A stretch of 64,000 nucleotides of DNA from Shigella phage Sf13. Made by a program: the position numbers and the translations under genes. The stretch lies in sequence record MF158040. One strand, given 5' to 3'. Under the pieces are notes generated by a model. It ran no database searches, had not been told where the DNA came from, and saw nothing but the letters and a program-made list of their open reading frames with translations. Positions within the stretch are counted from its first letter, which is position 1, and each line of letters begins with the position of its first letter. This document shows, piece by piece, positions 1 to 64,000 of this stretch.

Positions 1-246
1 TTCTTTATATGACTTCTGGATTTCTAAATATTGACGTAGAGATAATAAATCAACGAAGGTCATATCAAAAAGTTGGTTGAGTGTTTCTTTACACCCATCC
101 ATACCATAAATAGCAAGCACAAATTTCATCTCATCTGCTTCATCATAAGTTGCCTTTACAGCCCCGTCAGTCAGCGGGGTCTGCATAGAATAACTTAAGC
201 TTCCTGCTGAGAAGTTAGGCTTTTGAAAATGCTTGCCTCGAAAAAA
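1..246 (-). CDS. Partial ORF in -1 frame relative to 195..596; candidate frameshift extension of tail assembly chaperone (gpGT-like); 3' end lies beyond window start
   Basis: Minus-strand -1 frame is open with no stop from the slippery site (plus 240-246; mRNA T_TTT_TTC) to position 1; immediately downstream of the chaperone-like ORF. Confidence 0.4.
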
Positions 247-596
247 CTTCCGAAGTTTGCCTCCAAAGCAAAAGCTAAGAAGTCAATAAATTCACCGTAG
301 TTCGCTTGGAAGTAACTATCAATTTTCAGTGGGAAGTCATTAACTGTCGCCCCCTGAAATAGTGTCTCTGCCATTGCATCAATATCTAGTTCGTCAACCT
401 TTTCAAAGCAAGCTTCAACGAGTTCTTTAAATGGGATTTTAGCTTCACCATCTTTAGAGGTTAAACCAGAGAACATTTGTGCAAATGCTGGTACAACTGC
501 TTTACCAAGTTTCATAGAGATACGGATACCATCTCTTGCTCCAAGAAGAATAATAGTTACCTTCTTGCCGTTAATCATTTTAGTTTCAGTCTTCAT
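195..596 (-). CDS. tail assembly chaperone (gpG-like), 133 aa
   Basis: ORF track; ATG start with AAGGA RBS about 7 nt upstream; sits right after the tail tube gene; slippery heptamer near 3' end. Confidence 0.5.
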   Translation of the reverse strand: MKTETKMINGKKVTIILLGARDGIRISMKLGKAVVPAFAQMFSGLTSKDGEAKIPFKELVEACFEKVDELDIDAMAETLFQGATVNDFPLKIDSYFQANYGEFIDFLAFALEANFGSFFEASIFKSLTSQQEA

Positions 597-621
597 TGTG
601 ATTCCTTAAAAGTTATGCTAT

Positions 622-659
622 AAAAACACAAAAGGGGAAGACCTTTTACAGTCTCCCCC
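622..659 (-). terminator. rho-independent terminator (minus strand) after tail tube gene
   Basis: GC-rich hairpin (GGGGGAGAC...GTCTTCCCC on minus strand) followed by T-rich run. Confidence 0.45.
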
Positions 660-672
660 TTATTAGGATTTG

Positions 673-1119
673 TTAAACGCTTGACGCAGGGATTGTTGAA
701 GTGTAGTCTAACTTCTCACAACCGAAAATCCAAGTTTTCGAGTTCTGGTCACGACCTAATTCAATCTGTGGAAGCTCTTGCAACCAAGCATTAATACCTG
801 TTGCCAGAACTGAACCAGATGGGTCGTAAATTACAAAGTTAGATGAGATATCTTCTTCAAGTTCCATGTCATCTTGTTTAGCTTGAATTGCAGAAAGCAT
901 CTGGTTTGATAGAGAAGTCTGCATTAGCTCAATCTCAATCGTACCTGTCTTGTCTGCATTTCTTGTCAGAGCCACTTGACCACCTGCACCTACAACTTGC
1001 GTAACAAGTGGAGAGTTTCTCTGAAGACGCAAGAATGAGTCTGGTGCAAAACCTTCAATGGCAATGCCATTCCAGCTACAAACTACATCTTTAGGGGAAT
1101 ATTGCTGATACATAGCCAT
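673..1119 (-). CDS. tail tube protein (148 aa)
   Basis: ORF track; size and position directly downstream of sheath gene (myovirus sheath-tube order). Confidence 0.5.
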   Translation of the reverse strand: MAMYQQYSPKDVVCSWNGIAIEGFAPDSFLRLQRNSPLVTQVVGAGGQVALTRNADKTGTIEIELMQTSLSNQMLSAIQAKQDDMELEEDISSNFVIYDPSGSVLATGINAWLQELPQIELGRDQNSKTWIFGCEKLDYTSTIPASSV

Positions 1120-1133
1120 TCCTAATTACTCCT

Positions 1134-2486
1134 TTATTCGTAAGCCACTGTGCCTTTCAAGTCAACATCCAAGATAGCCCCTGCAAGAATACCGTGGAAG
1201 GTAATGTCTTTCAGGATACGTGCTTTCTTATCTGCCAATGCAACTTGTGAGGCTTTAGGAACAGTAACGGTGTAAGTTGACAAAAAGTTTCTGTTAACTG
1301 CTCGCTGAAGAGATGTTTCAATGACCTGACGAATACGGGTAATACCAGTATCATCATAAGTAATCTTACCACCCTTCTGATTAATTAGCAAGTCTCTCAG
1401 AGATGTTTTCAAATCAGATTCAAGCCAATCAACACCACGTACAATATCAATCCATTCACCACCAGAAGTGATACCTCTGCGCACTACAGGAACCCCACCA
1501 TCAAGGTCAATGAAGTTACAGCTACGGGTATCCAAAGCTGACTTCTGAATGCTTGTCAGTGGTCTCTGGTTAGCAGGTTGTAGGGATGCTGCAACACCAG
1601 TTAACTGAGCGTTACCCCAAGCAATTGAACCTGCATCGTATGGAGCACCATATGCAATGTAAGCCATTTCTGGGTAGTCAAACTCGGCTGTGTGATGCCA
1701 CAAGCAAACTGTACGAGTGTACTTGCTCTTAGCTAACTGTGCCGGAACATCTGTTGCAGAGGTCAAATCAGTGCCTTGCAGAGCCTTAACGTCAGCATTA
1801 GCTGTGAAGAAAATCTTCTTACGAGCCTGAATCTCTGAAGCCATTGCCAAGACAAACTGTTGAGTTCTGTCTTCTGCTGAGATGAAGTACCAATCTGTTG
1901 AATATGTTTCAATGGATGCCAGAGCAGCGGAAGCCGTGTCAGCAGTTGTTGCTGCAATAGACGTTGTAGGTGTAATAGATGTTACTTTTACGAAGTCATT
2001 ATCACCAGCTTTAGTAATAATCATCGTCGCAGAAGCACCAGTACCTGTTACACTAGCATTAACACCATCTTTAATTGTTGGGCTTGCTTCAATCTGTGAT
2101 TTAAACTCATTCAAGACAATAAGTGCTGTGTCGTTTTCTTTTGCAGTGTATTGGAATGGCTGAGAAACACCACCACCGATAGCAACTGTCAATGAATATT
2201 CACTTCCTTCAGCCACTGTGTCAGGAATAGAAACAGTATATTGCATAGTTCTTCTACCAATATACAGTTGAGTTACTTTTGGAGTTTGGCTCCATAGCTG
2301 TTTTGCAGCTTTATACGCAGCAGTACTTTCATCAAAGTCTTCAGCTACTTCTGTTAATGAAGTATAACCACGGATTCTTTCTTCAAAGTTATCTGTTGAA
2401 GCAAGGAATAATGGTAAACCAAAACCTTCTCTTGTAGTTCCTGCTGTGTTCAATGTAATATCTACATTAACAATTGGATTCCACAT
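1134..2486 (-). CDS. tail sheath protein (450 aa)
   Basis: ORF track; large structural ORF upstream of tube-like ORF; ATG start verified. Confidence 0.55.
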   Translation of the reverse strand: MWNPIVNVDITLNTAGTTREGFGLPLFLASTDNFEERIRGYTSLTEVAEDFDESTAAYKAAKQLWSQTPKVTQLYIGRRTMQYTVSIPDTVAEGSEYSLTVAIGGGVSQPFQYTAKENDTALIVLNEFKSQIEASPTIKDGVNASVTGTGASATMIITKAGDNDFVKVTSITPTTSIAATTADTASAALASIETYSTDWYFISAEDRTQQFVLAMASEIQARKKIFFTANADVKALQGTDLTSATDVPAQLAKSKYTRTVCLWHHTAEFDYPEMAYIAYGAPYDAGSIAWGNAQLTGVAASLQPANQRPLTSIQKSALDTRSCNFIDLDGGVPVVRRGITSGGEWIDIVRGVDWLESDLKTSLRDLLINQKGGKITYDDTGITRIRQVIETSLQRAVNRNFLSTYTVTVPKASQVALADKKARILKDITFHGILAGAILDVDLKGTVAYE

Positions 2487-3086
2487 TTATTTTACCCCTT
2501 TGGAGTCTACATCTAGATGGATAGTATATTCTGGTGGCTCCTGTCCTTCCTCATAAACCAATTCACCATCCACAATGATACGCTCGATAATACTTCCACG
2601 CTCATCTTTTAATACTGAATTTTTTACAAGGGTTACAACAAGAGGTGCAGAATTTTCAAAATCTGTGTTGAGATAAGTATAATCATTCGGGATAGCCCCT
2701 GTATCAAGTACTGAAGCACCTGTCATGTCAGCTAGATAATCTCTTGTAGTACTCATCTCTAATCTTTGTTTTAGCTCAAGCATAATACTGTGAGCACCTT
2801 TACCATTTACAGTAATCAGTACAGGAATCTGAAAAGCAATTCTATAACAAACTACATCATCTTCCACGAACTTATCAAGAACCCAACCATAAGGTGTGGT
2901 AGCATCTTGACAGTATACTGTAATAAAAGGCTGGTCTGGTTTCAGACCTTTATCATTGGAATTATCTGAAGGGTAAGCCCTAATAACATTTGGCCTGTTA
3001 TTCTTGTCTCTCGCTAAACGGTGACCAATAACATCAACCAAAACTCGGACAATACCTTTCTCAAGTTCTGCTGTTTCTAACTGCAT
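2487..3086 (-). CDS. virion structural protein (tail completion/neck candidate)
   Basis: ORF track; ATG start; in morphogenesis gene string between head and sheath genes. Confidence 0.4.
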   Translation of the reverse strand: MQLETAELEKGIVRVLVDVIGHRLARDKNNRPNVIRAYPSDNSNDKGLKPDQPFITVYCQDATTPYGWVLDKFVEDDVVCYRIAFQIPVLITVNGKGAHSIMLELKQRLEMSTTRDYLADMTGASVLDTGAIPNDYTYLNTDFENSAPLVVTLVKNSVLKDERGSIIERIIVDGELVYEEGQEPPEYTIHLDVDSKGVK

Positions 3087-3462
3087 TCATCTTATCCCTT
3101 CTAATAATGATATACTCATAATGGGATGTGTGAGCTAATTGTTCAGACCAATCCATTGTCATAAAGACTTCGTATTCGTGTCCCTTAATCATGACAATAT
3201 CAGCTTCAGTCCAATCAACATCATCAGACGTTCTTAACTCAGCTACAGTGAAAAGGATTCTTGTATCTGTCAGTCTGATACCTTCAGGTAAAACAATCTG
3301 TGTACCATTCTTTACAGAACCCTTAATATAAGGTTGAATATTACCTTTGCAGTTAATTGATACAATATCCTGTGAAGCTACCCAATCACCATCTTCATTG
3401 TAATGACCATCTTCAGATACCTTTCTTTTAACTACAAAGCTGTGTCTATTTAAGAGTCTCAT
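3061..3462 (-). CDS. virion structural protein (hypothetical)
   Basis: ORF track; ATGA start/stop overlap with upstream gene suggests translational coupling. Confidence 0.4.
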   Translation of the reverse strand: MRLLNRHSFVVKRKVSEDGHYNEDGDWVASQDIVSINCKGNIQPYIKGSVKNGTQIVLPEGIRLTDTRILFTVAELRTSDDVDWTEADIVMIKGHEYEVFMTMDWSEQLAHTSHYEYIIIRRDKMNAVRNSRT

Positions 3463-3941
3463 TTTTTAATACCTTTCTTAGTAGAAATTTTATAAGCAAG
3501 GTTATCTCGTAAATCTCCAGTTTCTACAAGAGGGGCATTGAAGCCTTTCTTTTTAACTGTAGATGGAGCGTTAGGAGGCAATATAGCCGTATTACCAAAA
3601 CCTCTTTTAATTGCTTTCTGAGCACTCTTTGCAAATGCTTCTAAAGTATCTGAGGGGTCAGTATTAAGACTGTTTAATTGCTTATAGAGATTCTTCTTAG
3701 TCTGCTCTAACAAGGTCTGTCTGTGTAACATCATAGTAATTTCAAACAACCTACGATATACTTTACCTGAAGCTGCTGGTACACCAATAACTTCATGCAA
3801 GTACATTAAAGCAGAGTAAGAAAAACCAGAGCTATGTTGACCTTGTTCCTGAAAATACCCAACTTGAGCATTAGCCGTATGCAAGTTCTTCATAGCCCCG
3901 ACTAATTTAGCTCTAGCGGGGTGAATAACCCTTTTAACCAT
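3459..3941 (-). CDS. virion structural protein (hypothetical)
   Basis: ORF track; start overlaps stop of upstream gene. Confidence 0.4.
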   Translation of the reverse strand: MVKRVIHPARAKLVGAMKNLHTANAQVGYFQEQGQHSSGFSYSALMYLHEVIGVPAASGKVYRRLFEITMMLHRQTLLEQTKKNLYKQLNSLNTDPSDTLEAFAKSAQKAIKRGFGNTAILPPNAPSTVKKKGFNAPLVETGDLRDNLAYKISTKKGIKK

Positions 3942-4390
3942 TATTCATCTCGCTCGATAATAAATACACCATTGACACGTTCACAGTAATCTCTACCGTA
4001 GTATCTAACAGCATCGCCATATTCAGTATATTTCTTGACAGAGCAAGGATTTTGACGACGCATGTCAATATCACACTGGTTAATACCACCCGCATAAGGG
4101 AGGCCACTAACAGAGCTTTTAACTAGGTCGTCATAGACAGCTTTCAGAGATTTGAATCTGGAAGAGTTTCGTAAATAAACACCACCAACTTTCTCATCTC
4201 CCATCTTGGCTACTTGAAAGAGTAAATATTTAAGAGCTTTGATGGCTGCTTTCTTTTCATCCTTTCCAGATTCTTGGTAGAACCACTCTAGCACCGATTG
4301 GTCAATGAGGATTTCATTGTTGTCAGTATCGGTGCAGAGGATTCGAACTCTATCAAGAGGGTTATTAGCGGGGTCGCCTGTATAACACAT
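3941..4390 (-). CDS. head completion/connector candidate (hypothetical)
   Basis: ORF track; immediately downstream of major capsid gene. Confidence 0.4.
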   Translation of the reverse strand: MCYTGDPANNPLDRVRILCTDTDNNEILIDQSVLEWFYQESGKDEKKAAIKALKYLLFQVAKMGDEKVGGVYLRNSSRFKSLKAVYDDLVKSSVSGLPYAGGINQCDIDMRRQNPCSVKKYTEYGDAVRYYGRDYCERVNGVFIIERDE

Positions 4391-4412
4391 TTATAACCCT
4401 CCTTTCAAGTTA

Positions 4413-5516
4413 TTACTCAGCGTCTGAACGAACGTCAACAAGCAGTTGAGGACGTGTGCAGTATGGCAGCATGTAAGAGTGGGCTTCGAAGTCAATACCT
4501 TCGTCACGGTCTTTCTCATATTCGAACACATACAGTTCCTGACCCAGAGTGTTTGCATAACCCATCTTAGGACATGGAGCGTAAGCAACTTCGAAGATGT
4601 TGTTAGCTTCACCCAACATTGCTACGTTAGGGAATGCGTGACCTACACCAACATTAGTATCAGATACACCATCAATGCTAACCAGAGTATGAGTCTTGCC
4701 ACGCTTGTCTTTGAACTTACCGTTGTACTGTACGAATACAACACCACCGTAGTAGAAACGGTTCATGTGAGCCTGAACACCGTCAGTACCACCAGTTCTC
4801 AGAGAACCAGTAATCTGTTGCCAAGCCAGCGGAGTCTGTTGTGCAAGGTATGCGTCACGAATCTTAGGATGCTTGATAAGCTTGCTGAAGAAAGTTCTGT
4901 CAACAACGATGTGAATTTCTTCACCGTTGATTACAGTACCCGTCTTAGCTTCATCTTCCATGTGCATACGCAGGTCTTCGATGTGTGCATCGATATCAGA
5001 GTTCGGGTTGTCCAAGTCGAAGTAGATAGTCTTCTTAGTTACATCAAACTGCTTGTACAGGTCTGCGTACAGAACACCGTTAGCGTCGATAACTTTACCC
5101 TTCAGAGCTTGCATAAACAAGAACTCACGAGTAATATCAAACTTGGTACGAATCTTCATCAGCTTCTTAGCACGTACAACTGCTTCAGTAGTCAGTTCAT
5201 TTGCAGTGCCTGGCTGACGAACACCCTGAATCTCATCAGGAGTGATGCTTTCAACTTCCTTGAAGTACATCATCGGGAAGCTAATCTGACGAACACGCTC
5301 AGGAGCGCTAGTCTCAGCTTTACGGCTGGTACGGTCTACCGCATCCAGTAAGCTGATATCCCAATCAGTCAAGTCCATCAGGAAAGTAGTCTGTGTTTGT
5401 GGAGCAGAACGGAACAGTCCCAGACCAGAGATATATCCGTAAGTATTTGGAATAGACTGGACTTCACCAGTTAAGTCAGCAAGGAAAAATCTGCTTTTTT
5501 CAGAATTAGTCAACAT
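4413..5516 (-). CDS. major capsid protein (367 aa)
   Basis: ORF track; size and position downstream of protease/scaffold and decoration-like gene; ATG start. Confidence 0.55.
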   Translation of the reverse strand: MLTNSEKSRFFLADLTGEVQSIPNTYGYISGLGLFRSAPQTQTTFLMDLTDWDISLLDAVDRTSRKAETSAPERVRQISFPMMYFKEVESITPDEIQGVRQPGTANELTTEAVVRAKKLMKIRTKFDITREFLFMQALKGKVIDANGVLYADLYKQFDVTKKTIYFDLDNPNSDIDAHIEDLRMHMEDEAKTGTVINGEEIHIVVDRTFFSKLIKHPKIRDAYLAQQTPLAWQQITGSLRTGGTDGVQAHMNRFYYGGVVFVQYNGKFKDKRGKTHTLVSIDGVSDTNVGVGHAFPNVAMLGEANNIFEVAYAPCPKMGYANTLGQELYVFEYEKDRDEGIDFEAHSYMLPYCTRPQLLVDVRSDAE

Positions 5517-5547
5517 TGTAAAATTCTCCAGAATGTCTTATTATTAA

Positions 5548-5925
5548 TTACAGGCCAGTTGGGACGAAATCAATACCTTTCGCCTTAAGAGCAGACTTGA
5601 CAGCAGCAGCATCAACACTATCTGCCAGAGTTAGCATGTCTTTCAGTTCAGCGTCACGGTAAATACCAACAACTTTTAACTGACCGTGGTAAGACAGTTG
5701 TAGGTCTGCGTAGAAGTTAACGATACATACAGAATCTGCCTGAGCTTCTTCACCTGCTGCGACTTTAGTACCATCAGCTTTCAGAACTTCACCTACACGA
5801 TACTCAGTGCTGGCTACTGGAGCGTACTCTTTACGAGAGTGACCAGTTGGTGTAATCTGTTCCCAAAGGATGATATCGTTCAGAGGTTCTCTGTTACCTA
5901 ATTTAGTAAAACCTTGATATGCCAT
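5548..5925 (-). CDS. head decoration protein candidate (125 aa)
   Basis: ORF track; small ORF between prohead protease and major capsid gene, typical position of lambda gpD-like decoration proteins. Confidence 0.35.
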   Translation of the reverse strand: MAYQGFTKLGNREPLNDIILWEQITPTGHSRKEYAPVASTEYRVGEVLKADGTKVAAGEEAQADSVCIVNFYADLQLSYHGQLKVVGIYRDAELKDMLTLADSVDAAAVKSALKAKGIDFVPTGL

Positions 5926-5937
5926 TATTTGTGTTCC

Positions 5938-7284
5938 TTATTTGATAAGAGTTTTCAAAGCATTCTGGAGAGCCAGTTTGCGTTGGTCAGCGTTAGCATT
6001 AGCATTTGCTTCTGGAGCGGTGTCTTTACCGTCATCCACTTCTGCTTCGCCGTCATTGCCAAGTTCTTCCATAGCGTTTGAGTGTTCCAGAACAGCACCA
6101 GCAGTTTCTTTCAGCTTAGTGATTTCAGAATCCTTCTCAGACATGGCAGAAGCGTGGGACGCGATAGTTTCATTAAGTTTCTGGTTAGCACCTTCCATAG
6201 CATTCATAAACAGAACACTCAGAGGGTTGTCAAGACCAGCACCTAAAATAGTTGTTGCAGCTTCTTTTGCATCAAACCCAAAAGCTTCAGCAGATGCAGA
6301 AATCTTACCAGTTAAATCTGTAAGAACTGTTTCCTGTTCCTTAGCTTTCATTTGAGCAACCTGAAGACGCAGAGCTTCTAGTTCTTGCTTTTCTTGTTCA
6401 GTCATTTCTTCACCTGAATTGTTTGTGTTTAAACTTACAGGAGCTTCTTCAGAACCTTGTAAGTAATTTAAGAAATCATCTTGAGACATGATAGAGTTAA
6501 TTAAACCAAGTTCAAGAGCTTCCTGAGCAGAATAAACATTCGCCTCAGTATTCTTTACAGCTTCTTCAGAGATATTACGCGAGTCTGCAACAAAACTAGT
6601 AAAAGTCTTGTAAGTGTCATCAATTCTCTTTTGAAGTCTATTCTTGCTTTCTTCTGATAATGCTTGGAATGGGGAACCCATACCTTTAAATTCACCAGCT
6701 TTAATAACGTTAATAGTTACGCCATTCTTTTCAAATGCTTTAGTTAATTCTTGGTGAACCATAATCACACCAATTGAACCAACATCTGCATCTGGTGATG
6801 CAATAATTTCTTCAGCGGAAGATGCAAGAGCGTATGCAGCAGAGCAAGCAAACTCATCTACATAAGCAATAATTTTCTTTTGGCCTCTTGAAGCCATGAT
6901 GTGACGTGCCAACTCAAAACAACCTGACGCTTCACCACCACCTGAATCAACGTGCAGCACGATAGTCTTAATAGACTCATCTGCTAGGGCTTCGTCAAAG
7001 CCTCTGCGTAAACCTTCATAAGAACTTAGTCCACCAGTACACATTGCATCCATGAAGGTCATACGATGTGTTAGGCCACCCATAATAGGGATGATAGCAA
7101 TGTCTTCTTTAACTTTTAAAAGACTTCTTGCTTCACCTTTTGGCTTATCGAAGTTTACTGCTGCTTGTACCTCACCTAACAAGCGGTTATTAACATAAGT
7201 CGCTGCTGAGTGGGCTAATGATTCTGTAGCTAGTAAAGGTTGGTTGAATAATCTGTCAGCAAGTCTGAAGATATTCGAACTCAT
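5938..7284 (-). CDS. prohead protease (S49/ClpP-like) fused to scaffold-like coiled-coil region
   Basis: N-terminal S49 peptidase-like motifs (VLHVDSGGGEASG, KKIIAYVDEFACSAAYALASSA); C-terminal Glu/Lys/Ala-rich coiled-coil. Confidence 0.6.
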   Translation of the reverse strand: MSSNIFRLADRLFNQPLLATESLAHSAATYVNNRLLGEVQAAVNFDKPKGEARSLLKVKEDIAIIPIMGGLTHRMTFMDAMCTGGLSSYEGLRRGFDEALADESIKTIVLHVDSGGGEASGCFELARHIMASRGQKKIIAYVDEFACSAAYALASSAEEIIASPDADVGSIGVIMVHQELTKAFEKNGVTINVIKAGEFKGMGSPFQALSEESKNRLQKRIDDTYKTFTSFVADSRNISEEAVKNTEANVYSAQEALELGLINSIMSQDDFLNYLQGSEEAPVSLNTNNSGEEMTEQEKQELEALRLQVAQMKAKEQETVLTDLTGKISASAEAFGFDAKEAATTILGAGLDNPLSVLFMNAMEGANQKLNETIASHASAMSEKDSEITKLKETAGAVLEHSNAMEELGNDGEAEVDDGKDTAPEANANANADQRKLALQNALKTLIK

Positions 7285-7295
7285 TTTTACTCACC

Positions 7296-7628
7296 CTATT
7301 TATTTAAGTCAATGGATACTGAAGAGATAACATAAATTCCTTCTTCAGCAAAGAACTGAGGGCTACTTAGAGCACCTGTTGCCACGCACTTAGAGTTGTC
7401 ATCCCATAAGCTAAAATGAGAAACTGTAGCAGAAGCCGGAACAGTAATATTAACTGTGTCTTCTGAAGCAATTAATCCATTATTAGGTTCTGAGAAGAAG
7501 ATAGCCACTGGCTGAGTAACCTTGTTTGCTGTAGGGTCTGCCGTTGGGTCTACATTGTGTAATACAATAGTTGTCGGGGTTAGTGTGGCTAGGATTTTAT
7601 TCTTACCATCAATCGTTAATGTTCCCAT
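7296..7628 (-). CDS. hypothetical head protein
   Basis: ORF track; ATG start; within head module. Confidence 0.4.
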   Translation of the reverse strand: MGTLTIDGKNKILATLTPTTIVLHNVDPTADPTANKVTQPVAIFFSEPNNGLIASEDTVNITVPASATVSHFSLWDDNSKCVATGALSSPQFFAEEGIYVISSVSIDLNK

Positions 7629-8128
7629 TAATTAAACCTTACTTTTTGTTTAAGGATTGTTGAATGGTTACCAGATTCATCTACCACATTTACAATCATA
7701 TCATAAACTTTACCTTTGACAAGTACTTTGTAATCATTTTGTGAAAAAATGTACTCAAGTCTGTTAGACTCTTTATTTACTGTCATTGGAGATTGGAATG
7801 CTGTATCAATGGTAATGAATGCAGCTTCAACACTATTAACGTTAACACGTTTATTCTCACAGTTATATAACTTTACACCCAAAAGGCATGAACTGTCAAA
7901 TGGAATTTTAACAATTTCGTTACAATTGTTTGAAATAAACTGTTTTCCGCTCATTGGAGCATCAAGTAACCTGCAAATAGTGAAAACGTCAGAGGTTCCA
8001 CCATCACTAATATACCCTGAAAGGCTGACCCTTGAGCCAGCCTCTACAGTTAATTCATCAGTGATAATTAAGACACCTCTATAAGAATGCACTCGCGTAG
8101 CATTGGAAATAGAGATAACTTCTGCCAT
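7628..8128 (-). CDS. hypothetical head protein
   Basis: ORF track; start abuts portal gene stop. Confidence 0.4.
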   Translation of the reverse strand: MAEVISISNATRVHSYRGVLIITDELTVEAGSRVSLSGYISDGGTSDVFTICRLLDAPMSGKQFISNNCNEIVKIPFDSSCLLGVKLYNCENKRVNVNSVEAAFITIDTAFQSPMTVNKESNRLEYIFSQNDYKVLVKGKVYDMIVNVVDESGNHSTILKQKVRFN

Positions 8129-9594
8129 TATTTGTTTGCCTTATTAGCTGTGCTTGGGTCTTTAGCTGAAGGAGTTTTAGCAGTCCCTTCTCCAGCAGTT
8201 TGATAACCATCACCAGAACGACTTTGAGTGTTTGGAGATAGTTTCTCAGATACTGGTTTAGACTCATCAGCAGGTTCAAGGTCAAGATATTCTCTAAGCT
8301 TGTCAGATAATGGTTTGTCAACTTCCAGAGCACCAACTGCAACTGTCTTCTGAATGAATGATGCAATAGCTTCAAGGTCTGGTGTCTCAATATCATCATA
8401 CACAATTTCTACGTGTTCTTCATCATCCCACATATTTAGTGCATAAGTCTGAGCAACCAAATCACGGTTAATTACATTCTTCACTTGCTTCAGAAGAATA
8501 TCAACTGACATTGCCAGTAAGCTTGTCTTAGAATCTGCCAGAGAGAATGAGCCATACTTTGACTGTCCCATAGCAAGAACATCAGACATAAACGCCATCA
8601 TAATTTGCTTAGAGTATCTATCAATGATAGAACCTGTATCATAAGCTTTAGCGCCCTGTCGAGAAACTAATGAGAACTCAAAGATATCTTCTTTAGTTTC
8701 TGGGTCGATAAATCTAGGCCAAATTAAACCTGCTCTGTCATTAGCAATTAAATCATTTACTACTTCTTGGCAGTATTTAACAAAAGCTTTCTTTTCAGGT
8801 TCTGCATCTTCACCTAAGTAATCAGGTGGAAGACCAATCTTTGGCATACCTACTAAGTCTCTGGAAACACCAACTGCTTCAAACTCTTCAATTTGAACTT
8901 TGTATTTCCAAGGAACATAAGCATTAAGCAATGGTGAACGTCCCTCTGGGTTACCGTATTCATCGTCATACTTGAACAATAAGAATTTACTTCTGGGAAG
9001 CTTTCTTGTCAATGGTTGTTCACCAAGATTAATTGCTCCTGCAATATGGGAAACATTACGCAGGTTCTGTCTAACACCAATAACTTTTCTATAGTCAGAG
9101 TCAAAGTACCATTTGTCTAATGTAGTCTGATTACGGATTGGTAATTTAGCCCAACCAATTAAACCATCATTATATTTTGAAGGGTACTTACCTTTCTTAC
9201 CTTGACGTTTCTTATAAACTTTCTCGTTTACACAGAAACCGTAAGTACAGAATGACATTACAGAGTTAATAAAGTCAGCCCAATCGTGCTCCATGTCATT
9301 CATTAGTGAGTTAAAGAAATTAGCCCTTTCAATCATCTTGGCATCTTTCTCTTTTCCCTTCGGTGGTACGAATCTCCAGTTAACCTTTCTGACAAACATC
9401 TTAATAATATTTACAGAGGCTGCTACTGAAGGGTCTCTCATCATAAGTTGGAAAGTCTTAATACTTTCTGGGAATCTTAAAGCCTGTCTAGGTTCTTCAT
9501 AGATTCTTCCTGAGCGAACTTTAAGGCCAAGACTCCCAACCTCACCCATTCTGAATGGAGGAAGGCTTTCTTGTGTTTCTGTGATATCTGCCAT
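8128..9594 (-). CDS. portal protein (488 aa)
   Basis: ORF track; size and position immediately downstream of large terminase. Confidence 0.55.
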   Translation of the reverse strand: MADITETQESLPPFRMGEVGSLGLKVRSGRIYEEPRQALRFPESIKTFQLMMRDPSVAASVNIIKMFVRKVNWRFVPPKGKEKDAKMIERANFFNSLMNDMEHDWADFINSVMSFCTYGFCVNEKVYKKRQGKKGKYPSKYNDGLIGWAKLPIRNQTTLDKWYFDSDYRKVIGVRQNLRNVSHIAGAINLGEQPLTRKLPRSKFLLFKYDDEYGNPEGRSPLLNAYVPWKYKVQIEEFEAVGVSRDLVGMPKIGLPPDYLGEDAEPEKKAFVKYCQEVVNDLIANDRAGLIWPRFIDPETKEDIFEFSLVSRQGAKAYDTGSIIDRYSKQIMMAFMSDVLAMGQSKYGSFSLADSKTSLLAMSVDILLKQVKNVINRDLVAQTYALNMWDDEEHVEIVYDDIETPDLEAIASFIQKTVAVGALEVDKPLSDKLREYLDLEPADESKPVSEKLSPNTQSRSGDGYQTAGEGTAKTPSAKDPSTANKANK

Positions 9595-9606
9595 TCTTTC
9601 TACCTA

Positions 9607-16347: not shown

Positions 16348-16512
16348 ATAATCTTTTTAACAACCTATGTAACAACTATAACACTATTTTTTAGTGTCTG
16401 TCAAGAGGTTTTTTAAAATAATTTGATTTATTTCAGAAAACTTCTTTTTCGTTTCTATGTAGAACATATTAAAGGGTATTAAACACTTTGTCAATACCCT
16501 TTTTAAAACTTT

Positions 16513-17928
16513 TTACCAATCGTAGCGTTCAACCATTACTGCTTTGAGCATTACGCTGATAGGGTCAAACTTCTCACCACCAAGCAAAGCTTTTAAAGTG
16601 GCTGGAGAGAAACCAGATACCATTGCTACACCGTTATCCTTTACAGACACTTCGCAAGTACCATTACGGTTTGCTAAGTACCAGAATACCAGTTGTGGCA
16701 TCTCATATCCAGCTTTCTTGTACTTTTCTTGAATTGCTTCAAAGTTAGTACGACCATCTGCTCCATCAACCTGATTAAACTGCATATCAGAGAAGATGAT
16801 AAGCTTACTAGGCATCTCTTTCTGAGTCAAGTTGTTTTTAACACCAATCTCAAGGATTCTTGCAAAAGCAGCTTGTAGGTCAGTTGAACCATACTCTACA
16901 TGACTCTTCACTTGACGTAAGCGAGTCTGTAAATCACCACTCAATGTGATGAAGTGAGGTCTGCTAGAGTAAACCATCAATTCATCTTTAAAGCAACCTG
17001 TATTACGTTCTGAAACGTACAGGGCTAAAGATACACCAATGTCTAGCGCTGTAACAGAACCATGTCGCTCCCAAGTCATAGATGAAGATACATCTGCCAT
17101 GCACAGAATGTTTTCACCATCTTTCATCCAGTTTGGTAAAGCTTTCCACTGCTCATTTGCAACGGTTGCATTACCATAGCCAACTGACTTTGTAATGTCG
17201 TAAGGGTAGACTGCACCAGCATTAATCTTTGTCTCACCTTTAGTCAGTGCTGCAATGTATGCTGCATAACGCTCACCATCTTTACGACTAAAGAGTTTTT
17301 GATAACGTGCAGCAGCCAGTGAAGGAAGCTTGCTGTAATCAATTTCTCCGAACTCATTTGCTGAAATCTTTTGTTCAACAGTATCAGACAGTGCTGACAG
17401 AAGAACTCGATACTGCTTCTCTGAAAGATTTGCAAACTTACAGAAACGACGAACAAAACGCATGTGTCGTGATTTTACTCGTGGTAACCATTTTGCTGCT
17501 AGAGCCGATGTTGCAGGGTCTAACAGTGCAGCTTCTAAATGCTTGAAAGCATCTGTTTCGTAACGTGTACCAACAAAGATTTTAAAGTCGTCATAACGAC
17601 CTAAATCAGAAACCTTGTCCATGATACGTAACACTTGGAACTCATCAAGAATCCCGTCAGAGATTGCTTTAGTAAGAGTATAACGGAACGCTTTACGCTC
17701 ACCCATACCTTCTCGTGCATCTCGCATATGTAACAGGATTCGAACTGCTACATCAATATCTTCTCGCATTGCCTTGTAAAACAAGTTTGGAAGAACTTCT
17801 ACGTTTGTTCTGCTTGAACCAGCAGCTTTGTAGAAATCTACCAGTGCAGACATTGAAGAGGTGTGGTTAACAGCACCGTTTTCAGTTAAACCTGCATGTA
17901 AATGCGAGTGTTTAAATAATTCGCTCAT
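16513..17928 (-). CDS. DUF2828-like protein with C-terminal von Willebrand factor A (vWA/MIDAS) domain, 471 aa
   Basis: N-terminal TENGAV...ALVDFY motif that I recall as DUF2828-like; C-terminal DVSSSM (DxSxS MIDAS) motif; ATG start verified. Confidence 0.55.
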   Translation of the reverse strand: MSELFKHSHLHAGLTENGAVNHTSSMSALVDFYKAAGSSRTNVEVLPNLFYKAMREDIDVAVRILLHMRDAREGMGERKAFRYTLTKAISDGILDEFQVLRIMDKVSDLGRYDDFKIFVGTRYETDAFKHLEAALLDPATSALAAKWLPRVKSRHMRFVRRFCKFANLSEKQYRVLLSALSDTVEQKISANEFGEIDYSKLPSLAAARYQKLFSRKDGERYAAYIAALTKGETKINAGAVYPYDITKSVGYGNATVANEQWKALPNWMKDGENILCMADVSSSMTWERHGSVTALDIGVSLALYVSERNTGCFKDELMVYSSRPHFITLSGDLQTRLRQVKSHVEYGSTDLQAAFARILEIGVKNNLTQKEMPSKLIIFSDMQFNQVDGADGRTNFEAIQEKYKKAGYEMPQLVFWYLANRNGTCEVSVKDNGVAMVSGFSPATLKALLGGEKFDPISVMLKAVMVERYDW

Positions 17929-18004
17929 ATTAATTCTCTCTCGTTAGAATGTTTTGGTGAGACAGACTCTAGCGTTTAATTTAGAACCTGTCAACACCTT
18001 TTTA

Positions 18005-18376
18005 TTATTTTTTCAGAGTTGCTACAGCAGAGAACGTTGGTTTGTTCTCCTGTGCTCCCTGCCCTCCATTCTCAGAAGGTTTTTTACTATCTGCTGCAAT
18101 TGCTTTCATCTCACCTGCTGAGTGAGTCATGATAGTTTTACCAGCTTCCATCATGGACTTTAAGTTTACATCTTCAGCCTTTAATCCGAACTCTGCAAGC
18201 TTGTCAGCATTACGTGTGACAATGGCCTCAAACAGCTTTGCAGCATACTCTGCTGAGTTATCAATAGTCAACTGTGCCTTGACCAGTGAACTCTTGTTAC
18301 GTGAGCCTTTGGGTCTACCTGATGGGTTACCAGATTGACCTTTCTTGAATTGGCCTTTGTTTGTTCGTTTCGTCAT
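18005..18376 (-). CDS. hypothetical basic protein with N-terminal GNPSGRPKG motif
   Basis: ORF track; ATG start; motif resembles N-termini of some phage small DNA-binding/small-terminase-like proteins. Confidence 0.45.
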   Translation of the reverse strand: MTKRTNKGQFKKGQSGNPSGRPKGSRNKSSLVKAQLTIDNSAEYAAKLFEAIVTRNADKLAEFGLKAEDVNLKSMMEAGKTIMTHSAGEMKAIAADSKKPSENGGQGAQENKPTFSAVATLKK

Positions 18377-18550
18377 TCTTCACCTCTTTTAAGACCTCTT
18401 AAAAGGCTTTTAAGATAAGAGATAGATATCCAGAAAGATATCTGTTTAAATAGCCTTTTTAGAAGAGTCTTTTAAGTAATCTTCTAAGTATTTATTAGGC
18501 TACACGTTGTCAAGAGGAATGTCAAGTAAATTTTTTAGTTGCAATACTTC

Positions 18551-18579
18551 TTGACTTGTTGTATGGATTACTGTACCAT
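18551..18579 (+). promoter_or_regulatory. candidate sigma70-like promoter for plus-strand block
   Basis: TTGACT, 17-bp spacer, TACCAT upstream of first plus-strand ORF. Confidence 0.3.
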
Positions 18580-18623
18580 CTTACTAAAGCTGTAGGTCTG
18601 CCTTTATCTACAAAGGAGACTTA

Positions 18624-18785
18624 ATGAGAAACAATTCAAAATTGAAGACAGGTAATAATACCAATCACTGTAAGGAATCAAAGCGGGTAGAATTACTCTA
18701 TTACAAATCCTCTGAAATTGGTTTGTACCTATACTTTCAAAATTATAGACGACAAGAGGATTATTTATGTGTAGCTCCCAACTAG
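18624..18785 (+). CDS. hypothetical small protein (53 aa), not in ORF track
   Basis: ATG preceded by AAGGAG RBS 6 nt upstream; first gene of plus-strand block. Confidence 0.35.
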   Translation: MRNNSKLKTGNNTNHCKESKRVELLYYKSSEIGLYLYFQNYRRQEDYLCVAPN

Positions 18786-19000
18786 AAATCACAGATATTA
18801 TTGATTTATACCAAACTGCAAAGAGTCATGGGTATATCACTTCAATTGGAAAGAATAAGCACTATGATGCACTAACTGGTATGTATTTCAGAGCAATAGC
18901 TCAATCTAGTGAACAGGTTCTAATGGTTTCTTCCAGTGAATTTGCTTCATTTCTCTATTGCAGCAAGATTATCAATCGTAGGAGAACTGATAAATGTTAA
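18767..19000 (+). CDS. hypothetical protein (77 aa)
   Basis: ORF track; ATG with AGAGGA RBS. Confidence 0.4.
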   Translation: MCSSQLEITDIIDLYQTAKSHGYITSIGKNKHYDALTGMYFRAIAQSSEQVLMVSSSEFASFLYCSKIINRRRTDKC

Positions 19001-19584
19001 ACGTAAGTTTTAATTATAATGGTGATGGGTCTGTATCAATCACTTCACCATATTCTGATGACCTTCTTAAAGAGTTGGTTAATCAATGTGAAAGAGGTAT
19101 GCACTACGTACCTGATTCATTTAAACAGAAAACAATTGCAAATAACTTGATGCGTGTTACTGTTCAGGCAATGAACCCAGATTATAATATTAATGGTGAA
19201 AGCCCATATTCACTCATGGCTCTAGGTGCTAATAGTGAATTTAAACTGGTATGCCATGATTCAGAAACATTCTTCAAAGTATTCTCAAATCTTATCCACA
19301 ACGCTAAATACAGTTATGTAGCTGGGTCAACATCGTTCTCTCCAGCAAACTACACATGTGTTGTGATTGATAACCTCAGAGAGTCTGAAGATACTTCCAC
19401 AGAGATTTCTTTCGATGTGAACACCTCTCCAGAGTCCACTCCAAGTAATGACTTCGACATGAACTATGCGTTATCTCTGAGTAAGAAATCTGATTTCATT
19501 GAGTACGTCAATGGATTTGGATTTAAGTTGGATGAGACAATGAATCTCAAAAAACTTAAAAACATGCTTAAGACTATGGCTTAA
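18994..19584 (+). CDS. hypothetical protein (196 aa)
   Basis: ORF track; ATG with GGAGAA RBS 7 nt upstream; followed by terminator. Confidence 0.5.
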   Translation: MLNVSFNYNGDGSVSITSPYSDDLLKELVNQCERGMHYVPDSFKQKTIANNLMRVTVQAMNPDYNINGESPYSLMALGANSEFKLVCHDSETFFKVFSNLIHNAKYSYVAGSTSFSPANYTCVVIDNLRESEDTSTEISFDVNTSPESTPSNDFDMNYALSLSKKSDFIEYVNGFGFKLDETMNLKKLKNMLKTMA

Positions 19585-19591
19585 GTTTTAT

Positions 19592-19613
19592 GGGGCGAAA
19601 GCCCCTTTTATTT
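19592..19613 (+). terminator. rho-independent terminator (plus strand)
   Basis: GGGGCGAAAGCCCC hairpin followed by TTTTATTT. Confidence 0.55.
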
Positions 19614-19627
19614 GTTAAGGATAGATA

Positions 19628-19996
19628 ATGAAGGCAAAGAGTGGAAAAGACTTTTATTGCTTCCTACAATCTTATGTCCAAAGTGTTCAAGAAGGTGACA
19701 GGTATAATCTTGATGATGTACTTCCGACACCCTTAACATGGCGTGATAGCAAATGGCCTGAGAAGGATATCAACCCTACCGAAACATATTTCGAATACAC
19801 ACCTAAAATTCCTCTACCAGATACTGAAGAACTTCTTTACCCAATGTTTCATATCGTTGGTCTTGGTACATTTTTGATGGATATTCAATATGTGATGGGT
19901 AAAGGCTATAAGATTGACGGAGTTGTTGTAGGTGATGTTTCACCGCAGCACAAAGGTTATTTTAGACTAAATGCAAGATTAGAGGCTAAGAAATGA
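19628..19996 (+). CDS. hypothetical protein (122 aa); paralog of N-terminal domain of next gene
   Basis: ORF track; alignable to first ~120 aa of 19993..20877 (shared pattern FxxxVxxVxxGxRY ... W). Confidence 0.5.
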   Translation: MKAKSGKDFYCFLQSYVQSVQEGDRYNLDDVLPTPLTWRDSKWPEKDINPTETYFEYTPKIPLPDTEELLYPMFHIVGLGTFLMDIQYVMGKGYKIDGVVVGDVSPQHKGYFRLNARLEAKK

Positions 19997-20877
19997 TTAA
20001 AGCAAAGACATATCCAGATTTTAAAGAGTTCGTTAAAGACTTTGTAGCGAATGTTAAAGCTGGCAAAAGATACGACTTCAGAAAGTATCAAGAGGCCGTT
20101 CTGCCTCTGACATATAGCTCACCGTGGCCTGAGTCTGATATTCCAGAAGTTACTGACTTCAATTACACACCAGACTACACAGTTCCATTTAGTGAAGAAC
20201 TTTTATATTCAGTTGGTGCTCAGATGAGGACTGCTGACTTCTTCATGGACTTGCAGTATGCAATCATCAATGGGAAGGATGTTGACACAGTTTATTGTGA
20301 ATGGTTGGCAAGGGTTAAACCTTTCTCCATGCTTAATGCAAAGTTGAAGGATGCAATCACACCTCCAGTTATTACACAGCAGCCAACTGACCAAACTGTT
20401 AACGAGGGTGGAACACTTACACTTTCAGTTGTTGCTACTGGTGCAACTGGTTATCAGTGGAAGAAAGGTGCATCAAACATCTCTGGAGCAACCTCTGCAA
20501 CATATACTAAGAATGGCGTAGTCCCTACTGATGCTGGCGCATACACCTGTGTAGTTTCTGGTGAAGGTGGCTCAAGTGTTAATTCCAACGCTGCCACAGT
20601 AACTGTGAATGCACTGCCTGTGATTACACAGCAACCTACTAACCAAGAGATTACAGAGGGAGATACACTCACCCTTAGCATCGTAGCTACTGGTGCAACT
20701 GGTTATCAGTGGAAGAAAGATGATGTAGATATCCCTTCAGCAACATCTGCAACATATGAAAAGACACCGACTTCTAAAGCTGATGATGAAGGTACTTACT
20801 CTTGTGTTGTAACTGGTGTAGGTGGCTCAATCACATCCCAATCTGCCAAGGTGGTTATTAACGCAGTAGGAGGTTGA
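19993..20877 (+). CDS. protein with two tandem Ig-like repeats (294 aa)
   Basis: Two ~90-aa repeats (ITQQPT..EG.TLTLS.VATGATGYQWKK...Y.CVV.G.GGS) typical of Ig-like domains on phage virion surface proteins. Confidence 0.55.
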   Translation: MIKAKTYPDFKEFVKDFVANVKAGKRYDFRKYQEAVLPLTYSSPWPESDIPEVTDFNYTPDYTVPFSEELLYSVGAQMRTADFFMDLQYAIINGKDVDTVYCEWLARVKPFSMLNAKLKDAITPPVITQQPTDQTVNEGGTLTLSVVATGATGYQWKKGASNISGATSATYTKNGVVPTDAGAYTCVVSGEGGSSVNSNAATVTVNALPVITQQPTNQEITEGDTLTLSIVATGATGYQWKKDDVDIPSATSATYEKTPTSKADDEGTYSCVVTGVGGSITSQSAKVVINAVGG

Positions 20878-20879
20878 TA

Positions 20880-21344
20880 ATGCAACTCTCAAGTAAAGGC
20901 TTAGAAGCCATTAAGTTCTTTGAAGGGCTTCGTTTAGAAGCCTATAAAGACTCTGCTGGAATCCCTACAATTGGTTATGGTACAATTCGTATCAACGGAA
21001 GACCTGTTACGATGGGGATGAAGATTACTGCCGAGCAAGCTGAACAATATCTCCTTGCAGATGTTGAGAACTATGTAGGTGCAGTAAACAGAGCAATTAA
21101 GGTTCCAACTACGCAGAACGAATTTGACGCACTTGTTGTAGAGACTTACAACATTGGCATCGGTGCTATGCAGGATTCAACTTTTATCAAGCGTCACAAT
21201 GCTGGTAACAAAGCTGGTTGTGCAGAAGCTATGCAGTGGTGGAACAAGATTACAGTGAATGGTCAAAAAGTAACTTCCAAGGGTCTACAAAATAGACGTA
21301 GTTTGGAAGCCAAGATTTACCTTGACGCTGTTTATCCAAAATAG
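20880..21344 (+). CDS. lysozyme/endolysin (GH24 T4-lysozyme-like)
   Basis: Catalytic motif FEGLRLEAYKDSAGIPTIGYG (E...D...T); ATG with AGGAGG RBS; track start is TTG 2 codons upstream. Confidence 0.7.
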   Translation: MQLSSKGLEAIKFFEGLRLEAYKDSAGIPTIGYGTIRINGRPVTMGMKITAEQAEQYLLADVENYVGAVNRAIKVPTTQNEFDALVVETYNIGIGAMQDSTFIKRHNAGNKAGCAEAMQWWNKITVNGQKVTSKGLQNRRSLEAKIYLDAVYPK

Positions 21345-21354
21345 TAGATTAAGA

Positions 21355-21380
21355 GGCTCCTTCGGGAGCCTTTTTTATTT
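21355..21380 (+). terminator. rho-independent terminator (plus strand)
   Basis: GGCTCCTTCGGGAGCC hairpin followed by TTTTTTATTT. Confidence 0.6.
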
Positions 21381-21394
21381 CTATGGAGAAAACT

Positions 21395-21793
21395 ATGAAG
21401 CTTTGGGCGAATGATAATGGTACTTTCAAGTACACAAGAAGTGGTATGAAGGTTCGTATTGCAGGAACCAAGTTGATTACTATGGGTGACAAGGTGTTCA
21501 CAAAGTTTGTTGTTGAGGTCATTGAACGCTCACCTATCACAATGGCTAACAAAGGCTTCTTTGCTGGTGAACTGTACAACGTGGATGACAATGGTATGTT
21601 CTCACCTTTAGGTGAAAGTTCTCTTGATATTATTTCAGAACACCCCTTGACAAGAGAGCAGTTATCAGGTTACTATAAATTTCTACTTGAGCAGAAGAAG
21701 AAGTTACACCAGAGTGAGGCTACATACCATAACAATGAGTGTATCGAACTTCTGGATAAAATTGAGAAAGCTGAGAGAGGTTATTATGAATAA
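21395..21793 (+). CDS. hypothetical protein
   Basis: ORF track ORF; start moved to second ATG which has GGAGAA RBS. Confidence 0.45.
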   Translation: MKLWANDNGTFKYTRSGMKVRIAGTKLITMGDKVFTKFVVEVIERSPITMANKGFFAGELYNVDDNGMFSPLGESSLDIISEHPLTREQLSGYYKFLLEQKKKLHQSEATYHNNECIELLDKIEKAERGYYE

Positions 21794-22166
21794 GATTGAT
21801 GTATTGGTTGACACATCCGGTCACGATTTAGATGAGTCTGGTGATTTTGCAAAAGCAATTATTTTCCAAGACAATGGAAGACTGAAATTGCAGTTTGAGT
21901 CAGGTAGCATACTATCATACCGTGGTGATGATGCAGATGGTTGTCCAATTTTTGGATGGTTTGACCTGAATTTTCACAAATATGCTTACCACTACCCAGA
22001 CGGTCAGGAAGATTGGACTACACAGGCTATCTTTGATGAACTGAATGGTGTACCTTTGGAAGATGAGGTTTCAGAACCAACCCTTCTAACTTTCACCTTC
22101 ATCAAAGAAGAAAAAGTCGGTGATATCTCCGTAACAGAAGCGTTGCAAGTTACACAGGTAGTTTGA
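21786..22166 (+). CDS. hypothetical protein
   Basis: ORF track ORF trimmed to internal ATG (M34) overlapping upstream stop; GAGAGG RBS. Confidence 0.45.
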   Translation: MNKIDVLVDTSGHDLDESGDFAKAIIFQDNGRLKLQFESGSILSYRGDDADGCPIFGWFDLNFHKYAYHYPDGQEDWTTQAIFDELNGVPLEDEVSEPTLLTFTFIKEEKVGDISVTEALQVTQVV

Positions 22167-22167
22167 T

Positions 22168-22461
22168 ATGAGTAAAGTACAGGTTATCTTTCCAATTAAT
22201 GACTTCAGCTATGAAGCTGAGTTTGACCTGTACGAAGAACTCACTGATGATGTTATCTGGAGTGTGGTGACAAAGGCCATTAAGAAACTTTATGGTGGCC
22301 TTTTAAACCCTAATAACCCAAAAGTGTCAACAAAGCAAGTTTCCGAGCCATACACAAGCTATGATGCTGAAAAGAGTAAGTTCGAAATTACTTGCTATGA
22401 CCTTCTGGTATCTGATAACAAAATCAACTACTTCTTCGTCAGAGAATATGCAGATGCTTAA
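22168..22461 (+). CDS. hypothetical protein (97 aa)
   Basis: ORF track; ATG start. Confidence 0.45.
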   Translation: MSKVQVIFPINDFSYEAEFDLYEELTDDVIWSVVTKAIKKLYGGLLNPNNPKVSTKQVSEPYTSYDAEKSKFEITCYDLLVSDNKINYFFVREYADA

Positions 22462-22798
22462 GCTCCACATCGTTGTTTATAAGAATTTTGCAGATATACA
22501 AGAAGCCCTGTCAACAAGGCTGGACAAATGTCAGCAAAGACTATTTCTGATGTTTGATATGCTTGACTATAAACAACCTGATAAGCTTGTGTATAAAGAT
22601 GGTACAGTAATCTTTAAAAGTGAAGAGTCAGTGACCATCTTTGTTAAGCATGATATGCCAGCTAAAAATATAGGGATGCTTGAGTTCTACATCTACCAAT
22701 CCACAGGTATGCGTGGTGAGGGCATCAAAATAGATTCTATTGAGGTCTTTGAAAAACCAAAGACACCACTTAAAAAGTATTTAGTGAGGAAGTTATAG
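22448..22798 (+). CDS. hypothetical protein
   Basis: ORF track ORF trimmed to ATG at M30. Confidence 0.4.
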   Translation: MQMLKLHIVVYKNFADIQEALSTRLDKCQQRLFLMFDMLDYKQPDKLVYKDGTVIFKSEESVTIFVKHDMPAKNIGMLEFYIYQSTGMRGEGIKIDSIEVFEKPKTPLKKYLVRKL

Positions 22799-22799
22799 T

Positions 22800-23393
22800 A
22801 TGAGTGTACACATTAAAGAAAAGGGTGGAGTTGATTCTCCACAAGTTGCATTAGTCCAACACTACGGTAATGTTCAGGGTGTGCTTGCTGCGTTCCAGCC
22901 AAACATTAACTCACCAGCAAAAGTTGTCAAATTGACTATGGATGTGAACAACATCTCTGCATGTATCATTGAAGATGTACAGTACTTTAAGTTCTCATCT
23001 AAAGAAGTTGATGAAGCACTTCTGAAGTACCGTTTAGACCTTGAGAAAGACATTAACCACCAAGAGGTTGTGAAACTGTTTGGTGACCTACATGATATGC
23101 TTGATAAAGTCCACAAGCGTACATATTACATGAATGGTGGTTCAGTTATCACCACGTACACCTCCCCATTCACTAAAGAGGTCATCTTAACCGATGATGA
23201 GCAGTTCTTTGTTATGACTGCCTCAAGCTCAGATTGGTGGATGAAGAACACAGGTATGAAGACGATTATTGAAGCTATTCGCCAACATATCCCAAACTTC
23301 AGCCCTTGGAAGGGTGCTTCTGATGACTTCATAGCTATCCTTGAAGATGTTCGAAGCAGAAAAAGTAAATTACTGCCTAGAAAATATACTTGA
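22800..23393 (+). CDS. hypothetical protein (197 aa)
   Basis: ORF track; ATG with GAGGAAG RBS. Confidence 0.5.
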   Translation: MSVHIKEKGGVDSPQVALVQHYGNVQGVLAAFQPNINSPAKVVKLTMDVNNISACIIEDVQYFKFSSKEVDEALLKYRLDLEKDINHQEVVKLFGDLHDMLDKVHKRTYYMNGGSVITTYTSPFTKEVILTDDEQFFVMTASSSDWWMKNTGMKTIIEAIRQHIPNFSPWKGASDDFIAILEDVRSRKSKLLPRKYT

Positions 23394-23419
23394 CAGTAAT
23401 ATCTAGAATTTTGTATGAT
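23390..23419 (+). promoter_or_regulatory. candidate sigma70-like promoter
   Basis: TTGACA, 18-bp spacer, TATGAT, about 45 nt upstream of ORF 23464. Confidence 0.4.
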
Positions 23420-23463
23420 GGGAGCTATCGAAAGGTGGTTCCCTTTTTTATTGGAGAGATAAA

Positions 23464-24204
23464 ATGGTTAAAGTTAAAGAGACAGACACAATTTACATTT
23501 ATGTAAAGGCTTCACCAGCCCAAAGAACTAAGGCATTTGTTACGTATGTGTCTGATAGCGGGGTTGTGTACTTCCGACCTATGAAGACATTACATTTCAA
23601 GATTTATCCAGCAACATCACTTGGTCCAGAAGCACACTTATGGGCTGGTAAAGTCTATTCGACCACTGATATTGAAAACTTAACCTTCACAGGAAGCTTC
23701 AGAAAGATTCTGGGTATTTCTTTACAAGATACTGTGGTAGGGGATGAAGAAGAAACTGAAAAGGCAACTTTTGAGGCAACTCCGACTCTGAAGAAAGAGG
23801 CAACTCCAAAGGTTAGAACGATTGATGTTACTATAGAGGCTCCTACACACAGACTTGCAGATGTACCTGAGCAAGAGTCTCGATACCAAACTAAAGAAGA
23901 TGGTCATCAAACTCTGGTTGTAGATAACGTCAGAGATTACTTCAAGTATTTCTGTGATGCAAATCCACATAGTCATGCTTGGACTACACCACAAAAGAAA
24001 TTTAACTCCATGTTGACCAGCGCTTGTGAAGATGCTAAAAAGAATGTGGAAGAGTTAAAAGAAGCAATCAGTGTCACAGACCATGTGGTTAATAAGAATG
24101 ACATTGAGTACACAGTAAGAATGATGTTAAAAGCTGGTTTCACACCTTATCAGATTGCTGAAGAGATTCAAAGGCAATTCTACAACGCAATGGTGAAAGA
24201 ATGA
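23464..24204 (+). CDS. hypothetical protein (246 aa)
   Basis: ORF track; ATG with GGAGAG RBS. Confidence 0.5.
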   Translation: MVKVKETDTIYIYVKASPAQRTKAFVTYVSDSGVVYFRPMKTLHFKIYPATSLGPEAHLWAGKVYSTTDIENLTFTGSFRKILGISLQDTVVGDEEETEKATFEATPTLKKEATPKVRTIDVTIEAPTHRLADVPEQESRYQTKEDGHQTLVVDNVRDYFKYFCDANPHSHAWTTPQKKFNSMLTSACEDAKKNVEELKEAISVTDHVVNKNDIEYTVRMMLKAGFTPYQIAEEIQRQFYNAMVKE

Positions 24205-24419
24205 AAAAGTTTACAACTTTAGGTGAATACTGGAAGCTCTCTGTTTCTGAGCAGTACAGACGAGCTAAGAAGACTAAACAGTGTTATGGCAAAATTGCCA
24301 GAGGTGATATCTTAGTATGTACTGAAGAATCACTTAAGAACGTTACTCCCAGAGGTAAGACATTCCAGAGAATGATTGACAGAGAGTGGAATGCACGATT
24401 AAAGAGGATTGAACAATGA
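24201..24419 (+). CDS. hypothetical protein (72 aa)
   Basis: ORF track; ATGA overlap with upstream gene. Confidence 0.45.
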   Translation: MKKFTTLGEYWKLSVSEQYRRAKKTKQCYGKIARGDILVCTEESLKNVTPRGKTFQRMIDREWNARLKRIEQ

Positions 24420-24922
24420 TTTACGAAGATTCAAGAGACCAGATTTCTTATGAGCAATCTAAGCACCATGTATCTTTCAAGATTGTGAAAGCAAACGGTG
24501 ATAAAGGGACTATTTCACACTTCGGAGGTGAAAATTGGTTTGGTACAGGATGCTTTGAAGGTTACAGCAGAGAGTATTTGAAAGCTTTCTACAGAGACTT
24601 CTCAGCCGACTATAACGAACTTATCAATCTGGAAAATAAGCGTAGAAATGCTGAGTATAACACCAGAGGATGGGCAGGGATAGCAATTATGTTATCTGTA
24701 GTTCTTGCTATGATTTGTATCATCTCTTTTGGAAGTGTGTACATGCAAGATTTGACGTTTAACCAAGCTGAGAAGAAAATTTCTGAGATTTGGTTCTTGT
24801 ATGTGATTCCAATAGTTGGTATCATCCTCTCATGTTGGAGAATGACGACTTACAAGAAGAGAATTGTAGAGTCTGAGAAGAATTTTGAAGAGGTAAGTAA
24901 AGAATGCAACCTAAAATTTTAG
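24416..24922 (+). CDS. hypothetical membrane protein (two predicted TM helices)
   Basis: ORF track; hydrophobic segments GIAIMLSVVLAMICIISFG and FLYVIPIVGIILSCW. Confidence 0.5.
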   Translation: MIYEDSRDQISYEQSKHHVSFKIVKANGDKGTISHFGGENWFGTGCFEGYSREYLKAFYRDFSADYNELINLENKRRNAEYNTRGWAGIAIMLSVVLAMICIISFGSVYMQDLTFNQAEKKISEIWFLYVIPIVGIILSCWRMTTYKKRIVESEKNFEEVSKECNLKF

Positions 24923-24992
24923 TAATTTGTATCCGCTATGCTATTGCGGAAATGATTAACCAGAAAATACTAAAAGATATCTCGGAGGGTAA

Positions 24993-25202
24993 ATGATTAG
25001 AACACCTGTCAAGCCTTTTGGCTTTAACACTCTGGAAGAGTTCAAAGAGTACCTTGAGAAAGGTTTCTACAATGAACAACCAGTAACAGTGATTAAATCT
25101 GACTTAGCACAGCTTGTTGACATTGCTATTGCAGCAACTGAGACTAAGAAGAAAGATAAAAAGACTTCTTCAAAGAAAGATAAAGAATCTGCTGAAGAGT
25201 AA
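24993..25202 (+). CDS. hypothetical protein (69 aa)
   Basis: ORF track; ATG with GGAGGG RBS. Confidence 0.45.
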   Translation: MIRTPVKPFGFNTLEEFKEYLEKGFYNEQPVTVIKSDLAQLVDIAIAATETKKKDKKTSSKKDKESAEE

Positions 25203-25243
25203 TCTGTCAAGGGGTGTAAAAGCCCCTGTTTAGAGGAAAAACT

Positions 25244-25540
25244 ATGACTCCACAATCCAGAGGCGTTAAAGGTATTCATCCTCCAAAGGGTGGTTGGAAA
25301 GATAACACTTTCTATATCGTTGAAGTTGCTTACAAGCCACTTAACATGATTCATAAAGCGATGTTCTACACAGGGTTCTGCGATGATAATGGTGTACCTG
25401 CTGGTTACAACTGGCTTATGAATGGTGGTTATGAAGAACTTTGCAACATTCAAGAAGCTTATTACTTGAAAGCTATTGCAGAGTTACCTGATGAGTTTCA
25501 AATTGAGAGAGATGAGGATTGGAAAGATGAAGAATGTTAA
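25244..25540 (+). CDS. hypothetical protein (98 aa)
   Basis: ORF track. Confidence 0.45.
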   Translation: MTPQSRGVKGIHPPKGGWKDNTFYIVEVAYKPLNMIHKAMFYTGFCDDNGVPAGYNWLMNGGYEELCNIQEAYYLKAIAELPDEFQIERDEDWKDEEC

Positions 25541-25961
25541 AGAGGTAGTGCGTAAAGCTTTGCTTAACAACGGGACTAAAGATGATATGTACAAAGATAT
25601 CGTTGCAGAATTTGGTTGTTCAAGACATACTGCAAAGGTTCTTCTTCATAGCTTTATCTGGGAGTGTTCAGAAGCTTACATGCAATCTGTAATAACTGAA
25701 GGGCTTGATATGTCTCTACCTGAACGCTTCAAAGAAGAGACTAAGGCTAGTTCCATAAAGCTAAACACACTCTATATTGTAGAAACCGTTGATACAGGTG
25801 AACCAGTAGGCACAATACATATTGAAAGTATGTGTGATGGTAAGTTCCTTGGTTATGGTGAAGCAAACGCATATAGTGCATTCTCAACCGCACACTGGAT
25901 AGTTGAAAATGATGGGTATATTCAGGTCAATGGTAAAAATACTTTCAAACTTAAGATGTGA
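25527..25961 (+). CDS. hypothetical protein
   Basis: ORF track ORF trimmed to ATG at M18. Confidence 0.4.
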   Translation: MKNVKEVVRKALLNNGTKDDMYKDIVAEFGCSRHTAKVLLHSFIWECSEAYMQSVITEGLDMSLPERFKEETKASSIKLNTLYIVETVDTGEPVGTIHIESMCDGKFLGYGEANAYSAFSTAHWIVENDGYIQVNGKNTFKLKM

Positions 25962-26629
25962 TTATGGGACACCTACTGAAGAAGAGTTGGAAGAACTTAG
26001 CAGATATGGTTCCCCATCTGAAGAGGAAGAGAAAGAACTCCGAAGAATGGGAAGCAATTACTAAGAAATGTTTTAAGGATTTGATAGAGATGAAAAAGTT
26101 TGAACTTGAGAGTAATTATATCACATTTAGTGTTAAAGATGTAGACAGACACTTTACCAAAGATGAGAAAAGTGACCTGTATCGTCTTATTCATCGGATG
26201 AATTATCGTAGAAATCTAACAGGTAAAGAGCCACTTGAAGGTATCTTTGTCAAGAAGTCTTACCCGTTCTATGAAGATACTTTGAAGAAACTCGAGATGT
26301 ATGTTAAGCAGCAGAACCGTAAAGAGTTCTCTATGATTTCTCTTGGTGGACAACAAATGCTGGTTATGGAAGATATAAACCCTAAAAGAACTAACAAGGG
26401 TGTTTGTATCAAGGTCACAGGTAAAGAAGAATTTGTTGATTATGACATACTCAGACACATTATAGATGGTTTGGGTGCTGCACTGAACATGAATGAATAC
26501 CATATTAGTTCACACCCGATTAAGGGTGACCAGATAATGATTCAGGTAAGAGAACGCCATAATGGGTTCACACACTTCTTCCAAACTTCTAAAACTTCAT
26601 TGCAAACTATGCTTAGTGAAGTGATGTAA
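25958..26629 (+). CDS. hypothetical protein (223 aa)
   Basis: ORF track; GTG at 25958 or ATG at 25964; followed by terminator. Confidence 0.45.
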   Translation: MIMGHLLKKSWKNLADMVPHLKRKRKNSEEWEAITKKCFKDLIEMKKFELESNYITFSVKDVDRHFTKDEKSDLYRLIHRMNYRRNLTGKEPLEGIFVKKSYPFYEDTLKKLEMYVKQQNRKEFSMISLGGQQMLVMEDINPKRTNKGVCIKVTGKEEFVDYDILRHIIDGLGAALNMNEYHISSHPIKGDQIMIQVRERHNGFTHFFQTSKTSLQTMLSEVM

Positions 26630-26637
26630 AACTATAC

Positions 26638-26662
26638 AGCCCCTTAATTGGGGCTTTTTATT
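26638..26662 (+). terminator. rho-independent terminator (plus strand) ending plus-strand block
   Basis: AGCCCC-ttaatt-GGGGCT hairpin followed by TTTTTATT. Confidence 0.55.
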
Positions 26663-26671
26663 GAGTAAAAT

Positions 26672-28170
26672 TTACTAAATTTATAATTTTTATAAAATTT
26701 GGGATTCACTCCGTTCATCTTGGGTCACCATGATATGTGATAAAATATCTATACCCTTCTAAACACCCTCTCTAAGCATCATCTCTATATAGTATTATAT
26801 AGTATCTATATAGCCTCTTAGCCCCTAAATAGTGCTCTCTATATAGCCCTCTATAAAGCCTTCTAAGCCTACCATTAATCAACCCTATACAATCACCTTC
26901 CTAACCTCTTCATAGCCCCTTAGAAGCCCCTATACTCATCTTAATCTCTAGGTAAACGATAGTACACTATATAGCAGAATCACTAGGTATTACTAAGCCT
27001 CTATATAGACTGTTATATAACACTAAACAGGTATTCCCTTCTAAGGCTTATCCTACAAGGTCTAACACGGTACTAACAAGGTCTCTTATAAGCCTGTTAA
27101 TTCCTGTTTTATATAAGATAGTGTATAGATAGTTATTCAGTTCTATAAAATTTTTATAAAATAGACTAGGTAGTGTTTGTTTAGGAGTCTTTGGAGAATC
27201 TGAAAAATATCTACTTAGGGTGTATATCTGCTTGGTAGCCCTTAACAGCCCTGTAACATCCCCTTTGCAGTTTATTAAAATATCATTAACAATTTCTTAA
27301 CAACTCTCTCAAGCTCTTAACATCTCTTCAGAGTTCTTAACAATCCCTTAACAGAACTAACAAGAGCTTAACAAGTCTGTAACGTTGCTTACAAGAGTCT
27401 AACAAGTTGCTTATAAGTTGCTAAATAGTTAAATCTTAAGAGTTATTTTGTTAAGATAATTAACAAGGTGCTAACAAGTTCTAAACCTTTTTAACAGTCT
27501 CTTAACATGGTCACTATCTCTTGGTCTATAGTTCCCTATGTTTCTTAGTGATTCTCTATAAAGCCCTCTTAAAAGCTCTCTATAGCTCTGTATAGCCTCT
27601 TCTAAGCTTCTCCCTAGTAACTACACCCCAACTACCTGTATAGCTCTTTATAGGGCTTTCTAGGGGCTTATACAGGTACTTCAAAGAGTCTAACAAGCTT
27701 TTAACATACCTCTAACAAGGATTTAACAAGGGGCTAACAAGTCTCTAATAAGCATAACTATGTAGCATTTGTTAAGATTTTGTTAAGAGAATGTAAAGGG
27801 GGCTAACTTTTACGTTACTTTTAAGGTTCTTTTACGTTACTTTGAAGACTCCATAACATACTTTAAAGCTATTATCAAGCCCCTTTGTAACCATTCACAA
27901 GATTCTATCCAGCTTATAAGCTTATACCCTTATAAGATTCTTTTAAGGCTCTAGAAAGCTCTATAAAGGGCTTTTAAGAGTAGGTTAATATGATTGCTTA
28001 AGATGAGATGATAAGCCCGTATAGAGCGTTATAGAGCGTTTTAGGGATTGCCCTTCCCTTTCGGGTTATGGGCTTATATTTAAGTTGATTTGATAAGAGG
28101 ATATAGAGTAAGCTATAGAGTTATTATTCTAAATGTATGGGATAGATTCTAGGAAGGTTTCTTTATAGAC
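26672..28170. repeat. ORF-free region dense in short direct repeats (TAACAAG/CTTAACA family; CTATA(A/T)AG family)
   Basis: No ORF of 60 aa or more on either strand over ~1.5 kb; many copies of (C)TAACA(A/G)G and CTCTATA(A/T)AG; bounded by convergent terminators. Confidence 0.6.
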
Positions 28171-28194
28171 GTAAAAAGCCCCATCTAAGGGGCT
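28171..28194 (-). terminator. rho-independent terminator (minus strand) ending small-gene block
   Basis: AGCCCC-ttagat-GGGGCT hairpin followed by TTTTT on minus strand. Confidence 0.5.
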
Positions 28195-28235
28195 GTAAAG
28201 GTGTCTGGGGCTATTTGCCCCGTTGCGGCGACTTG

Positions 28236-28493
28236 TTAGTTATTGAAGCCGTCAACTTCATAGTAAAGCGTGATAAGAGAATCACCCCAATAGTAAGAGG
28301 ATTTGCCATCCTTTAAGACTTCTTGTTTTACTTCTTTCCAGAACCACTCAGATTGATTGTAGTCCTGAATAGTTGCTTTTAGACACATATCAACCATGCC
28401 AAAAACATCGCCAGTTCCAACCATATCAAATTTAACATCTAATACATGGAAGCCAAAATTGTTAACAGTTGCGTGGATAGTAGCCATTTTCAT
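28236..28493 (-). CDS. hypothetical protein (85 aa)
   Basis: ORF track; ATG preceded by conserved GGAGAAT leader. Confidence 0.5.
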   Translation of the reverse strand: MKMATIHATVNNFGFHVLDVKFDMVGTGDVFGMVDMCLKATIQDYNQSEWFWKEVKQEVLKDGKSSYYWGDSLITLYYEVDGFNN

Positions 28494-28553
28494 ATTCTCC
28501 AGTTTAGGAATTTTGTTTTAGTGGGGAAGTCTCCCTCCCCGTTGAAAGTAATA
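28494..28553 (-). promoter_or_regulatory. intergenic cassette, short form (GC hairpin + conserved RBS leader)
   Basis: Minus-strand hairpin GGGGA...TCCCC followed by CCTAAACTGGAGAAT and ATG. Confidence 0.5.
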
Positions 28554-28817
28554 TTAATTCATTGCTGCATAAGTTGCAAGTCTTTTTTCATTGTATTTTG
28601 TAAGAATCTCACAAGATAAAACGTCATACTTTGCAACGGCTTCAGATTTAGTTAAACCGAAATGGCTTACAATTTCACCATTCATGAATCCGACTACTTC
28701 ATAAGATTCTGCGATGATTTCACCGTTGAACCAATCACTTTCAATACGTTTGCAAAGTTGGATATCTTCTTTGTCAGTACCGATTTGTAACAGGATAGTG
28801 ATTTCTTGATTATTCAT
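28554..28817 (-). CDS. hypothetical protein (87 aa)
   Basis: ORF track; ATG after conserved leader. Confidence 0.5.
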   Translation of the reverse strand: MNNQEITILLQIGTDKEDIQLCKRIESDWFNGEIIAESYEVVGFMNGEIVSHFGLTKSEAVAKYDVLSCEILTKYNEKRLATYAAMN

Positions 28818-28877
28818 TTTCTAGTCTCCAGTTTAGGATTGTTGGGGAAGGTCATTCCCTCCCCGTTGATAAGTACT
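28818..28877 (-). promoter_or_regulatory. intergenic cassette, short form
   Basis: Hairpin GGGGAAGG...CCCTCCCC variant plus CCTAAACTGGAGACTAGAAA leader. Confidence 0.5.
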
Positions 28878-29405
28878 TTATAGATTTGTGATGATTTCGT
28901 CAAGGGAATTTTCTAAGTTTTTTAAAGATTGTTCGTAAAGTCTAATTCCCCTATTTAATGCTTCCCCTAACGTAATTTTAAAACTAGTTGTTGGGTAGTC
29001 ACTTGTAAAGATGTTTTCCACTTCATAGAGTGGGTATTGTTGGTTACCCGTTCCCATAGCATACATGCCTGTATAGTGGATTGCAATAAAAAGATTATGG
29101 GACTTAATAGAGCGCTCATAAGCCATTTTAAAGCGGTTTAACTCGTTTTTAGTTGCCTTAATAGCCATTTCGTGAATTTCTGCGACTATAGCCATATAAT
29201 CATTCAGAATGAGAGAAATAGCCCCCATAAAGTTGTTGGCTGTTACCGCTTTTACATTTGGTCGGTGTACATAAAACTTCTTATCTTCCCCTTTTGTGAT
29301 AACTGCAAAAACTTTACTCTTTAAGGTAAATTCCCAAGTGTCTTTACAAGGCTTGCTCATCACTTCACGGCTACGGATTGCATTAACAGCATTAAACTTA
29401 TTCAT
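28878..29405 (-). CDS. hypothetical protein (175 aa)
   Basis: ORF track; ATG after conserved leader. Confidence 0.5.
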   Translation of the reverse strand: MNKFNAVNAIRSREVMSKPCKDTWEFTLKSKVFAVITKGEDKKFYVHRPNVKAVTANNFMGAISLILNDYMAIVAEIHEMAIKATKNELNRFKMAYERSIKSHNLFIAIHYTGMYAMGTGNQQYPLYEVENIFTSDYPTTSFKITLGEALNRGIRLYEQSLKNLENSLDEIITNL

Positions 29406-29470
29406 TCTAGATTCTCCAGTTTAGGAATTTTGTTTTAGTGGGGAAGTCTCCCTCCCCGTTGATGAATACT
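29406..29470 (-). promoter_or_regulatory. intergenic cassette, short form (identical core to 28494-28553)
   Basis: Same 50-mer as cassette at 28494; flank duplicated again at 32911-32950. Confidence 0.5.
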
Positions 29471-29611
29471 TTACTTGTTTTGATTCTGCATTGCAAGTAG
29501 TTTTTTATCAAAAACTTTATCTGAGATTTCACCAATGATGAGTACTGCTAATGGCAACACAACAGAAACAATCATACCACAAAGGATAGGGTTTTTAATG
29601 ATATCTAACAT
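29471..29611 (-). CDS. hypothetical small membrane protein (46 aa), not in ORF track
   Basis: ATG preceded by conserved GGAG leader; hydrophobic core ILCGMIVSVVLPLAVLIIG; C-terminus and 3' flank shared with ORF 32922..33269. Confidence 0.4.
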   Translation of the reverse strand: MLDIIKNPILCGMIVSVVLPLAVLIIGEISDKVFDKKLLAMQNQNK

Positions 29612-29807
29612 TTAGTGATTCTCCAGTTTAGGAAGTTGCCTTTTGAAGATACTATATAGATATGATTAAACCTTTGCAAGTACTTTTTACGCTTATCTAT
29701 AAAGAATCTATTAAGTTAATCCCTTTTAGATAAACCCCCTCGAACAAAGTTACACTTGTCAAGGGGCATTGTCAATAGTTTTTCAAAAGATTTTTATAAG
29801 TTGTTGA
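29612..29807 (-). promoter_or_regulatory. unique upstream region with partial cassette and candidate promoter
   Basis: Partial leader (CCTAAACTGGAGAATCACTAA) then unique sequence with two TTGACA hexamers; TTGACA-N17-TAACTT possible. Confidence 0.3.
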
Positions 29808-30149
29808 TTAGCTTATAAAGATTTTTTCTGGCTTAACATAGGTTAATGACTGTTTTTTAAGCAAATCAGACCAAATGAGCGCGGCAATGTGACTATATCC
29901 CTTTTCTCTTAACTCCTGCATAGCTGATTTGCGAGTTTCGAAACGTGTAGCGTAGTATTCAGTGTTAAGGGTAGTTTTATTCCCTTCATTGTCAACATGT
30001 ACAATCTGCATCACTTGAAAGGGGCTTACATCTTCTCCCCTGTTCCATTGCTCAAAGTACTTGAGACACTGCATAGGTTTCATTTTGTCGTTAACTTGGG
30101 TAGACCATGACGAATTTTCTTTATCGGTGATAATTGTTACATAGGCCAT
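29808..30149 (-). CDS. hypothetical protein (113 aa)
   Basis: ORF track; ATG after conserved leader. Confidence 0.5.
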   Translation of the reverse strand: MAYVTIITDKENSSWSTQVNDKMKPMQCLKYFEQWNRGEDVSPFQVMQIVHVDNEGNKTTLNTEYYATRFETRKSAMQELREKGYSHIAALIWSDLLKKQSLTYVKPEKIFIS

Positions 30150-30234
30150 TTTCAGATTCTCCAGTTTAGGATTGTTGGTAAAGCTCTTTATCTGGGGCTT
30201 AAGATACTAGCTTTTAAACCCCATGTAAAGCACT
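30150..30234 (-). promoter_or_regulatory. intergenic cassette, long form (sigma70-like promoter flanked by GGGG/CCCC inverted repeat, then conserved leader)
   Basis: Minus strand: TTTACA, 17-bp spacer, TATCTT; GGGG after -35 and CCCC after -10; leader ACAATCCTAAACTGGAGAAT. Confidence 0.55.
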
Positions 30235-30432
30235 TTAATAAATTCTATCCATCAGATTATTCACGGCCATAATTGCATTATCTTTGAAGTGTGGATGACT
30301 GCTATTCTGTGAGAATAGTATTTCTCCATTGTATACTATTTTTAGGTCTATCTTTGAACCTTCCATGTTAAGGTTACACTCTACACCTTTTAAACACCAC
30401 AAGGTAGAAAGTTTTTGCATCAGTGATAACAT
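30235..30432 (-). CDS. hypothetical protein (65 aa)
   Basis: ORF track; ATG after conserved leader. Confidence 0.5.
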   Translation of the reverse strand: MLSLMQKLSTLWCLKGVECNLNMEGSKIDLKIVYNGEILFSQNSSHPHFKDNAIMAVNNLMDRIY

Positions 30433-30523
30433 TTTAGATTCTCCAGTTTAGGATTGTTGGTAAAGCTCTTTATCTGGGGCTTATCTTATCTAACTATAAA
30501 CCCCATGTAAAGTACTTTATTAG
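30433..30523 (-). promoter_or_regulatory. intergenic cassette, long form
   Basis: TTTACA, 17 bp, TAAGAT with flanking GGGG/CCCC and conserved leader. Confidence 0.55.
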
Positions 30524-30745
30524 TTATTTGTAGTAATAATATGTAAACTCATTTATCAGGCTTCCATCCTCATCATTATACTGCTTATGACTAGCCAGAT
30601 AACCGCCATTAGCTAGAATTTCATCAATCAACTTTTTAGCGTCATCGTTGGGAATCCTAACAGGTTTACTAAACGGCTGTAAATAGGTACGACGAACATT
30701 TGAGAATTTAAAATCAATGGTTTTTACGTTAAGAACTTGCAACAT
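30524..30745 (-). CDS. hypothetical protein (73 aa)
   Basis: ORF track ORF (TTG start inside cassette) trimmed to ATG at M27 directly after conserved leader. Confidence 0.45.
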   Translation of the reverse strand: MLQVLNVKTIDFKFSNVRRTYLQPFSKPVRIPNDDAKKLIDEILANGGYLASHKQYNDEDGSLINEFTYYYYK

Positions 30746-30823
30746 TTTTTGAATCTCCAGTTTAGGATTGTTGGGATGTTTCCCGTTGATGAATACTTTA
30801 CTTTCTTGCGTTTTCAGTGTCAA
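30746..30823 (-). promoter_or_regulatory. intergenic cassette, short form
   Basis: Hairpin GGGA-aaca-TCCC plus conserved leader. Confidence 0.5.
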
Positions 30824-31054
30824 CTACTTTTCTATAAGAATCTCATATTCACCATTCACACTATCAAAGTAAATACCTTCATCATCTTCTGATTTATAGT
30901 AGCACTGTATATCATCCGATGCTGGGTAGTCTTGCCTTGCTATCTGACAGGCAACAATAGCATTATTTTCGCTACCTGTAAACTCTTCTAAACCTTTAAA
31001 GTTGCATTGTGAACCATTGCAGATAGATAGAATAAGATAGATTGTTGTAAGCAT
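30824..31054 (-). CDS. hypothetical secreted/membrane-anchored protein (76 aa, N-terminal hydrophobic signal-like segment)
   Basis: ORF track; N-terminus MLTTIYLILSICNGSQC; AGAGG RBS; lacks the conserved cassette. Confidence 0.45.
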   Translation of the reverse strand: MLTTIYLILSICNGSQCNFKGLEEFTGSENNAIVACQIARQDYPASDDIQCYYKSEDDEGIYFDSVNGEYEILIEK

Positions 31055-31117
31055 CTTTTAAGCCTCTTGTAAGCCCCTGTGCGGGGCTTTTCTAGTGAAC
31101 TGGTGTGATTCTATGGT

Positions 31118-31675
31118 TTATGCTGTTAAGTCGTTTATAACCGTTTCTGTTACGTTGCATTGCATGGTGTCAAAGATATCACAATATACATTGCTCATCC
31201 CATCACTACGTTGGACTATTTCTGCAATGTTGCGTAGTTCGTCTGGTACATATCCTAAATTTCTATTGTTTAGGTTAGGGACAAAGAAAGGCGCATACAT
31301 AGCATTAAATTCAGTTGTGTAAACCTTTTTAATCCATTCTTTATCGAAATATTCTGTAAAGCTTGCTACGTCGCTCATGTTCTCACAGCTCCAGTCATCT
31401 TGTAAATCATCTTCTGGAATATCCAGTTCCAAGATAACAAGCTTTTGTGACTTCATTTGATAGGCTGCTGTAATGCTTGCGCTATCAAGCGCGTTTCTAA
31501 TACCTTCATCTGTGATTTGTTCGTCATCCAGATTCTCTACATCATAGAACTTGTTAACAGGGTAGACGTAAAAACATCCATCCATATCAGAGCAATTCCA
31601 AGCTCCTGATGGTTTATCACCGCCATTGATAAGGTTTACAAAGTTTTCTTGTGTAGTACCATGAAAGCATTTCAT
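31118..31675 (-). CDS. hypothetical protein (185 aa)
   Basis: ORF track; ATG after conserved leader. Confidence 0.5.
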   Translation of the reverse strand: MKCFHGTTQENFVNLINGGDKPSGAWNCSDMDGCFYVYPVNKFYDVENLDDEQITDEGIRNALDSASITAAYQMKSQKLVILELDIPEDDLQDDWSCENMSDVASFTEYFDKEWIKKVYTTEFNAMYAPFFVPNLNNRNLGYVPDELRNIAEIVQRSDGMSNVYCDIFDTMQCNVTETVINDLTA

Positions 31676-31759
31676 TTTAGATTCTCCAGTTTAGGATTGT
31701 TGGTAAAGCTCTTTATCTGGGGCTTATCTTATCTAACTATAAACCCCATGTAAAGCACT
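31676..31759 (-). promoter_or_regulatory. intergenic cassette, long form
   Basis: TTTACA, 17 bp, TAAGAT; GGGG/CCCC flanks; conserved leader. Confidence 0.55.
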
Positions 31760-32008
31760 TTATTTAGTTTTCTTTGTAAAGATTAGTTTAACGGCAACAG
31801 TTGGTAACTCTTCAATACTTGTGAACAAAGTCACTTTTTGAGTCTTGACATTATAGCCATACTTTGAACCATAAGCCGTAAAACGGTTTACAATGTAACT
31901 GTAAGTTTTTGCAGTGTTATCTGGCATATGATATAAAAACGGCTTGCCAAGGTTATCAAGTTGTGTTAAGAGTCGGCATGTATCAGGGATATTCAACATA
32001 TTAAACAT
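31760..32008 (-). CDS. hypothetical protein (82 aa)
   Basis: ORF track; ATG after conserved leader. Confidence 0.5.
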   Translation of the reverse strand: MFNMLNIPDTCRLLTQLDNLGKPFLYHMPDNTAKTYSYIVNRFTAYGSKYGYNVKTQKVTLFTSIEELPTVAVKLIFTKKTK

Positions 32009-32093
32009 TTTCAGATTCTCCAGTTTAGGATTGTTGGGGCTTCTAACTTGCCCCGTTGATGAGTACTCTACTACTATGCTTTTGCAATGTCAA
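32009..32093 (-). promoter_or_regulatory. intergenic cassette, short form
   Basis: Hairpin GGGGC-aagttagaa-GCCCC plus conserved leader. Confidence 0.5.
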
Positions 32094-32501
32094 TCAAATC
32101 TCTGAATAAATTGCATCGCAGATTTCACGGAAAACTTCAACCGGTAAGTTACGCTGTAACCATGTTGCAAAGAAATCAGCAATTGCAAAGTTTGCATCAA
32201 AATCAACACATAGCCACACTTTAACAGCAAATCTAAACATTTTCAAGTCAAGTTCTTTATTCATTACTTTTGACTTTGACAGCATTTCTTTCATCTCATA
32301 CTGAGCACCGTCAATTATAGCTCCTGCTGCTACATCTTGCAAGGATTCTTTAAGCTGTTTTGTGTCTACTACTGCGCCCTGAATTTTACCGATGATATTA
32401 TGTAGTGTTTCGTCTGGTGCTGCTGATGTTACAATGTTGATGCGGTTAATGGTCAAACGTGCTTTCAAAATTGCAACTTCTTTGTGATTAACATTAGTCA
32501 T
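32094..32501 (-). CDS. hypothetical protein (135 aa)
   Basis: ORF track; ATG after leader. Confidence 0.5.
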   Translation of the reverse strand: MTNVNHKEVAILKARLTINRINIVTSAAPDETLHNIIGKIQGAVVDTKQLKESLQDVAAGAIIDGAQYEMKEMLSKSKVMNKELDLKMFRFAVKVWLCVDFDANFAIADFFATWLQRNLPVEVFREICDAIYSEI

Positions 32502-32590
32502 TTTCTAGTCTCCAGTTTAGGTTAGTTTTAGATAAATCTCTTTATCTGGGGCTATCTTAGCAACTTGATAACCCCATGTAAAGCAATTTA
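32502..32590 (-). promoter_or_regulatory. intergenic cassette, long form
   Basis: TTTACA, 17 bp, TAAGAT; leader variant CTAAACTGGAGACTAGAAA. Confidence 0.55.
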
Positions 32591-32863
32591 TTAGACTAAA
32601 TACAATTTTTTACCACTAACAATAATGTAACTTACACCGCTATTACTGTAAACATCTTGATAAATTCTGCGTAACTTTCCAAGGTATCGAACTTTCCAAG
32701 ATGTAGGAATTTTCTTTCCATATCCTGTGGCGGTTTTTTGTAGACCTGCTACCTGCCAATCTAATAGGTGCTGTTCTGCTCTTAACTCTTCAAAGTTTAA
32801 TACACCGTCTACATAGTGTTTTAAAGTTACGTTCAAAGTTCGACCGTCATTAGTAGTATACAT
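32591..32863 (-). CDS. hypothetical protein (90 aa)
   Basis: ORF track; ATG after leader. Confidence 0.5.
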   Translation of the reverse strand: MYTTNDGRTLNVTLKHYVDGVLNFEELRAEQHLLDWQVAGLQKTATGYGKKIPTSWKVRYLGKLRRIYQDVYSNSGVSYIIVSGKKLYLV

Positions 32864-32921
32864 TTTAGATTCTCCAGTTTAGGATTGTTGGGACTTCTAT
32901 CTTGCCCCGTTGATGAATACT
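32864..32921 (-). promoter_or_regulatory. intergenic cassette, short form
   Basis: Imperfect hairpin GGGGCAAGATAGAAGTCCC plus conserved leader; upstream flank duplicated at 29461-29500. Confidence 0.5.
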
Positions 32922-33269
32922 TTACTTGTTTTGATTCTGCATTGCAAGCTCTTTTTTATTAATTTCTTGCGCTATCACAATATAATAATCTTTCAGGTTT
33001 ATATCTTGAATTGACTCTAGAAGTATGTCATAATCACTGATTAATTTAAAATCACCGTCTAGAATGTTATCAATCCGGTATGTCTCTGCTTTAAATCGAA
33101 AGCTCATCTCTAAACGTTTCAATTGTTCTAAGTTCAAACGCTCTAAAAAGCCCCGTACAAGGTTTATTTTTAAATCCCTTGTAAGTGCCTTATTAGCTAT
33201 ACTGTGCGCTTGTAAGGCTTTATAGAGCGCCACAATAGAGATAAAAATTGCAACGTATGTGATTAACAT
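32922..33269 (-). CDS. hypothetical membrane protein (115 aa, N-terminal TM)
   Basis: ORF track; ATG overlaps stop of upstream gene; C-terminus KKELAMQNQNK shared with small ORF 29471..29611. Confidence 0.5.
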   Translation of the reverse strand: MLITYVAIFISIVALYKALQAHSIANKALTRDLKINLVRGFLERLNLEQLKRLEMSFRFKAETYRIDNILDGDFKLISDYDILLESIQDINLKDYYIVIAQEINKKELAMQNQNK

Positions 33270-33559
33270 TTGTTTTTACCTTTGTGGAATAGTTTACCAG
33301 TGTGACTAATTTCATATGAATCAACCATATCTCTAGTGGTCTTAATCGATGACTTATTAGTGTTATCATAGATATCAACCTGAAGCAATGGTTTTTTGTA
33401 TTCTTTACAAAAGTTCCATACACAAATTATTACTTCCTTTTTGTTAATCTTTCCATGATACCACTCTACGGCTTCAGATGTACGGCGCATGGATTCAATG
33501 AATTGGATATTACTTAATAGCTGGCTTAATTTAGTTCTAACGTTTGCGGCAATAAACAT
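33263..33559 (-). CDS. hypothetical protein (98 aa)
   Basis: ORF track; ATG after leader. Confidence 0.5.
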   Translation of the reverse strand: MFIAANVRTKLSQLLSNIQFIESMRRTSEAVEWYHGKINKKEVIICVWNFCKEYKKPLLQVDIYDNTNKSSIKTTRDMVDSYEISHTGKLFHKGKNKC

Positions 33560-33643
33560 TTTAGATTCTCCAGTTTAGGATTGTTTGTAAAGCTCTTTAT
33601 CTGGGGCTATCTTATCAACTTGATAACCCCATGTAAAGCACTT
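33560..33643 (-). promoter_or_regulatory. intergenic cassette, long form
   Basis: TTTACA, 17 bp, TAnnnT; GGGG/CCCC flanks; leader. Confidence 0.55.
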
Positions 33644-34156
33644 TTAGATATTAAAGATATTCATAACAGAATCTTTCAAGGCTTCTAAACGTTCCATTAC
33701 TTCAGATTCTCCATCGGAGTTCGACACTTCCTCTTCTAATCGTGAATCTAAATCTTCACCGTCAAGATAGCACCAATCGAAGCCATAAGCAAGAGAAAAG
33801 CTATTTAATACTGTATTACCTTCTTTATCTTCTACCTTTGCAAATAGCACGTAGCTGTTAGCCTCTAAATCTCTTTGTAATTCATCTTGTAAGCTCTTGT
33901 AAGCCTCTATAGATGGATTTTCGCGGCCTTGTTTAGCATAATCACTCATCAATTGTGAAAGGCTGTAATGCTGTGGAATTGCATATTTGTACCCGTTACG
34001 CTCTGGATTTTTAAGTTTGATTGTAACCCCGCCTTTGTGCTCATCGGTAAACTTCCAATTTTCCACACAATGGGATGCTTCACAAATATTAACAGCTTCA
34101 TAGATGATAGTGAATTTTTCTTTTTGAACTTCAAAGGTAGCTTCAACGTATGACAT
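33644..34156 (-). CDS. hypothetical protein (170 aa)
   Basis: ORF track; ATG after leader. Confidence 0.5.
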   Translation of the reverse strand: MSYVEATFEVQKEKFTIIYEAVNICEASHCVENWKFTDEHKGGVTIKLKNPERNGYKYAIPQHYSLSQLMSDYAKQGRENPSIEAYKSLQDELQRDLEANSYVLFAKVEDKEGNTVLNSFSLAYGFDWCYLDGEDLDSRLEEEVSNSDGESEVMERLEALKDSVMNIFNI

Positions 34157-34248
34157 ATTAAGATTCTCCAGTTTAGGACTATTGGTTAGTAAAGCTCTTT
34201 ATCTGGGGCTTATACTAGCAACTTATAAACCCCATGTAAAGCACTTTA
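34157..34248 (-). promoter_or_regulatory. intergenic cassette, long form
   Basis: TTTACA, 17 bp, TAGTAT; GGGG/CCCC flanks; leader variant. Confidence 0.55.
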
Positions 34249-34506
34249 TCAGATTAAATTGTCAGTTAATGATAAGTGCATTTTATAACCTTTCTTCGTG
34301 TAGACGTTAGTTCTACCGATTGCTTTTACACCTTTGAAAAGGTCATAGGAACTACGTTTTAAAGTAATTTCCTTATCACATTTCACGCCCCATCTTACAG
34401 CAGATTCTTTTCCGTTGTCAACCACTTTACCATTTAATTTTTTAGCAGTTGCGCGAGCGTCATCACGAGATTTTGCAGATACAATGATGTTTTTGATAGT
34501 AGCCAT
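34249..34506 (-). CDS. hypothetical protein (85 aa)
   Basis: ORF track; ATG after leader. Confidence 0.5.
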   Translation of the reverse strand: MATIKNIIVSAKSRDDARATAKKLNGKVVDNGKESAVRWGVKCDKEITLKRSSYDLFKGVKAIGRTNVYTKKGYKMHLSLTDNLI

Positions 34507-34597
34507 TTTTGATACTCCAGTTTAGGTTATTGTTTGGTAAAGCTCTTTATCTGGGGCTTATCTTATCTAACTATAAACCCCATGTAAAGGACTTTAT
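34507..34597 (-). promoter_or_regulatory. intergenic cassette, long form
   Basis: TTTACA, 17 bp, TAAGAT; leader variant CCTAAACTGGAGTATCAAAA. Confidence 0.55.
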
Positions 34598-34978
34598 TTA
34601 GTTAATTTTGAAAACTGTAACGTAGCCATCACTACCAATAGTTTGAGATACTCCAGCTTTCTCTATATCATACCCCATTTTATCAAGATGGTACATTGCA
34701 TCTTCATACCCATATTTACCGCCTTGATAGCGTCTTTTTTCGCATCGTATCACAGTTTTACCACGTCCTGCAATAGCATTTATGATAGCTTTTTCACCGG
34801 ATAATGTACCGTCAAGCATAGTAGCTTTGTAGTGGTTAATACGGTTACCATTAACATCATACTTAAAATTGTAAGCGTGAACAACAATTATTTTTCCTTT
34901 GAAGTTTTCTTTCATAGTTTCCTCTAAGATACTACGAAAGTTTTCTTTGTTGATAAATTTAGGCGCACGATATTTCAT
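34598..34978 (-). CDS. hypothetical protein (126 aa)
   Basis: ORF track; ATG after leader. Confidence 0.5.
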   Translation of the reverse strand: MKYRAPKFINKENFRSILEETMKENFKGKIIVVHAYNFKYDVNGNRINHYKATMLDGTLSGEKAIINAIAGRGKTVIRCEKRRYQGGKYGYEDAMYHLDKMGYDIEKAGVSQTIGSDGYVTVFKIN

Positions 34979-35062
34979 TTTAGATTCTCCAGTTTAGGAT
35001 TGTTGGTAAAGCTCTTTATCTGGGGCTTAAGATACTAGATTTTAAACCCCATGTAAAGCACT
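34979..35062 (-). promoter_or_regulatory. intergenic cassette, long form
   Basis: TTTACA, 17 bp, TATCTT; GGGG/CCCC flanks; leader. Confidence 0.55.
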
Positions 35063-35224
35063 TTATGCAATAATTTTTATAAAATATTTCATGGTTATTT
35101 TGTCGCCATTGGTAAGGGCTATACAATCATTACCCATAGCAGACTTATAGAGATAGAAGACTTTACCAATTTTTGGGTATCCGTCTAAATCTTTGTATTG
35201 TATTACATCGCTTTCTTTAATCAT
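35063..35224 (-). CDS. hypothetical protein (53 aa)
   Basis: ORF track ORF (TTG start) trimmed to ATG at M27 with AAAGG RBS; candidate TTTACA-N17-TTATTA promoter upstream. Confidence 0.4.
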   Translation of the reverse strand: MIKESDVIQYKDLDGYPKIGKVFYLYKSAMGNDCIALTNGDKITMKYFIKIIA

Positions 35225-35235
35225 TGTCAAGCCTT

Positions 35236-35442
35236 TTAAACGTTGTAATAATAAATTGCTGTATGCCTTGTAAACTGTCTTGTATGAGTTGTCAAGTAAC
35301 AATCTGAACTGATTGACGTATCAACATATTCATCAAAATCCTTTTCTGAGATACGTTGCCAAACATCACAAATTAGCATATAGAAACGACGTTTATTTGT
35401 TTTGTTGTTGTCAACAATCATTAACTCACGTTGATATAACAT
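35236..35442 (-). CDS. hypothetical protein (68 aa)
   Basis: ORF track; ATG after leader. Confidence 0.5.
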   Translation of the reverse strand: MLYQRELMIVDNNKTNKRRFYMLICDVWQRISEKDFDEYVDTSISSDCYLTTHTRQFTRHTAIYYYNV

Positions 35443-35500
35443 TTTAGATTCTCCAGTTTAGGATTGTTGGGATGTTTCCCGTTGATGCAAATACTATAAG
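35443..35500 (-). promoter_or_regulatory. intergenic cassette, short form
   Basis: Hairpin GGGA-aaca-TCCC plus conserved leader; same variant as 30746-30823. Confidence 0.5.
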
Positions 35501-35693
35501 ACTGGATTTATGAAGTCAACAAAATTTTTAAAAATATTTTCGATGCTTCGTGAATAGAACGCACGTATGCGGATACACTAAAACAGGAATTTAGTCAAGA
35601 ATTATTTTTGAGTTCTCTACAAATTTTTCTCTTGACTTTTGGGAGGAAGGGGATTAAGAGGGGATGGTGGGGCTGGTTTCCTACAGCTACCTA

Positions 35694-35885
35694 CCTGCAC
35701 AATTTGAAAATGAATTTTCCCTTTGGAGTCCAACTGCATCTGCACAGATTGAAAATGAAAAAGCTCTTTGGAGTCTAAACCTGCACAAATTTGAAATGAA
35801 TTTTCCCTTTGGAGTTCAGCTAAAGAAATCTGTCCAGAGTTCTATGCAACTATACCTGCACAAATTTAAAATGAAAAAGCCCTCC
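35694..35885. repeat. four imperfect ~40-bp direct repeats (CCTGCACAAATTTGAAAATGAA...TTTGGAGT)
   Basis: Units start near 35694, 35740, 35780, 35855; indels between units shift the frame of the overlapping plus ORF. Confidence 0.55.
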
Positions 35886-35946
35886 TTACCTGAGATTTTT
35901 AAACTCAAACTTTGGAGGGCTTGTCTATGTCTAGCTAGGTGACTTA

Positions 35947-36741
35947 TTAGTTACGTGCTTCAACATAGCTTACGTTTTCATGTGTGATATAATCTTCTGC
36001 AAACTCTTCTGTAGTAGCATTGATATATACACTTGCATCATCGCCAAACGTTACCGCTCTGTGGTGGTGGCCTTGTAACGGGTGGGTAACTTGAGCGTTA
36101 CTTCGATTGTACTTATCAACCGGAGGGTAACTGGTGTGTACCTTGCCATTACGCTTCACCTTGAGGGTAACTTTATCCTTGCCTACCACAGCAACACCAT
36201 CAAAGTATTGAGGCTCACTGAAGTTCTCCCAACCAGTAACAGGACTAGTCAACTGACTGTACATCTTATCTTCATAGACATACATATATACGTCAACATC
36301 TTTCATGGTCTGATTAATAATGGACAGCACAGCCATACTATCAAGACCACCAATCCCTGCACCAATCATAGGGAGTCCAACCTTCTTAAGCTGGTTTACT
36401 TTACAGTAGTTGTTAAGACGCTGTAAAGCTGCTTCTAAGGCATTGTATCGTGCATTTTTTCCAGTGATAACCTGAGTATAAAGGTTAGCAATTCGACCCT
36501 GCTTCAAACGTGCTACAGAGATGTTACCAAGCATTAGATTCTTAGGGTTATGGTTTTCACCACCTACTGTAGCATAAACTTCAGCGTCAGTTTCATAAGC
36601 TTTTGGGTAGCGTTTAGCAATTGTTGCTGCGATACCTGCACCCATCAAGTTCATGCAGTTACAACCGTGACCAATGATATCAAACTTCTTACCATCAAAG
36701 TCTTTAAAGATATCACCTTTAATAATTTTTACGATACCCAT
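35947..36741 (-). CDS. macro domain (ADP-ribose binding/processing) protein with C-terminal domain of unknown function
   Basis: Macro-like motifs IIKGDIF...GHGCNCMNLMGAGIAATIAKRYP ... KKVGLPMIGAGIGGLD; start set to ATG at M20 one nt after the zinc-ribbon gene stop. Confidence 0.55.
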   Translation of the reverse strand: MGIVKIIKGDIFKDFDGKKFDIIGHGCNCMNLMGAGIAATIAKRYPKAYETDAEVYATVGGENHNPKNLMLGNISVARLKQGRIANLYTQVITGKNARYNALEAALQRLNNYCKVNQLKKVGLPMIGAGIGGLDSMAVLSIINQTMKDVDVYMYVYEDKMYSQLTSPVTGWENFSEPQYFDGVAVVGKDKVTLKVKRNGKVHTSYPPVDKYNRSNAQVTHPLQGHHHRAVTFGDDASVYINATTEEFAEDYITHENVSYVEARN

Positions 36742-36742
36742 A

Positions 36743-36943
36743 TTAGTAATGCTCCCAACGTTCGTTATCTTCAGATGGTTTAACTCGGTTACCTTCATGG
36801 TCTACCCATAAAGCACCGCAACCTTCACAGATTACTGGCATTGCTGAACCAGCTTCAAACTCTGCCTTTGTAAAGAGACCTTTTAAGTCTCCTGTATCTT
36901 TTCCAAACATCTCAACAGAACACTTAGTGCAGAAATCAGCCAT
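36743..36943 (-). CDS. zinc-ribbon protein (66 aa; CxxC...CxxC)
   Basis: ORF track; Cys pairs FCTKC and CEGC; coupled to macro-domain gene. Confidence 0.5.
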   Translation of the reverse strand: MADFCTKCSVEMFGKDTGDLKGLFTKAEFEAGSAMPVICEGCGALWVDHEGNRVKPSEDNERWEHY

Positions 36944-37172
36944 TTGATATTACCTCTTGGAAGTATGTATCACCTTCATAAGAGTAATTACACTTAAACT
37001 CTTCTAAGCTTAATCTTGTAAGCAGAGGATTCAGGTAGTGTTTAAAATCCCCTATCTTGAAGTTGTAGTGAATCAAGGGGTTCATGAATGGTATTACCTC
37101 ATCCCGTCCAACAAATATAGCCCCTACTAACACTTGACGTGTAACTTTACTTCTTACCAGAATTGCTTTCAT
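36936..37172 (-). CDS. hypothetical protein (78 aa)
   Basis: ORF track. Confidence 0.45.
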   Translation of the reverse strand: MKAILVRSKVTRQVLVGAIFVGRDEVIPFMNPLIHYNFKIGDFKHYLNPLLTRLSLEEFKCNYSYEGDTYFQEVISNG

Positions 37173-37473
37173 ACATCACCTTTTCAGTTAGCTCAAACAG
37201 GTCAACATGTTCGATGCTTTCAATATGGATACCAACTTTTGCATAGCGTTCTTTAACATTCTCTGCATTAAGCCATATCAGACACCAATGATTCTCTATG
37301 GATTCTTCAAGCTTGTCAACACAATCTTTAAAAGATTTCATATCTCCACGAGTACCAATGAATGCAACAACCCCATAGAGAAACTCTTTACCACTGTGAC
37401 AGACTTGTGCTGTACCAATTTCCTTTTCACCGTCTGAGAAGACGGCTACATAATTCTTACCATCTAGTTGCAT
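37147..37473 (-). CDS. hypothetical protein (108 aa)
   Basis: ORF track ORF (GTG) trimmed to adjacent ATG with GAGGG RBS. Confidence 0.45.
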   Translation of the reverse strand: MQLDGKNYVAVFSDGEKEIGTAQVCHSGKEFLYGVVAFIGTRGDMKSFKDCVDKLEESIENHWCLIWLNAENVKERYAKVGIHIESIEHVDLFELTEKVMYESNSGKK

Positions 37474-37482
37474 CACTAACCC

Positions 37483-37752
37483 TCACTTCCTCGTTTTAAG
37501 GACTGCATAGATTTCTTTAGAATCTTCTCCGAACCATGTGTAGTGATTCTCGTTGATTTCAGGATGGTTGTCAACACGTATTTTGCAATCTCTTCCAACA
37601 TGCTTAAGTTGTGCAGAAACACCCTGCATAAAGATGTGACAAGTTACATCATCCATAACCGTTGGCATAATGTCAAATCTCATGTAAGTATTACTTGGTC
37701 TTGGTAACAGAAGATAACCTTCCACAAAAAATGTTTCATTCTTCTCTGTCAT
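37483..37752 (-). CDS. hypothetical protein (89 aa)
   Basis: ORF track; ATGA overlap with upstream gene. Confidence 0.45.
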   Translation of the reverse strand: MTEKNETFFVEGYLLLPRPSNTYMRFDIMPTVMDDVTCHIFMQGVSAQLKHVGRDCKIRVDNHPEINENHYTWFGEDSKEIYAVLKTRK

Positions 37753-38018
37753 TGCTGCTTATTCCCTAACAAAATCATATCAATCAAATTGTTTGCCTTG
37801 ATAGTACATTCATAGTAACCATCACGATAAAACTCAAGAGCACTTGCAAGGTCTGCACCTTTAGTACCTTTAACCTCATACCGTGCTTCTTCTTGAGTGT
37901 ACTTGTCACTCTCACTTACTTGGGAGTTTTTGAAGGTACTGTTCACTTTGTTCGTTGAACACCCTGACATAAGGCTCAGTAGCACAATCATTAATAAAGA
38001 CTGTCTTAGTTTTTTCAT
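37749..38018 (-). CDS. outer-membrane lipoprotein, o-spanin-like (Rz1-like)
   Basis: Signal peptide with lipobox LMSGC; start lies inside 3' end of the upstream TM protein gene in another frame. Confidence 0.45.
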   Translation of the reverse strand: MKKLRQSLLMIVLLSLMSGCSTNKVNSTFKNSQVSESDKYTQEEARYEVKGTKGADLASALEFYRDGYYECTIKANNLIDMILLGNKQQ

Positions 38019-38259
38019 AGTTCAATACCTCTTTGGTGTGTTTGTTTTTAGCAAGCACATCTTTCAAATCATTTTTGTAATTGGAGCTAAGATTTGATAA
38101 ACCCTCTTGATAAGCATCTTTAGCAACACTCACAAGTCTCTGGTTAGTTAACTCCTTTTCATTAACTTGGCTGGTCTTGTAAGTGTAACCTCCCCAAGCA
38201 CCAACACCTGTTAAGAAAATGATTACAAAAGCTGCTTGACAAAATTCTTTAAACGTCAT
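37912..38259 (-). CDS. inner-membrane protein, i-spanin-like (Rz-like)
   Basis: N-terminal TM segment FVIIFLTGVGAWGGYTY then charged helical region; AGGAG RBS; overlaps lipoprotein gene. Confidence 0.45.
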   Translation of the reverse strand: MTFKEFCQAAFVIIFLTGVGAWGGYTYKTSQVNEKELTNQRLVSVAKDAYQEGLSNLSSNYKNDLKDVLAKNKHTKEVLNYEKTKTVFINDCATEPYVRVFNEQSEQYLQKLPSK

Positions 38260-38276
38260 TTAACTTCTCCTAGAAA

Positions 38277-38299
38277 TGAAAAAGGCTCCCGAAGGAGCC
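38277..38299 (-). terminator. rho-independent terminator (minus strand)
   Basis: GGCTCCTTCGGGAGCC hairpin followed by TTTTTC on minus strand. Confidence 0.55.
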
Positions 38300-38311
38300 T
38301 CTATAATAACT

Positions 38312-38776
38312 TTAACCAAGAACTTTCGCAAGGACATTTGCTGCCATTGTTGAGGCTTTTGAAGCAGCAGCTACGCCAGCCTTAATGGTATTGTCCTTAA
38401 TCGCAGAAACCGTTGCAGTATCTGTGAAGAGGTAAGTGGTAGTTTGAGAACCACTTGTAAAGGAAAGCATAAGAGCAGTTTCCAGATTGAAAGAACGGTA
38501 AGGAGCACCGGATTGTACAATCCCTTTTGCACCTAACTCTGAAGCCATACCCATATCATAGATAGTCATCAGATTTTCTTTATGAGCAGTAGTTGAACCA
38601 ACACCCTTAACGTGTTTTGTGACATTCAACATTGCACGATACTCACGAATGTTACCATCAGCTTTCACGTTTACTGCACGAAAGATTTTACCATCGAAAT
38701 TACTTTTGATAATCTCACGAACTACCTGTGATTTGTTACCGGAAGCATCGATAGCTACTGTAATAATGTTTTGCAT
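38312..38776 (-). CDS. hypothetical protein (154 aa)
   Basis: ORF track; ATG start. Confidence 0.45.
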   Translation of the reverse strand: MQNIITVAIDASGNKSQVVREIIKSNFDGKIFRAVNVKADGNIREYRAMLNVTKHVKGVGSTTAHKENLMTIYDMGMASELGAKGIVQSGAPYRSFNLETALMLSFTSGSQTTTYLFTDTATVSAIKDNTIKAGVAAASKASTMAANVLAKVLG

Positions 38777-38787
38777 GGTTTACTCTC

Positions 38788-39483
38788 TCAGTTTTTAACA
38801 AGCATTGTTTTGATGTGTGGTAAGATTCTTTCAACCTTTGCCACGTTCTTCACTGTATCTTCTATAAAGCATACTACATCATAGTAGGGTAGAATGCAAG
38901 ACTGAAGCATACGAACTTTCAAACTTTCTGCACTAATCTCATTGTCACCAAATCCACGCATAAACAGTAGGAAATCACTGTCTACATTCTCATTCAGGAA
39001 AAGATGTGTGACAACTCTTTGTGATTCACCACGAGCAGTTAGGAATCCTATATCAGCATTTCTTGATATACCACACAGGATGTTAAAAACATATGTTGGT
39101 TTAGCTCTGCGAGAGTCTACCAAGTTAGTATATTGTGAGTAAGAACCATCATCTAACAGAGTTGCATTAAGTTTCTTGTCAAAGCTTGTAAGAACACCAT
39201 CAATGTCTGCTAAGACCATTTTACGTTTTTCTTCCAAGTTCTTTGCAACCAAGATAAGGCTGTTACGACCAACATATACAGTTTTACCTGTTAGCAAATC
39301 CTGACAAGGAATCTGTGTCTTTGTTGAGTGGAAGTCTTCAAAGCTACACACAACATTTCTTGCTGTATCTGCAAAGTCAGCTTTAGCAATATCTGACCAA
39401 CTTGCAGAACTGATATCTAAATCAAGTGGTTTAATATCATAAGCATGACACAGAACCATATCAAATTGTTTTGATTCGCTCAT
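38788..39483 (-). CDS. HAD-superfamily hydrolase candidate (nucleotidase/phosphatase-like)
   Basis: Motif VLADIDGVLT resembling HAD motif I (DxDGxT); otherwise unassigned. Confidence 0.35.
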   Translation of the reverse strand: MSESKQFDMVLCHAYDIKPLDLDISSASWSDIAKADFADTARNVVCSFEDFHSTKTQIPCQDLLTGKTVYVGRNSLILVAKNLEEKRKMVLADIDGVLTSFDKKLNATLLDDGSYSQYTNLVDSRRAKPTYVFNILCGISRNADIGFLTARGESQRVVTHLFLNENVDSDFLLFMRGFGDNEISAESLKVRMLQSCILPYYDVVCFIEDTVKNVAKVERILPHIKTMLVKN

Positions 39484-40009
39484 ATTTTACCTTTTTAATG
39501 TTTGTTGCAAACTCACATTGAGCCAGCAGTTTCATGTTATTGTACACATCTTGAGAGTATTGTCTAGCCTTTGGAATCTTGTATTTGTAACCAGCATTAT
39601 AAGAAGCTAGGACACGCTTCATAGAGTACTTTCCATCTGGGTTACCATGAACCTTAGTCCAGAATAATAGCTCCTTATGAGCCTCTTTCGCTGAGTAATG
39701 GAAGTCACTTACTAGCTTCTTCTTAGCAACCTTTGGAGATACCTTGTTACGCTTTACAACAGTCTTCAAGTGATTCTGGAAAACACCATAATCATGAGTC
39801 TTTTTATTTTCTAACATGACACCTAATTGTGACTCTTGTAAGGCTATAGCTGCTAAAGGGATTCCCCAACCTTTTCCCATCTGCCCTTCGCCATAGTTAT
39901 ATGCTTTTAACATATTAACTTTCTGGCTGATTGTAAGCTCTGGACAGTCAGATGCTGTAGCTAAATGTGCTGTAAAGAATAAGCACAAACCTAAAACAAA
40001 TTTCTTCAT
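39461..40009 (-). CDS. secreted lytic transglycosylase (SLT-domain) protein
   Basis: Signal peptide MKKFVLGLCLFFTAHLATAS; SLT-like motif AAIALQESQLG...YGVFQ; start set to M9 with AGGAG RBS. Confidence 0.45.
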   Translation of the reverse strand: MKKFVLGLCLFFTAHLATASDCPELTISQKVNMLKAYNYGEGQMGKGWGIPLAAIALQESQLGVMLENKKTHDYGVFQNHLKTVVKRNKVSPKVAKKKLVSDFHYSAKEAHKELLFWTKVHGNPDGKYSMKRVLASYNAGYKYKIPKARQYSQDVYNNMKLLAQCEFATNIKKVKYERIKTI

Positions 40010-40110
40010 TTGCACTCCTATTTTGTTAAACATGCAGACAATTATACACTAACCTGCACATTTTTCAAATAAAAAAGGCTGCCGAAGCAGCCCCTTTAGG
40101 AATTTACTTA

Positions 40111-41232
40111 TTAAACTTCACGTTTACGCTGAGAAATCAGTTCACCAGCAGTACCTACAACTACGTGGAGTGCTTCTGAACCATCCCACTCTTTGATGAC
40201 TTCACGGCGACTATTTACAATCGCTGCAACTTCATAGCGGGAAGCTCGCATTTTCATGTCGTTGTAGTCAGTTGGTACTGAAACAACATCACGAGGATGA
40301 ACACGAACTTTCAGGATAGTGTCACCAGAGAAGCTAGTTACATAATCCCAAGCACCAACGTGCAGACCCTGAGAGCAGGTTACATGACGGTTATTATCAA
40401 CCATCCAACGTGGCATCTCTACAATGTTACCCAAATCATTTGGAACTTTGCAGGTACGAGAGTCAAACAGTTTACCACCACGAGTTGTGACTTTCTTCCA
40501 GCCGATGATATAACCTTCTTCATCAATTTCAACATCAAGGTGTGATACAAAGCCCCAAAGTTGTTCTACAGAATCTTTTGATGGGTTTTCCATCAGTTTT
40601 TCGAAGAATGCAATCAGTCGAACAAAACCATTATCACCTTTCTTCATCATATCCAGAATACGGTCTACCAGAGTTGAGCGCATCTGAACAGCACCGTAAT
40701 ACAGGTTGTCACCTTTGATGGTTACAGCACCTTGAGTGAAGTTCTCAATAGACTTGCGAATGTTCATCAGTTCAAAAGCTTTCTTGTACTCACCTGAAAC
40801 AACAGCCATTACAATATCAGTGTAGTTAGGATGAGTTGACTCAACAATCTCAGACTCTGCACCGAAAGTCATGATAACAGAATCACCAGTAATCATGTAC
40901 TCAATCTGGCTGTTATTCTGCATTGCTTCATGCAGAGCATTTACAGGTTCTGCTTTGACTGCTTCTTTAACAGCTTTTGCAACAGGTTTCTGCTTAGATA
41001 CCTTCTTAGTCGCTTTAGCTTTCTTAGCACTCTTTGCAATATCTTTCAGAGTCTTTGCAGGTTTTGCTTTGGTTTTCCCTGACAGCAGTGTTGCTTCATG
41101 ACGCTCTACAGCACGACCTACCGAACGGGTTGAAGTGTTATACTTCAGAGCAATTGCAGTTTTGGTAAGTTTACCTTCTTTAACCAGTGCATAGATTTCT
41201 GCGTCGATTTGTGCTTTAGTCTTAGTAGTCAT
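40111..41232 (-). CDS. rIIB: rIIB-like protein
   Basis: Recalled similarity to T4 rIIB (LVDRILD, ENPS, GWKKV motifs); directly downstream of rIIA-like gene. Confidence 0.6.
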   Translation of the reverse strand: MTTKTKAQIDAEIYALVKEGKLTKTAIALKYNTSTRSVGRAVERHEATLLSGKTKAKPAKTLKDIAKSAKKAKATKKVSKQKPVAKAVKEAVKAEPVNALHEAMQNNSQIEYMITGDSVIMTFGAESEIVESTHPNYTDIVMAVVSGEYKKAFELMNIRKSIENFTQGAVTIKGDNLYYGAVQMRSTLVDRILDMMKKGDNGFVRLIAFFEKLMENPSKDSVEQLWGFVSHLDVEIDEEGYIIGWKKVTTRGGKLFDSRTCKVPNDLGNIVEMPRWMVDNNRHVTCSQGLHVGAWDYVTSFSGDTILKVRVHPRDVVSVPTDYNDMKMRASRYEVAAIVNSRREVIKEWDGSEALHVVVGTAGELISQRKREV

Positions 41233-41311
41233 TTCAATATCTCTCTTTGTTGTTTAAAATTACTTAGTGGTTCGTATTCTAAGGGGCTTTTCAGCCCCTG
41301 TCAAACTATTT

Positions 41312-43684
41312 TTAATCCCAGCATACAGTGTCTTCTGGAATGCTCTTAGTATCAAAACCTAAGAACTTACCAACTTCGACGGGTGATACTTTATTCCAAT
41401 CCAGATTAGAAAGCAAGAAGTTTTCTTTACGGCGTTTCTCAAAGTAATCTTTGAACTTACTTTCAAGACGCTTCTTAGCGTTATCCAGAACCTTTCTTGG
41501 CTTACAAGAACCTCTCATATTCCTACGAATGGTATCAAGAGTGCTGGTAATATCTTTGTAAGCAACTGGTGCAGCAGTATATGCCAAGCGTCCAAACATT
41601 GCTTCTATAGCCTCTTCATTCCCCTCTAAGAAAATAGTCTTCTTAAAATCTTTACTGTAAATGTGGCCTCTGGACTTACGCTTATCAGCAAACATAAAGT
41701 TTCGAGAAATCACATTACAATCAGTGATATCATGATTATTAGTCATATATTGGTGAGTCAAGTAACGGTGATACTCAATCCAATGAGTATTATCAATAAA
41801 ATCTTTCATCACTTGTTCATTGACTTCTGTCCAGTCTTCAGGAATCTTTTTCCAGTTGGCTTTACGGAAGACATAAACTGACTGTCCAGTTAACTCTGTC
41901 ATCAACGTTGCAGCACGTTCTGGTGAACATGAGAAGATTCCACCAATCACTTCATCACTCTGTGCTTTGATATACAGTTGTGGTTCTTCAATCTCATCAA
42001 AGTTCTCTTTAACCTCTGTATAGCGAATCATGTCAGTATTTGGACATATAAATGCTTTATACAGTTTTACAACACCACGTACAATAGTACGTTTTTCATA
42101 GTGGTGCTCTTTAGATGACATTGTATGCACACTTAACAGACTCTTGTCAAGCATATGCAAATCTACAAACTCATCAAATTGCTGCTGACTGCTGAACAAG
42201 AAAGCGATACCATTGTAGCGACGGAAGTTAGAGTCTTCCTGTTCACGGTCACGGCAAGCTCCACGGATAATCTGGTTTTTACCAGTTGTCTTCTCAGACC
42301 CGTTCTTGTTTCGACGGTCATTAATAAGGAACAAATAGTTGCTCAACTTATCTTTACTCATTGCACCAAAGATACTAAACATTGCTGCATCTTGTGAATA
42401 AGTTGCTGAAGTTGCTCGAATACGATTCTCCAGACTGCTGTACTTGTAGTATGCTACAGGTTCATACAGATTACCAATATTAGGAACTGGATTACCATCT
42501 TTGTCAAGCCGCAAGTTACCTGCATCATCTTTCAAGAATGACGGAGAACCATCTGCTTCAGTTAACTGACCACGACGGATACCTAACAGTTTTTGTTCAA
42601 GTTTTTTCAAGTTCTGGCCTTGCCATTCCAGAGAATCTTGGACGTGAATAAAGATTTCACGAGCCTCCTTCCTCATGGTATCATAGGCTTGAGCAGCATC
42701 AATCAGAGTTGGCTTGTTAGCAATCTCTTTTACCACATCTTCTACGATTGTCTTAGTGATTTTCTTCACAGCTTCAACAATCTTGGTCTTAGTGGTCTCA
42801 TTCATCTGCAATGCTTCACGAGATGCAGCAATAGCCACTGAACCAATTGGCATGTAGATGTTAACAAGGTCTACAGCACTACGGAAGAACTGAGGCAGAA
42901 TGCTTGTAAACTCTGAACCAAGCAACTCACCCATTTCAACAGGATAAGCAATATTACCCATGATTACATTGAAATGGACACTGTTACTATTTGAACGCCA
43001 GTTCTCTTTGTACTTCATTGCATCATAGACACCATCTTCACGAGAAATGGAAGTCATTGCTTCAAGAATGTCATAGTACTCAACATTACACTCTGGCTTA
43101 ACTTTAAAGTACGAGTATACATTGCTCGCTTCTTCATGAAACTTGTTGATACGGTTATCGGATACCGCTACTCGAACAGCTAAACCATTTGGCTCTGTAG
43201 TTGGGTTAGTAGTCAACTTAGTTACTTGAGGGATACCATTCTCAAGGTAAACTGAGTATTTGTTAACTACACCATCAACATAGCTTGATACAGTGAATGA
43301 CTGAGCAATTGCAAATGGTGACTTTGAACCGATACCCATAGCACCAATGTAGTCATTTGAATCGTTTTTTGTAGATTCTCCATAGGTCATGTAAAGTTTC
43401 ATAACTTTATCATGAGTCAGCCCTGTACCAAAGTCACGAACTTCAAAGAATGGCTCGAAACGAGTTGGTAAGTGAACCAAGAAAGGTTTATCAACGTTAC
43501 CAGAATCAATGTGAGCATCTACTGCGTTACATGACAATTCACGAATTACAGCACGTTCTTTATATGTGTAAACACCTGAGCTTAGAAGACTGAACATTTC
43601 AGGTGTCATCTTAATCTGAGCCTGAGAGGTTTCCAGTGTACTTGAGCTTTTAATTACCGTTGCGTGGTCATTTACCATGCGCAT
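41312..43684 (-). CDS. rIIA: rIIA-like protein (N-terminal GHKL-type ATPase fold)
   Basis: N-terminal motifs AVIRELSCNAVDAH, RDFGTGLT, GAMGIGSKSPF as in T4 rIIA; 790 aa. Confidence 0.65.
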   Translation of the reverse strand: MRMVNDHATVIKSSSTLETSQAQIKMTPEMFSLLSSGVYTYKERAVIRELSCNAVDAHIDSGNVDKPFLVHLPTRFEPFFEVRDFGTGLTHDKVMKLYMTYGESTKNDSNDYIGAMGIGSKSPFAIAQSFTVSSYVDGVVNKYSVYLENGIPQVTKLTTNPTTEPNGLAVRVAVSDNRINKFHEEASNVYSYFKVKPECNVEYYDILEAMTSISREDGVYDAMKYKENWRSNSNSVHFNVIMGNIAYPVEMGELLGSEFTSILPQFFRSAVDLVNIYMPIGSVAIAASREALQMNETTKTKIVEAVKKITKTIVEDVVKEIANKPTLIDAAQAYDTMRKEAREIFIHVQDSLEWQGQNLKKLEQKLLGIRRGQLTEADGSPSFLKDDAGNLRLDKDGNPVPNIGNLYEPVAYYKYSSLENRIRATSATYSQDAAMFSIFGAMSKDKLSNYLFLINDRRNKNGSEKTTGKNQIIRGACRDREQEDSNFRRYNGIAFLFSSQQQFDEFVDLHMLDKSLLSVHTMSSKEHHYEKRTIVRGVVKLYKAFICPNTDMIRYTEVKENFDEIEEPQLYIKAQSDEVIGGIFSCSPERAATLMTELTGQSVYVFRKANWKKIPEDWTEVNEQVMKDFIDNTHWIEYHRYLTHQYMTNNHDITDCNVISRNFMFADKRKSRGHIYSKDFKKTIFLEGNEEAIEAMFGRLAYTAAPVAYKDITSTLDTIRRNMRGSCKPRKVLDNAKKRLESKFKDYFEKRRKENFLLSNLDWNKVSPVEVGKFLGFDTKSIPEDTVCWD

Positions 43685-43746
43685 AAGAATATCTCCTTAG
43701 TTGTCGATGTGGCAAACTATATAATTTTATAGATGCCACTGTCAAG

Positions 43747-43926
43747 TTACTTTTTAAATTTCTTTCCAGTTCCATTACAGTAAGGGCAACAATGACCTAT
43801 ACCAACTACCCCAGAACCTTCACACTCATCACAAGGTTCGGTCTCTGAGAAGTACTTGCATAGTAACACTGCAAAAGCAACTATACAACCGAGTGAAAGA
43901 ACAATTTCTAACCAATAACCTTGCAT
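43747..43926 (-). CDS. small membrane-anchored protein with two CxxCxGxG (DnaJ-type) zinc-finger motifs (59 aa), not in ORF track
   Basis: ATG with AGGAG RBS 9 nt upstream; N-terminal TM segment; CDECEGSG and CPYCNGTG motifs. Confidence 0.4.
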   Translation of the reverse strand: MQGYWLEIVLSLGCIVAFAVLLCKYFSETEPCDECEGSGVVGIGHCCPYCNGTGKKFKK

Positions 43927-44243
43927 ACCTTATCTCCTATAGTTCTGAATAGGACAAAACTCCTGTCATGGACAATACTCGAAGATACTGCAAAACTATT
44001 CTCAAGTATCTTTTTGTTTGGATTGTAAAATTCTTCTTGAAACAAATCAAGAGCTTCTTGATGGTTCTGTGGAAGACCTTTGATATAAACCTTCAAAGTA
44101 ACCGTTGTATAAATCTCAGAAGCTAACTCTGATTGTGCTGCTTGAAACAGTTCATTGATAAACTTATGACCATCTTCATGGCGCTTGATGTTTTCCCAAC
44201 GCTCTTCAATGATTAAATTAACATTCATCTGTTTAATTTTCAT
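43908..44243 (-). CDS. hypothetical protein (111 aa)
   Basis: ORF track ORF (GTG) trimmed to ATG at M5 with GGAGA RBS; preceded by terminator. Confidence 0.45.
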   Translation of the reverse strand: MKIKQMNVNLIIEERWENIKRHEDGHKFINELFQAAQSELASEIYTTVTLKVYIKGLPQNHQEALDLFQEEFYNPNKKILENSFAVSSSIVHDRSFVLFRTIGDKVCKVIG

Positions 44244-44260
44244 AGTAATCTCCACAAATT

Positions 44261-44281
44261 AAAAAGGCTCCCGTAGGAGCC
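44261..44281 (-). terminator. rho-independent terminator (minus strand)
   Basis: GGCTCCTACGGGAGCC hairpin followed by TTTTT on minus strand. Confidence 0.55.
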
Positions 44282-44296
44282 TCTTATCATACTGTT

Positions 44297-46114
44297 TTAA
44301 AGTTGCTTGTCAATAGTATTTCGAACATCACGCAGGTTAATGTAACCATAAGGTTGCGAGTTGCTAAATACCAGTTTCAAAGCACTATGACAATTGTCAA
44401 TTGCACCTTCAAACTCTGCAAAGCCAAAACCATCTACAGCTACCAGCTTGTCACCATCCCACATAGGGACAACTCCACCAAAAGCAGACTTCTTAAGACC
44501 GCTGTCAGTTTTAGGGTCTTTAGCCAGCATAATTTCTTGACCATCCATCTGTGCAAGAGTTGCTTTAACAGCAAATGCAAAGGTGTCACGAGTCAGGTAC
44601 TGATAGGTGTATGAGCCTACACCAAACACTACGTTAGAACTTGCAAAACCTTTATCAGCAAGACGTGACAGAATCTCATTAGCCCTTTCCAGAGTGATAG
44701 AATCACCGTAGATTAGTCCAATGTGCTCATCCAGTACTTTGTACCCTTTGGAGTTAATAGTGCCACCAAAGATGTTATACAGCGTGTGGATAGCTCCGTC
44801 AATTTCTGCTGTCAGCATACGCTTCACAGTAAACTGTCCAGTTTTCTGAGCGGTAATCAGGTTGATTGTATCAGCAGATTCAAAATCTTCTTTATCAACA
44901 ACCATCTCATAACCTTCAGAGATTAGCCAAGCAGAGAACCCAAAGCCAATATCAGACATTTCACAATTCAAGATTGTGTCATGCAGATGTGTATTGTTCG
45001 GTGCAAGCTCTTTCATGTGCTTATAGAACATTGACTTAGCAGTTTCCCATTCAATGGCTTTGTAACCTGTGACAATGTGAACAGGGTCTCCAGAGTCTGG
45101 ACGGATTACCAACTTACCATCACGATTCAGGATTACATTACGTAGCTCTGGCAGAATCTGTGTAACAGTACGCCAGAAGTTGTAAGTATCTGATACGGCA
45201 CTTGCAATACCAGTTGGGTAAACTTCTGTCAGAAGGCGATGGAAAGTTTCTACCTCACCACGCCAACGCATTGCATCAAGTAAGTTGTCAGAATGCGATA
45301 GATGCCAATCACTTACCTCTTTGTTAAGACTGTTCCATGAGATGTTTGCACACATCACAGAGTGCTCAGTAGCTGGGACAGAGTTACCAATCTCACCTAC
45401 ATTCATAAACTGACCATATGCACGTTTAGCTGTATATACAGCAGGGAAGCTGTCAGTACCTTTAAAACTTGTCAGGTGACCTACTGCGTTAAACGCATCA
45501 TCTGTGAAGCCAGACATACCACGCATTGCAAAGTCATGACACTGCCAAGGTAAATGGAAGTCGTTGTCACAGGTCTTGTCAGCCCATTGCTTACAAATAC
45601 GTTTGTAGTGCAGTGCAATTGTTGCAATCGTACAAGCTTTCCAGATTTCAGCAGAGAAAGCATCTTCAAGGTAACCAGCTACCCAATGGAATCCCTCTAC
45701 AGTGTTTTTGAATACAATCATCGGGACACGCATAGGGACAATTGTACCTTCCTCTACAGAGTAGACTTCAACAGGTAGGTAGCCCAAGTCATGAAGTTCT
45801 TCCCAATGTTGACGACCAATAGCATCTGCACCGAGAACACCATTCATGATTTCCAAGATTTCGTCAATGGCTTCTTTCTTATCACGTTCAAAGAACGTTG
45901 CATTCCAGTGGTCTACCAGATAGTCTTTTACAAAACGCTGAATACCAAAGGCTACAACACCATCAATCTCTAACGGAGAGTTAAACCATTTGTCTCCACG
46001 AGGTGTTAAGTTCAGCATAAGATACTGTGTAGCATCTGGATACTGGTAGAAATGGCCAGATTTGTAGGCATCTGCATTAAGTGCTGCTGGTACTGCATAA
46101 AGTGATTTAGTCAT
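44297..46114 (-). CDS. nicotinamide phosphoribosyltransferase-like protein (NadV/NAMPT family; Namat-like)
   Basis: 605 aa; NAMPT-family size and recalled sequence character; adjacent to Prs-like gene. Confidence 0.55.
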   Translation of the reverse strand: MTKSLYAVPAALNADAYKSGHFYQYPDATQYLMLNLTPRGDKWFNSPLEIDGVVAFGIQRFVKDYLVDHWNATFFERDKKEAIDEILEIMNGVLGADAIGRQHWEELHDLGYLPVEVYSVEEGTIVPMRVPMIVFKNTVEGFHWVAGYLEDAFSAEIWKACTIATIALHYKRICKQWADKTCDNDFHLPWQCHDFAMRGMSGFTDDAFNAVGHLTSFKGTDSFPAVYTAKRAYGQFMNVGEIGNSVPATEHSVMCANISWNSLNKEVSDWHLSHSDNLLDAMRWRGEVETFHRLLTEVYPTGIASAVSDTYNFWRTVTQILPELRNVILNRDGKLVIRPDSGDPVHIVTGYKAIEWETAKSMFYKHMKELAPNNTHLHDTILNCEMSDIGFGFSAWLISEGYEMVVDKEDFESADTINLITAQKTGQFTVKRMLTAEIDGAIHTLYNIFGGTINSKGYKVLDEHIGLIYGDSITLERANEILSRLADKGFASSNVVFGVGSYTYQYLTRDTFAFAVKATLAQMDGQEIMLAKDPKTDSGLKKSAFGGVVPMWDGDKLVAVDGFGFAEFEGAIDNCHSALKLVFSNSQPYGYINLRDVRNTIDKQL

Positions 46115-46158
46115 CTTTTTATCTCTCTCAAAGTGGGGCTTTTCAGCCCCTAAAGTTG

Positions 46159-47040
46159 TTATTCAATATTTGCTACTGTCACTTGTGAGAAGTGGGAAAG
46201 ACCACGGTCTTTTTCATCCCCTAGTGAGTCTGTAGTGTAGATATGGTCGATGCCATTGTCAAGAAGATTTTCAACACCTTTAGAGAAAATCCCATGAGTA
46301 ACATAAAGCTCTACACGTTCTGCTCCAGCTTCACGAAGATACTTTGCAGCCTCGATAAAGGTTCGACCACCATCACAGATATCATCCAGAATCATAACAG
46401 TCTTACCTGTTAAGTCTACATCATCAAGGATTCGCATACCAGTGATTTCACCAGTTTTCAGGTTTCGTACCTTTGCCATTGTGATATAAGGTTTCTCAAC
46501 CTCTTTAGCAGCCTCTTCAGTCTTCTTAGCTGCACCTGCATCTGGAGCCACTAAGTAATCAATGCGTGGGTCACTTGCAAAGTGGACTGCTGCCTCTTTT
46601 TGAGGGATGTTGTAGAAGCACTTAAACAAGTTCTCTGCTACATTACTGTGAGTATCCAGAGCACATACTGCATCAAACCCCATAGCATTTACAAGATTTG
46701 CAAAGACTTTAAGTGCTGCTGAATCGCCTTTAAACATGTGACGGTCATAGCGAGCATTTGGTAAGAATCCAAAAAGAACAGTTTTCATGGTTGCTTTCTG
46801 AGGAATCAAACGGTCAATAGCCTCTTTAGCCATAGCCAATGCAAAGAGTGTGTCTTTGTCATAACCTTGTACAGTGAATATTACGTTTTCAATCTTACCA
46901 GCAGCATGTTCAGCAAAGTCTACTAAGTCTTCTGAGAAGTTACCACCAATCTCCCCAGAAGGGAACTGGATAATGTTGAAGGTCTCTTGATGAGAACCTT
47001 TGGAATTTGAATTAAGTAGAACTCGAATAGTAGTTTTCAT
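46159..47040 (-). CDS. ribose-phosphate pyrophosphokinase-like protein (Prs family; Adps-like)
   Basis: PRPP-synthetase-like motifs (LVAPDAGAAKK; MILDDICDGGRTF); track TTG start trimmed to ATG at M7 with GAGAGAG RBS. Confidence 0.55.
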   Translation of the reverse strand: MKTTIRVLLNSNSKGSHQETFNIIQFPSGEIGGNFSEDLVDFAEHAAGKIENVIFTVQGYDKDTLFALAMAKEAIDRLIPQKATMKTVLFGFLPNARYDRHMFKGDSAALKVFANLVNAMGFDAVCALDTHSNVAENLFKCFYNIPQKEAAVHFASDPRIDYLVAPDAGAAKKTEEAAKEVEKPYITMAKVRNLKTGEITGMRILDDVDLTGKTVMILDDICDGGRTFIEAAKYLREAGAERVELYVTHGIFSKGVENLLDNGIDHIYTTDSLGDEKDRGLSHFSQVTVANIE

Positions 47041-47050
47041 AATATCTCTC

Positions 47051-47356
47051 TCAGTCAAAAGTTACAAATGTTACAGCCATAGCTGATTTACATTTCTTTG
47101 GGTCTACAATGTGGTAGATAACTGAACAGTTTCCTGTTCCGTCTGGTACTGGTTTTGTCCAAGTACGTTCAATATTTGGCTCTCCAAACTCTTTATAGAA
47201 TCCGTTGGAGTAGTGGTCTATCATCTCAATAGCAAGTGCATCTGGGACGTGACCACGTATCATATACATCTCACTACCATTTCCAGCTTCGCTAATAAGC
47301 TCTTTGATATCCCATTGTTCTCTAGCCATGATAAGTTGCCTCATAAACTGTCTCAA
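47051..47356 (-). CDS. hypothetical protein (101 aa)
   Basis: ORF track. Confidence 0.45.
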   Translation of the reverse strand: MRQFMRQLIMAREQWDIKELISEAGNGSEMYMIRGHVPDALAIEMIDHYSNGFYKEFGEPNIERTWTKPVPDGTGNCSVIYHIVDPKKCKSAMAVTFVTFD

Positions 47357-47837
47357 GCTTCAACAAGAGAGATATTGCCAGAAATGCGTATTCCCTGTCA
47401 AGCATTGGTGGCATATTATTTATAAGATATGCTTCCTGTTCTTCCCAAGTCATCTTAGGAGCTTCTGGAAGCTTCTCTCCTTGCTTCTGGTTATCTTCTT
47501 GAGTCTGGATAAACCAGTTCGAGCAATGGTGCTCTCCACCTTTTGTCACGGGCTTATGGTGGCCTAACGTGAAAGCTTTCTTTCCAGAATATCTACAAAG
47601 CTTATTAAGGGTTGCAATAGTATTCTTGACAACACAGTATTCATAGAGGTTGTCAATAGTGTAATGAGGGTAGTACTGGAACAAGGCACTATCACGGAAC
47701 TTACCACGGTTCCAAAGCACCATGTGATTAGAATTTGAAGGGTCATACTGATGTGACTCGATGAACTCTTGACGCTCATCAAAATCAAGACGAAGAACAG
47801 ACATTGCAGCAGCACGTTTCAGATTTGAATGGTACAT
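47322..47837 (-). CDS. HNH endonuclease (free-standing homing endonuclease candidate)
   Basis: HNH-like motif LGHHKPVTKGGEHHCSNW; own RBS after terminator. Confidence 0.5.
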   Translation of the reverse strand: MYHSNLKRAAAMSVLRLDFDERQEFIESHQYDPSNSNHMVLWNRGKFRDSALFQYYPHYTIDNLYEYCVVKNTIATLNKLCRYSGKKAFTLGHHKPVTKGGEHHCSNWFIQTQEDNQKQGEKLPEAPKMTWEEQEAYLINNMPPMLDREYAFLAISLLLKLETVYEATYHG

Positions 47838-47846
47838 GATTTCTCC

Positions 47847-47875
47847 AAAATAAAAAGGGAACCTTTTACAGTTCC
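47847..47875 (-). terminator. rho-independent terminator (minus strand)
   Basis: GGGAAC-loop-GTTCCC hairpin followed by TTTTTATTTT on minus strand. Confidence 0.55.
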
Positions 47876-47889
47876 CTAATCATATACGC

Positions 47890-48201
47890 TTACTGAGCTA
47901 TTTTCAAGACTTTTAAGAAACCTTCCTCGCCAATTGCATCATAAACGTTTTCAGTTGGCTTGATAAGGTTGTTCAAGCATACAATCTTCTTACGCTTCTT
48001 GTCATAAGTAAGCTTCAGTTGTTTCAACTCTTTGTTATCTTCAGGGTGCTCATTGTACATCTTCACAGCTTCTTTGAAGCTAATGTAGCCACCACCTAAA
48101 GTAAGGAAACCTGTACCACAATAGTGGGAGTTGTGTTTATCAGCCATAAACTGGCACAGGATAGAAATCTGAATTTTACGAGTGTTATAAATCTTTTCCA
48201 T
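47890..48201 (-). CDS. hypothetical protein (103 aa)
   Basis: ORF track. Confidence 0.45.
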   Translation of the reverse strand: MEKIYNTRKIQISILCQFMADKHNSHYCGTGFLTLGGGYISFKEAVKMYNEHPEDNKELKQLKLTYDKKRKKIVCLNNLIKPTENVYDAIGEEGFLKVLKIAQ

Positions 48202-48212
48202 TTTAATAATCC

Positions 48213-48470
48213 TTACTTACTACGTTTACGGTTGCGAGCTTTTTTAGCTGCACGTTTAATTGCTGCTGCACCAGTTTGGCGATGAGCTTGCTTCTTACCA
48301 CCTTTACCACGTCCAACATGGATGTAAGGTTGCTGTTCAATCTGGCTTGCAAGAACCTGTGCAACTGCTGAAGCGTCTACTCCAACCTGCTTACCAGTCA
48401 TTGAAACGATAGCTGCTGCTTTTGCTAGAGCTGCTAAGAAACCTGCTTTCATGTTTGAAAAAATTCCCAT
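48213..48470 (-). CDS. hypothetical protein with basic C-terminal tail (85 aa)
   Basis: ORF track. Confidence 0.45.
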   Translation of the reverse strand: MGIFSNMKAGFLAALAKAAAIVSMTGKQVGVDASAVAQVLASQIEQQPYIHVGRGKGGKKQAHRQTGAAAIKRAAKKARNRKRSK

Positions 48471-48485
48471 TTTAATATCTCTCTT

Positions 48486-48806
48486 TTAAAGTTTAATACA
48501 GAACTGTTTTAGTTCTTCTTCTGTTACGGAAATTACTTTGTCATCTTCAACAATATTTGTTGCGTAGAAGTTTGACATGTGTGACTTATATTTTACTCTG
48601 AAAACTTCAACTTCTGCAAGCTTTTTTAAAGCGTCTAGTCCGGTTGTATCAAAAAGACTCTTTGTGTACTTCTGCCAATCTTCAAGAGTGTTAGGGTTAA
48701 CCTTATACTCTCCAAACAGTGAGCTATTGCAATAGATGGTCATAATCTCACCTCTTTGAAAACCCGCTCTATTCTGCTCTCCATTGACAGTCGCCTTGCC
48801 AGCCAT
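48486..48806 (-). CDS. hypothetical protein
   Basis: ORF track ORF trimmed to ATG at M27 to limit overlap with nrdG. Confidence 0.4.
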   Translation of the reverse strand: MAGKATVNGEQNRAGFQRGEIMTIYCNSSLFGEYKVNPNTLEDWQKYTKSLFDTTGLDALKKLAEVEVFRVKYKSHMSNFYATNIVEDDKVISVTEEELKQFCIKL

Positions 48807-49254
48807 ATTCTTTTCTCCAAAGTATTTGATTGTCAGACCCACGATACGGTTTGTGTGTCGGTTTAGAAGCATCATACTTACCATCTATTACCACGTCAAC
48901 ATATTTCATCACTTCTAAGTTAATTTTTTCATGTAGTTGGTAACCTGTCCATAACCAGATAGACTTGTCTGGGTATACGGTTTTAATCCGCTTACAGATA
49001 TTTGTTACTGTCTGAACATTCCTATCATCAAGTGGTTCTCCACCAAGGATAGATAGACCACTGATTCCATCATCATTCATTATCTGCATAATGCCATAAA
49101 GGTTTGCATAAGTAAACTCTTTACCAGCATTAAACTTCCAAGATTCCTTGTTAAAACAACCTTCACAGTGATGTTTGCAGCCAGCTACAAAAAGACTGAC
49201 ACGAGCACCTTCACCGTTCGCTGTATCGAATTTTCGTATTTCCATGTAGTTCAT
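48769..49254 (-). CDS. nrdG: anaerobic ribonucleotide reductase activating protein (radical SAM)
   Basis: N-terminal MNY...GEGARVSLFVAGCKHHCEGC (CxxxCxxC) typical of NrdG; start set to M3. Confidence 0.7.
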   Translation of the reverse strand: MNYMEIRKFDTANGEGARVSLFVAGCKHHCEGCFNKESWKFNAGKEFTYANLYGIMQIMNDDGISGLSILGGEPLDDRNVQTVTNICKRIKTVYPDKSIWLWTGYQLHEKINLEVMKYVDVVIDGKYDASKPTHKPYRGSDNQILWRKEYGWQGDCQWRAE

Positions 49255-49646
49255 TAGCACACCTCAACTTCAAAACTTACATGTTTTGTGACGTACTCTT
49301 CACAATGCTCTTTAATAAATTCCTGAAGCAGTTCATCTTCCTGAGCACGAGTCATCAAAGCAACATACTTTGGATTCATTGTTTGCTGAATACTGTAGAA
49401 AGACATGTCACCAATTTCTGTACCATATGAATCTGACCATGTTCCAGTTACTACTAAGACTTTATCACTCAACTCCGTAGGGAGTTCAATGTCATCATCC
49501 TTTGCGTCATCAATAACAGAGTCAGTTATTAAAAGAGTACATGCTATGTAAAACTCTGAGTATTTTCTGTGAGTTTTCTCACAAGAGCCACACTCTAAAG
49601 CATAGTCTTTAAGCCAGTTCATTTGATTTTTATTTAATTTAGTCAT
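49254..49646 (-). CDS. hypothetical protein (130 aa)
   Basis: ORF track. Confidence 0.45.
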   Translation of the reverse strand: MTKLNKNQMNWLKDYALECGSCEKTHRKYSEFYIACTLLITDSVIDDAKDDDIELPTELSDKVLVVTGTWSDSYGTEIGDMSFYSIQQTMNPKYVALMTRAQEDELLQEFIKEHCEEYVTKHVSFEVEVC

Positions 49647-49742
49647 TTCTCTTTCCTTTCAATGTGTTGTATAAAAGCCCTAACAAGAAACCTAGTAAGA
49701 CAGAGCCTACTAAGGTGACTAACAAGAATGTCTTAATCATCA

Positions 49743-50000
49743 TCAATACCACCATATTGTTTGGTTGTTATCACAAACATACAGGTACTCTGTCCCGATT
49801 TGTGGGACGATGATTGTAGTGTTGCCTGATATGACTGTCATATAGTATAGGTAATTTCTACTCTGTGACGTTTGCTGACAATGGTTTGCAGTCATCCAAA
49901 GCTTAGTGTGGTAACTGTCATACACAGCAAAACCTACCAGAATTACTAATGCAATCCCAAGAAACCATAACCAAAATTTAGGCCAAAAATCATAGCTCAT
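49743..50000 (-). CDS. hypothetical membrane protein (85 aa)
   Basis: ORF track; hydrophobic N-terminus FWLWFLGIALVILVGFAVY. Confidence 0.45.
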   Translation of the reverse strand: MSYDFWPKFWLWFLGIALVILVGFAVYDSYHTKLWMTANHCQQTSQSRNYLYYMTVISGNTTIIVPQIGTEYLYVCDNNQTIWWY

Positions 50001-50069
50001 ACGTTAATTCCATACTCAATAAAAAAGGTGATGTAAGCCTATCAAGACCTACACCACCTTGTCAACTAC

Positions 50070-52214
50070 TTACATAGATTTTCTATCCTGAATTTCAGCA
50101 ATTTTTGCATCGTTCATTCTGGAAGTACCTTTAATCTTAGTCCAGCCAAGATAACCACAAACACGGTTAATCACAGAGATATCGTGTGAGTTGCACTTAG
50201 GACACAATTCAACATCTGCACTTGGACGGTGACCACAATTCTCACAGATTGCCAAGTCAAAGTTAACACCTTGATAGAAACCTTTACCCATACCTCTTGT
50301 CACACAAGCCCTAATAGCTTTATGATTCTCTGGATTAGCAATACGAACGTACTGGATATGACCACCATTACAAGCATGGAAGAAAGGTTCTTCTAAGTCT
50401 TGCTTTTCAAATGGTGTAATATCTGCACCAACATTCATGTGGAAGCTGTTTGTAAAGTATTCTTTATCAGATACACCTTTAACAACTCCAAACATGTTTC
50501 TAAACTGCTTCAATTGCGTACCACAAAGGCTCTCAGCAGGTGTACCATAGAGGGCATACAAGAAACCATCTTCCTGTTTAAACTGCTCCAGTTTGCCATT
50601 CAGGTAGTTTAAAACCTTACTTGCAATATCACCGTCTGACTCATGTAATCTCTTACCTTGTGCAAGGACTGTCAACTCATCCAATGCAGTGACACCGAAA
50701 GAGGCTGTAAAAGACTTCACAGTATCCCAACCAATCTTGTCAGTTGGCTTCTTATGACCTTTATACAAACCACCTTGTGTGAATGCCAGAGGGTTAGAAC
50801 TTGCTGGCATATTAGCAATCATCTCATAACGCTTTTTATGGAAGCTTCTAATCATCTCAAGATACTTGTCAAGTTCTGTCCAGAAGTCTAAACCATTCTC
50901 TTCAGAATACTTGTAAATCATTGGCAGATTAAGAGATACTGCACCGATATTTGCTCGCCCTGTGTAGAACTCTTTACCATCTTCATCATGATATGGAGAT
51001 AAGAAAGCTCTGCAACCCATTGGAGAGATGACTGCACCTGAACGCTCAAAAGCTTCTGCAACAGAACCATGACCAGAAACACTTAAGAAGTCTGGGTACA
51101 TAGCTTTAGAACAGCACTCAATAGCTTTGTCATAAAGAGTTCCCTGCCAAGGGTCTAACATGTGTCTTGTTTCATCATAGATGTAAACCAGTTTAGGGAA
51201 TACCACAGGTTTCTTAGATTTACCTTGACCATTCATTCTCACATCAAGAATAGTCTTCGCAATCATAAATTGCAAGCGGTTATCTTCACTAGCCATATCC
51301 GGTTCGAGTAAACCAAATGTTAAGGTTGTGAATGCAAAGTCACCACGGCTGCAAGGAACTGTATTCAGTTTCATTTCCAGAGATTGGAATCCTTGAGTTA
51401 ACTCAATCTGAAGTTGTTCTTTAGCATAGTGGTATGCACCACCTCTTCCTGTGATATTATACTGCTTTGCTTTCTCCAGATGATACTCAAAAGACTTCTT
51501 AGCATATGGCACAAGAACCTTGTCAATCTCTGGGATAGTAAACCCACCAAATTGCTGTGCAGTTGCTGAGAGTACAACGTCACCAATGACCTGTAAAGCT
51601 GAAAGTACAGACTTTGGTTCACAGTATTCGATGCCTGACATTTCAAAACCACCTTTCAAGACGCTTCCAATGTCAAACAAGCAACAGTTAATACCACCGA
51701 AGATTAAATCTCTCAGGTCATGGATATAAATGAATCCATCTTCAATAGCACTTGCTTCTTCTGGTGTCAAGTGATACTGCTTAAAGATTTCTTTTGTCAA
51801 ATATCCACGGATGATTGAGCCTTTTGTAGAGATTAAGCTACTATCAAAGTTAGCATTCTCACGGTCACCTAAGAAGAGTGTGTCTTTAGTTTTCTGGTAA
51901 AGTTCATCCCAATTCTGTGCAACCTCTTTACGATAGTTTCTGTATGTTGAGTATGACTCATAGATTTCATGGTTTACCTCTGCCAGAGTTCCTTCCACAA
52001 TACTGTGAACATCATCTACAGAGATGAGCATAGCATTCTGATTAGTTGCTCTGACAAGCAATCTCATAAAGGCTGATTCAAGAGCGTGAATAACTTCTAG
52101 TGGTAACTCTTTGTAGCCAACTCTATTAGCTGACTTGGTAACTGCTTCGACGATTTTATTTACATTTGGTTTTTCCAGTGAACCGTCTTTCTTAATAATT
52201 TGTACTTTAACCAT
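50070..52214 (-). CDS. nrdD: anaerobic ribonucleoside-triphosphate reductase (class III)
   Basis: About 714 aa; C-terminal Cys cluster and glycyl-radical-like region; adjacent to nrdG; start set to ATG at M24 with AGGAG RBS. Confidence 0.7.
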   Translation of the reverse strand: MVKVQIIKKDGSLEKPNVNKIVEAVTKSANRVGYKELPLEVIHALESAFMRLLVRATNQNAMLISVDDVHSIVEGTLAEVNHEIYESYSTYRNYRKEVAQNWDELYQKTKDTLFLGDRENANFDSSLISTKGSIIRGYLTKEIFKQYHLTPEEASAIEDGFIYIHDLRDLIFGGINCCLFDIGSVLKGGFEMSGIEYCEPKSVLSALQVIGDVVLSATAQQFGGFTIPEIDKVLVPYAKKSFEYHLEKAKQYNITGRGGAYHYAKEQLQIELTQGFQSLEMKLNTVPCSRGDFAFTTLTFGLLEPDMASEDNRLQFMIAKTILDVRMNGQGKSKKPVVFPKLVYIYDETRHMLDPWQGTLYDKAIECCSKAMYPDFLSVSGHGSVAEAFERSGAVISPMGCRAFLSPYHDEDGKEFYTGRANIGAVSLNLPMIYKYSEENGLDFWTELDKYLEMIRSFHKKRYEMIANMPASSNPLAFTQGGLYKGHKKPTDKIGWDTVKSFTASFGVTALDELTVLAQGKRLHESDGDIASKVLNYLNGKLEQFKQEDGFLYALYGTPAESLCGTQLKQFRNMFGVVKGVSDKEYFTNSFHMNVGADITPFEKQDLEEPFFHACNGGHIQYVRIANPENHKAIRACVTRGMGKGFYQGVNFDLAICENCGHRPSADVELCPKCNSHDISVINRVCGYLGWTKIKGTSRMNDAKIAEIQDRKSM

Positions 52215-52229
52215 TCTGACTCCTAATGC

Positions 52230-52252
52230 AAAAAAGGTCTCCGAAGAGACCC
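52230..52252 (-). terminator. rho-independent terminator (minus strand)
   Basis: GGTCTCCGAAGAGACC-type hairpin followed by TTTTTT on minus strand. Confidence 0.55.
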
Positions 52253-52263
52253 TTATATTAATT

Positions 52264-52464
52264 CTACTTAGAAAACTTTTCAATAAGCTTTTTAAGCTTT
52301 CCGCTCAAATCATGTTTGATATCTAATATCTCAAAGATAACCCATACTAACATAGCTCCAAACAGAGCACCTTGTTTTAAATCAGTAAATAGGCTAGTAA
52401 CCATGAATGCCAGAGCAATCATCGGAGCATCTTCAACAAAACCATCCCATAAACGTTTAAGCAT
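52264..52464 (-). CDS. hypothetical small membrane protein (66 aa)
   Basis: ORF track; hydrophobic segments. Confidence 0.45.
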   Translation of the reverse strand: MLKRLWDGFVEDAPMIALAFMVTSLFTDLKQGALFGAMLVWVIFEILDIKHDLSGKLKKLIEKFSK

Positions 52465-52699
52465 TATTCACCTCTGCCATAAAGTTCTGTAGTGTTCCAA
52501 CAGGTTTCATTTCATTGTCTTCAACCTTCATAATGAAAGGCATCTGACGAACAGGTATCTTTGCAATATCCATCAGGTCACTTAGCTCATAATCTTTCCC
52601 TAGCATTCTTACAACATGGTCTAAGCCACGAGCCTGAGCAAAGTTCTTAGCAGTAACACACTGTGGGCATCCATCTTTTGAGTAAATTACATAAGTCAT
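52457..52699 (-). CDS. nrdH: glutaredoxin-like protein (NrdH-type redoxin)
   Basis: CPQC active-site motif near N-terminus; 80 aa; adjacent to nrdB. Confidence 0.6.
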   Translation of the reverse strand: MTYVIYSKDGCPQCVTAKNFAQARGLDHVVRMLGKDYELSDLMDIAKIPVRQMPFIMKVEDNEMKPVGTLQNFMAEVNNA

Positions 52700-53772
52700 T
52701 AAGGAACCTCTAAAAATCCTGAATTTAAATCATCAACAACAGTATTCAAAAGGTACGCACCATTTTGTTGTTCTTGGTTAGCGTTTTGCTCTTTATCAAT
52801 TTCCATCTTCTTAATCATATATTTCAAAGGTGGTTCTTTAGGAGCTACAAAGTCTCTTGGAATACCAAACATATCATACAATGGAGCAGCGTTGTAGTAA
52901 ACCCATTCGTGAAGAAGTTTTGTATTCAAACCTACAACAGCACGTCCTTCAGAGAAGATATAATAAGACCATTTCTCTTCACTTTCAACTACTTCATCCA
53001 GAATTACTTTAATTTCTGGGAGTACTTGACGGAAAGCTTCTTGCCACTCTTCATCTTTCAAAGTTTCTTTTAATGCTTCGATATCAATCTTTGTGTGAAT
53101 GATTTCGTCAAGCATAATTTTCTGTACTGCTTGTGCAATCCCTTGGAATTTATCTTGTGCATCAAGTGCAAAGGTACATGCAAAGGATGCCATGAAGGAA
53201 ATACCCTCAAGTGCTGTTACTGCAAAGAGACCTTTCAAGATTACTTTGTGGAAGTGTAAAGGGTCTTTCTCCATTAACTCTTGACGAACATAGCTTAAAC
53301 GATAGTTAATACCTTCGTCAAGTAATTCTGCCAGTGCTCTGTTCACAGTCTTCAATCTGTCCTGAACAGCAGCATTCTGGTTAATCTCATCAAGGATTGT
53401 TTCAGGGTTCTTGATACACTGACGAACAATCTCTGAATAAGTTAGTGCATGAAGGTTCTCAATTTCTGATTGCTTCATGATAGCAGTTGCATAGATATCA
53501 TCAGAGATGAATGGTGCAAAGGCAAAAGCTAAACTCTTAGCAACCTGTGTATCTGCTTCCCATTGCCATTTCAGAATCTCAAGCATTACACCAGACATTG
53601 ACTGAGGGACACTCTCAAAGTCTAAACGTGACTGTTCAAATGGGAACTCATCTTCAGACCAGTCTTGTGCTTTCTGCTGCTTATACAGTTCAAAGATTTT
53701 TGGATAGTGTTTATTCAGTGAATCGAAAGTTTTTCGTTCACCGCCTAAGAAAATTGGATGTGGGTTAATCAT
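52699..53772 (-). CDS. nrdB: ribonucleotide reductase small (beta) subunit
   Basis: 357 aa; di-iron ligand-like E/H spacing in central helices; adjacent to nrdA. Confidence 0.65.
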   Translation of the reverse strand: MINPHPIFLGGERKTFDSLNKHYPKIFELYKQQKAQDWSEDEFPFEQSRLDFESVPQSMSGVMLEILKWQWEADTQVAKSLAFAFAPFISDDIYATAIMKQSEIENLHALTYSEIVRQCIKNPETILDEINQNAAVQDRLKTVNRALAELLDEGINYRLSYVRQELMEKDPLHFHKVILKGLFAVTALEGISFMASFACTFALDAQDKFQGIAQAVQKIMLDEIIHTKIDIEALKETLKDEEWQEAFRQVLPEIKVILDEVVESEEKWSYYIFSEGRAVVGLNTKLLHEWVYYNAAPLYDMFGIPRDFVAPKEPPLKYMIKKMEIDKEQNANQEQQNGAYLLNTVVDDLNSGFLEVP

Positions 53773-54152
53773 TCTGGTAAGATTCCTGTATCTAGAAAGT
53801 TTCTGGCTTCAGTTGTTGTCATAACAACCCATTTGTCCTTGTTGAACATATCAAGTGGTCTTGCATATGTTTGCTTTGGATTAAAACAATCAATATATCG
53901 TATATGTTCTTTCCAAGAACCATCTGGCATCTTAACTTTTAAGTCTAAGTCTGCAATATAATACAAAGACCGTCTTGGAATATAAAATAAATATAGTGAG
54001 TTATCTTTGCTACGTATTCTCGCATTGCGAATTAAATCTAGCATACCTTTCTCCAAGTTAATTTTAGAGGGTCTTTTACGACCCTCATAGTTATTCAAAC
54101 TAAACTCCACAACCTTCACAGTAGGCATCTTGTAGTGCTGATTTACCAACAC
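53769..54152 (-). CDS. hypothetical protein between nrdA and nrdB (possible homing endonuclease remnant)
   Basis: ORF track; position matches that of mobile endonuclease genes in T4-like phages; no clear catalytic motif; overlaps nrdA 3' end. Confidence 0.35.
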   Translation of the reverse strand: MLVNQHYKMPTVKVVEFSLNNYEGRKRPSKINLEKGMLDLIRNARIRSKDNSLYLFYIPRRSLYYIADLDLKVKMPDGSWKEHIRYIDCFNPKQTYARPLDMFNKDKWVVMTTTEARNFLDTGILPE

Positions 54153-56334
54153 CGATACGACTGTTAAGATAGTACATAGTCTTCAAACCAACAAGGTTTG
54201 CATAAATCATGTACTTCAAAGCTTGCTCTAATGATACCTTCTTAGACTTCGAGTAGTCAACATAGAAATCTGAAGAGATAGCTTGACCAGTGAATTTTTG
54301 AACAATTGCATAGCAATCAATCATATCAAATGTGTCAATATCCCAAGCAATTTCATATACATACTTCAACTCTTCATAATCAGGTACAATAAACAGAACG
54401 TTACCAGTTGCAGACTTCTTAGTTAAGATGAAGTCACGAATAGGGTACAGTCCGTTTGTCGTGTTAGTTGCCAGAGAAGAACTCTCATTAGGCATGTAAG
54501 CCTCTAACACAGAGTTACGAATACCTCCATTTTCTTTAATTCGATGTGACAGGTCATCCCAATCATAACGAAGTTTTGCATCGTGCTTTTCATCAATTTT
54601 CTTGTTAGCAGTCTTTGGTGGAACCCAACCATCAGGGTACTTAGTGAACTGCATGTACTCTGGTACACCACGCTCTTTTGCAAGTCTTAGAGAGGCTTCA
54701 TGCAAGAAGTAAGAGTGCATCTCAGCCAACTCATGAAGTTTAGTTTTACCAGCCCTTGATGAGTAGTTCACATAGTTCTTCGCAAGGTAATGAGCCACAT
54801 TAGTAAGGCCAATACCAACAGAACGACGCTTCTGAACATGGTTACGCATTGACGGATACGGATAATCCATAAGGTCAATAACGGAGTCAACCATTGCAAG
54901 AGCATAATAAGCAACGTCAGCGTATTCATCTTCTGTGATTCTCCCTGCAACCAAACTAGCTAGGAAGCAAAGAGCAACTTCACCGTCTTCTTTCTTGGCT
55001 GTGTAGCTATACAGGTCTCTTTCATCCTCAAAACCGTGAACTGGTAAGACAATCTCCATACACAGGTTTGACATTTTCAAAGGCTCTTTGAAAGGTGTAT
55101 GATAGTTTGCGTTGTTAGTAAAGAACGGGTAAACACGTCCTGTAGCATAACGTTGTTGAATAAACAACTTGGCAACTTCACGAGCCTTTACACGTTTATG
55201 TTTAACACCTGTATGAACTGCGTGACCTACTGCCATAGCAAATTCATCAGCACTTGCTGTGTAGAACATGTCATACAGTCTTGGTGCATCTTTGTAAGAG
55301 AATAGCAACCAATCTGTATCGTACTGTACACATTGCCAGAAGTAATCATTTGCACCAAATGAGTAATCCATTTCATTAATACGCTTTGCAGGAACCGTTG
55401 TAGGGTGCTTCAAGCGTAGCAAATCCTCAATCTGTGGGTCTAATGCAGTGAAGAAGTTATTAGCTGAACCACCACGACTCTTCTGCTTATTAGCCTCTAC
55501 AGCAGCACGTACAAGCTTATAATAAGGGAGTTTTCCCATATGCTCAATAGTATTTTGTCGGATTCCATCACCAATTGTTCTGGTCTCCATCAGCATACCA
55601 ATACCTGCTTGCTTAGTTGTCATGTCATAAGCTACTTTTGTAGCAATGCCAAGAGATTCAGCAGTATCGTTTGCTTTAATTAGGCAGCATGAAGCATAGC
55701 CAGATTTTGTAGCTCTCAGACCATTCAGATACGGTGTAGGAGCATTAATCTTCAGGTCAGATAGATATGTGTAGAGCTTAATAACATCATCTAAACGACG
55801 CTGTTTAGGCTGTCTTTCAAAGGCTTTCATAGCCATACCCATGAACATAAACTGTGGAGACTCAAACAGCTTACCACTTTTAATGTCACGGATTCCATAC
55901 TTATCACGGAACTGCTTCAGTACTGCATACCCATAAGAGATATCTTTTGAATGTACGATGTGACCTTGTAAGTAGTCAATCTCTTCAGGTGTGTAATCCA
56001 TATGCTCCCAAAGCCCCATCTGCTCCATCTTCATCACAAATGGAAGTAATTGAGGAACCTTTGTAAATCCACCAAAAGCTTCTTTGTAGATAATGCCAAG
56101 AAGTAGTCTCCCAGCCATATCAGAGTACTCTTGAGTTTGCTTATCAATACAAACGTCAATCATAGCTTGGTGCATTTCTTTTGTTGTGCAACCTTCATAG
56201 ACACGCTTCATAGCTTCCATGACAACTTCTGACCAGATAATTCCTCTCTTGTCAGCCCATGAAGCCCATTTATTTAAACGTTCTGGTTCGAATGGTACGA
56301 TTGTACCGTCTGATTTGCGAATAGTAGTAATCAT
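54100..56334 (-). CDS. nrdA: ribonucleotide reductase large (alpha) subunit
   Basis: 744 aa; N-terminal ATP-cone-like region; RNR large-subunit character. Confidence 0.7.
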   Translation of the reverse strand: MITTIRKSDGTIVPFEPERLNKWASWADKRGIIWSEVVMEAMKRVYEGCTTKEMHQAMIDVCIDKQTQEYSDMAGRLLLGIIYKEAFGGFTKVPQLLPFVMKMEQMGLWEHMDYTPEEIDYLQGHIVHSKDISYGYAVLKQFRDKYGIRDIKSGKLFESPQFMFMGMAMKAFERQPKQRRLDDVIKLYTYLSDLKINAPTPYLNGLRATKSGYASCCLIKANDTAESLGIATKVAYDMTTKQAGIGMLMETRTIGDGIRQNTIEHMGKLPYYKLVRAAVEANKQKSRGGSANNFFTALDPQIEDLLRLKHPTTVPAKRINEMDYSFGANDYFWQCVQYDTDWLLFSYKDAPRLYDMFYTASADEFAMAVGHAVHTGVKHKRVKAREVAKLFIQQRYATGRVYPFFTNNANYHTPFKEPLKMSNLCMEIVLPVHGFEDERDLYSYTAKKEDGEVALCFLASLVAGRITEDEYADVAYYALAMVDSVIDLMDYPYPSMRNHVQKRRSVGIGLTNVAHYLAKNYVNYSSRAGKTKLHELAEMHSYFLHEASLRLAKERGVPEYMQFTKYPDGWVPPKTANKKIDEKHDAKLRYDWDDLSHRIKENGGIRNSVLEAYMPNESSSLATNTTNGLYPIRDFILTKKSATGNVLFIVPDYEELKYVYEIAWDIDTFDMIDCYAIVQKFTGQAISSDFYVDYSKSKKVSLEQALKYMIYANLVGLKTMYYLNSRIGVGKSALQDAYCEGCGV

Positions 56335-56353
56335 TATATTAAATCCTACAGGT

Positions 56354-56377
56354 GAAAAAGGGTCTCCGAAGAGACCC
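56354..56377 (-). terminator. rho-independent terminator (minus strand)
   Basis: GGGTCTCTTCGGAGACCC hairpin followed by TTTTT on minus strand. Confidence 0.55.
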
Positions 56378-56385
56378 CTTAGAGA

Positions 56386-56721
56386 TTAAATGCTAAAAAT
56401 CTTTTTACTTTCCCAGAGTTCAATGAACTTCTGTGACACTTTTGTTAGTGAACCTTTAGACATTGTATTCATGTACCAGTAACGTTTACCTTCATCGAAT
56501 GCCATGTCAAGTTTCTCACTAATATCTTCTTCAAGTCTTGCAATTGAAAAGTTACCACGTACTTTGCAGACAACTCGTCCAAATTTGATATCGCTGCGAC
56601 CTTTGCAATCTTCAGTGTACATTACAAAGTCACCATGATGTAATGTCTCACCAAACTTATCATTGCCTAGTTCTTCACCAGCTTTGATTTCTTCTTTAGT
56701 TAACTTTTTAATTTTAGACAT
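56386..56721 (-). CDS. hypothetical protein (111 aa)
   Basis: ORF track. Confidence 0.45.
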   Translation of the reverse strand: MSKIKKLTKEEIKAGEELGNDKFGETLHHGDFVMYTEDCKGRSDIKFGRVVCKVRGNFSIARLEEDISEKLDMAFDEGKRYWYMNTMSKGSLTKVSQKFIELWESKKIFSI

Positions 56722-57040
56722 GATATCTATCCAAGTTTCGTTTCAAGTAAATCCACTGGTCATCTGTGCGCTCTACACCCATGAACAGGGGGGCTACAAC
56801 AACTTTACCAAAAGTATTTCTGTGCTGGCAAATCTCGTAAGAGTACGGTTTATCAATATTTAAGCCATACTTATACAACACTGCTGCTAATACTTGTTCA
56901 TTATCCAGAATCGTTTCTGGCTTCTCTCCGTACTTGTCTAACAGTGAATCATTCATAAACACTGTCATAGAGAGGTTGTAGTTGGAGAAGTGGCTTTTTG
57001 CCACCACTTCTTCACCTTTATTAATGTTCTGTGAATCCAT
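56714..57040 (-). CDS. hypothetical protein (108 aa)
   Basis: ORF track. Confidence 0.45.
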   Translation of the reverse strand: MDSQNINKGEEVVAKSHFSNYNLSMTVFMNDSLLDKYGEKPETILDNEQVLAAVLYKYGLNIDKPYSYEICQHRNTFGKVVVAPLFMGVERTDDQWIYLKRNLDRYHV

Positions 57041-57776
57041 TATAACCGACTCCTTTCAACCACTGCTTGAGGTTGATTGCATCATAATTCAATTTCGGAT
57101 ATGAGGTTACATGGAACTTCTCACCATCATAGTACACAATATCCGCAAGCCATAATCCATTCTCACGGCAGAAATCTTTATCTGCTTTTGAAGAGATTGG
57201 TTCAACTTTAGAAAAGTTTTTAATGCCAAGACTACCAAGACTTCCAATCAGTCCTTGGCAGATAACGCATGTGTCAGATGTTACCACAAATAATTCTTTT
57301 GCGTCAACTTCTGCAATAAAACTTTCAAGTTGAACTTTTGGAAGATTAGACTGTTTCATAATCTTACCATCAGACTTGCGAATAATCGCAAACCACTCTT
57401 TACCTTCAATGATTGATTGACGCAGGTAACATTCATCACCAGTACGTTTCTCAATATCAAACATTCGCTGTAGAGCTTCTTGATAGTCGTCTGTGTATTT
57501 GAGGTTGTTGTTTTCACAAACAGCCTTGATAGCACCATCATGGTCATGTTGTGTCAGGAAAATTAAACCATCAAGTACATACTGCAAATCAGCTTGAGCA
57601 TCAAGGGTCTCAACAGGGTCTTTGGCTTCTACTGCTGCGACTAACTCTCTAGCTTCTTCAAGCATACACAGAGATTGGCTTTTCAGTGATTCCCAATACT
57701 CTGTGCTGTATGGTTCTTTTGGATTATTGCCACAACGTAGATTCCAATTTCTTACGGATTCTCTGGAATTAAACAT
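57021..57776 (-). CDS. hypothetical protein (251 aa)
   Basis: ORF track; no confident motif. Confidence 0.45.
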   Translation of the reverse strand: MFNSRESVRNWNLRCGNNPKEPYSTEYWESLKSQSLCMLEEARELVAAVEAKDPVETLDAQADLQYVLDGLIFLTQHDHDGAIKAVCENNNLKYTDDYQEALQRMFDIEKRTGDECYLRQSIIEGKEWFAIIRKSDGKIMKQSNLPKVQLESFIAEVDAKELFVVTSDTCVICQGLIGSLGSLGIKNFSKVEPISSKADKDFCRENGLWLADIVYYDGEKFHVTSYPKLNYDAINLKQWLKGVGYNGFTEH

Positions 57777-58006
57777 TAAGCCTCCTTATCTTCAAACAAC
57801 TTTTGTTGAGACTCAATATAGTCCATTCGTTCTTTGAGTTCAACACGTTTGCTTAACAGATGTTGAATTTGTGATTCCAGAGCATCCATCTCAGCTTCTG
57901 TAGCTGACTTAGCTTTATTGATAGTCTCCTTCAGTGCTGCTACGCCACTCTGGATTTTAGAAACATGGTCATTTTTGATTTTATTAAACATTTTAAACTC
58001 TCTCAT
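57776..58006 (-). CDS. hypothetical coiled-coil protein (76 aa)
   Basis: ORF track; heptad-like charged sequence. Confidence 0.4.
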   Translation of the reverse strand: MREFKMFNKIKNDHVSKIQSGVAALKETINKAKSATEAEMDALESQIQHLLSKRVELKERMDYIESQQKLFEDKEA

Positions 58007-58493
58007 TAAGTTTCATGATTTTAGTGATTCTCTTCTCAGCTTCATCATAAGTCTCTTTTGTAAGAAACTTGATTGCTGCAATGTTTGCATTGTAGAAGAG
58101 TCGAAGCTTAGAGTCAATCCTTTTTGTCATGACGTCAAACTTATGTTGTAGGTTAGCTTCGCCATAAACTAAGCCACCTCGCGTATAGTAAGTCTGGATG
58201 ATGTAGAAGTCAAACTCTTTTTCACCAAAAGATTCAATATCCTTCTTAATGTATTCAGAAGATGTTTGATAAGTCATCCAATCACTTTCTTTTGTCACGA
58301 CTTTACGTCTGGTCTTTCCAGCAACCTTCCTCTTAGTGACATTATTAAATTGTTTCTTTCCAATATAATATTGTCCAGTTTTCTTACAGTATACTAAATA
58401 GACAAAACCAAAATAGTTAGCGGGGTCAATTTCCCCGCACAGTGAAATCCAATGTCCATAAACAGGGCAATTTCCAAATCCTTTAATCTTCAT
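57993..58493 (-). CDS. GIY-YIG homing endonuclease candidate
   Basis: N-terminal GIY-YIG-like motif FGFVYLVYCKKTGQYYIGKK. Confidence 0.5.
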   Translation of the reverse strand: MKIKGFGNCPVYGHWISLCGEIDPANYFGFVYLVYCKKTGQYYIGKKQFNNVTKRKVAGKTRRKVVTKESDWMTYQTSSEYIKKDIESFGEKEFDFYIIQTYYTRGGLVYGEANLQHKFDVMTKRIDSKLRLFYNANIAAIKFLTKETYDEAEKRITKIMKLNERV

Positions 58494-59523
58494 TCATAAC
58501 TGGCTCCCAATTGTATTTTTTAAACGTAAAATCATCTTTAGGATTTCGTTCTTGATAAGCAATCCAGAAGTGCTGCTCCATTAGTTCTAGTGGAGTTCTT
58601 GTCACAATCTGACCATCCCACGATTCATAAGTATATGACTCTTTCTTAGCATAAAGTTCATAGATTGCGTCTAAGCACTCTTTGTAGGTAGTTTTACCTT
58701 CCAGTGCATTCATCACTGCAACCTTACCAGCACCTTTTAAACCAAAGTAGTTGTCTGCATTATCACCTGCTACAGCTTGATAGCAGAGGAATTTAAAACC
58801 TACTCCGACTGTCTTCTTAGCTTTAGGTTTAGATTTGATAGGACAATCCCAAATCTCACCAACGTTATTATCTGCAATGAAAATTAATGGAGCTTTCTCA
58901 TAAGTCATATCAATACAGTAAGTTCCTTCAGCTTGACGAAGGTCTTTATCAATACTCATCAGAGCAGCTTTTTTACCCATCTTCTCAGCTTTTGCAATAA
59001 CGATAGAGTCTGCTTCGAAGCCCCCTTTTAGGAGCTTAAACTCTGGTCGTGACAGAAGATACTCACGACAAGCAACTAGGTGTGTAGGTGTTACAGCTTC
59101 TTTTCTGTTACCTTGGTATTGGTGTTCAAGACCTTTGATATCCTTGTGTTTGTGAACACCTTTCTCAGTAAGGTAACCCATCCATTTTCGCTCTTTACCA
59201 ACGACTTTCAACCACTCCTGAAGAACTTGCTGTGTAGCCATAATTGCTTCAGCTTCACTCTTAGCCTCCTTCCAAGTCTGTCTTTCCCATTCATCTTCAT
59301 CAAAGTCAAGTCCTAACTCTTCAGTTAAAACTCTTTGGTCAGACAGCCATTGTGCTGCCAGTTTTGCACTATCAAAAGCGTCGGATTCTTCAGCAGTGAT
59401 TTTATTCACATACTTGTACTTTGCTTTTTCAACTACACAAGCACCTTTGTAAGCAATGCTATCAGAGTCAATAAAGACGTGTGTAACGCTCTCTGGGAGC
59501 TTTGTTAAGGTGTATTGTTCCAT
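58483..59523 (-). CDS. 5'-3' exonuclease / flap endonuclease (RNase H-like)
   Basis: PIN-like N-terminus (VFIDSDSIAYKGA) and H3TH-like motif GDNADNYFGLKGAGKVAV; start set to M10 with GGAGAG RBS. Confidence 0.55.
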   Translation of the reverse strand: MEQYTLTKLPESVTHVFIDSDSIAYKGACVVEKAKYKYVNKITAEESDAFDSAKLAAQWLSDQRVLTEELGLDFDEDEWERQTWKEAKSEAEAIMATQQVLQEWLKVVGKERKWMGYLTEKGVHKHKDIKGLEHQYQGNRKEAVTPTHLVACREYLLSRPEFKLLKGGFEADSIVIAKAEKMGKKAALMSIDKDLRQAEGTYCIDMTYEKAPLIFIADNNVGEIWDCPIKSKPKAKKTVGVGFKFLCYQAVAGDNADNYFGLKGAGKVAVMNALEGKTTYKECLDAIYELYAKKESYTYESWDGQIVTRTPLELMEQHFWIAYQERNPKDDFTFKKYNWEPVMNED

Positions 59524-59536
59524 TGTACTCTCCATA

Positions 59537-59574
59537 CGAAAAAGCCCCATACGTCTGTACAGGGCTTTGTAGTA
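59537..59574 (-). terminator. candidate terminator (minus strand) after SSB-like gene
   Basis: Hairpin AGCCC...GGGGCT followed by TTTTTCG on minus strand. Confidence 0.35.
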
Positions 59575-59585
59575 GTTACTGACTA

Positions 59586-60446
59586 TTACTCGTCGTCAGT
59601 TTCGAAATCATCTTCGTCGTCATCATCTGGGTTTGGCAGGTCGTCGTCATCGTCATCACCACCTTTACCTTCATCACCAGAATCTTTTGCATCTTCTTCA
59701 GTGATTTCACCGTTGTCTTCAACACCTGCAAGGCCAAGCATTGCCAGTTCATCTTCATCCAGTTCAGTCTCAGTAGCACCACCAGTACCACCAGTGTAAG
59801 GAACCAGAGTATCAATGATAAATTGTTCCTGAATTGGCTTAGTCAGAACGTTACCTTCAAATGTGTAGAAGTGAGTCGCCAGAATCACACTACCAAATGA
59901 ACCGTTACCAACTGCAATATCTGGATGAATTACATCGTAAGTCTTATCATCATCGTGCTTATCAGATTTTGCTGCCTTGATTTTCTTCATAGGCTGCTTA
60001 ACTGCAACACGCTTACCGTTGATTTCTTCAACCAGCATTACAGGGAAACTCTGTTTTGCTGACCACACAGCACCGTCTTTATATGCTGCTGAACGGCTAA
60101 CCTTCAGGATGTGATAGGTGTCAGCTTCAAACGGAGGCTCACAACCAAACTTCTCTTCGAAGTCGTCTGCATCAACAGCCTCTGTAGTAACTTTATCCCA
60201 ACCTTCAGGACTCTTTTTAGACTTGGTGAACTCTTTAAAGAGCTTGTTACCATCTTTTGCCAGAATTGAAACGCTGTAGTTACAATCTTTGCCCGGAAAA
60301 TGCTTATCCACAGATTTACCCTTTTGAGGACGTGGAATAGTGTTCAGGTAATAGAACCAAACATCTTTCAGCAGGTAACGCAGAGTCTCACGTTCTTGAC
60401 CATTGTACTTCTCTACCGGAGCTTTCATTTTAACAACTTTAGACAT
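59586..60446 (-). CDS. single-stranded DNA-binding protein candidate with acidic C-terminal tail
   Basis: 286 aa ending in a long Asp/Glu tail (DDDDDDLPNPDDDDEDDFETDDE); AGAGG RBS. Confidence 0.45.
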   Translation of the reverse strand: MSKVVKMKAPVEKYNGQERETLRYLLKDVWFYYLNTIPRPQKGKSVDKHFPGKDCNYSVSILAKDGNKLFKEFTKSKKSPEGWDKVTTEAVDADDFEEKFGCEPPFEADTYHILKVSRSAAYKDGAVWSAKQSFPVMLVEEINGKRVAVKQPMKKIKAAKSDKHDDDKTYDVIHPDIAVGNGSFGSVILATHFYTFEGNVLTKPIQEQFIIDTLVPYTGGTGGATETELDEDELAMLGLAGVEDNGEITEEDAKDSGDEGKGGDDDDDDLPNPDDDDEDDFETDDE

Positions 60447-60531
60447 TTTAATACCTCTTTCTCAAATTAACTTTCAACTCAACTATCAAGGAGTACAATC
60501 TTACAGACTTCGTACTCCCTTGTCAAACACT

Positions 60532-60669
60532 TTAAGCAGATTTCTTAGCTGCTTTACGAGCCGTCTTACCCATGCGAACTCGCTTCTGTACATAGTATTC
60601 AGCAGGTTTACCAGCAGTTGCTTTCATAGAATCGCCAAATACTTTCTCGAATGCTTTAGAATGTTTCAT
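60532..60669 (-). CDS. hypothetical small basic protein (45 aa), not in ORF track
   Basis: ATG overlaps stop of upstream gene (ATGA); GGAGAG RBS 5 nt upstream. Confidence 0.35.
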   Translation of the reverse strand: MKHSKAFEKVFGDSMKATAGKPAEYYVQKRVRMGKTARKAAKKSA

Positions 60670-60947
60670 GAATCTCTCCGATATATTTCATATTCAAAAT
60701 GTTTATTAGTCAAGGTAAAGATGTAAACTGTAGATAAACCATCAATCGCTAATGCAAACTGCTCAACATTATCTTTTGATAAGTGCTCAAACTTTACTTC
60801 ATGTCCCTTGTTGATGAGTACTTTACCGAACTGCTCTACCTTAGTCAAGCACTCTTTTACAAAATTTTTTCTACTTTCTTCTGAATAGAAGGGTTCAAAA
60901 CCCTCCTTCAGATAACTATCAATCAGTTTCGAACGGACAGTCATCAT
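60666..60947 (-). CDS. hypothetical protein (93 aa)
   Basis: ORF track. Confidence 0.45.
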   Translation of the reverse strand: MMTVRSKLIDSYLKEGFEPFYSEESRKNFVKECLTKVEQFGKVLINKGHEVKFEHLSKDNVEQFALAIDGLSTVYIFTLTNKHFEYEIYRRDS

Positions 60948-62910
60948 TATCCTCGTTAATCACAGGTGGAATGGTGGAGCTTTCACGTTGTTCTTGTGTG
61001 TAAATCTCTCCAGATTCACGGTCAAAATCAACATCTTCATAGTGTGGCATAGAGTCATCATAATGGTCTTCAGCCTCACCAATACCGAACTGCTGACGAA
61101 TATTCTCTGCTGCACCATCAATATCAACACCACATCCAGCAGCCTTTACAAGACGACCTGTATCTGGATTGTACCAAGTGTGACCAGCAATACCAGTTGA
61201 TTTACCATGACGACGACATTTCGTTAACTTGATTTTTGTCAAGTTCTTTTTAACAGGGTCTGGGTCAACCTTGTTACGCATAAGTAAAATGTTGTTCATG
61301 GAAATCTGGAAGTATGCACCAGAACCCTTGATATCTTCTTCAGAAATATCACCACCTTCCGAGTTGGCCTTTTGACCACCTGCACTCTTACGAACGTGAC
61401 ACACGTTTACCTGAGCATACTGATAACGCTTACAGCGACGAAGTAACTCAGACAGAACTTCTTCTTCATCTGTATCAGAGCGTGACAGCGCCAATGTAAT
61501 AGGGTCAAGAATGATAATCTTACAATCAAGGCTGTTAACCAGATAGTCAACAAACTCCAGCAGGTTATCTTGGTCAATTGCCCCTTGGTGGTCTACGATG
61601 TGAATACGACGACCTTTTGATAACTCAGCATGTGCAACCTTAATCTCATCCCAATTACGCTCATCGTAAGGAATCTCTGAAATCTGCTTACTAAGATGGA
61701 TTGCACAGAGCATTTCCATAAGTTCTTCGTAAGTATCCTCTACAGGAATCACACCAATGTTGTACTCAGTATCTTTCCATGCTTTGTAAATCATTTCACG
61801 AGTATACGCAGACTTACCTACAGATGAAGGTGCAGCAAGGGTTGTAATCTCACCTAAACCATACCCGCCATAAGTCAGCTTATTCAAATCCCCGAAAGAA
61901 TCTGGGAAAGGAATTAAAGGAATCTGACCACGGTTCTTCATAGCATCGAAACCGTCTGCAAAGTTCTTGATACCAGCAGGGCAGTAACGAGGTGCATTGT
62001 AGATTCGTTGTTTAAATCCTTCTAAGACTGTATCTTTGTCTTTGAAGAACTTAGTCCACCACTCACTAAGGTCTTTAATACCTTCAGGATACTGGAACAG
62101 TCTTACTTTTTCAATAGGTAAGATACCAGCAGCTTCCTTAGTTGCTTTAGCCCCTGCTTCATCATTATCAAAGCATAGGTAAATCTCATCAAAGGAAGTA
62201 ATATACTGATAGTTCTCTTTGATAGACTTAACATTAGCACCGGATGGTACAGAAACGTGGCAGTAATTCTTACGTCTAGACTTATCTTTAATTGCTAAAG
62301 AAGTCATGTAGATTGCTGTGGCACACTCCATCTCACCTTCCCAGATGAAAAGACGGTTACCACCTTCTGGAGCAATCCATGAACCGAACATAGCCAGTTC
62401 ACCTTTAATATCTCCGACACCACCAGAAAAATCTTTCAACTTCCCACGTAAGTGCTCTTTGTGATAGTCATCTGGATATTTGTGACGAACACGATAACCT
62501 ACATGTTGCAACTTACCATCTTCATCTTTTTTGTATGTTGGATAGAAGTGCGCATCAATGTCACCGTTATCATCAATATCAACTTTAATACCAAGGCGCT
62601 CAAGGACTTTTGCAGGAATCTTCCTGTCTTTTAAATCCATTGCTTCTAAGTTTTCTTTCACATCATCCAAATCCATACCACGAAATGTACGGTTTTTATT
62701 CTCTGAACCTGAAGTATGAGTACTCACAATCTGCCCTTTATCAAAATCCCACTCTGGAAAACCTTTTCCACAACTGAAACATGTCATTGAATATGAACCG
62801 TCATCATGACGATATATAGAACCTGCATCTGAAGATAAACATTGAGGGCGTGGACATGCACAGTGACCTACAAATGTTCCAGCATCTTTCAGTTTTCTCT
62901 GTTTAGCCAT
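60919..62910 (-). CDS. DNA primase-helicase (zinc finger + primase + DnaB-like helicase)
   Basis: N-terminal Cys4 zinc finger (CACPRPQC ... CFSCGKG); C-terminal Walker A LAAPSSVGKSAYT; 663 aa. Confidence 0.65.
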   Translation of the reverse strand: MAKQRKLKDAGTFVGHCACPRPQCLSSDAGSIYRHDDGSYSMTCFSCGKGFPEWDFDKGQIVSTHTSGSENKNRTFRGMDLDDVKENLEAMDLKDRKIPAKVLERLGIKVDIDDNGDIDAHFYPTYKKDEDGKLQHVGYRVRHKYPDDYHKEHLRGKLKDFSGGVGDIKGELAMFGSWIAPEGGNRLFIWEGEMECATAIYMTSLAIKDKSRRKNYCHVSVPSGANVKSIKENYQYITSFDEIYLCFDNDEAGAKATKEAAGILPIEKVRLFQYPEGIKDLSEWWTKFFKDKDTVLEGFKQRIYNAPRYCPAGIKNFADGFDAMKNRGQIPLIPFPDSFGDLNKLTYGGYGLGEITTLAAPSSVGKSAYTREMIYKAWKDTEYNIGVIPVEDTYEELMEMLCAIHLSKQISEIPYDERNWDEIKVAHAELSKGRRIHIVDHQGAIDQDNLLEFVDYLVNSLDCKIIILDPITLALSRSDTDEEEVLSELLRRCKRYQYAQVNVCHVRKSAGGQKANSEGGDISEEDIKGSGAYFQISMNNILLMRNKVDPDPVKKNLTKIKLTKCRRHGKSTGIAGHTWYNPDTGRLVKAAGCGVDIDGAAENIRQQFGIGEAEDHYDDSMPHYEDVDFDRESGEIYTQEQRESSTIPPVINEDNDDCPFETD

Positions 62911-63103
62911 TCACACCTCTTCGTTGTAGTTCTGCCTTAAGACCGTTTTCAATCTTGTCAAGCTCATGGATTTCTTCTGCAATCTCTTTCCTTCTTGAAG
63001 CGACCCTTTCAAGTCGCTCCATCATAACTTCTTTGGAAAGAGATGAGAGTTCCACTGTACGGTGGTCAATTACTTTAAAGTTATTCTCTCTCATCTTCAA
63101 CAC
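62903..63103 (-). CDS. hypothetical protein (66 aa)
   Basis: ORF track. Confidence 0.4.
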   Translation of the reverse strand: MLKMRENNFKVIDHRTVELSSLSKEVMMERLERVASRRKEIAEEIHELDKIENGLKAELQRRGVNG

Positions 63104-63106
63104 CTT

Positions 63107-63847
63107 TTACAGATTGATAATGGTTTTAAGTTTGCTCTCTAATTCTTCCATCGTTCCATTATTCTGGATAATATCACGAGAGAAGTTAGTGGAGATACCA
63201 CGTTCAGAACTATGGGAAGCAACCTGAATAGCATCTTTTCTTGTAATCTCAATTATCTGGCTATCATAGCTTTGAAGGAACTCAGCTTCAATATCAAACC
63301 TTAAATCACATATCAGTGCAATACCTATGTGACTTTTCTTAACGCAATCTCCATAGAATTTTTCAATACGTTCTGCCAAATCTGTAATCCAGAAACGCTC
63401 TCCAAGAATTTTACGGATAACCTCACTACCCCATACTTGCTGTATTTGTCTTGAGGAAATCATATATTCATTTTTCAAACCAAGCTTTGTACGCAATGTA
63501 GGTTTACCAACTTTCTTTAGCTCTTTGATAAGCCTGTCTGTGATTTCCCCACAAAGTTTTGCATCATCTTGTATGCCTTTGCTTTTCATGTTTATATTGA
63601 AAGCCCATGCCACACGGGAGTTAAGATTGTCAAAATCTAAGCTAAACTTTTTAGGTGTTTCTTTCGTATCACCATATAGGTCTTGCCAGTTCAAGTCAAA
63701 GATAAATCCGGCAGTTGCTTTTAAGTTATCGGCAAACGCAAACACTTTAACAGTGTATCCAGCCTCATCCAATAGATTTTTTACAATACTGCAAGACGTA
63801 TCCTTTCCAGAACGAGCTTTTCCAGTAAATGCAATAACACTTTTCAT
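63107..63847 (-). CDS. deoxynucleoside monophosphate kinase-like protein
   Basis: P-loop VIAFTGKARSGKDT close to T4 gp1 N-terminus as I recall it; start set to M11 with GGAGTGA RBS. Confidence 0.5.
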   Translation of the reverse strand: MKSVIAFTGKARSGKDTSCSIVKNLLDEAGYTVKVFAFADNLKATAGFIFDLNWQDLYGDTKETPKKFSLDFDNLNSRVAWAFNINMKSKGIQDDAKLCGEITDRLIKELKKVGKPTLRTKLGLKNEYMISSRQIQQVWGSEVIRKILGERFWITDLAERIEKFYGDCVKKSHIGIALICDLRFDIEAEFLQSYDSQIIEITRKDAIQVASHSSERGISTNFSRDIIQNNGTMEELESKLKTIINL

Positions 63848-63865
63848 ATCAGTCACTCCATAATA

Positions 63866-63888
63866 AAAAGCCCCCAATTAAGGAGGCT
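63866..63888 (-). terminator. candidate terminator (minus strand)
   Basis: Hairpin AGCCTCC-ttaatt-GGGGGCT followed by TTTTTATT on minus strand. Confidence 0.35.
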
Positions 63889-63904
63889 TAAGGGTATGCC
63901 ACAA

Positions 63905-64000
63905 TTATTGTAGTTTAGAACCAGTGAGTTCACGCTCAGACATTGCTTCTAACTGCTGAACAAACTCTTCACCGAAGTTGATTGCAATCTTGGTGCTAAG
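63905..64000 (-). CDS. partial ORF (3' end only; 5' part beyond window end)
   Basis: Open minus-strand frame entering from the window edge and ending at a TAA near 63905. Confidence 0.35.
   Translation of the reverse strand, partial: LSTKIAINFGEEFVQQLEAMSERELTGSKLQ

What the first reader, a model, noticed from the sequence alone, without database searches (positions are those of the whole stretch)
1..596. Candidate programmed -1 ribosomal frameshift in the tail assembly chaperone gene
Near the 3' end of the chaperone-like ORF the mRNA contains the slippery heptamer T_TTT_TTC (plus 240-246). The -1 frame is open from there through position 1 with no stop, while the zero frame stops at 195-197. 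This is the conserved G/GT arrangement of tailed phages; a tape-measure gene would be expected further downstream, outside the window.
Basis: partly seen in the sequence, partly recalled or inferred. Interest (0 to 1): 0.45.

Follow-up and report, generated by a model that had tools for sequence, protein, structure and literature searches.

The report
Known phage tail-chaperone frameshift site
The window starts inside the tail-assembly chaperone gene pair of a Felix O1-like (Mooglevirus) phage, and the T_TTT_TTC site is a real, strongly conserved -1 ribosomal frameshift signal of the textbook lambda G/GT type that is already annotated in sister phages, so it is correct but ordinary.

Summary
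On the minus strand, the 133-aa tail assembly chaperone ORF (195-596; Pfam Phage_TAC_15) contains T_TTT_TTC at 246-240 in the correct X_XXY_YYZ phase. Its stop is at 197-195. The -1 frame is open from 282 to the window edge.

The window is 99.8% identical to Shigella phage Sf18 (Mooglevirus). There the -1 frame runs 13 more codons (93 after the slip) and ends in a TAATG overlap with the tape-measure gene. The fusion would be 212 aa.

All 44 related IMG/VR loci, down to 24% identity, and the sampled GenBank phages keep two features:
- an in-phase T-rich heptamer at the same NFxSFF position;
- a -1 frame open for 76-99 codons.

The ATG used to annotate a separate "T" ORF is not positionally conserved. 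It is absent or far downstream in 15 of 44 loci. Here it has a weak SD and lies in a -19 kcal/mol hairpin.

A GGAGG sits 13 nt 5' of the heptamer, as in dnaX, and recurs in 15 of 22 distinct contexts. No 3' stimulatory structure was found.

The frameshift is already annotated for Michonne and described for Moogle, Michonne and Mijalis (2015-2017) and in a 2025 paper. I found no direct protein evidence. Verdict: real, already known, low interest.

The parts
195..596 (-). Gene G: tail assembly (tape-measure) chaperone, 133 aa, 14.7 kDa, the product of standard decoding
   Evidence: ORF. Pfam PF21822 Phage_TAC_15 at 7.5e-20, covering residues 9-122. phrog_1613 at 1.8e-48. Annotated as tape measure chaperone in Sf18 and Michonne.
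240..246 (-). Slippery heptamer T_TTT_TTC (U_UUU_UUC). Two tRNA-Phe on UUU and UUC can re-pair on UUU and UUU one base back.
   Evidence: Sequence and phase. Conserved in phase in 44 of 44 IMG/VR loci and in the sampled GenBank relatives. The Michonne record places its slippage coordinate inside this heptamer.
1..240 (-). T segment: the -1 frame extension, 80 codons inside the window and 13 more beyond position 1. The GT fusion is 119 + 93 = 212 aa, 23.8 kDa.
   Evidence: Translation. phrog_4963 at 5.6e-42. Substitutions between genera fall mainly on third codon positions of this frame, for example 6/6/23. Sizes.
260..264 (-). Internal Shine-Dalgarno-like GGAGG, 13 nt 5' of the heptamer. Candidate 5' stimulator of the -1 shift (inferred).
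   Evidence: Anti-SD duplex of -9.3 kcal/mol. The chance of such a window at this spacing is about 0.003, and none of 29 other in-phase heptamers has one. There are only 18 GGAGG on this strand in 64 kb. Present at the same place in 15 of 22 distinct contexts and built from different codons. The 9-14 nt spacing rule comes from PMC5009743.
184..186 (-). ATG used in many records to annotate the T segment as a separate 75-aa ORF. Probably not the main entry point.
   Evidence: Sf18 gp128 and Sf14 FDI99_gp115 start here. SD of -4.3 kcal/mol at 11 nt, weaker than 72% of gene starts in the window; the ATG is paired in a -19.4 kcal/mol fold. The position is not conserved between genera, and a Met is absent or far downstream in 15 of 44 loci.
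159..183 (-). G+C-rich hairpin CAGACCCCG...CGGGGCUG immediately 3' of ATG186, about 55 nt 3' of the slip site.
   Evidence: Folds. Partly kept by paired synonymous changes in other genera. It is too far from the heptamer for a classical 3' stimulator.
632..661 (-). Intrinsic-terminator-like hairpin between the tube gene and gene G. It probably lowers transcription into the chaperone and tape-measure genes.
   Evidence: 12-bp stem plus T tract. The same feature is annotated as a terminator in the Michonne record.
673..1119 (-). Tail tube gene (context)
   Evidence: PF11681 and phrog_280. Sf14 gp40 is the tail tube in the cryo-EM paper PMC11821841.
1134..2486 (-). Tail sheath gene (context)
   Evidence: phrog_205 'tail sheath' at 3.9e-118 and DUF3383.

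Best explanation
This is the G/GT tail-assembly-chaperone recoding site of a Mooglevirus, a Felix O1-like myovirus.

Most ribosomes read gene G (596 to 195, minus strand) to its TAA and make the 133-aa chaperone. A minority, with tRNA-Phe on UUU in the P site and tRNA-Phe on UUC in the A site of U_UUU_UUC (246-240), slip back one base. They continue in the -1 frame for 93 codons and make a 212-aa GT fusion. The fusion's stop overlaps the tape-measure start codon (TAATG).

By analogy with lambda, the shared G part would coat the tape-measure protein and the T part would recruit the tube protein. The fixed shift frequency would then set the G:GT ratio.

The shift is probably helped by an internal GGAGG 13 nt upstream that pairs with 16S rRNA, as in dnaX. 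No 3' RNA structure is evident, so a low efficiency is expected.

**Shown:** the sequence anatomy, the family membership of G and T, synteny, and deep conservation of the heptamer, its phase and the open frame.

**Inferred:** that the shift happens in vivo, its efficiency, the role of the SD-like element, and the division of labour between G and T.
For: **Anatomy and families**
- Heptamer in the correct phase, and the only one in G.
- The -1 frame is open for 93 codons and ends at the tape-measure start.
- G belongs to PF21822 and phrog_1613; T belongs to phrog_4963.
- Gene order is sheath, tube, G, T, tape measure.

**Conservation**
- In 44 of 44 IMG/VR relatives (97% down to 24% identity) there is an in-phase T-rich heptamer at NFxSFF and a -1 frame open for 76-99 codons.
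- The same holds in Felix O1, Suspvirus, Kolesnikvirus and Alteromonas phage PT11-V22.
- Kolesnikvirus has no ATG at the head of the T segment and no separate ORF annotated there.
- In the marine clade, conserved T residues lie upstream of the first Met.
- The T frame shows third-position-biased substitution.

**Weakness of independent initiation.** ATG186 has a weak SD and is buried in a hairpin more stable than the initiation regions of 52 of 53 gene starts in the window.

**5' stimulator.** GGAGG lies 13 nt upstream (p about 0.003). It is conserved through different codons in 15 of 22 contexts, and its spacing fits the published 9-14 nt range.

**Prior annotation and literature.** Michonne joined CDS; papers on Moogle, Michonne and Mijalis; Adele paper.
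Against: - I found no direct evidence in this clade: no fusion peptide, reporter assay or ribosome profiling.
- The Sf14 virion mass spectrometry (PMC11821841, Table 1) detected the product of the 75-aa T ORF (gp42 = FDI99_gp115) but not G (gp41 = FDI99_gp116). A GT fusion would also carry G peptides, so this result fits a free T protein at least as well. Lambda G and GT are also not virion components.
- U-rich heptamers are weak shifters in E. coli compared with A_AAA_AAG.
- No 3' stimulatory structure is supported. The 70 nt after the site fold no better than shuffles (z = -0.02), and the alifold stem shows no covariation.
- The SD-like element is missing in Kolesnikvirus and in the Pseudomonas clade.
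Confidence: 0.87

Rival explanations
1. There are two separate proteins and no recoding. The T segment is translated on its own from ATG186 as a 75-aa protein, either by direct initiation or by re-initiation of ribosomes that have just terminated at the G stop 8 nt upstream. The heptamer is then only a by-product of the conserved Ser-Phe-Phe coding.
For: - Most GenBank records, including the 99.8%-identical Sf18 and RefSeq Sf14 and Felix O1, annotate two separate CDSs.
- In Mooglevirus, Felixounavirus and Suspvirus an in-frame ATG lies 2-8 nt after the G stop, even though the stop itself has moved.
- Sf14 virion mass spectrometry detected the T ORF product but not G.
Against: - The SD is weak and badly spaced (-4.3 kcal/mol at 11 nt), and Felix O1 has none.
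- The ATG sits in a -19.4 kcal/mol structure.
- The ATG is at different codons in different genera and is mutated to ATA in one Felixounavirus contig, L034.
- It is absent in Kolesnikvirus, and the first Met is at least 36 codons in, or missing, in 15 of 44 loci. The -1 frame is nevertheless open back to the heptamer in all of them.
- This model does not explain the SD-like element at frameshift spacing.
Confidence: 0.07
2. The mechanism is transcriptional slippage rather than ribosomal slippage. RNA polymerase stutters on the T6 run and adds one U to a fraction of the mRNAs, which puts G and T in one frame and gives the same GT protein.
For: - The site is a homopolymer run, and more distant relatives carry T7.
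- The deposited genome of phage CL1 has T7 at this spot and therefore encodes GT as one 213-aa ORF. This shows that a +1 U mRNA would give the same product.
Against: - The cases of bacterial transcriptional slippage described in the review (PMC5009743) involve runs of about 9 A or T. Here the run is only 6.
- The run is always in the X_XXY_YYZ phase.
- An SD-like element at the spacing typical of -1 ribosomal frameshifting accompanies it in most lineages. Such an element has no role in transcription.
- In IMG/VR the T6 form occurs in 27 contigs and the T7 form in none, so CL1 looks like a homopolymer error or a rare mutant.
Confidence: 0.05
3. Coincidence: the heptamer and the open -1 frame have no function.
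For: In-phase slippery heptamers are common: there are 32 in ORFs of this window.
Against: - Only this heptamer is followed by a long, family-matched, purifying-selected -1 ORF that ends at the tape-measure start.
- The arrangement is kept in every relative examined.
Confidence: 0.01

Closest known systems
Tape-measure chaperone with annotated ribosomal slippage in Citrobacter phages Michonne, Moogle and Mijalis (Mooglevirus; KT001916, KM236239, KY654690)
   Same: It is the same gene at 89.6-89.8% nucleotide identity, with the same heptamer and the same 212-aa fusion. The slippage coordinate annotated in the Michonne record falls inside the heptamer. The frameshift is described in the genome announcements.
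   Different: Nothing substantive differs. The nearest records to the window (Sf18, Sf14, 99-100% identical) annotate two separate CDSs instead.
Bacteriophage lambda G/GT (Levin, Hendrix and Casjens 1993; Xu, Hendrix and Duda 2004, 2013, 2014)
   Same: - Two overlapping ORFs lie between the major tail or tube gene and the tape-measure gene.
[quoted passage not shown]
- No 3' structure is evident here; that none is required in lambda is from my own knowledge.
- The lambda functional model is summarised in PMC5009743.
   Different: - Lambda is a siphovirus and uses G_GGA_AAG (own knowledge). This phage is a myovirus and uses U_UUU_UUC.
- The G protein here belongs to a different Pfam TAC family (PF21822).
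- A 5' SD-like element is present here.
- Lambda G and GT are absent from virions, whereas the T ORF product was reported in Sf14 particle preparations.
Phage P2 E/E+E' tail chaperone frameshift (Christie et al. 2002)
   Same: It is a contractile-tailed phage with a -1 shift on a U-rich heptamer (T_TTT_TTG, from my own knowledge) just upstream of the tape-measure gene.
   Different: I detected no sequence relationship. P2 efficiency is reported as 2- to 3-fold higher than lambda, while the efficiency here is unknown.
TAC-N/TAC-NC locus of Pakpunavirus Adele and other Vandenendeviridae (PMC12846349, 2025)
   Same: It is a homologous G protein (about 26% identity) with the same NFGS[VF]F position and an uninterrupted -1 frame. 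That paper notes the same GTTTTT motif in 231 Andersonviridae phages, which it links to the Mooglevirus annotations.
   Different: The Pseudomonas clade has G_GTT_TTT, which re-pairs imperfectly in the P site, and it lacks the SD-like element at 10-13 nt.
E. coli dnaX -1 frameshift cassette
   Same: It has an internal Shine-Dalgarno-like sequence at the spacing that stimulates -1 shifting (9-14 nt). Marine relatives even carry AGGGAG, which to my knowledge is the dnaX element.
   Different: dnaX uses A_AAA_AAG plus a strong 3' stem-loop and shifts at about 50%. Here the heptamer is U-rich and no 3' stem-loop is supported.

Membership tests
G/GT-type tail assembly chaperone with programmed -1 frameshift (Xu, Hendrix and Duda 2004) | The gene pair lies between the major tail or tube gene and the tape-measure gene | tested here: met
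   The order is sheath 1134-2486, tube 673-1119, G 195-596, T 1-240. The tape-measure gene starts 41 nt beyond the window edge in the 99.8%-identical Sf18 (Pfam TMP_3, 2.8e-16).
G/GT-type tail assembly chaperone with programmed -1 frameshift (Xu, Hendrix and Duda 2004) | The downstream ORF overlaps the 3' end of the upstream ORF in the -1 frame and is open back to the shift site | tested here: met
   The -1 frame is open from 282 to the window edge, 93 codons after the slip in Sf18. The G stop is at 197-195.
G/GT-type tail assembly chaperone with programmed -1 frameshift (Xu, Hendrix and Duda 2004) | A slippery X_XXY_YYZ heptamer in the zero-frame phase lies inside the overlap | tested here: met
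   T_TTT_TTC at 246-240 with codons AGT|TTT|TTC. It is the only such site in G.
G/GT-type tail assembly chaperone with programmed -1 frameshift (Xu, Hendrix and Duda 2004) | The arrangement is conserved in relatives despite sequence divergence | tested here: met
   It is kept in 44 of 44 IMG/VR loci and in the sampled GenBank phages from four Ounavirinae genera, Myoalterovirus and Nankokuvirus.
G/GT-type tail assembly chaperone with programmed -1 frameshift (Xu, Hendrix and Duda 2004) | A fusion protein is made in vivo as a minor product alongside G | not testable with these tools
   I found no fusion-peptide, reporter or profiling data. The Sf14 virion mass spectrometry reports the T ORF product but was searched against the annotated proteome only.
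Pfam PF21822 Phage_TAC_15 / PHROG 1613 (tail assembly chaperone) | The profile score is above the curated gathering threshold over most of the domain | tested here: met
   72.2 bits against a cut-off of 22, covering residues 9-122 of 133. phrog_1613 at 1.8e-48.
dnaX-like stimulated -1 frameshift cassette | An internal SD-like sequence lies 9-14 nt 5' of the shift site | tested here: met
   GGAGG at 264-260 with a 13-nt spacer and a duplex of -9.3 kcal/mol (p about 0.003). It recurs in 15 of 22 contexts. Its function was not tested.
dnaX-like stimulated -1 frameshift cassette | A stable stem-loop lies a few nt 3' of the shift site | tested here: not met
   The 70 nt 3' of the site fold no better than shuffles (z = -0.02). 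The consensus stem has -6 kcal/mol and no covariation. The only strong hairpin is about 55 nt away.
Transcriptional slippage site | A long homopolymer run (about 9 A or T in the bacterial cases cited) | tested here: not met
   The run is 6 T here. The threshold is as summarised in PMC5009743.

The most novel reading that the evidence does not exclude
The T-frame product in Felix O1-like phages may be more than a transient, frameshift-only chaperone. It may be made in two forms:
- GT, by an SD-stimulated -1 shift;
- free 75-aa T, by termination-reinitiation at an ATG that tracks the G stop in three genera.

One of the two forms may stay in the finished virion, as the Sf14 particle mass spectrometry hints. 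That would depart from the lambda paradigm, in which neither G nor GT is in the particle.
Probability: 0.12. Interest if true: 0.4.

Novelty: already known. Interest (0 to 1): 0.12.

Why it matters
The practical value is for annotation. The nearest database records (Sf18, Sf14, Felix O1 RefSeq and many others) list two separate small CDSs. Kolesnikvirus records leave the T segment unannotated altogether. The evidence here supports one joined CDS with ribosomal slippage across the whole group.

Two small points go beyond the existing annotations:
- An internal Shine-Dalgarno-like element sits at the dnaX-type distance. It is kept in distant lineages through different codons, and it gives a testable explanation for how a weak U-rich heptamer reaches a useful shift rate.
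- A published virion proteome detected the T-frame product but not G. The public spectra can be re-searched with the fusion sequence to resolve this.

Neither point changes the picture of phage tail assembly.

Tried and rejected
**3' RNA stimulator.** I folded the 70 and 141 nt around and after the site and ran RNAalifold on eight Ounavirinae sequences.
- No stable or covarying structure lies next to the heptamer.
- The near-invariant 26 nt after the site is explained well enough by dual coding.
- I rejected the hairpin at 159-183 as a stimulator because it is about 55 nt away.

**Solved-structure relatives.** I searched by sequence with the GT fusion and with a six-sequence G profile. Nothing was found.

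**NCBIfam and Pfam.** NCBIfam has no model for G or T. Pfam has no model for the T segment.

**Structure prediction.**
- G alone, without an alignment, gave an unusable model with pLDDT 46.9. I ran no fold search.

**Sf14 mass-spectrometry details.** I looked for peptide-level detail in the paper's supplement and found none.

**In-frame T7 form.** I asked whether it is common in nature. There were 0 IMG/VR contigs with T7 against 27 with T6, so CL1 is an outlier.

**Second long -1 frame in the window.** The heptamer at 52723-52729 is followed by the next overlapping gene, has a poor slip site and no SD-like element. I rejected it.

Full report
**What is there**

Read on the minus strand, the left end of the window carries a contractile-tail module:
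- Sheath gene at 1134-2486 (phrog_205, 3.9e-118).
- Tube gene at 673-1119 (phrog_280; Pfam KPP10_Orf10).
- A terminator-like hairpin at 632-661.
- A 133-aa ORF at 195-596. It is a tail assembly chaperone by Pfam PF21822 Phage_TAC_15 (72 bits against a cut-off of 22) and by phrog_1613 (1.8e-48).

The sequence ...GGA AGT TTT TTC GAG... places TTTTTTC at 246-240 with zero-frame codons AGT|TTT|TTC. The zero frame stops at 197-195. The -1 frame is closed by TGA at 285-283 and is then open from 282 to position 1, giving 80 codons after the slip. That -1 segment matches phrog_4963, 'tail assembly chaperone', at 5.6e-42.

**Origin of the window and what lies beyond its edge**

The first 2.5 kb are 99.8% identical to Shigella phage Sf18 and 99% identical to Sf14, Sf17 and KPS64. 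These are Mooglevirus phages of the Ounavirinae, the Felix O1-like myoviruses.

In Sf18 the -1 frame continues for 13 codons past the window edge, 93 codons after the slip in all. It ends in TAATG, where its stop overlaps the start of a 745-aa tape-measure protein (Pfam TMP_3, 2.8e-16). The predicted products are G (133 aa, 14.7 kDa) and GT (119 + 93 = 212 aa, 23.8 kDa).

That test was poorly framed, because the extension is already long and ends exactly where a G/GT extension should.

**More than chance**

ORFs of at least 100 aa in the window contain 32 in-phase slippery heptamers. The -1 frame after them stays open for 0-25 codons in all but two cases. One exception is this site. The other is at 52723-52729, where the '-1 frame' is simply the next gene (52457-52699), overlapping by ATGA.

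**Comparative evidence**

tblastn with the fusion sequence found 338 phage records, and 297 of them cover most of the query. In the sample of 60 listed, the match was split into two frames in all full-length hits but one.

I examined loci from Felix O1, Z31, CL1 (Felixounavirus), ESh22 and Michonne (Mooglevirus), EcSzw_1 (Suspvirus), phiEa21-4, phi63_307 and Ea_Tu10 (Kolesnikvirus), Alteromonas phage PT11-V22 and Pseudomonas phage G1. I also examined 44 IMG/VR loci found with a G-protein profile, ranging from 97% down to 24% identity.
- Every one has a T-rich heptamer in phase at the same NFxS[FV]F position. It is TTTTTTC in Ounavirinae, TTTTTTT in marine and other relatives, and GGTTTTT in the Pseudomonas clade and one uncultured relative (L057).
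- Apart from CL1, whose G and T are already fused in one frame, every one has a -1 frame open for 76-100 codons. In all the GenBank loci that run to a tape-measure gene, it ends at or just before that gene's start.
- Substitutions between genera in the T frame fall mainly on third codon positions, for example 6/6/23, so the frame is under purifying selection.

**The start codon of the 'separate T ORF' is not conserved**

- Mooglevirus uses ATG at YSMQTPL.
- Felixounavirus uses an ATG four codons earlier, and one contig (L034) has ATA there.
- Kolesnikvirus has none, and its records leave the segment unannotated.
- In 15 of 44 IMG/VR loci the first Met lies at least 36 codons into the segment or is missing. 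In the marine clade it lies downstream of conserved T residues.

In this window ATG186 has a weak, badly spaced SD (-4.3 kcal/mol at 11 nt), weaker than 72% of gene starts in the window. It is paired in a -19.4 kcal/mol fold that is more stable than the initiation regions of 52 of 53 genes. Together these data make frameshifting the conserved route to the T domain.

**Mechanism details**

I found no convincing 3' stimulator.
- The 70 nt after the heptamer fold no better than shuffles (z = -0.02).
- The consensus stem next to the site has -6 kcal/mol and no covariation.
- Dual coding can account for the near-invariant 26 nt after the site.

There is a GGAGG at 264-260, 13 nt 5' of the heptamer.
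- The published spacing for SD-like stimulators of -1 shifts is 9-14 nt (PMC5009743).
- The strand has only 18 GGAGG in 64 kb.
- The chance of so strong an anti-SD match at that spacing is about 0.003. None of the 29 other in-phase heptamers on this strand has one.
- The element recurs at the same place in 15 of 22 distinct sequence contexts. It is built from different codons: Leu-Glu-Ala TGGAGGC in Ounavirinae, and Arg/Lys-Glu AGGGAG or AAGGAG in marine relatives.
- It is absent from Kolesnikvirus and from the Pseudomonas clade.

I regard a dnaX-like 5' stimulator as likely but untested. U-rich heptamers are weak shifters in E. coli. That fits a low GT:G ratio like that of lambda, about 1:30.

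**Rivals**

*Independent initiation or termination-reinitiation* could give a free 75-aa T protein. It is supported by three things: the common two-CDS annotation, an in-frame ATG 2-8 nt after the G stop in three genera, and the Sf14 virion proteome. That proteome lists gp42 (FDI99_gp115, the T ORF) as detected and gp41 (FDI99_gp116, G) as not detected. The lack of start-codon conservation argues against it as the sole route. It may coexist with frameshifting.

*Transcriptional slippage* would give the same protein. The deposited CL1 genome has T7 and hence a single 213-aa ORF. However, the run here is only 6 T, the T7 form is absent from IMG/VR against 27 contigs with T6, and an SD-like element has no role in transcription.

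*Pure coincidence* is excluded by the comparative data.

**Comparison with what is known, and novelty**

This is the conserved G/GT arrangement of long-tailed phages (Xu, Hendrix and Duda 2004; summarised in PMC5009743). For this very gene it is already on record:
- GenBank KT001916 (Michonne) carries a joined CDS with 'ribosomal slippage (47149)' inside the same heptamer.
- The Moogle, Michonne and Mijalis genome announcements state it.
- A 2025 paper reports the conserved GTTTTT motif in 231 Andersonviridae genomes and in Vandenendeviridae.

What is missing everywhere is direct protein evidence.

Noticed in passing
window 632-661 (-): A strong intrinsic-terminator-like hairpin (12-bp stem, T tract) lies between the tube gene and chaperone gene G. 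The same feature is annotated as a terminator in the Michonne record. It probably steps down transcription between the abundant sheath and tube genes and the low-copy chaperone and tape-measure genes.
   Followed up: partly
window 159-183 (-): A G+C-rich hairpin (CAGACCCCG...CGGGGCUG) starts right after ATG186 of the annotated T ORF. The -20..+40 region folds at -19.4 kcal/mol, more stable than the initiation regions of 52 of 53 gene starts in the window. The stem is partly kept in other genera by paired synonymous changes. Its role is unknown: it might mask the internal ATG or affect mRNA stability.
   Followed up: partly
window 11656-16347 (-): There is a cluster of 25 tRNA genes. One of them, at 12583-12658, is tRNA-Phe(GAA), the species that reads both codons of the slippery site. 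Whether phage tRNA supply affects the shift rate is unknown.
   Followed up: no
L005 (Escherichia phage CL1, OK040806) 957-963: The deposited CL1 genome has seven T instead of six at the slip site, so G and T form one 213-aa in-frame ORF. The T7 form is absent from IMG/VR (0 contigs against 27 with T6). It is probably a homopolymer sequencing error or a rare mutant.
   Followed up: partly
Sf14 (L013 1459-1686; paper PMC11821841, Table 1): Virion mass spectrometry of the near-identical phage Sf14 lists the 75-aa T ORF product as detected and the G product as not detected. This is unexpected if the T segment exists only as part of a GT fusion, and unexpected for a chaperone that in lambda is absent from particles. 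No peptide-level data are held in the paper's supplement.
   Followed up: partly
window 52723-52729 (-): A second in-phase heptamer, T_TTA_AAT, lies 8 codons before the stop of ORF 52699-53772 and is followed by 88 open -1 codons. That frame is simply the next gene (52457-52699), overlapping by ATGA. The heptamer is a poor bacterial slip site and has no SD-like element upstream.
   Followed up: yes
window 28494-28545 and 29411-29462, partial copy 28814-28880: A 52-nt perfect direct repeat, with a third diverged copy, lies in intergenic positions upstream of small minus-strand ORFs. On the coding strand it reads as a hairpin GGGGAGGGAGACTTCCCC followed by an RBS-like CTGGAGAAT. It looks like a repeated regulatory cassette.
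   Followed up: no
L012 (Pseudomonas phage G1), L051, L054, L057: The Pseudomonas (Vandenendeviridae-type) relatives and the uncultured contig L057 have G_GTT_TTT at the homologous position. Only the A-site tRNA can re-pair perfectly there, and they lack the SD-like element at 10-13 nt. Their -1 frame is still open for 76-100 codons. If they frameshift, the mechanism is less canonical.
   Followed up: partly

What the first reader, a model, noticed from the sequence alone, without database searches (positions are those of the whole stretch)
16513..17928. DUF2828-like/vWA protein immediately upstream of the tRNA array
The 471-aa protein has an N-terminal TENGAV...ALVDFY motif that I recall from the DUF2828 family, and a C-terminal vWA region with a DVSSSM MIDAS motif. 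TROVE plus vWA is the architecture of Ro60-type RNA-binding proteins, which associate with tRNA-like small RNAs. Its placement directly next to about 27 tRNA genes, in the same orientation, suggests a role in tRNA or small-RNA handling; that functional link is speculative.
Basis: partly seen in the sequence, partly recalled or inferred. Interest (0 to 1): 0.6.

Follow-up and report, generated by a model that had tools for sequence, protein, structure and literature searches.

The report
Phage Ro60-like protein with partner RNAs
The gene encodes a ring-shaped Ro60-like protein already known (from its close relative in phage Bas63) to defeat a bacterial defence, and next to it, hidden among the tRNA genes, lie four small structured RNAs of an apparently undescribed family that accompanies this gene in very different phages and probably forms its RNA partner.

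Summary
A 471-aa ORF (16513-17928, minus strand) with Pfam DUF2828 + DUF7788 (vWA, intact MIDAS) lies 165 nt upstream of 25 same-strand tRNA genes in a Felix O1-like phage.

This part is not new. The protein is PHROG 850 'RNA-binding protein'. Its syntenic ortholog Bas63 gp130 (83% identical) was published in 2024 as Ro60-like, tRNA-adjacent and a counter of the Ppl defence.

What I add: the likely RNA partners. Four paralogous small RNAs (64-125 nt) are interleaved with the first tRNAs. Each has a closing stem, an adjacent ACAGCAA motif and 'UG' after the stem. The longest carries a circularly permuted tRNA-like domain, as YrlA Y RNAs do.

A covariance model built from such elements hits only the gene's strand (137 of 137 hits in 1.43 Mb). 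Hits peak within 500 nt of DUF2828 genes (41 of 80 loci, including 19 of 39 loci without any tRNA) and occur in all 11 cultured lineages sampled. No Rfam 15 family covers them; short forms resemble Dictyostelium Class I RNAs.

RNA binding is inferred, not shown, and gp130 alone suffices against Ppl.

The parts
16513..17928 (-). Gene for a 471-aa Ro60-like protein: an N-terminal helical-repeat (DUF2828) region of about 270 residues, then a vWA/MIDAS domain (DUF7788). It is the ortholog of Bas63 gp130.
17966..17994 (-). Sigma-70-like promoter (TTGACA-17-TAGAGT) 38 nt upstream of the ORF's start codon.
   Evidence: Consensus scan, 10 of 12 positions match. This is a pattern match only.
16471..16502 (-). 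12-bp hairpin starting 10 nt after the stop codon. It may be a terminator, and it overlaps one of the promoters of the array.
   Evidence: The T-tail is weak.
16375..16494 (-). Two sigma-70-like promoters (TTGACA-17-TAATAT at 16494-16466; TTGACA-18-TATAGT with an extended TG at 16404-16375) that would drive the tRNA/small-RNA array. The AT-rich spacer holds no structured RNA.
   Evidence: 10 of 12 and 11 of 12 matches.
16108..16175 (-). Small RNA S1 (short form, 68 nt): closing stem AGACCAA/UUGGUCU, motif ACAGCAA at 16163-16157. It lies between tRNA-Glu and tRNA-Met.
   Evidence: Covariance model R1, 25.4 bits. Sequence and fold. Exact coordinates.
15949..16012 (-). Small RNA S2 (short form, 64 nt): closing stem AGACCGU/ACGGUCU, motif ACAGCAA at 16000-15994. 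It lies between tRNA-Met and tRNA-Asn.
   Evidence: R1, 31.8 bits. Rfam Dicty_Class_I_RNA, 25.7 bits, below threshold..
15460..15532 (-). Small RNA S3 ('module A', short form, 73 nt): closing stem AGACCAA/UUGGUCU, motif ACAGCAA at 15520-15514.
   Evidence: Consensus fold of 23 Felix-like variants. Coordinates. The covariance model did not reach it at E<=1.
15320..15444 (-). Small RNA L1 ('module B', long form, 125 nt). A bulged closing stem and the motif ACAGCAA (15432-15426) enclose an anticodon-like hairpin and a circularly permuted tRNA-like core at 15339-15389 (T-arm, closed acceptor hairpin, D-arm).
   Evidence: R1, 87.3 bits, E 6e-13 (this is a seed sequence). Structural scanner. Consensus fold with compensated pairs. 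It is 86-100% identical in 238 Felix-like records, while the protein gene is 79-80% identical at the DNA level. Its 'anticodon loop' varies in length and sequence.
15534..15585 (-). Two conserved hairpins immediately 5' of S3. One pair shows the series A-U -> G.U -> G-C. Their role is unknown; a processing or termination signal is possible.
   Evidence: pair 33/48 is AU in 13, GC in 6 and GU in 4 sequences.
11656..16347 (-). Array of 25 tRNA genes (plus a tRNA-Tyr-like sequence at 15708-15788). The four small RNAs are embedded in its first 1.1 kb.

Best explanation
The ORF encodes a phage Ro60-type ring protein of the DUF2828/DUF7788 family (PHROG 850). It is the ortholog of Bas63 gp130, an experimentally shown counter of the Ppl anti-phage system. 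I propose that it is the protein half of a Ro60/Y-RNA-like module, and that its RNA halves are the four small RNAs S1, S2, S3 and L1, encoded 337-1193 nt downstream on the same strand among the first tRNAs.

SHOWN HERE
- The Ro60-like fold and the intact MIDAS motif.
- Orthology and synteny with gp130.
- An RNA family defined by a closing stem, an adjacent [U/A]C[A/C]GCAA motif, 'UG' after the 3' strand and, in long forms, a permuted tRNA-like domain. The structure is supported by covariation.
- Tight, same-strand linkage of this RNA family to DUF2828 genes in phages of Proteobacteria, Firmicutes, Actinobacteria, Cyanobacteria and Campylobacter.

INFERRED
- The protein binds the stem and motif of these RNAs, as Ro60/Rsr binds the Y RNA stem.
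- The variable interior, or the tRNA-shaped domain of the long form, tethers or decoys another factor. Candidates include a host exoribonuclease such as PNPase (as in RYPER complexes), tRNA-recognising enzymes, or a tRNA-targeting defence nuclease.
- The resulting RNP tunes RNA decay or shields the phage from defence.

The anti-Ppl activity shown for the ortholog may be a function of the protein alone or of the protein loaded with host RNAs.
For: Fold
- AlphaFold2 model: pLDDT 90.1, pTM 0.89.
- The nine best Foldseek hits against the PDB are all Ro60/TROVE proteins.
- MIDAS residues are invariant.

Ortholog
- bas63_0130 has the same length, 83% aa identity and the same downstream tRNA order.
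- It has a published anti-Ppl phenotype with complementation and transfer to T7.

RNA family
- 18 seeds from independent lineages share the architecture.
- Model R1 gives 137 hits at E<=1 in 1.43 Mb, all on the gene's strand.
- Density of hits that do not overlap a tRNA: 9.7 per 10 kb in the 500 nt downstream and 3.7 per 10 kb in the 500 nt upstream of the gene, against 0.05-0.64 per 10 kb beyond 2 kb. 41 of 80 loci have a hit within 500 nt.
- 31 of 31 short hits have the stem and the motif at a fixed offset.
- An independent regex/pairing scan finds 66 elements on the gene strand and 7 on the opposite strand.
- 19 of 39 tRNA-less loci keep an element within 520 nt of the gene.
- Six further cultured lineages all have hits, 26 of 26 on the gene strand, often in unannotated gaps that abut the gene.
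- Covariation on 18 non-seed hits: 93.4% of cells paired against 60.3% in shuffles, 21 of 23 pairs with double changes, score 0.728 against 0.198 (0 of 500 shuffles).

Link to Y RNAs
- A curated Rfam YrlA match (38.3 bits, below threshold) lies 142 nt downstream of the DUF2828 gene of mycobacteriophage Krypton555.
- Precedent exists for a phage Ro60 that binds phage-encoded Y-like RNAs and host PNPase (PMC12135203).
Against: - No experiment shows that the protein binds these or any RNAs, or that the RNAs accumulate.
- Bas63 gp130, expressed from a plasmid or inserted into T7 (which has none of these RNAs), is sufficient to overcome Ppl. The RNAs are therefore not needed for the one known phenotype.
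- No sequence-level similarity to TROVE is detectable with HMMER.
- 21 of 80 loci show no element, although many of these loci are truncated.
- Short-form hits score only 23-34 bits each. Their significance rests on position, strand and inspection, and an A-rich coding strand could favour the model's A-rich interior.
- Model E-values are roughly calibrated.
- The covariation alignment was fitted to the model.
- In the window the elements sit inside a tRNA operon and could in principle be processing spacers.
Confidence: 0.6

Rival explanations
1. Protein-only anti-defence factor. The Ro60-like ring and its vWA/MIDAS domain bind and block Ppl (or a host factor Ppl needs) directly. The neighbouring small RNAs are functionally unrelated passengers of the early tRNA region.
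For: gp130 alone, from a plasmid or from the T7 genome, restores plaquing on Ppl hosts. vWA/MIDAS domains are classical protein-protein adhesion modules (the vWA-only hits).
Against: This does not explain why an RNA family with a conserved motif and covarying stems abuts the gene, on its strand, in phages from five bacterial phyla, including loci with no tRNAs. It also does not explain why the whole Ro60 ring is conserved, not just the vWA domain. It is compatible with the best explanation if the protein has both RNA-free and RNA-bound roles, as Rsr does.
Confidence: 0.22
2. Direct tRNA handler. The protein binds phage or host tRNAs themselves, for quality control, as a chaperone or for protection from anticodon nucleases, which would explain why it heads the tRNA array.
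For: tRNAs are 3-4 times more frequent in the first 5 kb downstream of homologs than upstream, and are always on the same strand. Arrays lie within 0.2-3.4 kb in A511, KVP40, F355, Bacillus Thrax3 and Enterococcus EFDG1. Ro60 binds misfolded small RNAs through its central cavity (background in PMC12135203).
Against: 39 of 76 metagenomic homolog loci have no tRNA within the fetched flank, yet half of those keep the small RNA next to the gene. The closest conserved neighbour is therefore the small RNA, not a tRNA.
Confidence: 0.1
3. The 'small RNAs' are not genes. They would be degenerate tRNA remnants, tandem-tRNA junctions, terminators or RNase processing sites of the tRNA operon.
For: Rfam's tRNA model reads 15365-15439 as a near-threshold tRNA (28.8 bits against a gathering score of 29). 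My model also gives low scores to genuine tandem tRNA junctions. Elements occur inside arrays.
Against: - Only 1 of 670 real tandem junctions passes the structural scanner.
- The Bas63 substitution breaks the conventional acceptor pairing but is compensated in the hairpin reading.
- The 'anticodon loop' varies between 6 and 7 nt.
- Short forms have no tRNA part at all and occur in tRNA-less loci.
- The region is more conserved than the protein gene.
- All 8 closing-stem pairs covary.
Confidence: 0.05
4. Virion or assembly protein: a vWA co-chaperone or structural component, as one GenBank record annotates a homolog.
For: The homolog in Erwinia phage pEa_SNUABM_12 is labelled 'putative structural protein'. 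MoxR-vWA chaperone pairs exist in jumbo phages (PMC7824862).
Against: There is no MoxR/AAA+ partner nearby. The gene lies in the early/tRNA region with its own sigma-70-type promoter. The whole-length match is to Ro60, not to chaperone vWA proteins. Bas63 gene 130 is dispensable on hosts that lack the defence.
Confidence: 0.03

Closest known systems
Bas63 (Escherichia phage JohannRWettstein) gp130, PhageMaP preprint PMC11482910
   Same: Ortholog: 471 aa, 83% identical, the same position directly upstream of tRNA-Pro/Glu/Met.... Described there as structurally similar to Ro60 and as a counter of the Ppl defence. The authors speculated that some 'tRNAs' downstream are Y RNAs.
   Different: That work named no RNA. 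Here the candidate RNAs are located (four in the window; the Bas63 long form is at L002 5280-5412, which overlaps an annotated opposite-strand CDS, bas63_0137). They prove not to be among the annotated tRNAs, and they belong to a family found well beyond Felix O1-like phages.
Ro60/Rsr with Y RNAs (YrlA and YrlB in Salmonella; Yrn1 in Deinococcus); Chen et al. 2014, PMC4201824
   Same: Ring of helical repeats closed by a vWA/MIDAS domain. Small RNAs are encoded within a few kb on the same strand. The RNA 5' and 3' ends form a stem next to a short conserved motif. One RNA type carries a tRNA-like domain with a T-arm, a closed acceptor stem and a D-arm, and a second, smaller type lacks it.
   Different: - The protein has no detectable TROVE sequence signature.
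- The motif is [U/A]C[A/C]GCAA rather than GNCGAAN0-1G.
- In the window's long form the tRNA is permuted between the D-arm and the anticodon arm, and a closed anticodon-like hairpin is kept.
- There are up to four or more tandem copies.
- The Rfam YrlA model does not reach threshold.
- There is no RtcB/RtcA neighbour.
Thermus phage phiLo Ro60 with Yrl1/Yrl2 (PMC12135203; PDB 9l5y, 9kop)
   Different: phiLo Ro60 is annotated as a TROVE-domain protein, and identity to it is only 13-16%. No RNA binding, PNPase interaction or structure is known for the DUF2828 family.
Dictyostelium Class I RNAs (Rfam RF01414; Kjellin et al. 2021, PMC7919456)
   Same: About 60 nt and low GC. A short stem joins the 5' and 3' ends, conserved in structure but not in sequence. 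A conserved motif ..UUACAGCAA lies directly after the 5' strand, and CUG(U) follows the 3' strand. The interior is variable and the genes are clustered. The Dictyostelium-only Rfam model hits phage elements right beside DUF2828 genes at 25-26 bits.
   Different: All phage hits are below Rfam's gathering score (41.5). The Class I RNA authors found none outside Dictyostelia. The known Class I partner is an RRM protein (Rnp1A). The resemblance may be convergent. Whether Dictyostelium has a DUF2828 protein was not tested.
Circularly permuted tRNA genes and two-piece (permuted) tmRNA genes
   Same: Gene order T-arm, acceptor 3' strand, loop, acceptor 5' strand, D-arm. Weak Rfam hits to permuted tmRNA families occur in the same arrays.
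   Different: There is no tag reading frame or resume codon, no conserved anticodon loop and no CCA-end context. A closing stem and motif are present instead.

Membership tests
Pfam DUF2828 (PF11443) + DUF7788 (PF25043) | Score above the curated gathering threshold for both domains | tested here: met
   95.2 bits (cut-off 29) and 150.4 bits (cut-off 27.1). All 36 aligned homologs hit both families.
PHROG 850 'RNA-binding protein' | Full-length profile match | tested here: met
   E 3e-178, residues 1-471 on profile positions 1-476.
Ro60 / TROVE family (sequence definition) | Match to the Pfam TROVE domain (PF05731) or to Ro60 sequences | tested here: not met
   No TROVE hit in any of 36 members at E<=10. 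Only weak vWA_Ro60 (PF25045) hits in 9 of 36, best E 4.7e-4. phmmer and a family profile against PDB sequences find no Ro60.
Ro60 fold | Alpha-helical repeat ring followed and closed by a vWA domain, matched over the full length | tested here: met
Ro60 fold | MIDAS motif DxSxS...T...D in the vWA domain | tested here: met
   D279, S281, S283, T349 and D381 are invariant in 36 homologs.
Ro60/Y RNA system | Small structured RNA(s) encoded within about 4 kb on the same strand, with a terminal stem next to a conserved motif | tested here: met
   Four copies lie 337-1193 nt downstream in the window. Family-wide positional and strand enrichment.
Ro60/Y RNA system | Physical binding of the RNA by the protein; tethering of an effector such as PNPase | not testable with these tools
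   Needs RIP/CLIP, EMSA or a structure.
Rfam YrlA (RF02553) | Score at or above the gathering score (69 bits) | tested here: not met
   No YrlA hit on the window's L1, even with lax filters. Krypton555 scores 38.3 bits and L104 scores 40 and 36 bits; only the tRNA-like core (model positions 24-84) aligns in Krypton555.
Rfam Dicty_Class_I_RNA (RF01414) | Score at or above the gathering score (41.5 bits) | tested here: not met
   Window S2 scores 25.7 bits and L1 17.6 bits; L034 scores 25.4 and L045 24.9. The design features (stem, motif position, 3' CUG) match on inspection.
Anti-Ppl counter-defence proteins (Bas63 gp130) | Restores plaquing on a Ppl-expressing host | not testable with these tools
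   Shown for the 83%-identical ortholog, not for this protein.
Functional tRNA (for element L1, 15365-15439) | Canonical cloverleaf with a 7-nt anticodon loop and a paired acceptor stem | tested here: not met
   ARAGORN does not call it. Rfam tRNA scores 28.8 against 29, with two acceptor mismatches and no proper D-arm. The loop is 6-7 nt and variable. The acceptor 3' strand instead covaries with the downstream strand.

The most novel reading that the evidence does not exclude
DUF2828 proteins and 'stem + UUACAGCAA + UG' small RNAs would form an ancient RNP lineage, parallel to Ro60/Y RNA, that spans phages and eukaryotes. Under this reading the phage short forms are true relatives of Dictyostelium Class I RNAs, which are thought to be unique to Dictyostelia and whose mechanism is unknown. 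Eukaryotic DUF2828 proteins (the family includes plant proteins such as Arabidopsis T31B5.30, as noted in the Aeh1 record) would be their missing protein partner. In phages, the long forms would present a tRNA-shaped decoy or handle on this platform to subvert host RNA decay or tRNA-directed immunity.
Probability: 0.15. Interest if true: 0.9.

Novelty: new variant of a known kind. Interest (0 to 1): 0.68.

Why it matters

What is new is a concrete candidate for the RNA half of the system. It is a widespread, covariation-supported small-RNA family that abuts DUF2828 genes in phages of at least five bacterial phyla. It is absent from Rfam 15 and is often mis-annotated, either as over-long tRNAs or as small opposite-strand ORFs.

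This makes several questions directly testable:
- What does a DUF2828 protein bind?
- Is the anti-Ppl activity RNA-dependent?
- Why do many large phages carry tRNA-like non-tRNAs in their tRNA arrays?
- Do the enigmatic Dictyostelium Class I RNAs have a Ro-like partner?

It would also improve phage genome annotation.

Tried and rejected
1. Known Y RNA next to the ORF: Rfam finds no YrlA or Y RNA at threshold in 10500-19500 or in the narrow gap.
2. The 165-nt spacer after the ORF as an RNA gene: it consists of two consensus promoters and a hairpin.
3. Sequence-level TROVE homology: none with HMMER.
4. Reading 15365-15439 as a real tRNA-Thr(GGU): rejected.
5. The simple T-arm...D-arm DNA pattern: 34 of 75 hits were ordinary tandem tRNAs, so it was replaced by a structural scanner with a tandem-junction control.
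6. L087-L161 as a negative control for the model: not clean. Low scores come from tandem tRNAs, and real elements also occur there, in loci too short to show whether a DUF2828 gene is near.
7. T4 stable RNAs species 1 and 2 (rnaC/rnaD) as members: no match.
8. Literature on DUF2828: five papers, none relevant. Newer phage essentiality preprints say nothing on this gene.
9. Identity of the three unnamed Class I RNA-binding proteins: not in accessible text.
10. Neighbouring ORFs as part of the module: unknown function, tail/Hoc-like and endolysin, with no RNA-repair genes.
11. My strict regex (at least 7 perfect pairs, then NG) missed the window's own copies by one base. They were located by their shared stem sequence instead.
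Full report
OBSERVATION

The ORF exists as described: 16513-17928 on the minus strand, 471 aa, ATG start, with TENGAV, ALVDFY and DVSSSM at the stated places. ARAGORN finds 25 tRNA genes, all on the minus strand, between 11656 and 16347. The first starts 165 nt after the stop codon. Rfam adds a tRNA-Tyr-like sequence at 15708-15788 that ARAGORN misses because of a T-stem mismatch; Bas63 annotates tRNA-Tyr at that position.

The window is a Felix O1-like myovirus. The region is 99.3% identical to Shigella phage ESh20 and 98.9% identical to Sf17.

THE PROTEIN

Family. Pfam gives DUF7788 (residues 275-455, E 5.9e-44) and DUF2828 (E 5.2e-27). PHROGs gives a full-length match to phrog_850 'RNA-binding protein' (E 3e-178). 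tblastn finds a homolog in 708 phage records, from Enterobacteria, Vibrio, Aeromonas, Campylobacter, Listeria, Staphylococcus, Enterococcus, Bacillus, Mycobacterium and cyanophages. They are labelled 'RNA-binding protein', 'Ro-like RNA binding protein', 'vWFA protein', 'DUF2828' or hypothetical.

Sequence. The MIDAS residues D279, S281, S283, T349 and D381 are invariant, together with many Arg and Lys residues. By sequence, however, no member touches Pfam TROVE, and a family profile finds no Ro60 among PDB sequences. The protein therefore has the Ro60 fold, but it is not a TROVE-family member by the sequence definition.

PRIOR KNOWLEDGE

The PhageMaP preprint (PMC11482910) studied Bas63, a Felixounavirus. 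Deleting gene 130 gave tiny plaques on a host carrying the Ppl defence (a single ATPase + PHP protein). The defect was complemented, and gp130 supplied from a plasmid or inserted into T7 rescued T7 on Ppl. [quoted passage not shown]

bas63_0130 is the ortholog of the window's ORF: 471 aa, 83% identical, followed by tRNA-Pro, Glu, Met, Asn, Tyr, Asp and so on.

TRANSCRIPTION CONTEXT

A TTGACA-17-TAGAGT promoter-like site lies 38 nt upstream of the start codon. A 12-bp hairpin follows the stop codon. Two strong promoter-like sites (10 of 12 and 11 of 12 matches) fill the spacer before tRNA-Pro. The spacer is not an RNA gene.

tRNA LINKAGE ELSEWHERE

In 80 IMG/VR loci chosen only by protein homology, 41 have a tRNA within 10 kb, and every tRNA is on the homolog's strand. 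tRNAs occur in about 27% of loci in each of the first five 1-kb bins downstream, against 6-14% in the upstream bins.

Distant cultured phages show the same strand linkage with variable order:
- Listeria A511: the array ends 1.5 kb upstream.
- KVP40: the array ends 3.4 kb upstream.
- Campylobacter F355: tRNA-Met 236 nt upstream.
- Bacillus Thrax3: the array ends 456 nt upstream.
- Enterococcus EFDG1: tRNAs lie upstream of the gene.

But 39 of 76 metagenomic loci have no tRNA at all, so tRNAs cannot be the obligatory partner.

THE SMALL RNAs

First clue. In mycobacteriophage Krypton555 a YrlA match (38.3 bits, below threshold) lies 142 nt after the 'Ro-like' DUF2828 gene, in an unannotated gap. 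It has the permuted order T-arm, closed stem, D-arm.

The window's long form. The window has exactly one T-arm outside a called tRNA, at 15373-15389. It is followed by the hairpin ACACG-UUACGG-CGUGU and a D-arm. Bas63 has ACUCG...CGAGU at that hairpin, which is a compensated change that breaks the conventional tRNA acceptor reading. This 311-nt region is 86-100% identical in 238 Felix-like records, while the protein gene is 79-80% identical at the DNA level.

Scanner and control. A structural scanner (T-arm + perfect closed acceptor hairpin + D-arm) found 54 such units outside tRNAs, and only 1 at 670 genuine tandem-tRNA junctions. In the protein-selected loci, 13 independent lineages carry one. 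All are on the gene's strand, and they lie closer to the gene than uniform placement predicts (Fisher combined p = 3e-4).

Shared architecture. Folding the flanks revealed a common design: a 6-8-bp closing stem; 1-3 nt; the motif [U/A]C[A/C]GCAA; an A-rich linker; the tRNA-like core; a linker; the 3' strand of the stem; then UG.

Consensus fold. A fold of 23 Felix-like variants gives the same picture. It also shows a second, core-less module with the same stem and motif, and an 'anticodon' loop that varies between 6 and 7 nt.

COVARIANCE MODEL

A model (R1) built from 18 seeds was run on the window and 80 DUF2828 loci (1.43 Mb, both strands). It gave 137 hits at E<=1, all on the gene's strand.

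After removing hits that overlap tRNAs, hit density is as follows:

| Interval relative to the gene | Hits per 10 kb |
|---|---|
| First 500 nt downstream | 9.7 |
| 500 nt upstream | 3.7 |
| Beyond 2 kb | 0.05-0.64 |

41 of 80 loci have a hit within 500 nt. New long forms abut the gene at -11, -12, +27, -53 and -98 nt.

The weaker hits are about 60-70 nt long and AU-rich. All 31 that I inspected have a 7-10-bp stem of lineage-specific sequence, the motif at a fixed offset, and UG after the stem. They include Listeria A511 and Campylobacter F355.

An independent regex/pairing scan gives 66 elements on the gene strand and 7 on the other strand.

Short forms persist beside the gene in 19 of 39 tRNA-less loci. 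Long forms (>= 40 bits) occur only in loci that also have tRNAs.

Six further named lineages all have hits, 26 of 26 on the gene strand. They are usually in unannotated gaps that touch the gene, or they overlap implausibly long 'tRNAs' of 113-122 nt. The lineages are Cronobacter S13, Aeromonas Aeh1, a Synechococcus phage, Bacillus Thrax3, Enterococcus EFDG1 and a Staphylococcus phage.

On 18 non-seed hits:
- 93.4% of cells pair, against 60.3% in shuffles and 36-45% with slid partners.
- 21 of 23 pairs show double changes, including all eight closing-stem pairs.
- The covariation score is 0.728 against 0.198.
- Caveat: the alignment was fitted to the model.

THE WINDOW'S COPIES

There are four, all on the minus strand:

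| Copy | Coordinates | Length |
|---|---|---|
| S1 | 16175-16108 | 68 nt |
| S2 | 16012-15949 | 64 nt |
| S3 | 15532-15460 | 73 nt |
| L1 (permuted tRNA-like core at 15389-15339) | 15444-15320 | 125 nt |

All four share AGAAGACC(A/G)..ACAGCAA...(U/C)GGUCUGG. They are interleaved with tRNA-Glu, Met, Asn, (Tyr), Asp and Lys.

COMPARISON WITH KNOWN RNAs

No Rfam 15 family reaches its threshold on these elements.

Long forms resemble YrlA in having a T-arm, a closed acceptor stem and a D-arm on a terminal stem. They differ in the motif. The window's subtype also differs in the point of permutation and in keeping a closed anticodon-like hairpin.

Short forms match the published definition of Dictyostelium Class I RNAs: about 60 nt, low GC, a stem joining the two ends, the 11-nt motif CCUUACAGCAA directly after the 5' strand, and a 3' CUGU. 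The Rfam model built only from Dictyostelium sequences hits phage elements about 33 nt after DUF2828 stop codons at 25 bits, and hits S2 in the window at 25.7 bits. This is below the gathering score of 41.5. I treat it as a striking resemblance, not as membership.

T4's rnaC and rnaD are not members.

MECHANISM

Shown: the fold, orthology to an anti-Ppl protein, the RNA family and its linkage to the gene.

Inferred by analogy with Rsr/YrlA/YrlB and with phiLo Ro60/Yrl/PNPase (PMC4201824, PMC12135203):
- The protein binds the stem and motif.
- The interior, or the tRNA-shaped domain, recruits or decoys another factor.

The main caveat is that gp130 alone suffices against Ppl in T7. Either that activity is RNA-independent, or host RNAs can substitute.

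VERDICT

The finding is real and was correctly interpreted, but the protein-level insight is already known. The added value is the candidate partner-RNA family, which appears to be undescribed and is testable.

Noticed in passing
L084 (Listeria phage A511, DQ003638.2 reverse complement) 8459-9010 (+); also 9299-9369 (+): A full-length ROOL RNA match (87.5 bits, E 3e-16, just under the gathering score of 99.1) lies between the last array tRNA and the DUF2828 homolog gp57. An unannotated tRNA (52.5 bits) overlaps the annotated gp58 CDS. Whether large ornate RNAs recur next to DUF2828 genes was not examined.
   Followed up: no
window 15708-15788 (-): tRNA-Tyr(GUA)-like sequence with a U.U mismatch in the T-stem. 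ARAGORN misses it and Rfam scores it at 22.8 bits. Bas63 annotates a tRNA-Tyr at the orthologous position. It may be a 26th tRNA, functional or decaying.
   Followed up: partly
window 15534-15585 (-): Two conserved hairpins immediately 5' of small RNA S3. One base pair shows the series A-U (13), G.U (4), G-C (6) across Felix-like phages. Their function is unknown.
   Followed up: partly
L163 4896-5138 (Cronobacter phage S13) and L164 7151-7272 (Aeromonas phage Aeh1): Annotated 'tRNA-Ser' (121 nt), 'tRNA-OTHER' (113 nt) and 'tRNA-Val' (122 nt) overlap long-form elements found by the covariance model (69.6, 42.8 and 46.0 bits). They are probably mis-annotated Y-like RNAs.
   Followed up: partly
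L002 5249-5401 and 5413-5523 (Bas63 bas63_0137, bas63_0138); L168 4483-4572 (Staphylococcus phage CDS0026): Small 'hypothetical protein' CDSs are annotated over the conserved small-RNA region, on the opposite strand in Bas63. They are probably spurious gene calls.
   Followed up: no
L096 1953-2062, L104 7609-8084 (three copies), L110, L145 2308-2418, L153 2794-3560: A second subtype of permuted tRNA-like unit, with a GUUACUUC motif instead of ACAGCAA, occurs in large (67-353 kb) uncultivated phage contigs. No DUF2828 homolog lies in the short stretches fetched. In L145 the unit lies about 100 nt upstream of a phage-encoded tmRNA (86.7 bits).
   Followed up: partly
window 14676-14916 (-): Weak matches to permuted tmRNA (29.9 bits) and alpha-tmRNA (20.3 bits) families lie in the 248-nt gap between tRNA-Ile and tRNA-Arg. 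They probably arise from the tRNA-Ile T-arm and acceptor, but the gap itself was not analysed.
   Followed up: no
IMG/VR loci L008-L082: Long-form elements (>= 40 bits) occur only in loci that also have tRNA genes (19 loci, against 0 of 39 tRNA-less loci). Short forms occur in both. This suggests that long forms arise by capture of tRNA sequence, or are useful only where phage tRNAs are present.
   Followed up: partly
window S2 15949-16012 (-); L034 1535-1592; L045 1276-1332: The Rfam model for Dictyostelium Class I RNA, a class reported as unique to Dictyostelia, gives its best phage hits (about 25 bits) exactly on short-form elements beside DUF2828 genes. The Aeh1 record notes similarity of the protein to Arabidopsis T31B5.30, so the protein family also has eukaryotic members.
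   Followed up: partly

What the first reader, a model, noticed from the sequence alone, without database searches (positions are those of the whole stretch)
19628..20877. Tandem paralogs, the second extended by two Ig-like repeats
ORF 19628..19996 aligns to the first ~120 residues of ORF 19993..20877, which then adds two ~90-aa repeats with an Ig-like signature. Ig-like domains on phage proteins usually decorate capsids or tails and bind carbohydrates; the duplicated N-terminal module suggests recent domain shuffling.
Basis: seen in the sequence. Interest (0 to 1): 0.45.

Follow-up and report, generated by a model that had tools for sequence, protein, structure and literature searches.

The report
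Capsid decoration gene plus Ig-less paralog
The longer gene is an already solved, Hoc-like protein that plugs into the capsid of Felix O1-type phages and displays two Ig-like domains, and the short gene before it is an old, conserved copy of just its capsid-binding part whose role nobody has studied.

Summary
ORF 19628..19996 (122 aa) aligns end to end with residues 1-120 of ORF 19993..20877 (294 aa): 38% identity, E 4e-18. The longer protein then carries two Ig-like repeats that are 60% identical to each other.

The window is a Mooglevirus, 99.4% identical to Shigella phage Sf17. The 294-aa protein is the ortholog of Sf14 gp20 and Bas63 Hex-Dec. This Hoc-like protein binds as a monomer at the centre of the 60 pentamer-proximal hexamers of the T=9 capsid (PDB 9C2D, 9NCF). 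It is a capsid protein, not a tail protein as GenBank says. Its two-Ig form in Sf17 is already published.

The duplication is not recent. Each paralog forms its own clade (bootstrap 100% and 96%) across Felixounavirus, Mooglevirus, Suspvirus and a diverged metagenomic phage. Both are under purifying selection.

The unstudied part is the short gene, a stand-alone capsid-binding domain:
- It has the same fold as the solved domain (TM 0.71).
- It lacks the Arg79 equivalent (invariant Gly); the Arg107 position is Gln here and variable.
- In Felix O1 it is transcribed late together with Hex-Dec.
- It is absent from the published virion proteomes and cryo-EM models.
- It is lost or fused in about 8% of related genomes.

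Its function is inferred only.

The parts
19592..19615 (+). Intrinsic-terminator-like hairpin (GGGGCGAAAGCCCC plus T-run) that closes the upstream 196-aa gene. Only about 12 nt separate the end of the T-run (19615) from the start codon at 19628 (22 nt from the end of the stem), which leaves no room for a promoter.
   Evidence: The same element is annotated as a terminator in wV8 and Mijalis and listed in the Felix O1 terminator table.
19628..19996 (+). Short paralog, 122 aa, 14.2 kDa, pI 5.6. It is a stand-alone capsid-binding-domain (CapBD) homolog with no Ig domain. Orthologs: Sf17 gp019, Sf14 gp021, Felix O1 ORF37, bas63_0125. PHROG 4463.
   Evidence: E 1.5e-13 to PDB 9c2d_S over residues 2-119. 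PHROG 4463, E 7e-78. AF2 model with pLDDT 72 and pTM 0.73; Foldseek finds only 9ncf_S and 9c2d_S at E <= 0.001, TM 0.71. dN/dS 0.06-0.22. G78 (codon 19859-19861) aligns with Hex-Dec R79, and Q107 with R107.
19993..20352 (+). Hex-Dec capsid-binding domain, aa 1-120, with contact arginines R79 (codon 20227-20229) and R107 (codon 20311-20313).
   Evidence: Amino-acid sequence identical to Sf14 gp20 residues 1-120, the part modelled in PDB 9C2D chain S. The roles of R79 and R107 come from PMC11821841.
20362..20613 (+). Ig-like domain 1 of Hex-Dec (aa 124-207).
   Evidence: Pfam Ig_3 and Ig_2 matches at aa 124-205. 76-77% identical to Ig1 of wV8 and Felix O1, but only 65% to Sf14 Ig1.
20614..20877 (+). 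Ig-like domain 2 of Hex-Dec (aa 208-294) and the stop codon.
   Evidence: Pfam I-set match at aa 209-283. 60% identical to Ig1 by BLASTP.
20880..21344 (+). Endolysin (glycoside hydrolase family 24 lysozyme). It is the third gene between the two terminators and starts 2 nt after the Hex-Dec stop.
   Evidence: Pfam Phage_lysozyme, E 1.8e-39. Sf17 annotation.
21351..21384 (+). Intrinsic-terminator-like hairpin (10-bp stem plus T-run) that closes the three-gene block.
   Evidence: Annotated as a terminator in wV8 and Mijalis.
4413..5516 (-). Major capsid protein, the binding partner of Hex-Dec. It carries Asp221.
   Evidence: 367/367 residues identical to Sf14 gp34 (PDB 9c2d_A), E 7e-251. D221 is visible in the alignment.

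Best explanation
Shown: the window comes from a Mooglevirus, 99.4% identical to Shigella phage Sf17. ORF 19993..20877 is its Hoc-like hexamer decoration protein, the ortholog of Sf14 gp20 and Bas63 Hex-Dec. In those solved orthologs the N-terminal ~118-residue domain (CapBD) inserts as a monomer into the centre of the pentamer-proximal hexamers of the T=9 capsid. Arg79 and Arg107 form salt bridges to Asp221 of the major capsid protein. Both arginines and Asp221 are present here, on identical sequences. The two Ig-like domains project outwards.

Inferred by analogy with T4 Hoc: the Ig domains mediate weak adhesion to surfaces, mucus or other particles.

Shown: ORF 19628..19996 is an old paralog consisting of the CapBD alone. 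It has the same length and fold. It is under purifying selection and its stop overlaps the Hex-Dec start (ATGA). In Felix O1 its transcript peaks late together with that of Hex-Dec. Both salt-bridge arginine positions have diverged: the Arg79 position is an invariant Gly, and the Arg107 position is Gln here and Gln, Arg, His or Asn in relatives. It was not found in published virion proteomes or cryo-EM models. It has been lost in a minority of natural isolates.

Inferred, with low certainty (about 0.3): the short protein is a non-essential, Ig-less accessory that still recognises capsid hexamers, or the Hex-Dec site, during head assembly. It would act as a transient or sub-stoichiometric competitor or placeholder that tunes where or how much Hex-Dec binds. 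It is probably not a stable stoichiometric virion component.
For: Identity of the 294-aa protein:
- E 4.6e-185 to 9c2d_S, with residues 1-120 identical, and E ~1e-258 to 9ncf_S.
- Structure, capsid position, contact residues and mass-spectrometry detection are described in PMC11821841 and PMC12609058.
- The first paper states that Sf17 has the two-Ig form.
- The capsid protein in the window is 100% identical to Sf14 gp34, including D221.

Short paralog:
- Homology.
- Fold. An independent BFVD model of the identical protein agrees with mine at TM 0.94.
- Purifying selection: dN/dS 0.06-0.22, against 0.02-0.17 for the Hex-Dec CapBD.
- Conserved block of terminator, short gene, Hex-Dec, endolysin, terminator in 10 phages and a metagenomic contig.
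- Felix O1 ORF36 and ORF37 are both maximally transcribed at 60 min.
- Felix O1 gp36 was found in virions at 44% coverage. gp37 is not on the list, although proteins of 9.7-13 kDa are.
- The VpaE1 text implies that gp40, the short paralog, was also not detected.
- Both cryo-EM phages encode the short gene, yet their maps show no density on the other hexamers.
- Dispensability: a decayed pseudogene in fBSPA4 and P54, and a fusion gene in SP3_SHan-2021. In 20 of 251 records the best match is below 60% identity.
Against: Nothing tested here contradicts the Hex-Dec assignment.

For the short paralog there is no direct functional evidence.
- The virion proteomes are negative evidence only. The Felix O1 list used a cut-off of at least 25% coverage. 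The VpaE1 table is an image I could not read. The Sf14 paper tabulates only proteins it modelled.
- Both capsid maps were icosahedrally averaged. A monomer on the strict 3-fold hexamers would be smeared by that averaging.
- Loss of the Arg79 equivalent and divergence at the Arg107 position argue against binding the Hex-Dec site in the same way, which weakens a simple competitor model.
- Strong conservation, such as the invariant LLYPMFHIVGLG.FLMDIQ stretch, fits a specific partner but does not say which one.
Confidence: 0.75

Rival explanations
1. The short paralog is a genuine second hexamer-centre decoration protein. It would be an Ig-less plug for the 20 facet-centre hexamers on the strict 3-fold axes, which Hex-Dec does not bind. 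The phage would then use two paralogs to tell two quasi-equivalent hexamer classes apart. It would have been missed because icosahedral averaging smears a monomer on a 3-fold axis and because the copy number is low.
For: It has the same fold and size as the capsid-binding domain and is transcribed late with Hex-Dec in Felix O1. Hex-Dec leaves the 3-fold hexamers empty because two of the three Asp221 residues are shifted away from Arg79 and Arg107 there. The paralog has diverged at exactly those two positions. Both capsid maps had icosahedral symmetry imposed.
Against: Both structural papers report no density on those hexamers. The protein is absent from the Felix O1 virion list, which includes smaller proteins, and by implication from the VpaE1 list. 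A clade of natural phages has let the gene decay.
Confidence: 0.12
2. The short ORF is a redundant duplicate with no function of its own and is drifting toward loss.
For: It is a pseudogene in fBSPA4 and P54 and is fused away in SP3_SHan-2021. The syntenic locus of Erwinia and Yersinia relatives has a single gene. It evolves faster than the Hex-Dec CapBD: 76% against 87% identity between Mooglevirus and Felixounavirus.
Against: dN/dS is 0.06-0.22 at synonymous distances up to saturation. 69 of 122 positions are invariant among 16 diverse orthologs. It is intact in about 92% of 251 genomes and in a lineage only 48% identical.
Confidence: 0.07
3. The short ORF matters mainly as a translational-coupling leader for Hex-Dec, and its protein product is incidental.
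For: The stop/start overlap is conserved: ATGA here, and 1- to 8-nt overlaps in relatives. The Hex-Dec ribosome-binding site lies inside the 3' end of the short gene. That 3' end is the part retained in the fBSPA4 and P54 deletion variants.
Against: Conservation at the amino-acid level and low dN/dS along the whole ORF would not be expected for a mere leader. The deletion variants show that Hex-Dec can be encoded without an upstream translated ORF.
Confidence: 0.04
4. Both genes encode tail proteins, as GenBank, UniProt and PHROG 3995 label them.
For: Database names only. Felix O1 gp36 was called 'major tail protein' in 2010.
Against: Cryo-EM places the ortholog's N-terminal domain on capsid hexamers in two phages. 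The 'tail' label predates those structures.
Confidence: 0.01

Closest known systems
Sf14 gp20 and Bas63 Hex-Dec, the Ounavirinae hexamer decoration protein (PDB 9C2D/9C3A chain S, 9NCF chain S)
   Same: The 294-aa protein is an ortholog. Its CapBD is identical in amino-acid sequence to Sf14 gp20 residues 1-120. It has the same N-terminal CapBD followed by tandem Ig domains, the same locus upstream of the endolysin, and the same capsid-protein partner carrying Asp221. The short paralog shares only the CapBD (38% identity, TM 0.71).
   Different: It has two Ig domains, against three in Sf14 and four in Bas63. That difference is already noted for Sf17 in PMC11821841. The Ig cassette is only 71.5% identical in DNA to that of Sf14. 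The short paralog has no Ig domain, has Gly for Arg79 and Gln for Arg107, and is not seen in either structure.
[quoted passage not shown]
   Same: A monomer at hexamer centres, with a string of Ig-like domains projecting from a small capsid-binding domain. Hoc is dispensable (my knowledge of T4). The PHROG 'Hoc-like head decoration' families match the Ig region.
   Different: The domain order is reversed: the Hoc capsid-binding domain is C-terminal. The Ounavirinae CapBD is larger, topologically distinct and pseudo-C2-symmetric. There is no sequence similarity outside the Ig domains. T4 has no Ig-less paralog, as far as I know.
T5 pb10 decoration protein
   Same: [quoted passage not shown] The pb10 Ig domain (PDB 5LXK) matches at E 3e-9.
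   Different: The similarity lies in the Ig region (query residues 133-207). It has one Ig domain and no tandem paralog. From my memory, not tested here: the isolated pb10 N-terminal domain binds T5 capsids on its own, which makes a stand-alone CapBD plausible as a binder.
PHROG 4463 (function unknown)
   Same: The short paralog is a full-length member, E 7e-78.
   Different: The family has no annotation. Its link to the solved CapBD is not recorded in PHROGs or Pfam (no Pfam match).

Membership tests
Ounavirinae Hex-Dec / Sf14 gp20 family (294-aa ORF) | N-terminal capsid-binding domain homologous to the solved chain S | tested here: met
   phmmer E 4.6e-185 to 9c2d_S, with residues 1-120 identical.
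Ounavirinae Hex-Dec / Sf14 gp20 family (294-aa ORF) | One or more C-terminal tandem Ig-like domains | tested here: met
   Pfam Ig_3 at 1.5e-19, Ig_2 and I-set above cut-off, two stretches. The repeats are 60% identical to each other.
Ounavirinae Hex-Dec / Sf14 gp20 family (294-aa ORF) | Contact residues Arg79 and Arg107, and Asp221 on the major capsid protein | tested here: met
   Codons 20227-20229 and 20311-20313 are both AGG. The capsid protein is 100% identical to gp34 and has D221.
Ounavirinae Hex-Dec / Sf14 gp20 family (294-aa ORF) | Conserved locus directly upstream of the endolysin, away from the structural module | tested here: met
Ounavirinae Hex-Dec / Sf14 gp20 family (294-aa ORF) | Physically present on pentamer-proximal hexamers of the virion | not testable with these tools
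   Shown for the orthologs by cryo-EM and mass spectrometry. Inferred here from the identical CapBD and capsid protein.
Ounavirinae Hex-Dec / Sf14 gp20 family (122-aa ORF) | CapBD fold | tested here: met
   E 1.5e-13 to 9c2d_S. Foldseek TM 0.71, probability 1.0, to 9ncf_S and 9c2d_S only.
Ounavirinae Hex-Dec / Sf14 gp20 family (122-aa ORF) | Ig-like display domains | tested here: not met
   The ORF ends at residue 122, where the CapBD ends. No Pfam Ig match.
Ounavirinae Hex-Dec / Sf14 gp20 family (122-aa ORF) | Capsid-contact arginines Arg79 and Arg107 | tested here: not met
   The Arg79 position is Gly78, invariant in 16 orthologs. The Arg107 position is Gln in this window; orthologs have Gln, Arg, His or Asn there.
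Ounavirinae Hex-Dec / Sf14 gp20 family (122-aa ORF) | Presence in virions | not testable with these tools
   Published virion proteomes of Felix O1 and VpaE1 do not list it. The cryo-EM papers do not mention it.
T4 Hoc family | Ig domains N-terminal and capsid-binding domain C-terminal, homologous to Hoc | tested here: not met
   The domain order is reversed. The PHROG Hoc-like matches cover only aa 119-288, the Ig region. The CapBD has no match outside Ounavirinae-like phages.

The most novel reading that the evidence does not exclude
The short protein is the missing occupant of the 20 facet-centre hexamers on the strict 3-fold axes. Felix O1-type phages would then use two paralogous hexamer-centre proteins, one with Ig domains and one bare, to label two quasi-equivalent hexamer classes of a T=9 shell. 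It would have been overlooked because icosahedral averaging smears a monomer on a 3-fold axis and because only about 20 copies are present per virion.
Probability: 0.12. Interest if true: 0.6.

Novelty: new variant of a known kind. Interest (0 to 1): 0.3.

Why it matters
The main gene matters mostly as a correction. Hundreds of Felix O1-like genomes label this capsid decoration protein, and by transfer its short paralog, as 'tail protein'.

The short paralog is a small open question that can be tested directly. Two recent cryo-EM studies explain why Hex-Dec binds only 60 of the 80 hexamers, but neither notes that the phage also makes a bare copy of the binding domain that has diverged at the two contact arginines. 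Finding out whether that copy binds the remaining hexamers, competes with Hex-Dec, or acts only during assembly would show how a phage discriminates quasi-equivalent capsid sites.

It is also relevant to using Hex-Dec as a phage-display scaffold, because an endogenous competitor would limit occupancy. The natural fusion and pseudogene variants are ready-made genetic controls.

Tried and rejected
- The first AF2 run on the short protein used 16 near-identical orthologs. It gave pLDDT 51.6 and was discarded. A 48-sequence alignment including Hex-Dec CapBDs gave a usable model.
- Pfam has no family for either CapBD. The only match was an insignificant DUF1182 hit.
- A scan of viral contigs for the diverged short paralog P0093 found nothing. 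An exact-sequence look-up found its contig instead.
- I first guessed that ORF 40111..41232 was the capsid protein. It has no PDB relative. The capsid gene is 4413..5516.
- Doore et al. 2018 and 2019, which may list Sf14 or CHB7 virion mass spectrometry, are not held. VpaE1 Table S2 is an image. UAB_Phi87 has no proteome in PMC4837284.
- The position of the duplication relative to the Erwinia and Yersinia lineages could not be resolved (bootstrap 14-36%). I therefore claim only that it predates the split of Felixounavirus, Mooglevirus, Suspvirus and the metagenomic lineage.
- No sigma-70-like promoter lies directly upstream of the short gene.

Full report
**Observation.** Both are on the + strand, and the stop of the first overlaps the start of the second (ATGA). 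BLASTP aligns the short protein end to end with residues 2-119 of the long one: 38% identity, E 4e-18. The rest of the long protein is two repeats of about 85 aa that are 60% identical to each other (E 8e-32). They match Pfam Ig_3, Ig_2 and I-set well above the curated cut-offs.

**What the window is and what the long gene is.** The region is 99.4% identical to Shigella phage Sf17 (Ounavirinae, Mooglevirus) and is collinear with about 230 Felix O1-like genomes. The 294-aa protein matches two solved chains: Sf14 'tail protein' (9C2D/9C3A chain S, E 4.6e-185) and Bas63 'immunoglobulin-like domain protein' (9NCF chain S, E ~1e-258). Residues 1-120 are identical to Sf14 gp20.

The two papers describe this protein as follows (PMC11821841; PMC12609058):
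- It is a Hoc-like decoration protein, called gp20 or Hex-Dec.
- Its N-terminal ~118-residue capsid-binding domain (CapBD) sits as a monomer in the centre of the pentamer-proximal, facet-edge hexamers of the T=9 capsid, and nowhere else.
- Arg79 and Arg107 form salt bridges to Asp221 of the major capsid protein.
- The Ig domains are flexible and were not resolved.
- It was detected in virions by mass spectrometry.
- The number of Ig domains varies from one to four among relatives.

The Sf14 paper states explicitly that Sf13 and Sf17 have the two-Ig form. In this window both arginine codons are present (20227-20229 and 20311-20313). The capsid gene at 4413..5516 (- strand) encodes a protein 367/367 identical to Sf14 gp34, including Asp221. 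The binding mode can therefore be transferred with confidence. The 'tail protein' label in GenBank, UniProt and PHROG 3995 is a legacy error. Felix O1 gp36 was called 'major tail protein' in 2010.

**The short gene.** This is the part not covered by the literature I could read. Neither structural paper mentions Sf14 gp21 or bas63_0125, a paralog, or a duplication. A full-text search found nothing else.
- *Homology and fold.* The protein belongs to PHROG 4463, function unknown (E 7e-78). It has no Pfam family. It matches only the two Hex-Dec chains in the PDB, at E 1.5e-13 and 2.5e-11 over residues 2-119. An AF2 model built on 48 sequences (pLDDT 72, pTM 0.73) finds only 9ncf_S and 9c2d_S at E <= 0.001 in a Foldseek search of the PDB (TM 0.71, probability 1.0); every other hit has E > 0.6. 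The model agrees at TM 0.94 with an independent BFVD model of the identical Sf15 protein.
- *Size.* Its length equals the structured part of chain S (120-122 residues). It is the CapBD and nothing else.
- *Conservation.* 69 of 122 positions are invariant in 16 orthologs, including a continuous LLYPMFHIVGLG.FLMDIQ block. Pairwise dN/dS is 0.06-0.22, against 0.02-0.17 for the Hex-Dec CapBD. It is a functional protein-coding gene.
- *Contact residues.* Both capsid-contact arginine positions have diverged. Arg79 aligns with an invariant Gly78. Arg107 aligns with Gln, or with Arg, His or Asn in some lineages.

**Age and distribution.** A profile search of 1.84 billion representative proteins found only 14 family members, and fold searches found relatives only in Ounavirinae-like phages. 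The CapBD is thus a small, lineage-restricted family.

The block of terminator, short gene, Hex-Dec, endolysin, terminator is conserved in:
- Sf14, Sf17, Mijalis and ESh21 (Mooglevirus);
- CHB7 (Suspvirus);
- wV8, BPS17W1, CL1, Felix O1 and Bas63 (Felixounavirus);
- an 87-kb metagenomic contig whose two proteins are only 48% and 58% identical to those here.

In a neighbour-joining tree the short proteins form one clade (bootstrap 100%) and the Hex-Dec CapBDs of the same phages form another (96%). The duplication therefore predates the split of these genera and is not recent. Erwinia (Kolesnikvirus M7) and Yersinia (P778) relatives have a single gene at the same locus, a CapBD followed by a Big_2-type Ig domain. 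The tree does not resolve whether that state is ancestral (bootstrap 14-36%).

**Recent change elsewhere in the locus.** Against Sf14, the flanking genes are 97-99% identical in DNA and the CapBD is 95% identical. The Ig region is only 71.5% identical and differs by one repeat. Its Ig1 is closer to Felixounavirus Ig1 (76-77%) than to Sf14 Ig1 (65%).

**Natural variants.** In 20 of 251 phage records the best match to the short protein is below 60% identity, which means only Hex-Dec matched.
- In Salmonella phage fBSPA4 and Escherichia phage P54 the 192-nt spacer is a decayed copy of the short gene. The ATG is lost, there are frameshifts, and about 225 nt are deleted internally. The last ~70 nt, which carry the Hex-Dec ribosome-binding site, are kept.
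- In Salmonella phage SP3_SHan-2021 a single 292-aa gene starts as the short paralog for 143 nt. It crosses over inside the shared TGGCCTGAAG..GATAT (WPExDI) stretch and continues as Hex-Dec. This is a deletion by recombination between the tandem paralogs.

The short gene is therefore dispensable for viability.

**Expression and location.** About 12 nt separate the upstream terminator's T-run from the start codon (22 nt from the stem), so there is no room for a dedicated promoter. The overlapping stop/start suggests translational coupling with Hex-Dec.

In Felix O1, ORF37 (short) and ORF36 (Hex-Dec) are both in the RT-PCR class that peaks at 60 min, together with the tail-fibre and baseplate genes. 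ORF35 (lysin) and ORF38 peak at 25 min.

Evidence on whether the short protein is in the virion is negative only:
- Whole-phage shotgun proteomics of Felix O1 found gp36 at 44% coverage and proteins as small as 9.7 kDa, but not gp37.
- The VpaE1 paper implies the same for its gp40, the short paralog.
- Both phages with cryo-EM structures encode the short gene. Both papers report no density on the facet-centre hexamers.

These negatives have limits. The proteome lists used thresholds, and both capsid maps were icosahedrally averaged. A monomer on a strict 3-fold hexamer would be smeared by that averaging.

**Mechanism.** For Hex-Dec the mechanism is established in the orthologs, and the sequences involved are identical here. 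The CapBD plugs the hexamer centre through Arg79 and Arg107 to Asp221. The acidic Ig string (pI 4.4) is displayed outward. An adhesive or environment-sensing role is an analogy with T4 Hoc and was not tested.

For the short protein I commit, at about 0.3, to a non-essential, late, Ig-less accessory. It would still recognise capsid hexamers, or the Hex-Dec site, during head assembly without becoming a stoichiometric virion component. Three rivals remain:
- It is a true second decoration protein on the 20 facet-centre hexamers (0.12). The divergence at exactly the two arginines that cannot reach Asp221 on those hexamers fits this reading.
- It is a redundant duplicate that is drifting toward loss (0.07).
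- It is mainly a translational-coupling leader for Hex-Dec (0.04).

**Comparison and novelty.** The long gene is a member of the Hex-Dec/gp20 family; every sequence-level criterion I could test was met. It works like T4 Hoc and T5 pb10 but is not a Hoc homolog. The domain order is reversed, the CapBD fold is distinct, and similarity is confined to the Ig domains. The short gene shares the family's fold but fails two defining features, the Ig display domains and the contact arginines. I file it as an architectural variant, not as a decoration protein.

Overall the finding is mostly already known. Its unstudied remainder is modest but can be tested directly. Interest 0.3.

Noticed in passing
window 20353..20877, compared with L002 (Sf14) 4354..5112: The Ig cassette is a mosaic. 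It is 71.5% identical in DNA to Sf14, while the flanking genes are 97-99% identical and the CapBD is 95% identical. The breakpoint lies at the CapBD/Ig junction. Ig1 here is closer to Felixounavirus Ig1 than to Sf14 Ig1.
   Followed up: partly
L003 (Salmonella phage SP3_SHan-2021, MW296865) 2501..3379: A single chimeric gene. The first 143 nt are the short paralog and the remainder is Hex-Dec. The crossover lies inside the shared WPExDI-coding microhomology. This is a natural fusion of lobe 1 of one paralog to lobe 2 of the other.
   Followed up: yes
L004 (fBSPA4, OR711204) and L005 (vB_EcoM_P54, PV390658) 2306..2498: The short paralog is a pseudogene: the start codon is lost, there are frameshifts, and about 225 nt are deleted internally. 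The 3' end that carries the Hex-Dec ribosome-binding site is retained. Both phages have the same deletion, which suggests one ancestral event.
   Followed up: yes
L016 (Felix O1) ORF36 compared with L010 (wV8) gene 41: Felix O1 Ig2 is 85% identical to wV8 Ig2 and 87% to wV8 Ig3. This is what a hybrid left by recombination between adjacent repeats would look like, turning a three-Ig form into a two-Ig form.
   Followed up: no
window 11656..16347, - strand: A cluster of 25 tRNA genes, including two tRNA-Met, lies between the structural module and the decoration locus.
   Followed up: no
window 16513..17928, - strand: A 471-aa protein annotated in relatives as 'RNA-binding protein' (DUF2828, vWA-containing) lies directly next to the tRNA cluster. 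I did not examine its function.
   Followed up: no
window 19585..19627: About 12 nt lie between the terminator's T-run and the short gene's start codon (22 nt from the stem), so the late-expressed pair must be transcribed by read-through or from a promoter inside or upstream of the 196-aa gene. In Felix O1 the upstream ORF38 peaks earlier (25 min) than ORF37 and ORF36 (60 min).
   Followed up: partly
window 20874..20880: The mechanical ORF list starts the endolysin at TTG 20874, overlapping the Hex-Dec stop. The Sf17 annotation maps to ATG 20880, 2 nt after the stop.
   Followed up: partly
public records seen: Database oddities. vB_EcoM_P54 is filed under Tequatrovirus although its locus is Felix O1-like. 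A 'Staphylococcus phage SA1' record carries a Felix O1-type short paralog (99% identical to VpaE1 ORF40c), which looks like a contaminated or mislabelled record.
   Followed up: no
literature: Bas63 and Sf14 tail tip: Both cryo-EM studies report an unassigned trimeric or smeared ring density around the tail puncture apparatus. Unidentified small virion proteins therefore still exist in these phages.
   Followed up: no

What the first reader, a model, noticed from the sequence alone, without database searches (positions are those of the whole stretch)
26630..28235. 1.5 kb ORF-free region packed with short direct repeats between convergent transcription blocks
The sequence shows about 1.5 kb with no ORF of 60 aa or more on either strand, which is unusual in a phage genome this dense. 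It contains roughly 20 copies of (C)TAACA(A/G)G-type words (for example ctaacaaggatttaacaaggggctaacaagtc near 27715) and about 15 copies of CTCTATA(A/T)AG words, plus AT-rich palindromes (ttttataaaa). It sits exactly where the plus-strand block and the minus-strand small-gene block terminate, each with a terminator. Arrays of short repeated sites like this are typical of replication origins (iterons), packaging or genome-terminus regions, or protein-binding arrays; I cannot assign it to a known element.
Basis: seen in the sequence. Interest (0 to 1): 0.75.

Follow-up and report, generated by a model that had tools for sequence, protein, structure and literature searches.

The report
Genome-end repeat region of phage
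This gene-free 1.5 kb stretch is where the linear chromosome of a Felix-O1-like (Mooglevirus) phage begins and ends: a roughly 570-bp terminal repeat with non-coding arms, filled with short words spaced one DNA turn apart that probably guide cutting and packaging of the DNA.

Summary
Window 26630-28235 has no ORF longer than 38 aa. It lies between two convergent terminators and is strongly enriched in TAACA-type and CTCTATA-type words with a 10-11 bp period.

It is not an unknown element. The window is an Ounavirinae (Mooglevirus-like) phage. In relatives with mapped or annotated short direct terminal repeats (DTR), the physical genome ends fall at window 27234 and 27803. These relatives are vB_CbrM_HP1, Pr103Blw, UAB_69 and Erwinia phage M7. 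Both positions lie inside blocks invariant across genera. The region is therefore the concatemer junction: left arm, about 570-bp DTR, right arm.

Three results appear undescribed in the papers I could search:
- The TAACA words are 96% conserved against 69% for their spacers.
- The same words recur in Erwinia phage phiEa21-4, whose region is otherwise almost unalignable.
- Both DNA ends, read inward, start G..CCCTT(A/T)ACA followed by 11-bp-phased words.

The inferred mechanism is a phased protein-binding array that positions terminase nicks at the two DTR borders. The closest analogue is the T7 terminal repeat with its CCTAAAG arrays. A replication-origin role is not excluded. This is a new member of a known kind, of moderate interest.

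The parts
26638..26661 (+). Intrinsic terminator ending the + strand gene block (AGCCCCTTAATTGGGGCT plus T-run)
   Evidence: It forms a 90% inverted pair with the opposite terminator (I3).
26660..27233 (.). Unique non-coding arm outside DTR border B. It holds CTCTATA(T/A)AG-type words on the + strand (26783, 26837, 26849, 26999), three TAACA words (27018-27078) and strong C-over-G skew.
   Evidence: Conserved at 57-99% per 30-nt bin against Felixounavirus and Suspvirus between 26710 and 27159, dipping to 47% at 27160-27189.
27146..27164 (.). AT-rich palindromic block TAAAATTTTTATAAAATAG, invariant in all 12 aligned genomes, about 70-88 bp outside border B. A similar ATTTTTAAAAAATAG lies at the equivalent side in phiEa21-4.
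   Evidence: No stable hairpin is predicted.
27221..27247 (+). Border B motif TGTATATCTGCTT|GGTAGCCCTTAACA, invariant in 12 genomes. The physical end maps between 27233 and 27234.
   Evidence: The homologous ...CCACTAA|GCAGATATACA lies at the Erwinia phage M7/phiEa21-4 border.
27234..27803 (.). Homologue of the short direct terminal repeat (about 570 bp). It is present once here because the record is a collapsed, permuted assembly.
   Evidence: The record ends of vB_CbrM_HP1 (570-bp repeat_region) and Pr103Blw (581-bp 'short direct terminal repeat') align exactly to 27803 and 27234. The UAB_69 'DTR' feature is 2 nt wider on each side. There is a single copy in the window.
27242..27507 (+). Main array of (C/T)TAACA(A/G) words, 15 copies, mostly 11 bp (some 20 bp) apart, reading inward from border B
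   Evidence: Words are 96% conserved against 69% for spacers.
27449..27465 (.). Invariant inverted word pair TGTTAAGATAATTAACA inside the DTR. The surrounding 120 bp (27357-27475) is an internal paralogue of the segment before border A (27690-27807).
   Evidence: (D9)
27554..27670 (+). CTCTATAAAG / CTGTATAG word cluster inside the DTR. 27642-27670 pairs (86%) with 27944-27972, symmetric about border A.
   Evidence: (I1, I4, I5)
27690..27739 (+). Second TAACAAG array, five copies exactly 11 bp apart
27770..27807 (-). Border A: inverted words TGTTAAG x2 and TGTAAAG, then GGGGGC|TAAC. The physical end maps between 27803 and 27804. Read inward it is GCCCCCTTTACATTCTCTTAACAAAATCTTAACA, with word ends at 12, 23 and 34.
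   Evidence: It aligns to phiEa21-4 17024-17061, the start of the M7 DTR.
27804..28176 (.). Unique non-coding arm outside border A. It holds an 11-bp CTTTTACGTTA/CTTTTAAGGTT array (27806-27850, copy number varies between genomes), CTTATAAG words, a CTCTAGAAAG/CTCTATAAAG pair (27949-27968) and inverted TATAGAG pairs (28020-28036, 28102-28120).
28177..28199 (-). Intrinsic terminator ending the - strand early-gene block (the rIIA side)

Best explanation
The region is the genome terminus, or concatemer junction, of an Ounavirinae (Mooglevirus-like) myovirus.

Shown by homology: the central 570 bp (27234-27803) is the short direct terminal repeat that sits at both ends of the virion DNA. The segments 26660-27233 and 27804-28176 are the unique subterminal arms. 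The whole junction is insulated from the two convergent gene blocks by terminators.

Inferred mechanism: the short words are phased binding sites, about one per helical turn, for a phage DNA-recognition protein of the packaging machinery. These words are above all (C/T)TAACA, with CTCTATA(A/T)AG-type and CTTTTAC(G/A)-type words beside them. The protein would be a not-yet-recognised small terminase or an accessory factor. It would coat or wrap this DNA and position the large terminase nuclease at the two invariant border motifs.

Both 5' ends read inward begin G(N2-4)CCCTT(A/T)ACA followed by words in 11-bp register. The two nicks are therefore related by two-fold symmetry and lie on opposite strands, 570 bp apart. 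Separating the strands and filling in the 5' overhangs would duplicate the repeat (a Watson-type staggered-nick model).
For: Identity as the terminus:
- The region is 95% identical to Mooglevirus phages and about 75% identical to Felix O1 and wV8.
- At least six records begin at position 1; four of them align to query 1174 (= window 27803) and two end 6-20 nt short of it (query 1168 and 1154). Several carry 'repeat_region', 'DTR' or 'short direct terminal repeat' features there.
- The ends of HP1 and Pr103Blw map exactly to 27803 and 27234. The UAB_69 DTR agrees within 2 nt.
- Pr103Blw termini come from PhageTerm (PMC8303462). The sister phage UAB_Phi87 has a 608-bp DTR shown by Bal31 digestion and run-off sequencing, and no cos ends (PMC4837284).
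- Erwinia phage M7 carries an exact 444-bp repeat at its record ends. Its borders coincide with two of the few short segments that still align between the window and phiEa21-4, and these are the only ones colinear with the junction.
- Both borders lie in blocks invariant across 12 genomes.

Function of the words:
- Strong enrichment over shuffles and 10-11 bp phasing.
- TAACA words are 96% conserved against 69% for spacers (permutation p < 0.0002).
- Indels between genomes come in 11- and 22-bp units.
- The same words are enriched in the otherwise almost unalignable phiEa21-4 region: TGTTAA 17 against 0.75 expected, TTAACA 8 against 0.71, CTTCTAA[AG] 8 against 0.2.
- The non-coding DNA is better conserved than its flanking genes, whose proteins are only 39-60% identical to most Felixounavirus homologues.
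- Word clusters occur essentially only at this locus in the 64 kb.
- Inward-reading word symmetry at both ends holds in three genera.

Analogy: T7 carries same-orientation CCTAAAG words inside and next to its 160-bp terminal repeat.
Against: - The physical ends of this particular phage were not measured. The assignment rests on homology, although the border blocks are invariant.
- No binding protein is identified. No small terminase is recognisable. The 68-aa ORF just upstream of TerL is of unknown function, and the literature reports only a large terminase in this group (PMC4837284).
- CTCTATA-type words are not significantly better conserved than their spacers (83% against 78%, p = 0.14).
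- The function of the analogous T7 arrays is itself unproven (own knowledge).
- Nothing here separates a packaging role from a replication or end-protection role for the words.
- Reported borders differ by 2-3 nt between sources.
Confidence: 0.55

Rival explanations
1. The arrays are the iterons of a replication origin placed next to or inside the terminal repeat, either instead of or in addition to a packaging role. An initiator would bind the phased words and melt the invariant AT-rich block at 27146-27164.
For: - Direct repeats in helical phase next to an invariant AT-rich palindrome.
- An AT-rich block is also present at the equivalent place in phiEa21-4.
- The cumulative GC-skew turning point lies near 26500.
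- T7 has secondary origins near its ends (own knowledge).
Against: - No DnaA box in the region.
- No recognisable initiator gene beside it.
- The words are 5-9 nt long, not the 17-22 nt of classical iterons.
- The skew switch coincides with the switch of transcription direction and of word orientation, so it is uninformative.
- The AT-rich block has no predicted special structure.
Confidence: 0.15
2. The arrays act as a phage 'telomere'. A phage protein coats the terminal repeat and subterminal DNA to protect the ends from RecBCD or other nucleases, or to control DNA ejection or end-to-end recombination after entry.
For: - The words start 6-8 nt from each physical end and face inward at both ends.
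- The arrays cover the whole DTR and both subterminal arms.
Against: - There is no evidence for such a protein.
- Words extend more than 500 bp from the ends and into arms that are internal at one end.
- The invariant border motifs point to sequence-specific cutting rather than protection.
Confidence: 0.08
3. The words bind a host nucleoid protein or a transcription factor, or make intrinsically curved DNA. This would serve as a transcriptional insulator between the two convergent gene blocks.
For: - Convergent terminators flank the region.
- The sequence is AT-rich and phased.
Against: - The two terminators already do this job.
- 1.5 kb of sequence, better conserved than the neighbouring genes, is excessive for insulation.
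- There is no excess of sigma-70-like promoters (9 against 6.9 expected).
- The words match no host-factor consensus that I tested (DnaA only).
Confidence: 0.05
4. The repeats are neutral by-products of replication slippage or recombination in a non-coding spacer and have no sequence-specific function.
For: Unit-sized (11 and 22 bp) indels show that the arrays expand and contract.
Against: - The words are 27 percentage points better conserved than their spacers.
- The same words persist in a genus where the rest of the region is almost unalignable.
- Strict orientation and phasing are kept.
Confidence: 0.04

Closest known systems
Short direct terminal repeats of Felix O1-like phages (UAB_Phi87 608 bp, Pr103Blw 581 bp, vB_CbrM_HP1 570 bp, UAB_69 618 bp, Erwinia phage M7 444 bp)
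   Same: Homologous DNA. The borders fall in the same invariant motifs, and the position between the rIIA-side early block and the lysis-side block is the same (PMC4837284, PMC8303462, PMC9120918).
   Different: Nothing essential differs. This phage's own ends were not measured. The published descriptions I could read give only the repeat length and do not mention the word arrays or the border motifs.
Phage T7 concatemer junction: 160-bp terminal repeat with the adjacent short-repeat arrays SRL and SRR (Dunn & Studier 1983, own knowledge)
   Same: A short exact DTR lies in a non-coding junction. One short word (CCTAAAG) in a single orientation occurs inside the repeat (3 copies) and in arrays next to it (8 exact copies at 175-332, often 13 bp apart, plus copies before the right repeat). 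The word resembles the C(T)CTA(T)AAAG words here.
   Different: - There is no sequence homology, and T7 is a podovirus with a recognised small terminase.
- The T7 ends show no inward-facing symmetric word at both borders.
- The spacing is about 13 bp rather than 11 bp.
- T7 has promoters and origins in the junction, whereas this junction has none recognisable and is flanked by convergent terminators.
- This junction is about three times larger.
SPP1 pac region (pacL and pacR boxes flanking the pacC cut site, bound by the small terminase G1P; own knowledge)
   Same: Phased short boxes lie on both sides of a cleavage site. Here, inverted arrays lie symmetrically about border A (27642-27670 / 27944-27972, and the TTTAC words on both sides).
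   Different: SPP1 packages by headful and gives permuted ends. Here the ends are fixed at two sites and form an exact DTR.
Iteron-type replication origins (plasmids, lambda ori)
   Same: Direct repeats in helical phase next to an AT-rich block.
   Different: The words are much shorter, there are dozens of copies over 1.5 kb, there is no adjacent initiator gene and no DnaA box.

Membership tests
Short-DTR genome terminus / concatemer junction (T7-type fixed-end packaging) | Virion DNA has fixed physical ends at defined nucleotides | not testable with these tools
   This needs reads or virion DNA of this phage. In relatives the ends map to window 27234 and 27803. They were determined by PhageTerm (PMC8303462) and, in UAB_Phi87, by Bal31 digestion plus run-off sequencing (PMC4837284).
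Short-DTR genome terminus / concatemer junction (T7-type fixed-end packaging) | The same sequence of a few hundred bp is present at both ends of the linear genome | tested here: met
   Met in homologous records: HP1 1-570 = 88766-89335, Pr103Blw 1-581 = 87841-88421 (annotated), and M7 1-444 = last 444 nt at 100% identity. The window holds the single collapsed copy.
Short-DTR genome terminus / concatemer junction (T7-type fixed-end packaging) | Repeat borders are conserved sequence motifs (specific cutting, not headful) | tested here: met
   The borders lie in blocks invariant in 12 genomes. They are conserved in Kolesnikvirus within 2-3 nt.
Short-DTR genome terminus / concatemer junction (T7-type fixed-end packaging) | Large terminase of the DTR-type clade | tested here: inconclusive
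   The window TerL (9607-11223, -) is 69% identical to phiEa21-4 TerL. PMC4837284 places Felix O1-like TerL in a DTR cluster. No phylogeny was run here.
Headful pac site (P22/SPP1 type) | Circularly permuted, terminally redundant ends with an imprecise series of cuts | tested here: not met
   Relatives have exact repeats with fixed borders.
cos site | Single-stranded cohesive ends | not tested
   Not tested here. PMC4837284 reports that UAB_Phi87 DNA shows no cos behaviour.
Iteron replication origin | Iterons plus an AT-rich unwinding element plus a cognate initiator (often encoded adjacent) and/or DnaA boxes, with origin activity | tested here: inconclusive
   Phased repeats and an invariant AT-rich block are present. 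There is no DnaA box and no recognisable initiator next door. Origin activity is not testable here.
CRISPR array | Repeats of 23-50 nt separated by unique spacers of similar length | tested here: not met
   The units are 10-12 bp words with 2-6 nt spacers.
Structured non-coding RNA | Match to an RNA family, or a promoter plus a conserved fold | tested here: not met
   No Rfam match inside 26630-28235 at E <= 1. No promoter excess. Fold z-scores are near 0.

The most novel reading that the evidence does not exclude
Ounavirinae have no recognisable small terminase. They may use a subfamily-wide DNA code of (C/T)TAACA words in 11-bp register, ending in an inward-facing CCCTT(A/T)ACA motif at both repeat borders. 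An unidentified protein would read this code and direct two symmetric nicks 444-620 bp apart. That would be a mechanism of terminal-repeat generation and packaging recognition distinct from T7, possibly combined with an origin in the AT-rich arm.
Probability: 0.3. Interest if true: 0.55.

Novelty: new member of a known kind. Interest (0 to 1): 0.35.

Why it matters
Felix O1-like phages are widely used for Salmonella typing, biocontrol and therapy, yet their packaging signal and DNA-recognition protein are unknown.

Placing the terminal repeat and its invariant borders on the sequence has practical uses:
- Collapsed assemblies like this one can be re-opened correctly.
- The spurious small ORFs annotated over the arrays in several records are explained.
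- A minimal cis element is defined for engineering: packaging plasmids, transducing particles and synthetic genome rebooting.

The word-level conservation across genera gives a concrete probe for fishing out the missing recognition protein. It also offers a comparative handle on the long-unexplained short-repeat arrays beside the T7 terminal repeat.

Tried and rejected
- Rfam scan of 26000-29000 at E <= 1: nothing in the region.
- Sigma-70 promoter scan: 9 sites against 6.9 expected, so no signal.
- DnaA-box search: none in the region.
- Hairpin or cruciform prediction at both borders, the AT-rich block and the internal palindrome: z-scores between -0.6 and +0.7, so no support for a T7-style hairpin intermediate.
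- Search for a small terminase or DNA-binding protein next to TerL and next to the region: PHROGs and Pfam give only families of unknown function.
- The flanking proteins did not lead to Erwinia phages. The phiEa21-4 locus was found by synteny instead.
- The UAB_Phi87 record (JN225449) does not start at its physical end, so it could not be used directly.
- Literature: no held paper describes the word arrays. The searches for T7 SRL/SRR papers and for 'CCTAAAG' were uninformative.
- Coding potential was rejected: no ORF of 60 aa or more, no 3-nt periodicity, and small ORFs annotated in some relatives at non-corresponding positions.
- CRISPR, cos and headful-pac readings were rejected (see the membership table).

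Full report
1. THE OBSERVATION

The sequence at 26630-28235 has no ORF above 38 aa on either strand. The flanking genes end at 26629 (+, 223 aa) and 28236 (-, 85 aa). Terminator-like hairpins with T-runs close both blocks: + strand 26638-26655 and - strand 28194-28177. The two are near-identical inverted copies (I3).

Word counts against 500 dinucleotide-preserving shuffles:
- TAACA on the + strand: 23 against 2.2 expected.
- TAACAAG: 10 against 0.15.
- CTCTATA[AT]AG: 6 against 0.04.
- TTTTATAAAA: 2 against 0.02.

An unbiased 6-mer count puts TAACAA, TTAACA, TCTATA and AACAAG at the top, at 13-32 times the density in the rest of the window. Autocorrelation peaks at lags 10 and 11 (z = 8.5 and 10.3 against other segments of the window), with harmonics and no lag-3 signal. 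TAACA words are 11 bp apart in 12 cases and 20 bp apart in 4. Tandem Repeats Finder and the repeat finder see many short arrays of period 10-13. Clusters of these words occur essentially only at this locus in the 64 kb; the only windows reaching the threshold elsewhere are two marginal ones just outside it.

Only the count of strict CTCTATA(A/T)AG words was overstated.

2. WHAT THE WINDOW IS

The region is 95% identical to Mooglevirus phages (vB_EcoM_3HA14, Shigella Sf17 and Sf18). It is 88-93% identical to the Citrobacter phages Michonne, Moogle and HP1, and about 75-77% identical to Felix O1, wV8 and about 200 other Felixounavirus or Suspvirus records. Most records annotate nothing there.

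Window layout:
- TerL at 9607-11223 (-).
- A 25-tRNA cluster at 11656-16347 (-).
- Endolysin at about 20880-21335 (+).
- The + strand block running to 26629.
- The region itself.
- The - strand early block running back from rIIA (41324-43684).

3. THE KEY RESULT: THIS IS THE GENOME TERMINUS

In the sensitive search, at least six records start at their base 1; four of them align to query position 1174 (= window 27803) and two end 6-20 nt short of it. Others end near query position 596-607 (about window 27225-27236). Some of these records carry features named 'repeat_region', 'DTR' or 'short direct terminal repeat region'.

- vB_CbrM_HP1 (Mooglevirus) has a 570-bp repeat_region at both record ends.
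- Pr103Blw (Felixounavirus) has a 581-bp repeat at both record ends.
- Local alignment puts the ends of both phages exactly at window 27803 and 27234.
- UAB_69 annotates a 618-bp 'DTR' whose borders are 2 nt outside these on each side.

The Pr103Blw termini come from PhageTerm (PMC8303462). [quoted passage not shown] For the sister phage UAB_Phi87, a 608-bp DTR was shown experimentally by Bal31 digestion and run-off sequencing, and cos ends were excluded (PMC4837284). The Felix O1 paper had inferred short terminal repeats from genome size (PMC3185647).

The window holds one copy, as expected for a collapsed, permuted assembly.

4. CONSERVATION

A 12-genome alignment shows that the non-coding region is well conserved. 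Most 30-nt bins are 47-99% identical to Felixounavirus and Suspvirus. The flanking proteins are only 39-60% identical to most Felixounavirus homologues, and DNA alignments to those genomes stop at the gene borders.

Both DTR borders lie in invariant blocks:
- TGTATATCTGCTT|GGTAGCCCTTAACA at 27221-27247.
- AATGT(A/T)AAGGGGGC|TA at 27790-27805.

TAACA words are 96% conserved against 69% for the spacers between them (permutation p < 0.0002). CTCTATA-type words are not significantly different from their spacers (83% against 78%). Indels between genomes cluster at 11 and 21-25 bp, so whole units are gained and lost and the phase is kept.

5. A DISTANT GENUS HAS THE SAME WORDS

Erwinia phage phiEa21-4 (Kolesnikvirus) has a syntenic 1.2-1.4 kb gene-poor gap at 16472-17900. 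Only short patches align to the window. The two that are colinear are the border zones: window 27344-27221 with 17365-17479, and window 27807-27770 with 17024-17061.

The same words are nevertheless enriched there:
- TGTTAA: 17 against 0.75 expected.
- TTAACA: 8 against 0.71.
- CTTCTAA[AG]: 8 against 0.2.

They again occur in 11-12-bp arrays. The related phage M7 carries an exact 444-bp repeat at its record ends, which maps to phiEa21-4 17025-17468. These are the two aligned border zones.

It also confirms the borders independently.

6. ANATOMY OF THE ENDS

Read inward, end A is GCCCCCTT(A/T)ACATT..CTTAACA....CTTAACA, with word ends at 12, 23 and 34. End B is GGTAGCCCTTAACAGCCCTGTAACATCCCCTTTGCA, with word ends at 14, (25) and 36. 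M7 shows the same 11-bp register at both ends.

The two 5' ends therefore present the same motif in inverted orientation. Staggered nicks on opposite strands made by one recognition complex would give this arrangement. Strand separation and fill-in would then duplicate the repeat (Watson-type model; inference).

Around border A the arrays are roughly dyad-symmetric:
- TTTAC-type words lie on both sides of the border.
- 27642-27670 pairs with 27944-27972 at 86%, centred at about 27807.

Border B is asymmetric and has the conserved outside motif AAGCAGATATACA. No stable hairpins are predicted at either border.

7. MECHANISM AND RIVALS

I rate the identity as the DTR junction at about 0.9.

I rate the idea that the words are phased binding sites of the packaging-recognition machinery at about 0.45-0.5. 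Four observations support it:
- selective conservation of the words;
- helical phasing;
- occurrence at a single locus;
- symmetry at the cut sites.

Two further points fit this idea: the analogy with the T7 CCTAAAG arrays in and beside its terminal repeat (SRL and SRR from own knowledge), and proteins that bind direct repeats at 10-11-bp spacing (own knowledge).

No reader protein is identified. The ORF upstream of TerL and the flanking genes belong to families of unknown function.

A replication-origin role remains possible, whether alone or combined with packaging. An invariant AT-rich block lies at 27146-27164, with a similar block in phiEa21-4. Against this, there are no DnaA boxes and no initiator gene nearby. 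End protection, transcriptional insulation and neutral slippage are less likely (see the rival explanations).

8. COMPARISON WITH WHAT IS KNOWN, AND NOVELTY

The element is a member of the known class of short-DTR genome termini, and it is homologous to the DTRs already annotated in Ounavirinae. Functionally it resembles the T7 concatemer junction with its short-repeat arrays, but it shares no sequence with it. It differs in word symmetry, spacing, size and the absence of promoters.

I did not find the following described in the held literature (some key older papers are not held):
- the word code conserved across genera;
- the invariant border motifs;
- the inward-facing symmetry of the two ends.

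9. VERDICT

The feature is real and non-random. It is explained as the terminal-repeat junction, a new member of a known kind, and is of moderate interest (0.35).

Noticed in passing
L018 (phiEa21-4) 17660-17881; L021 (M7) 636-845; L001 (Michonne) 6366-6566; L002 (ESh20) 3032-4088; L006 (UAB_69) 1896-2191: Small 'hypothetical protein' CDSs are annotated over the repeat arrays in several relatives. They sit at non-corresponding positions, and the window has no ORF of 60 aa or more there. They are probably spurious calls made of repeat words.
   Followed up: partly
Relatives only: L012 381 and 972, L017 959, L006 2723, L011 1999, L013 1989, L001 5962, L004 1481, L016 381, L002 4571; also TTGGTAACAATACCA at L006 2238 and L011 1216 and 1833: Short palindromic cores (GATTCG(A/G)TAGA(A/T)TC and TTGGTAACAATACCA), lying within insertions of about 22-25 bp, sit at several different positions of the terminus region in different genomes. 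They are absent from the window. They look like tiny mobile or hairpin insertions.
   Followed up: partly
window 26632-26660 and 28172-28200: The two convergent terminators that bracket the junction are 90% complementary copies of one another, 1511 nt apart. The whole junction is therefore framed by an inverted repeat.
   Followed up: no
window 27357-27475 vs 27690-27807: There is an internal duplication within the terminal repeat (68% over about 120 nt; 81% over 27445-27475 against 27777-27807). The sequence just inside border A thus has an internal paralogue containing the invariant palindrome TGTTAAGATAATTAACA.
   Followed up: partly
window 11656-16347 (-): A cluster of 25 tRNA genes lies between the TerL-side genes and the lysis-side block. 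This is typical of Felix O1-like phages.
   Followed up: no
window 11230-11436 (-): A 68-aa ORF lies immediately upstream of the large terminase (phrog_4397, unknown function, no Pfam hit). By position it is a candidate packaging partner in a subfamily with no annotated small terminase.
   Followed up: partly
GenBank GU169904 (Staphylococcus phage SA1), 135105-135353: A record labelled as a Staphylococcus phage matches both this region and its flanking Felix O1-like genes. This suggests a chimeric or contaminated record.
   Followed up: no
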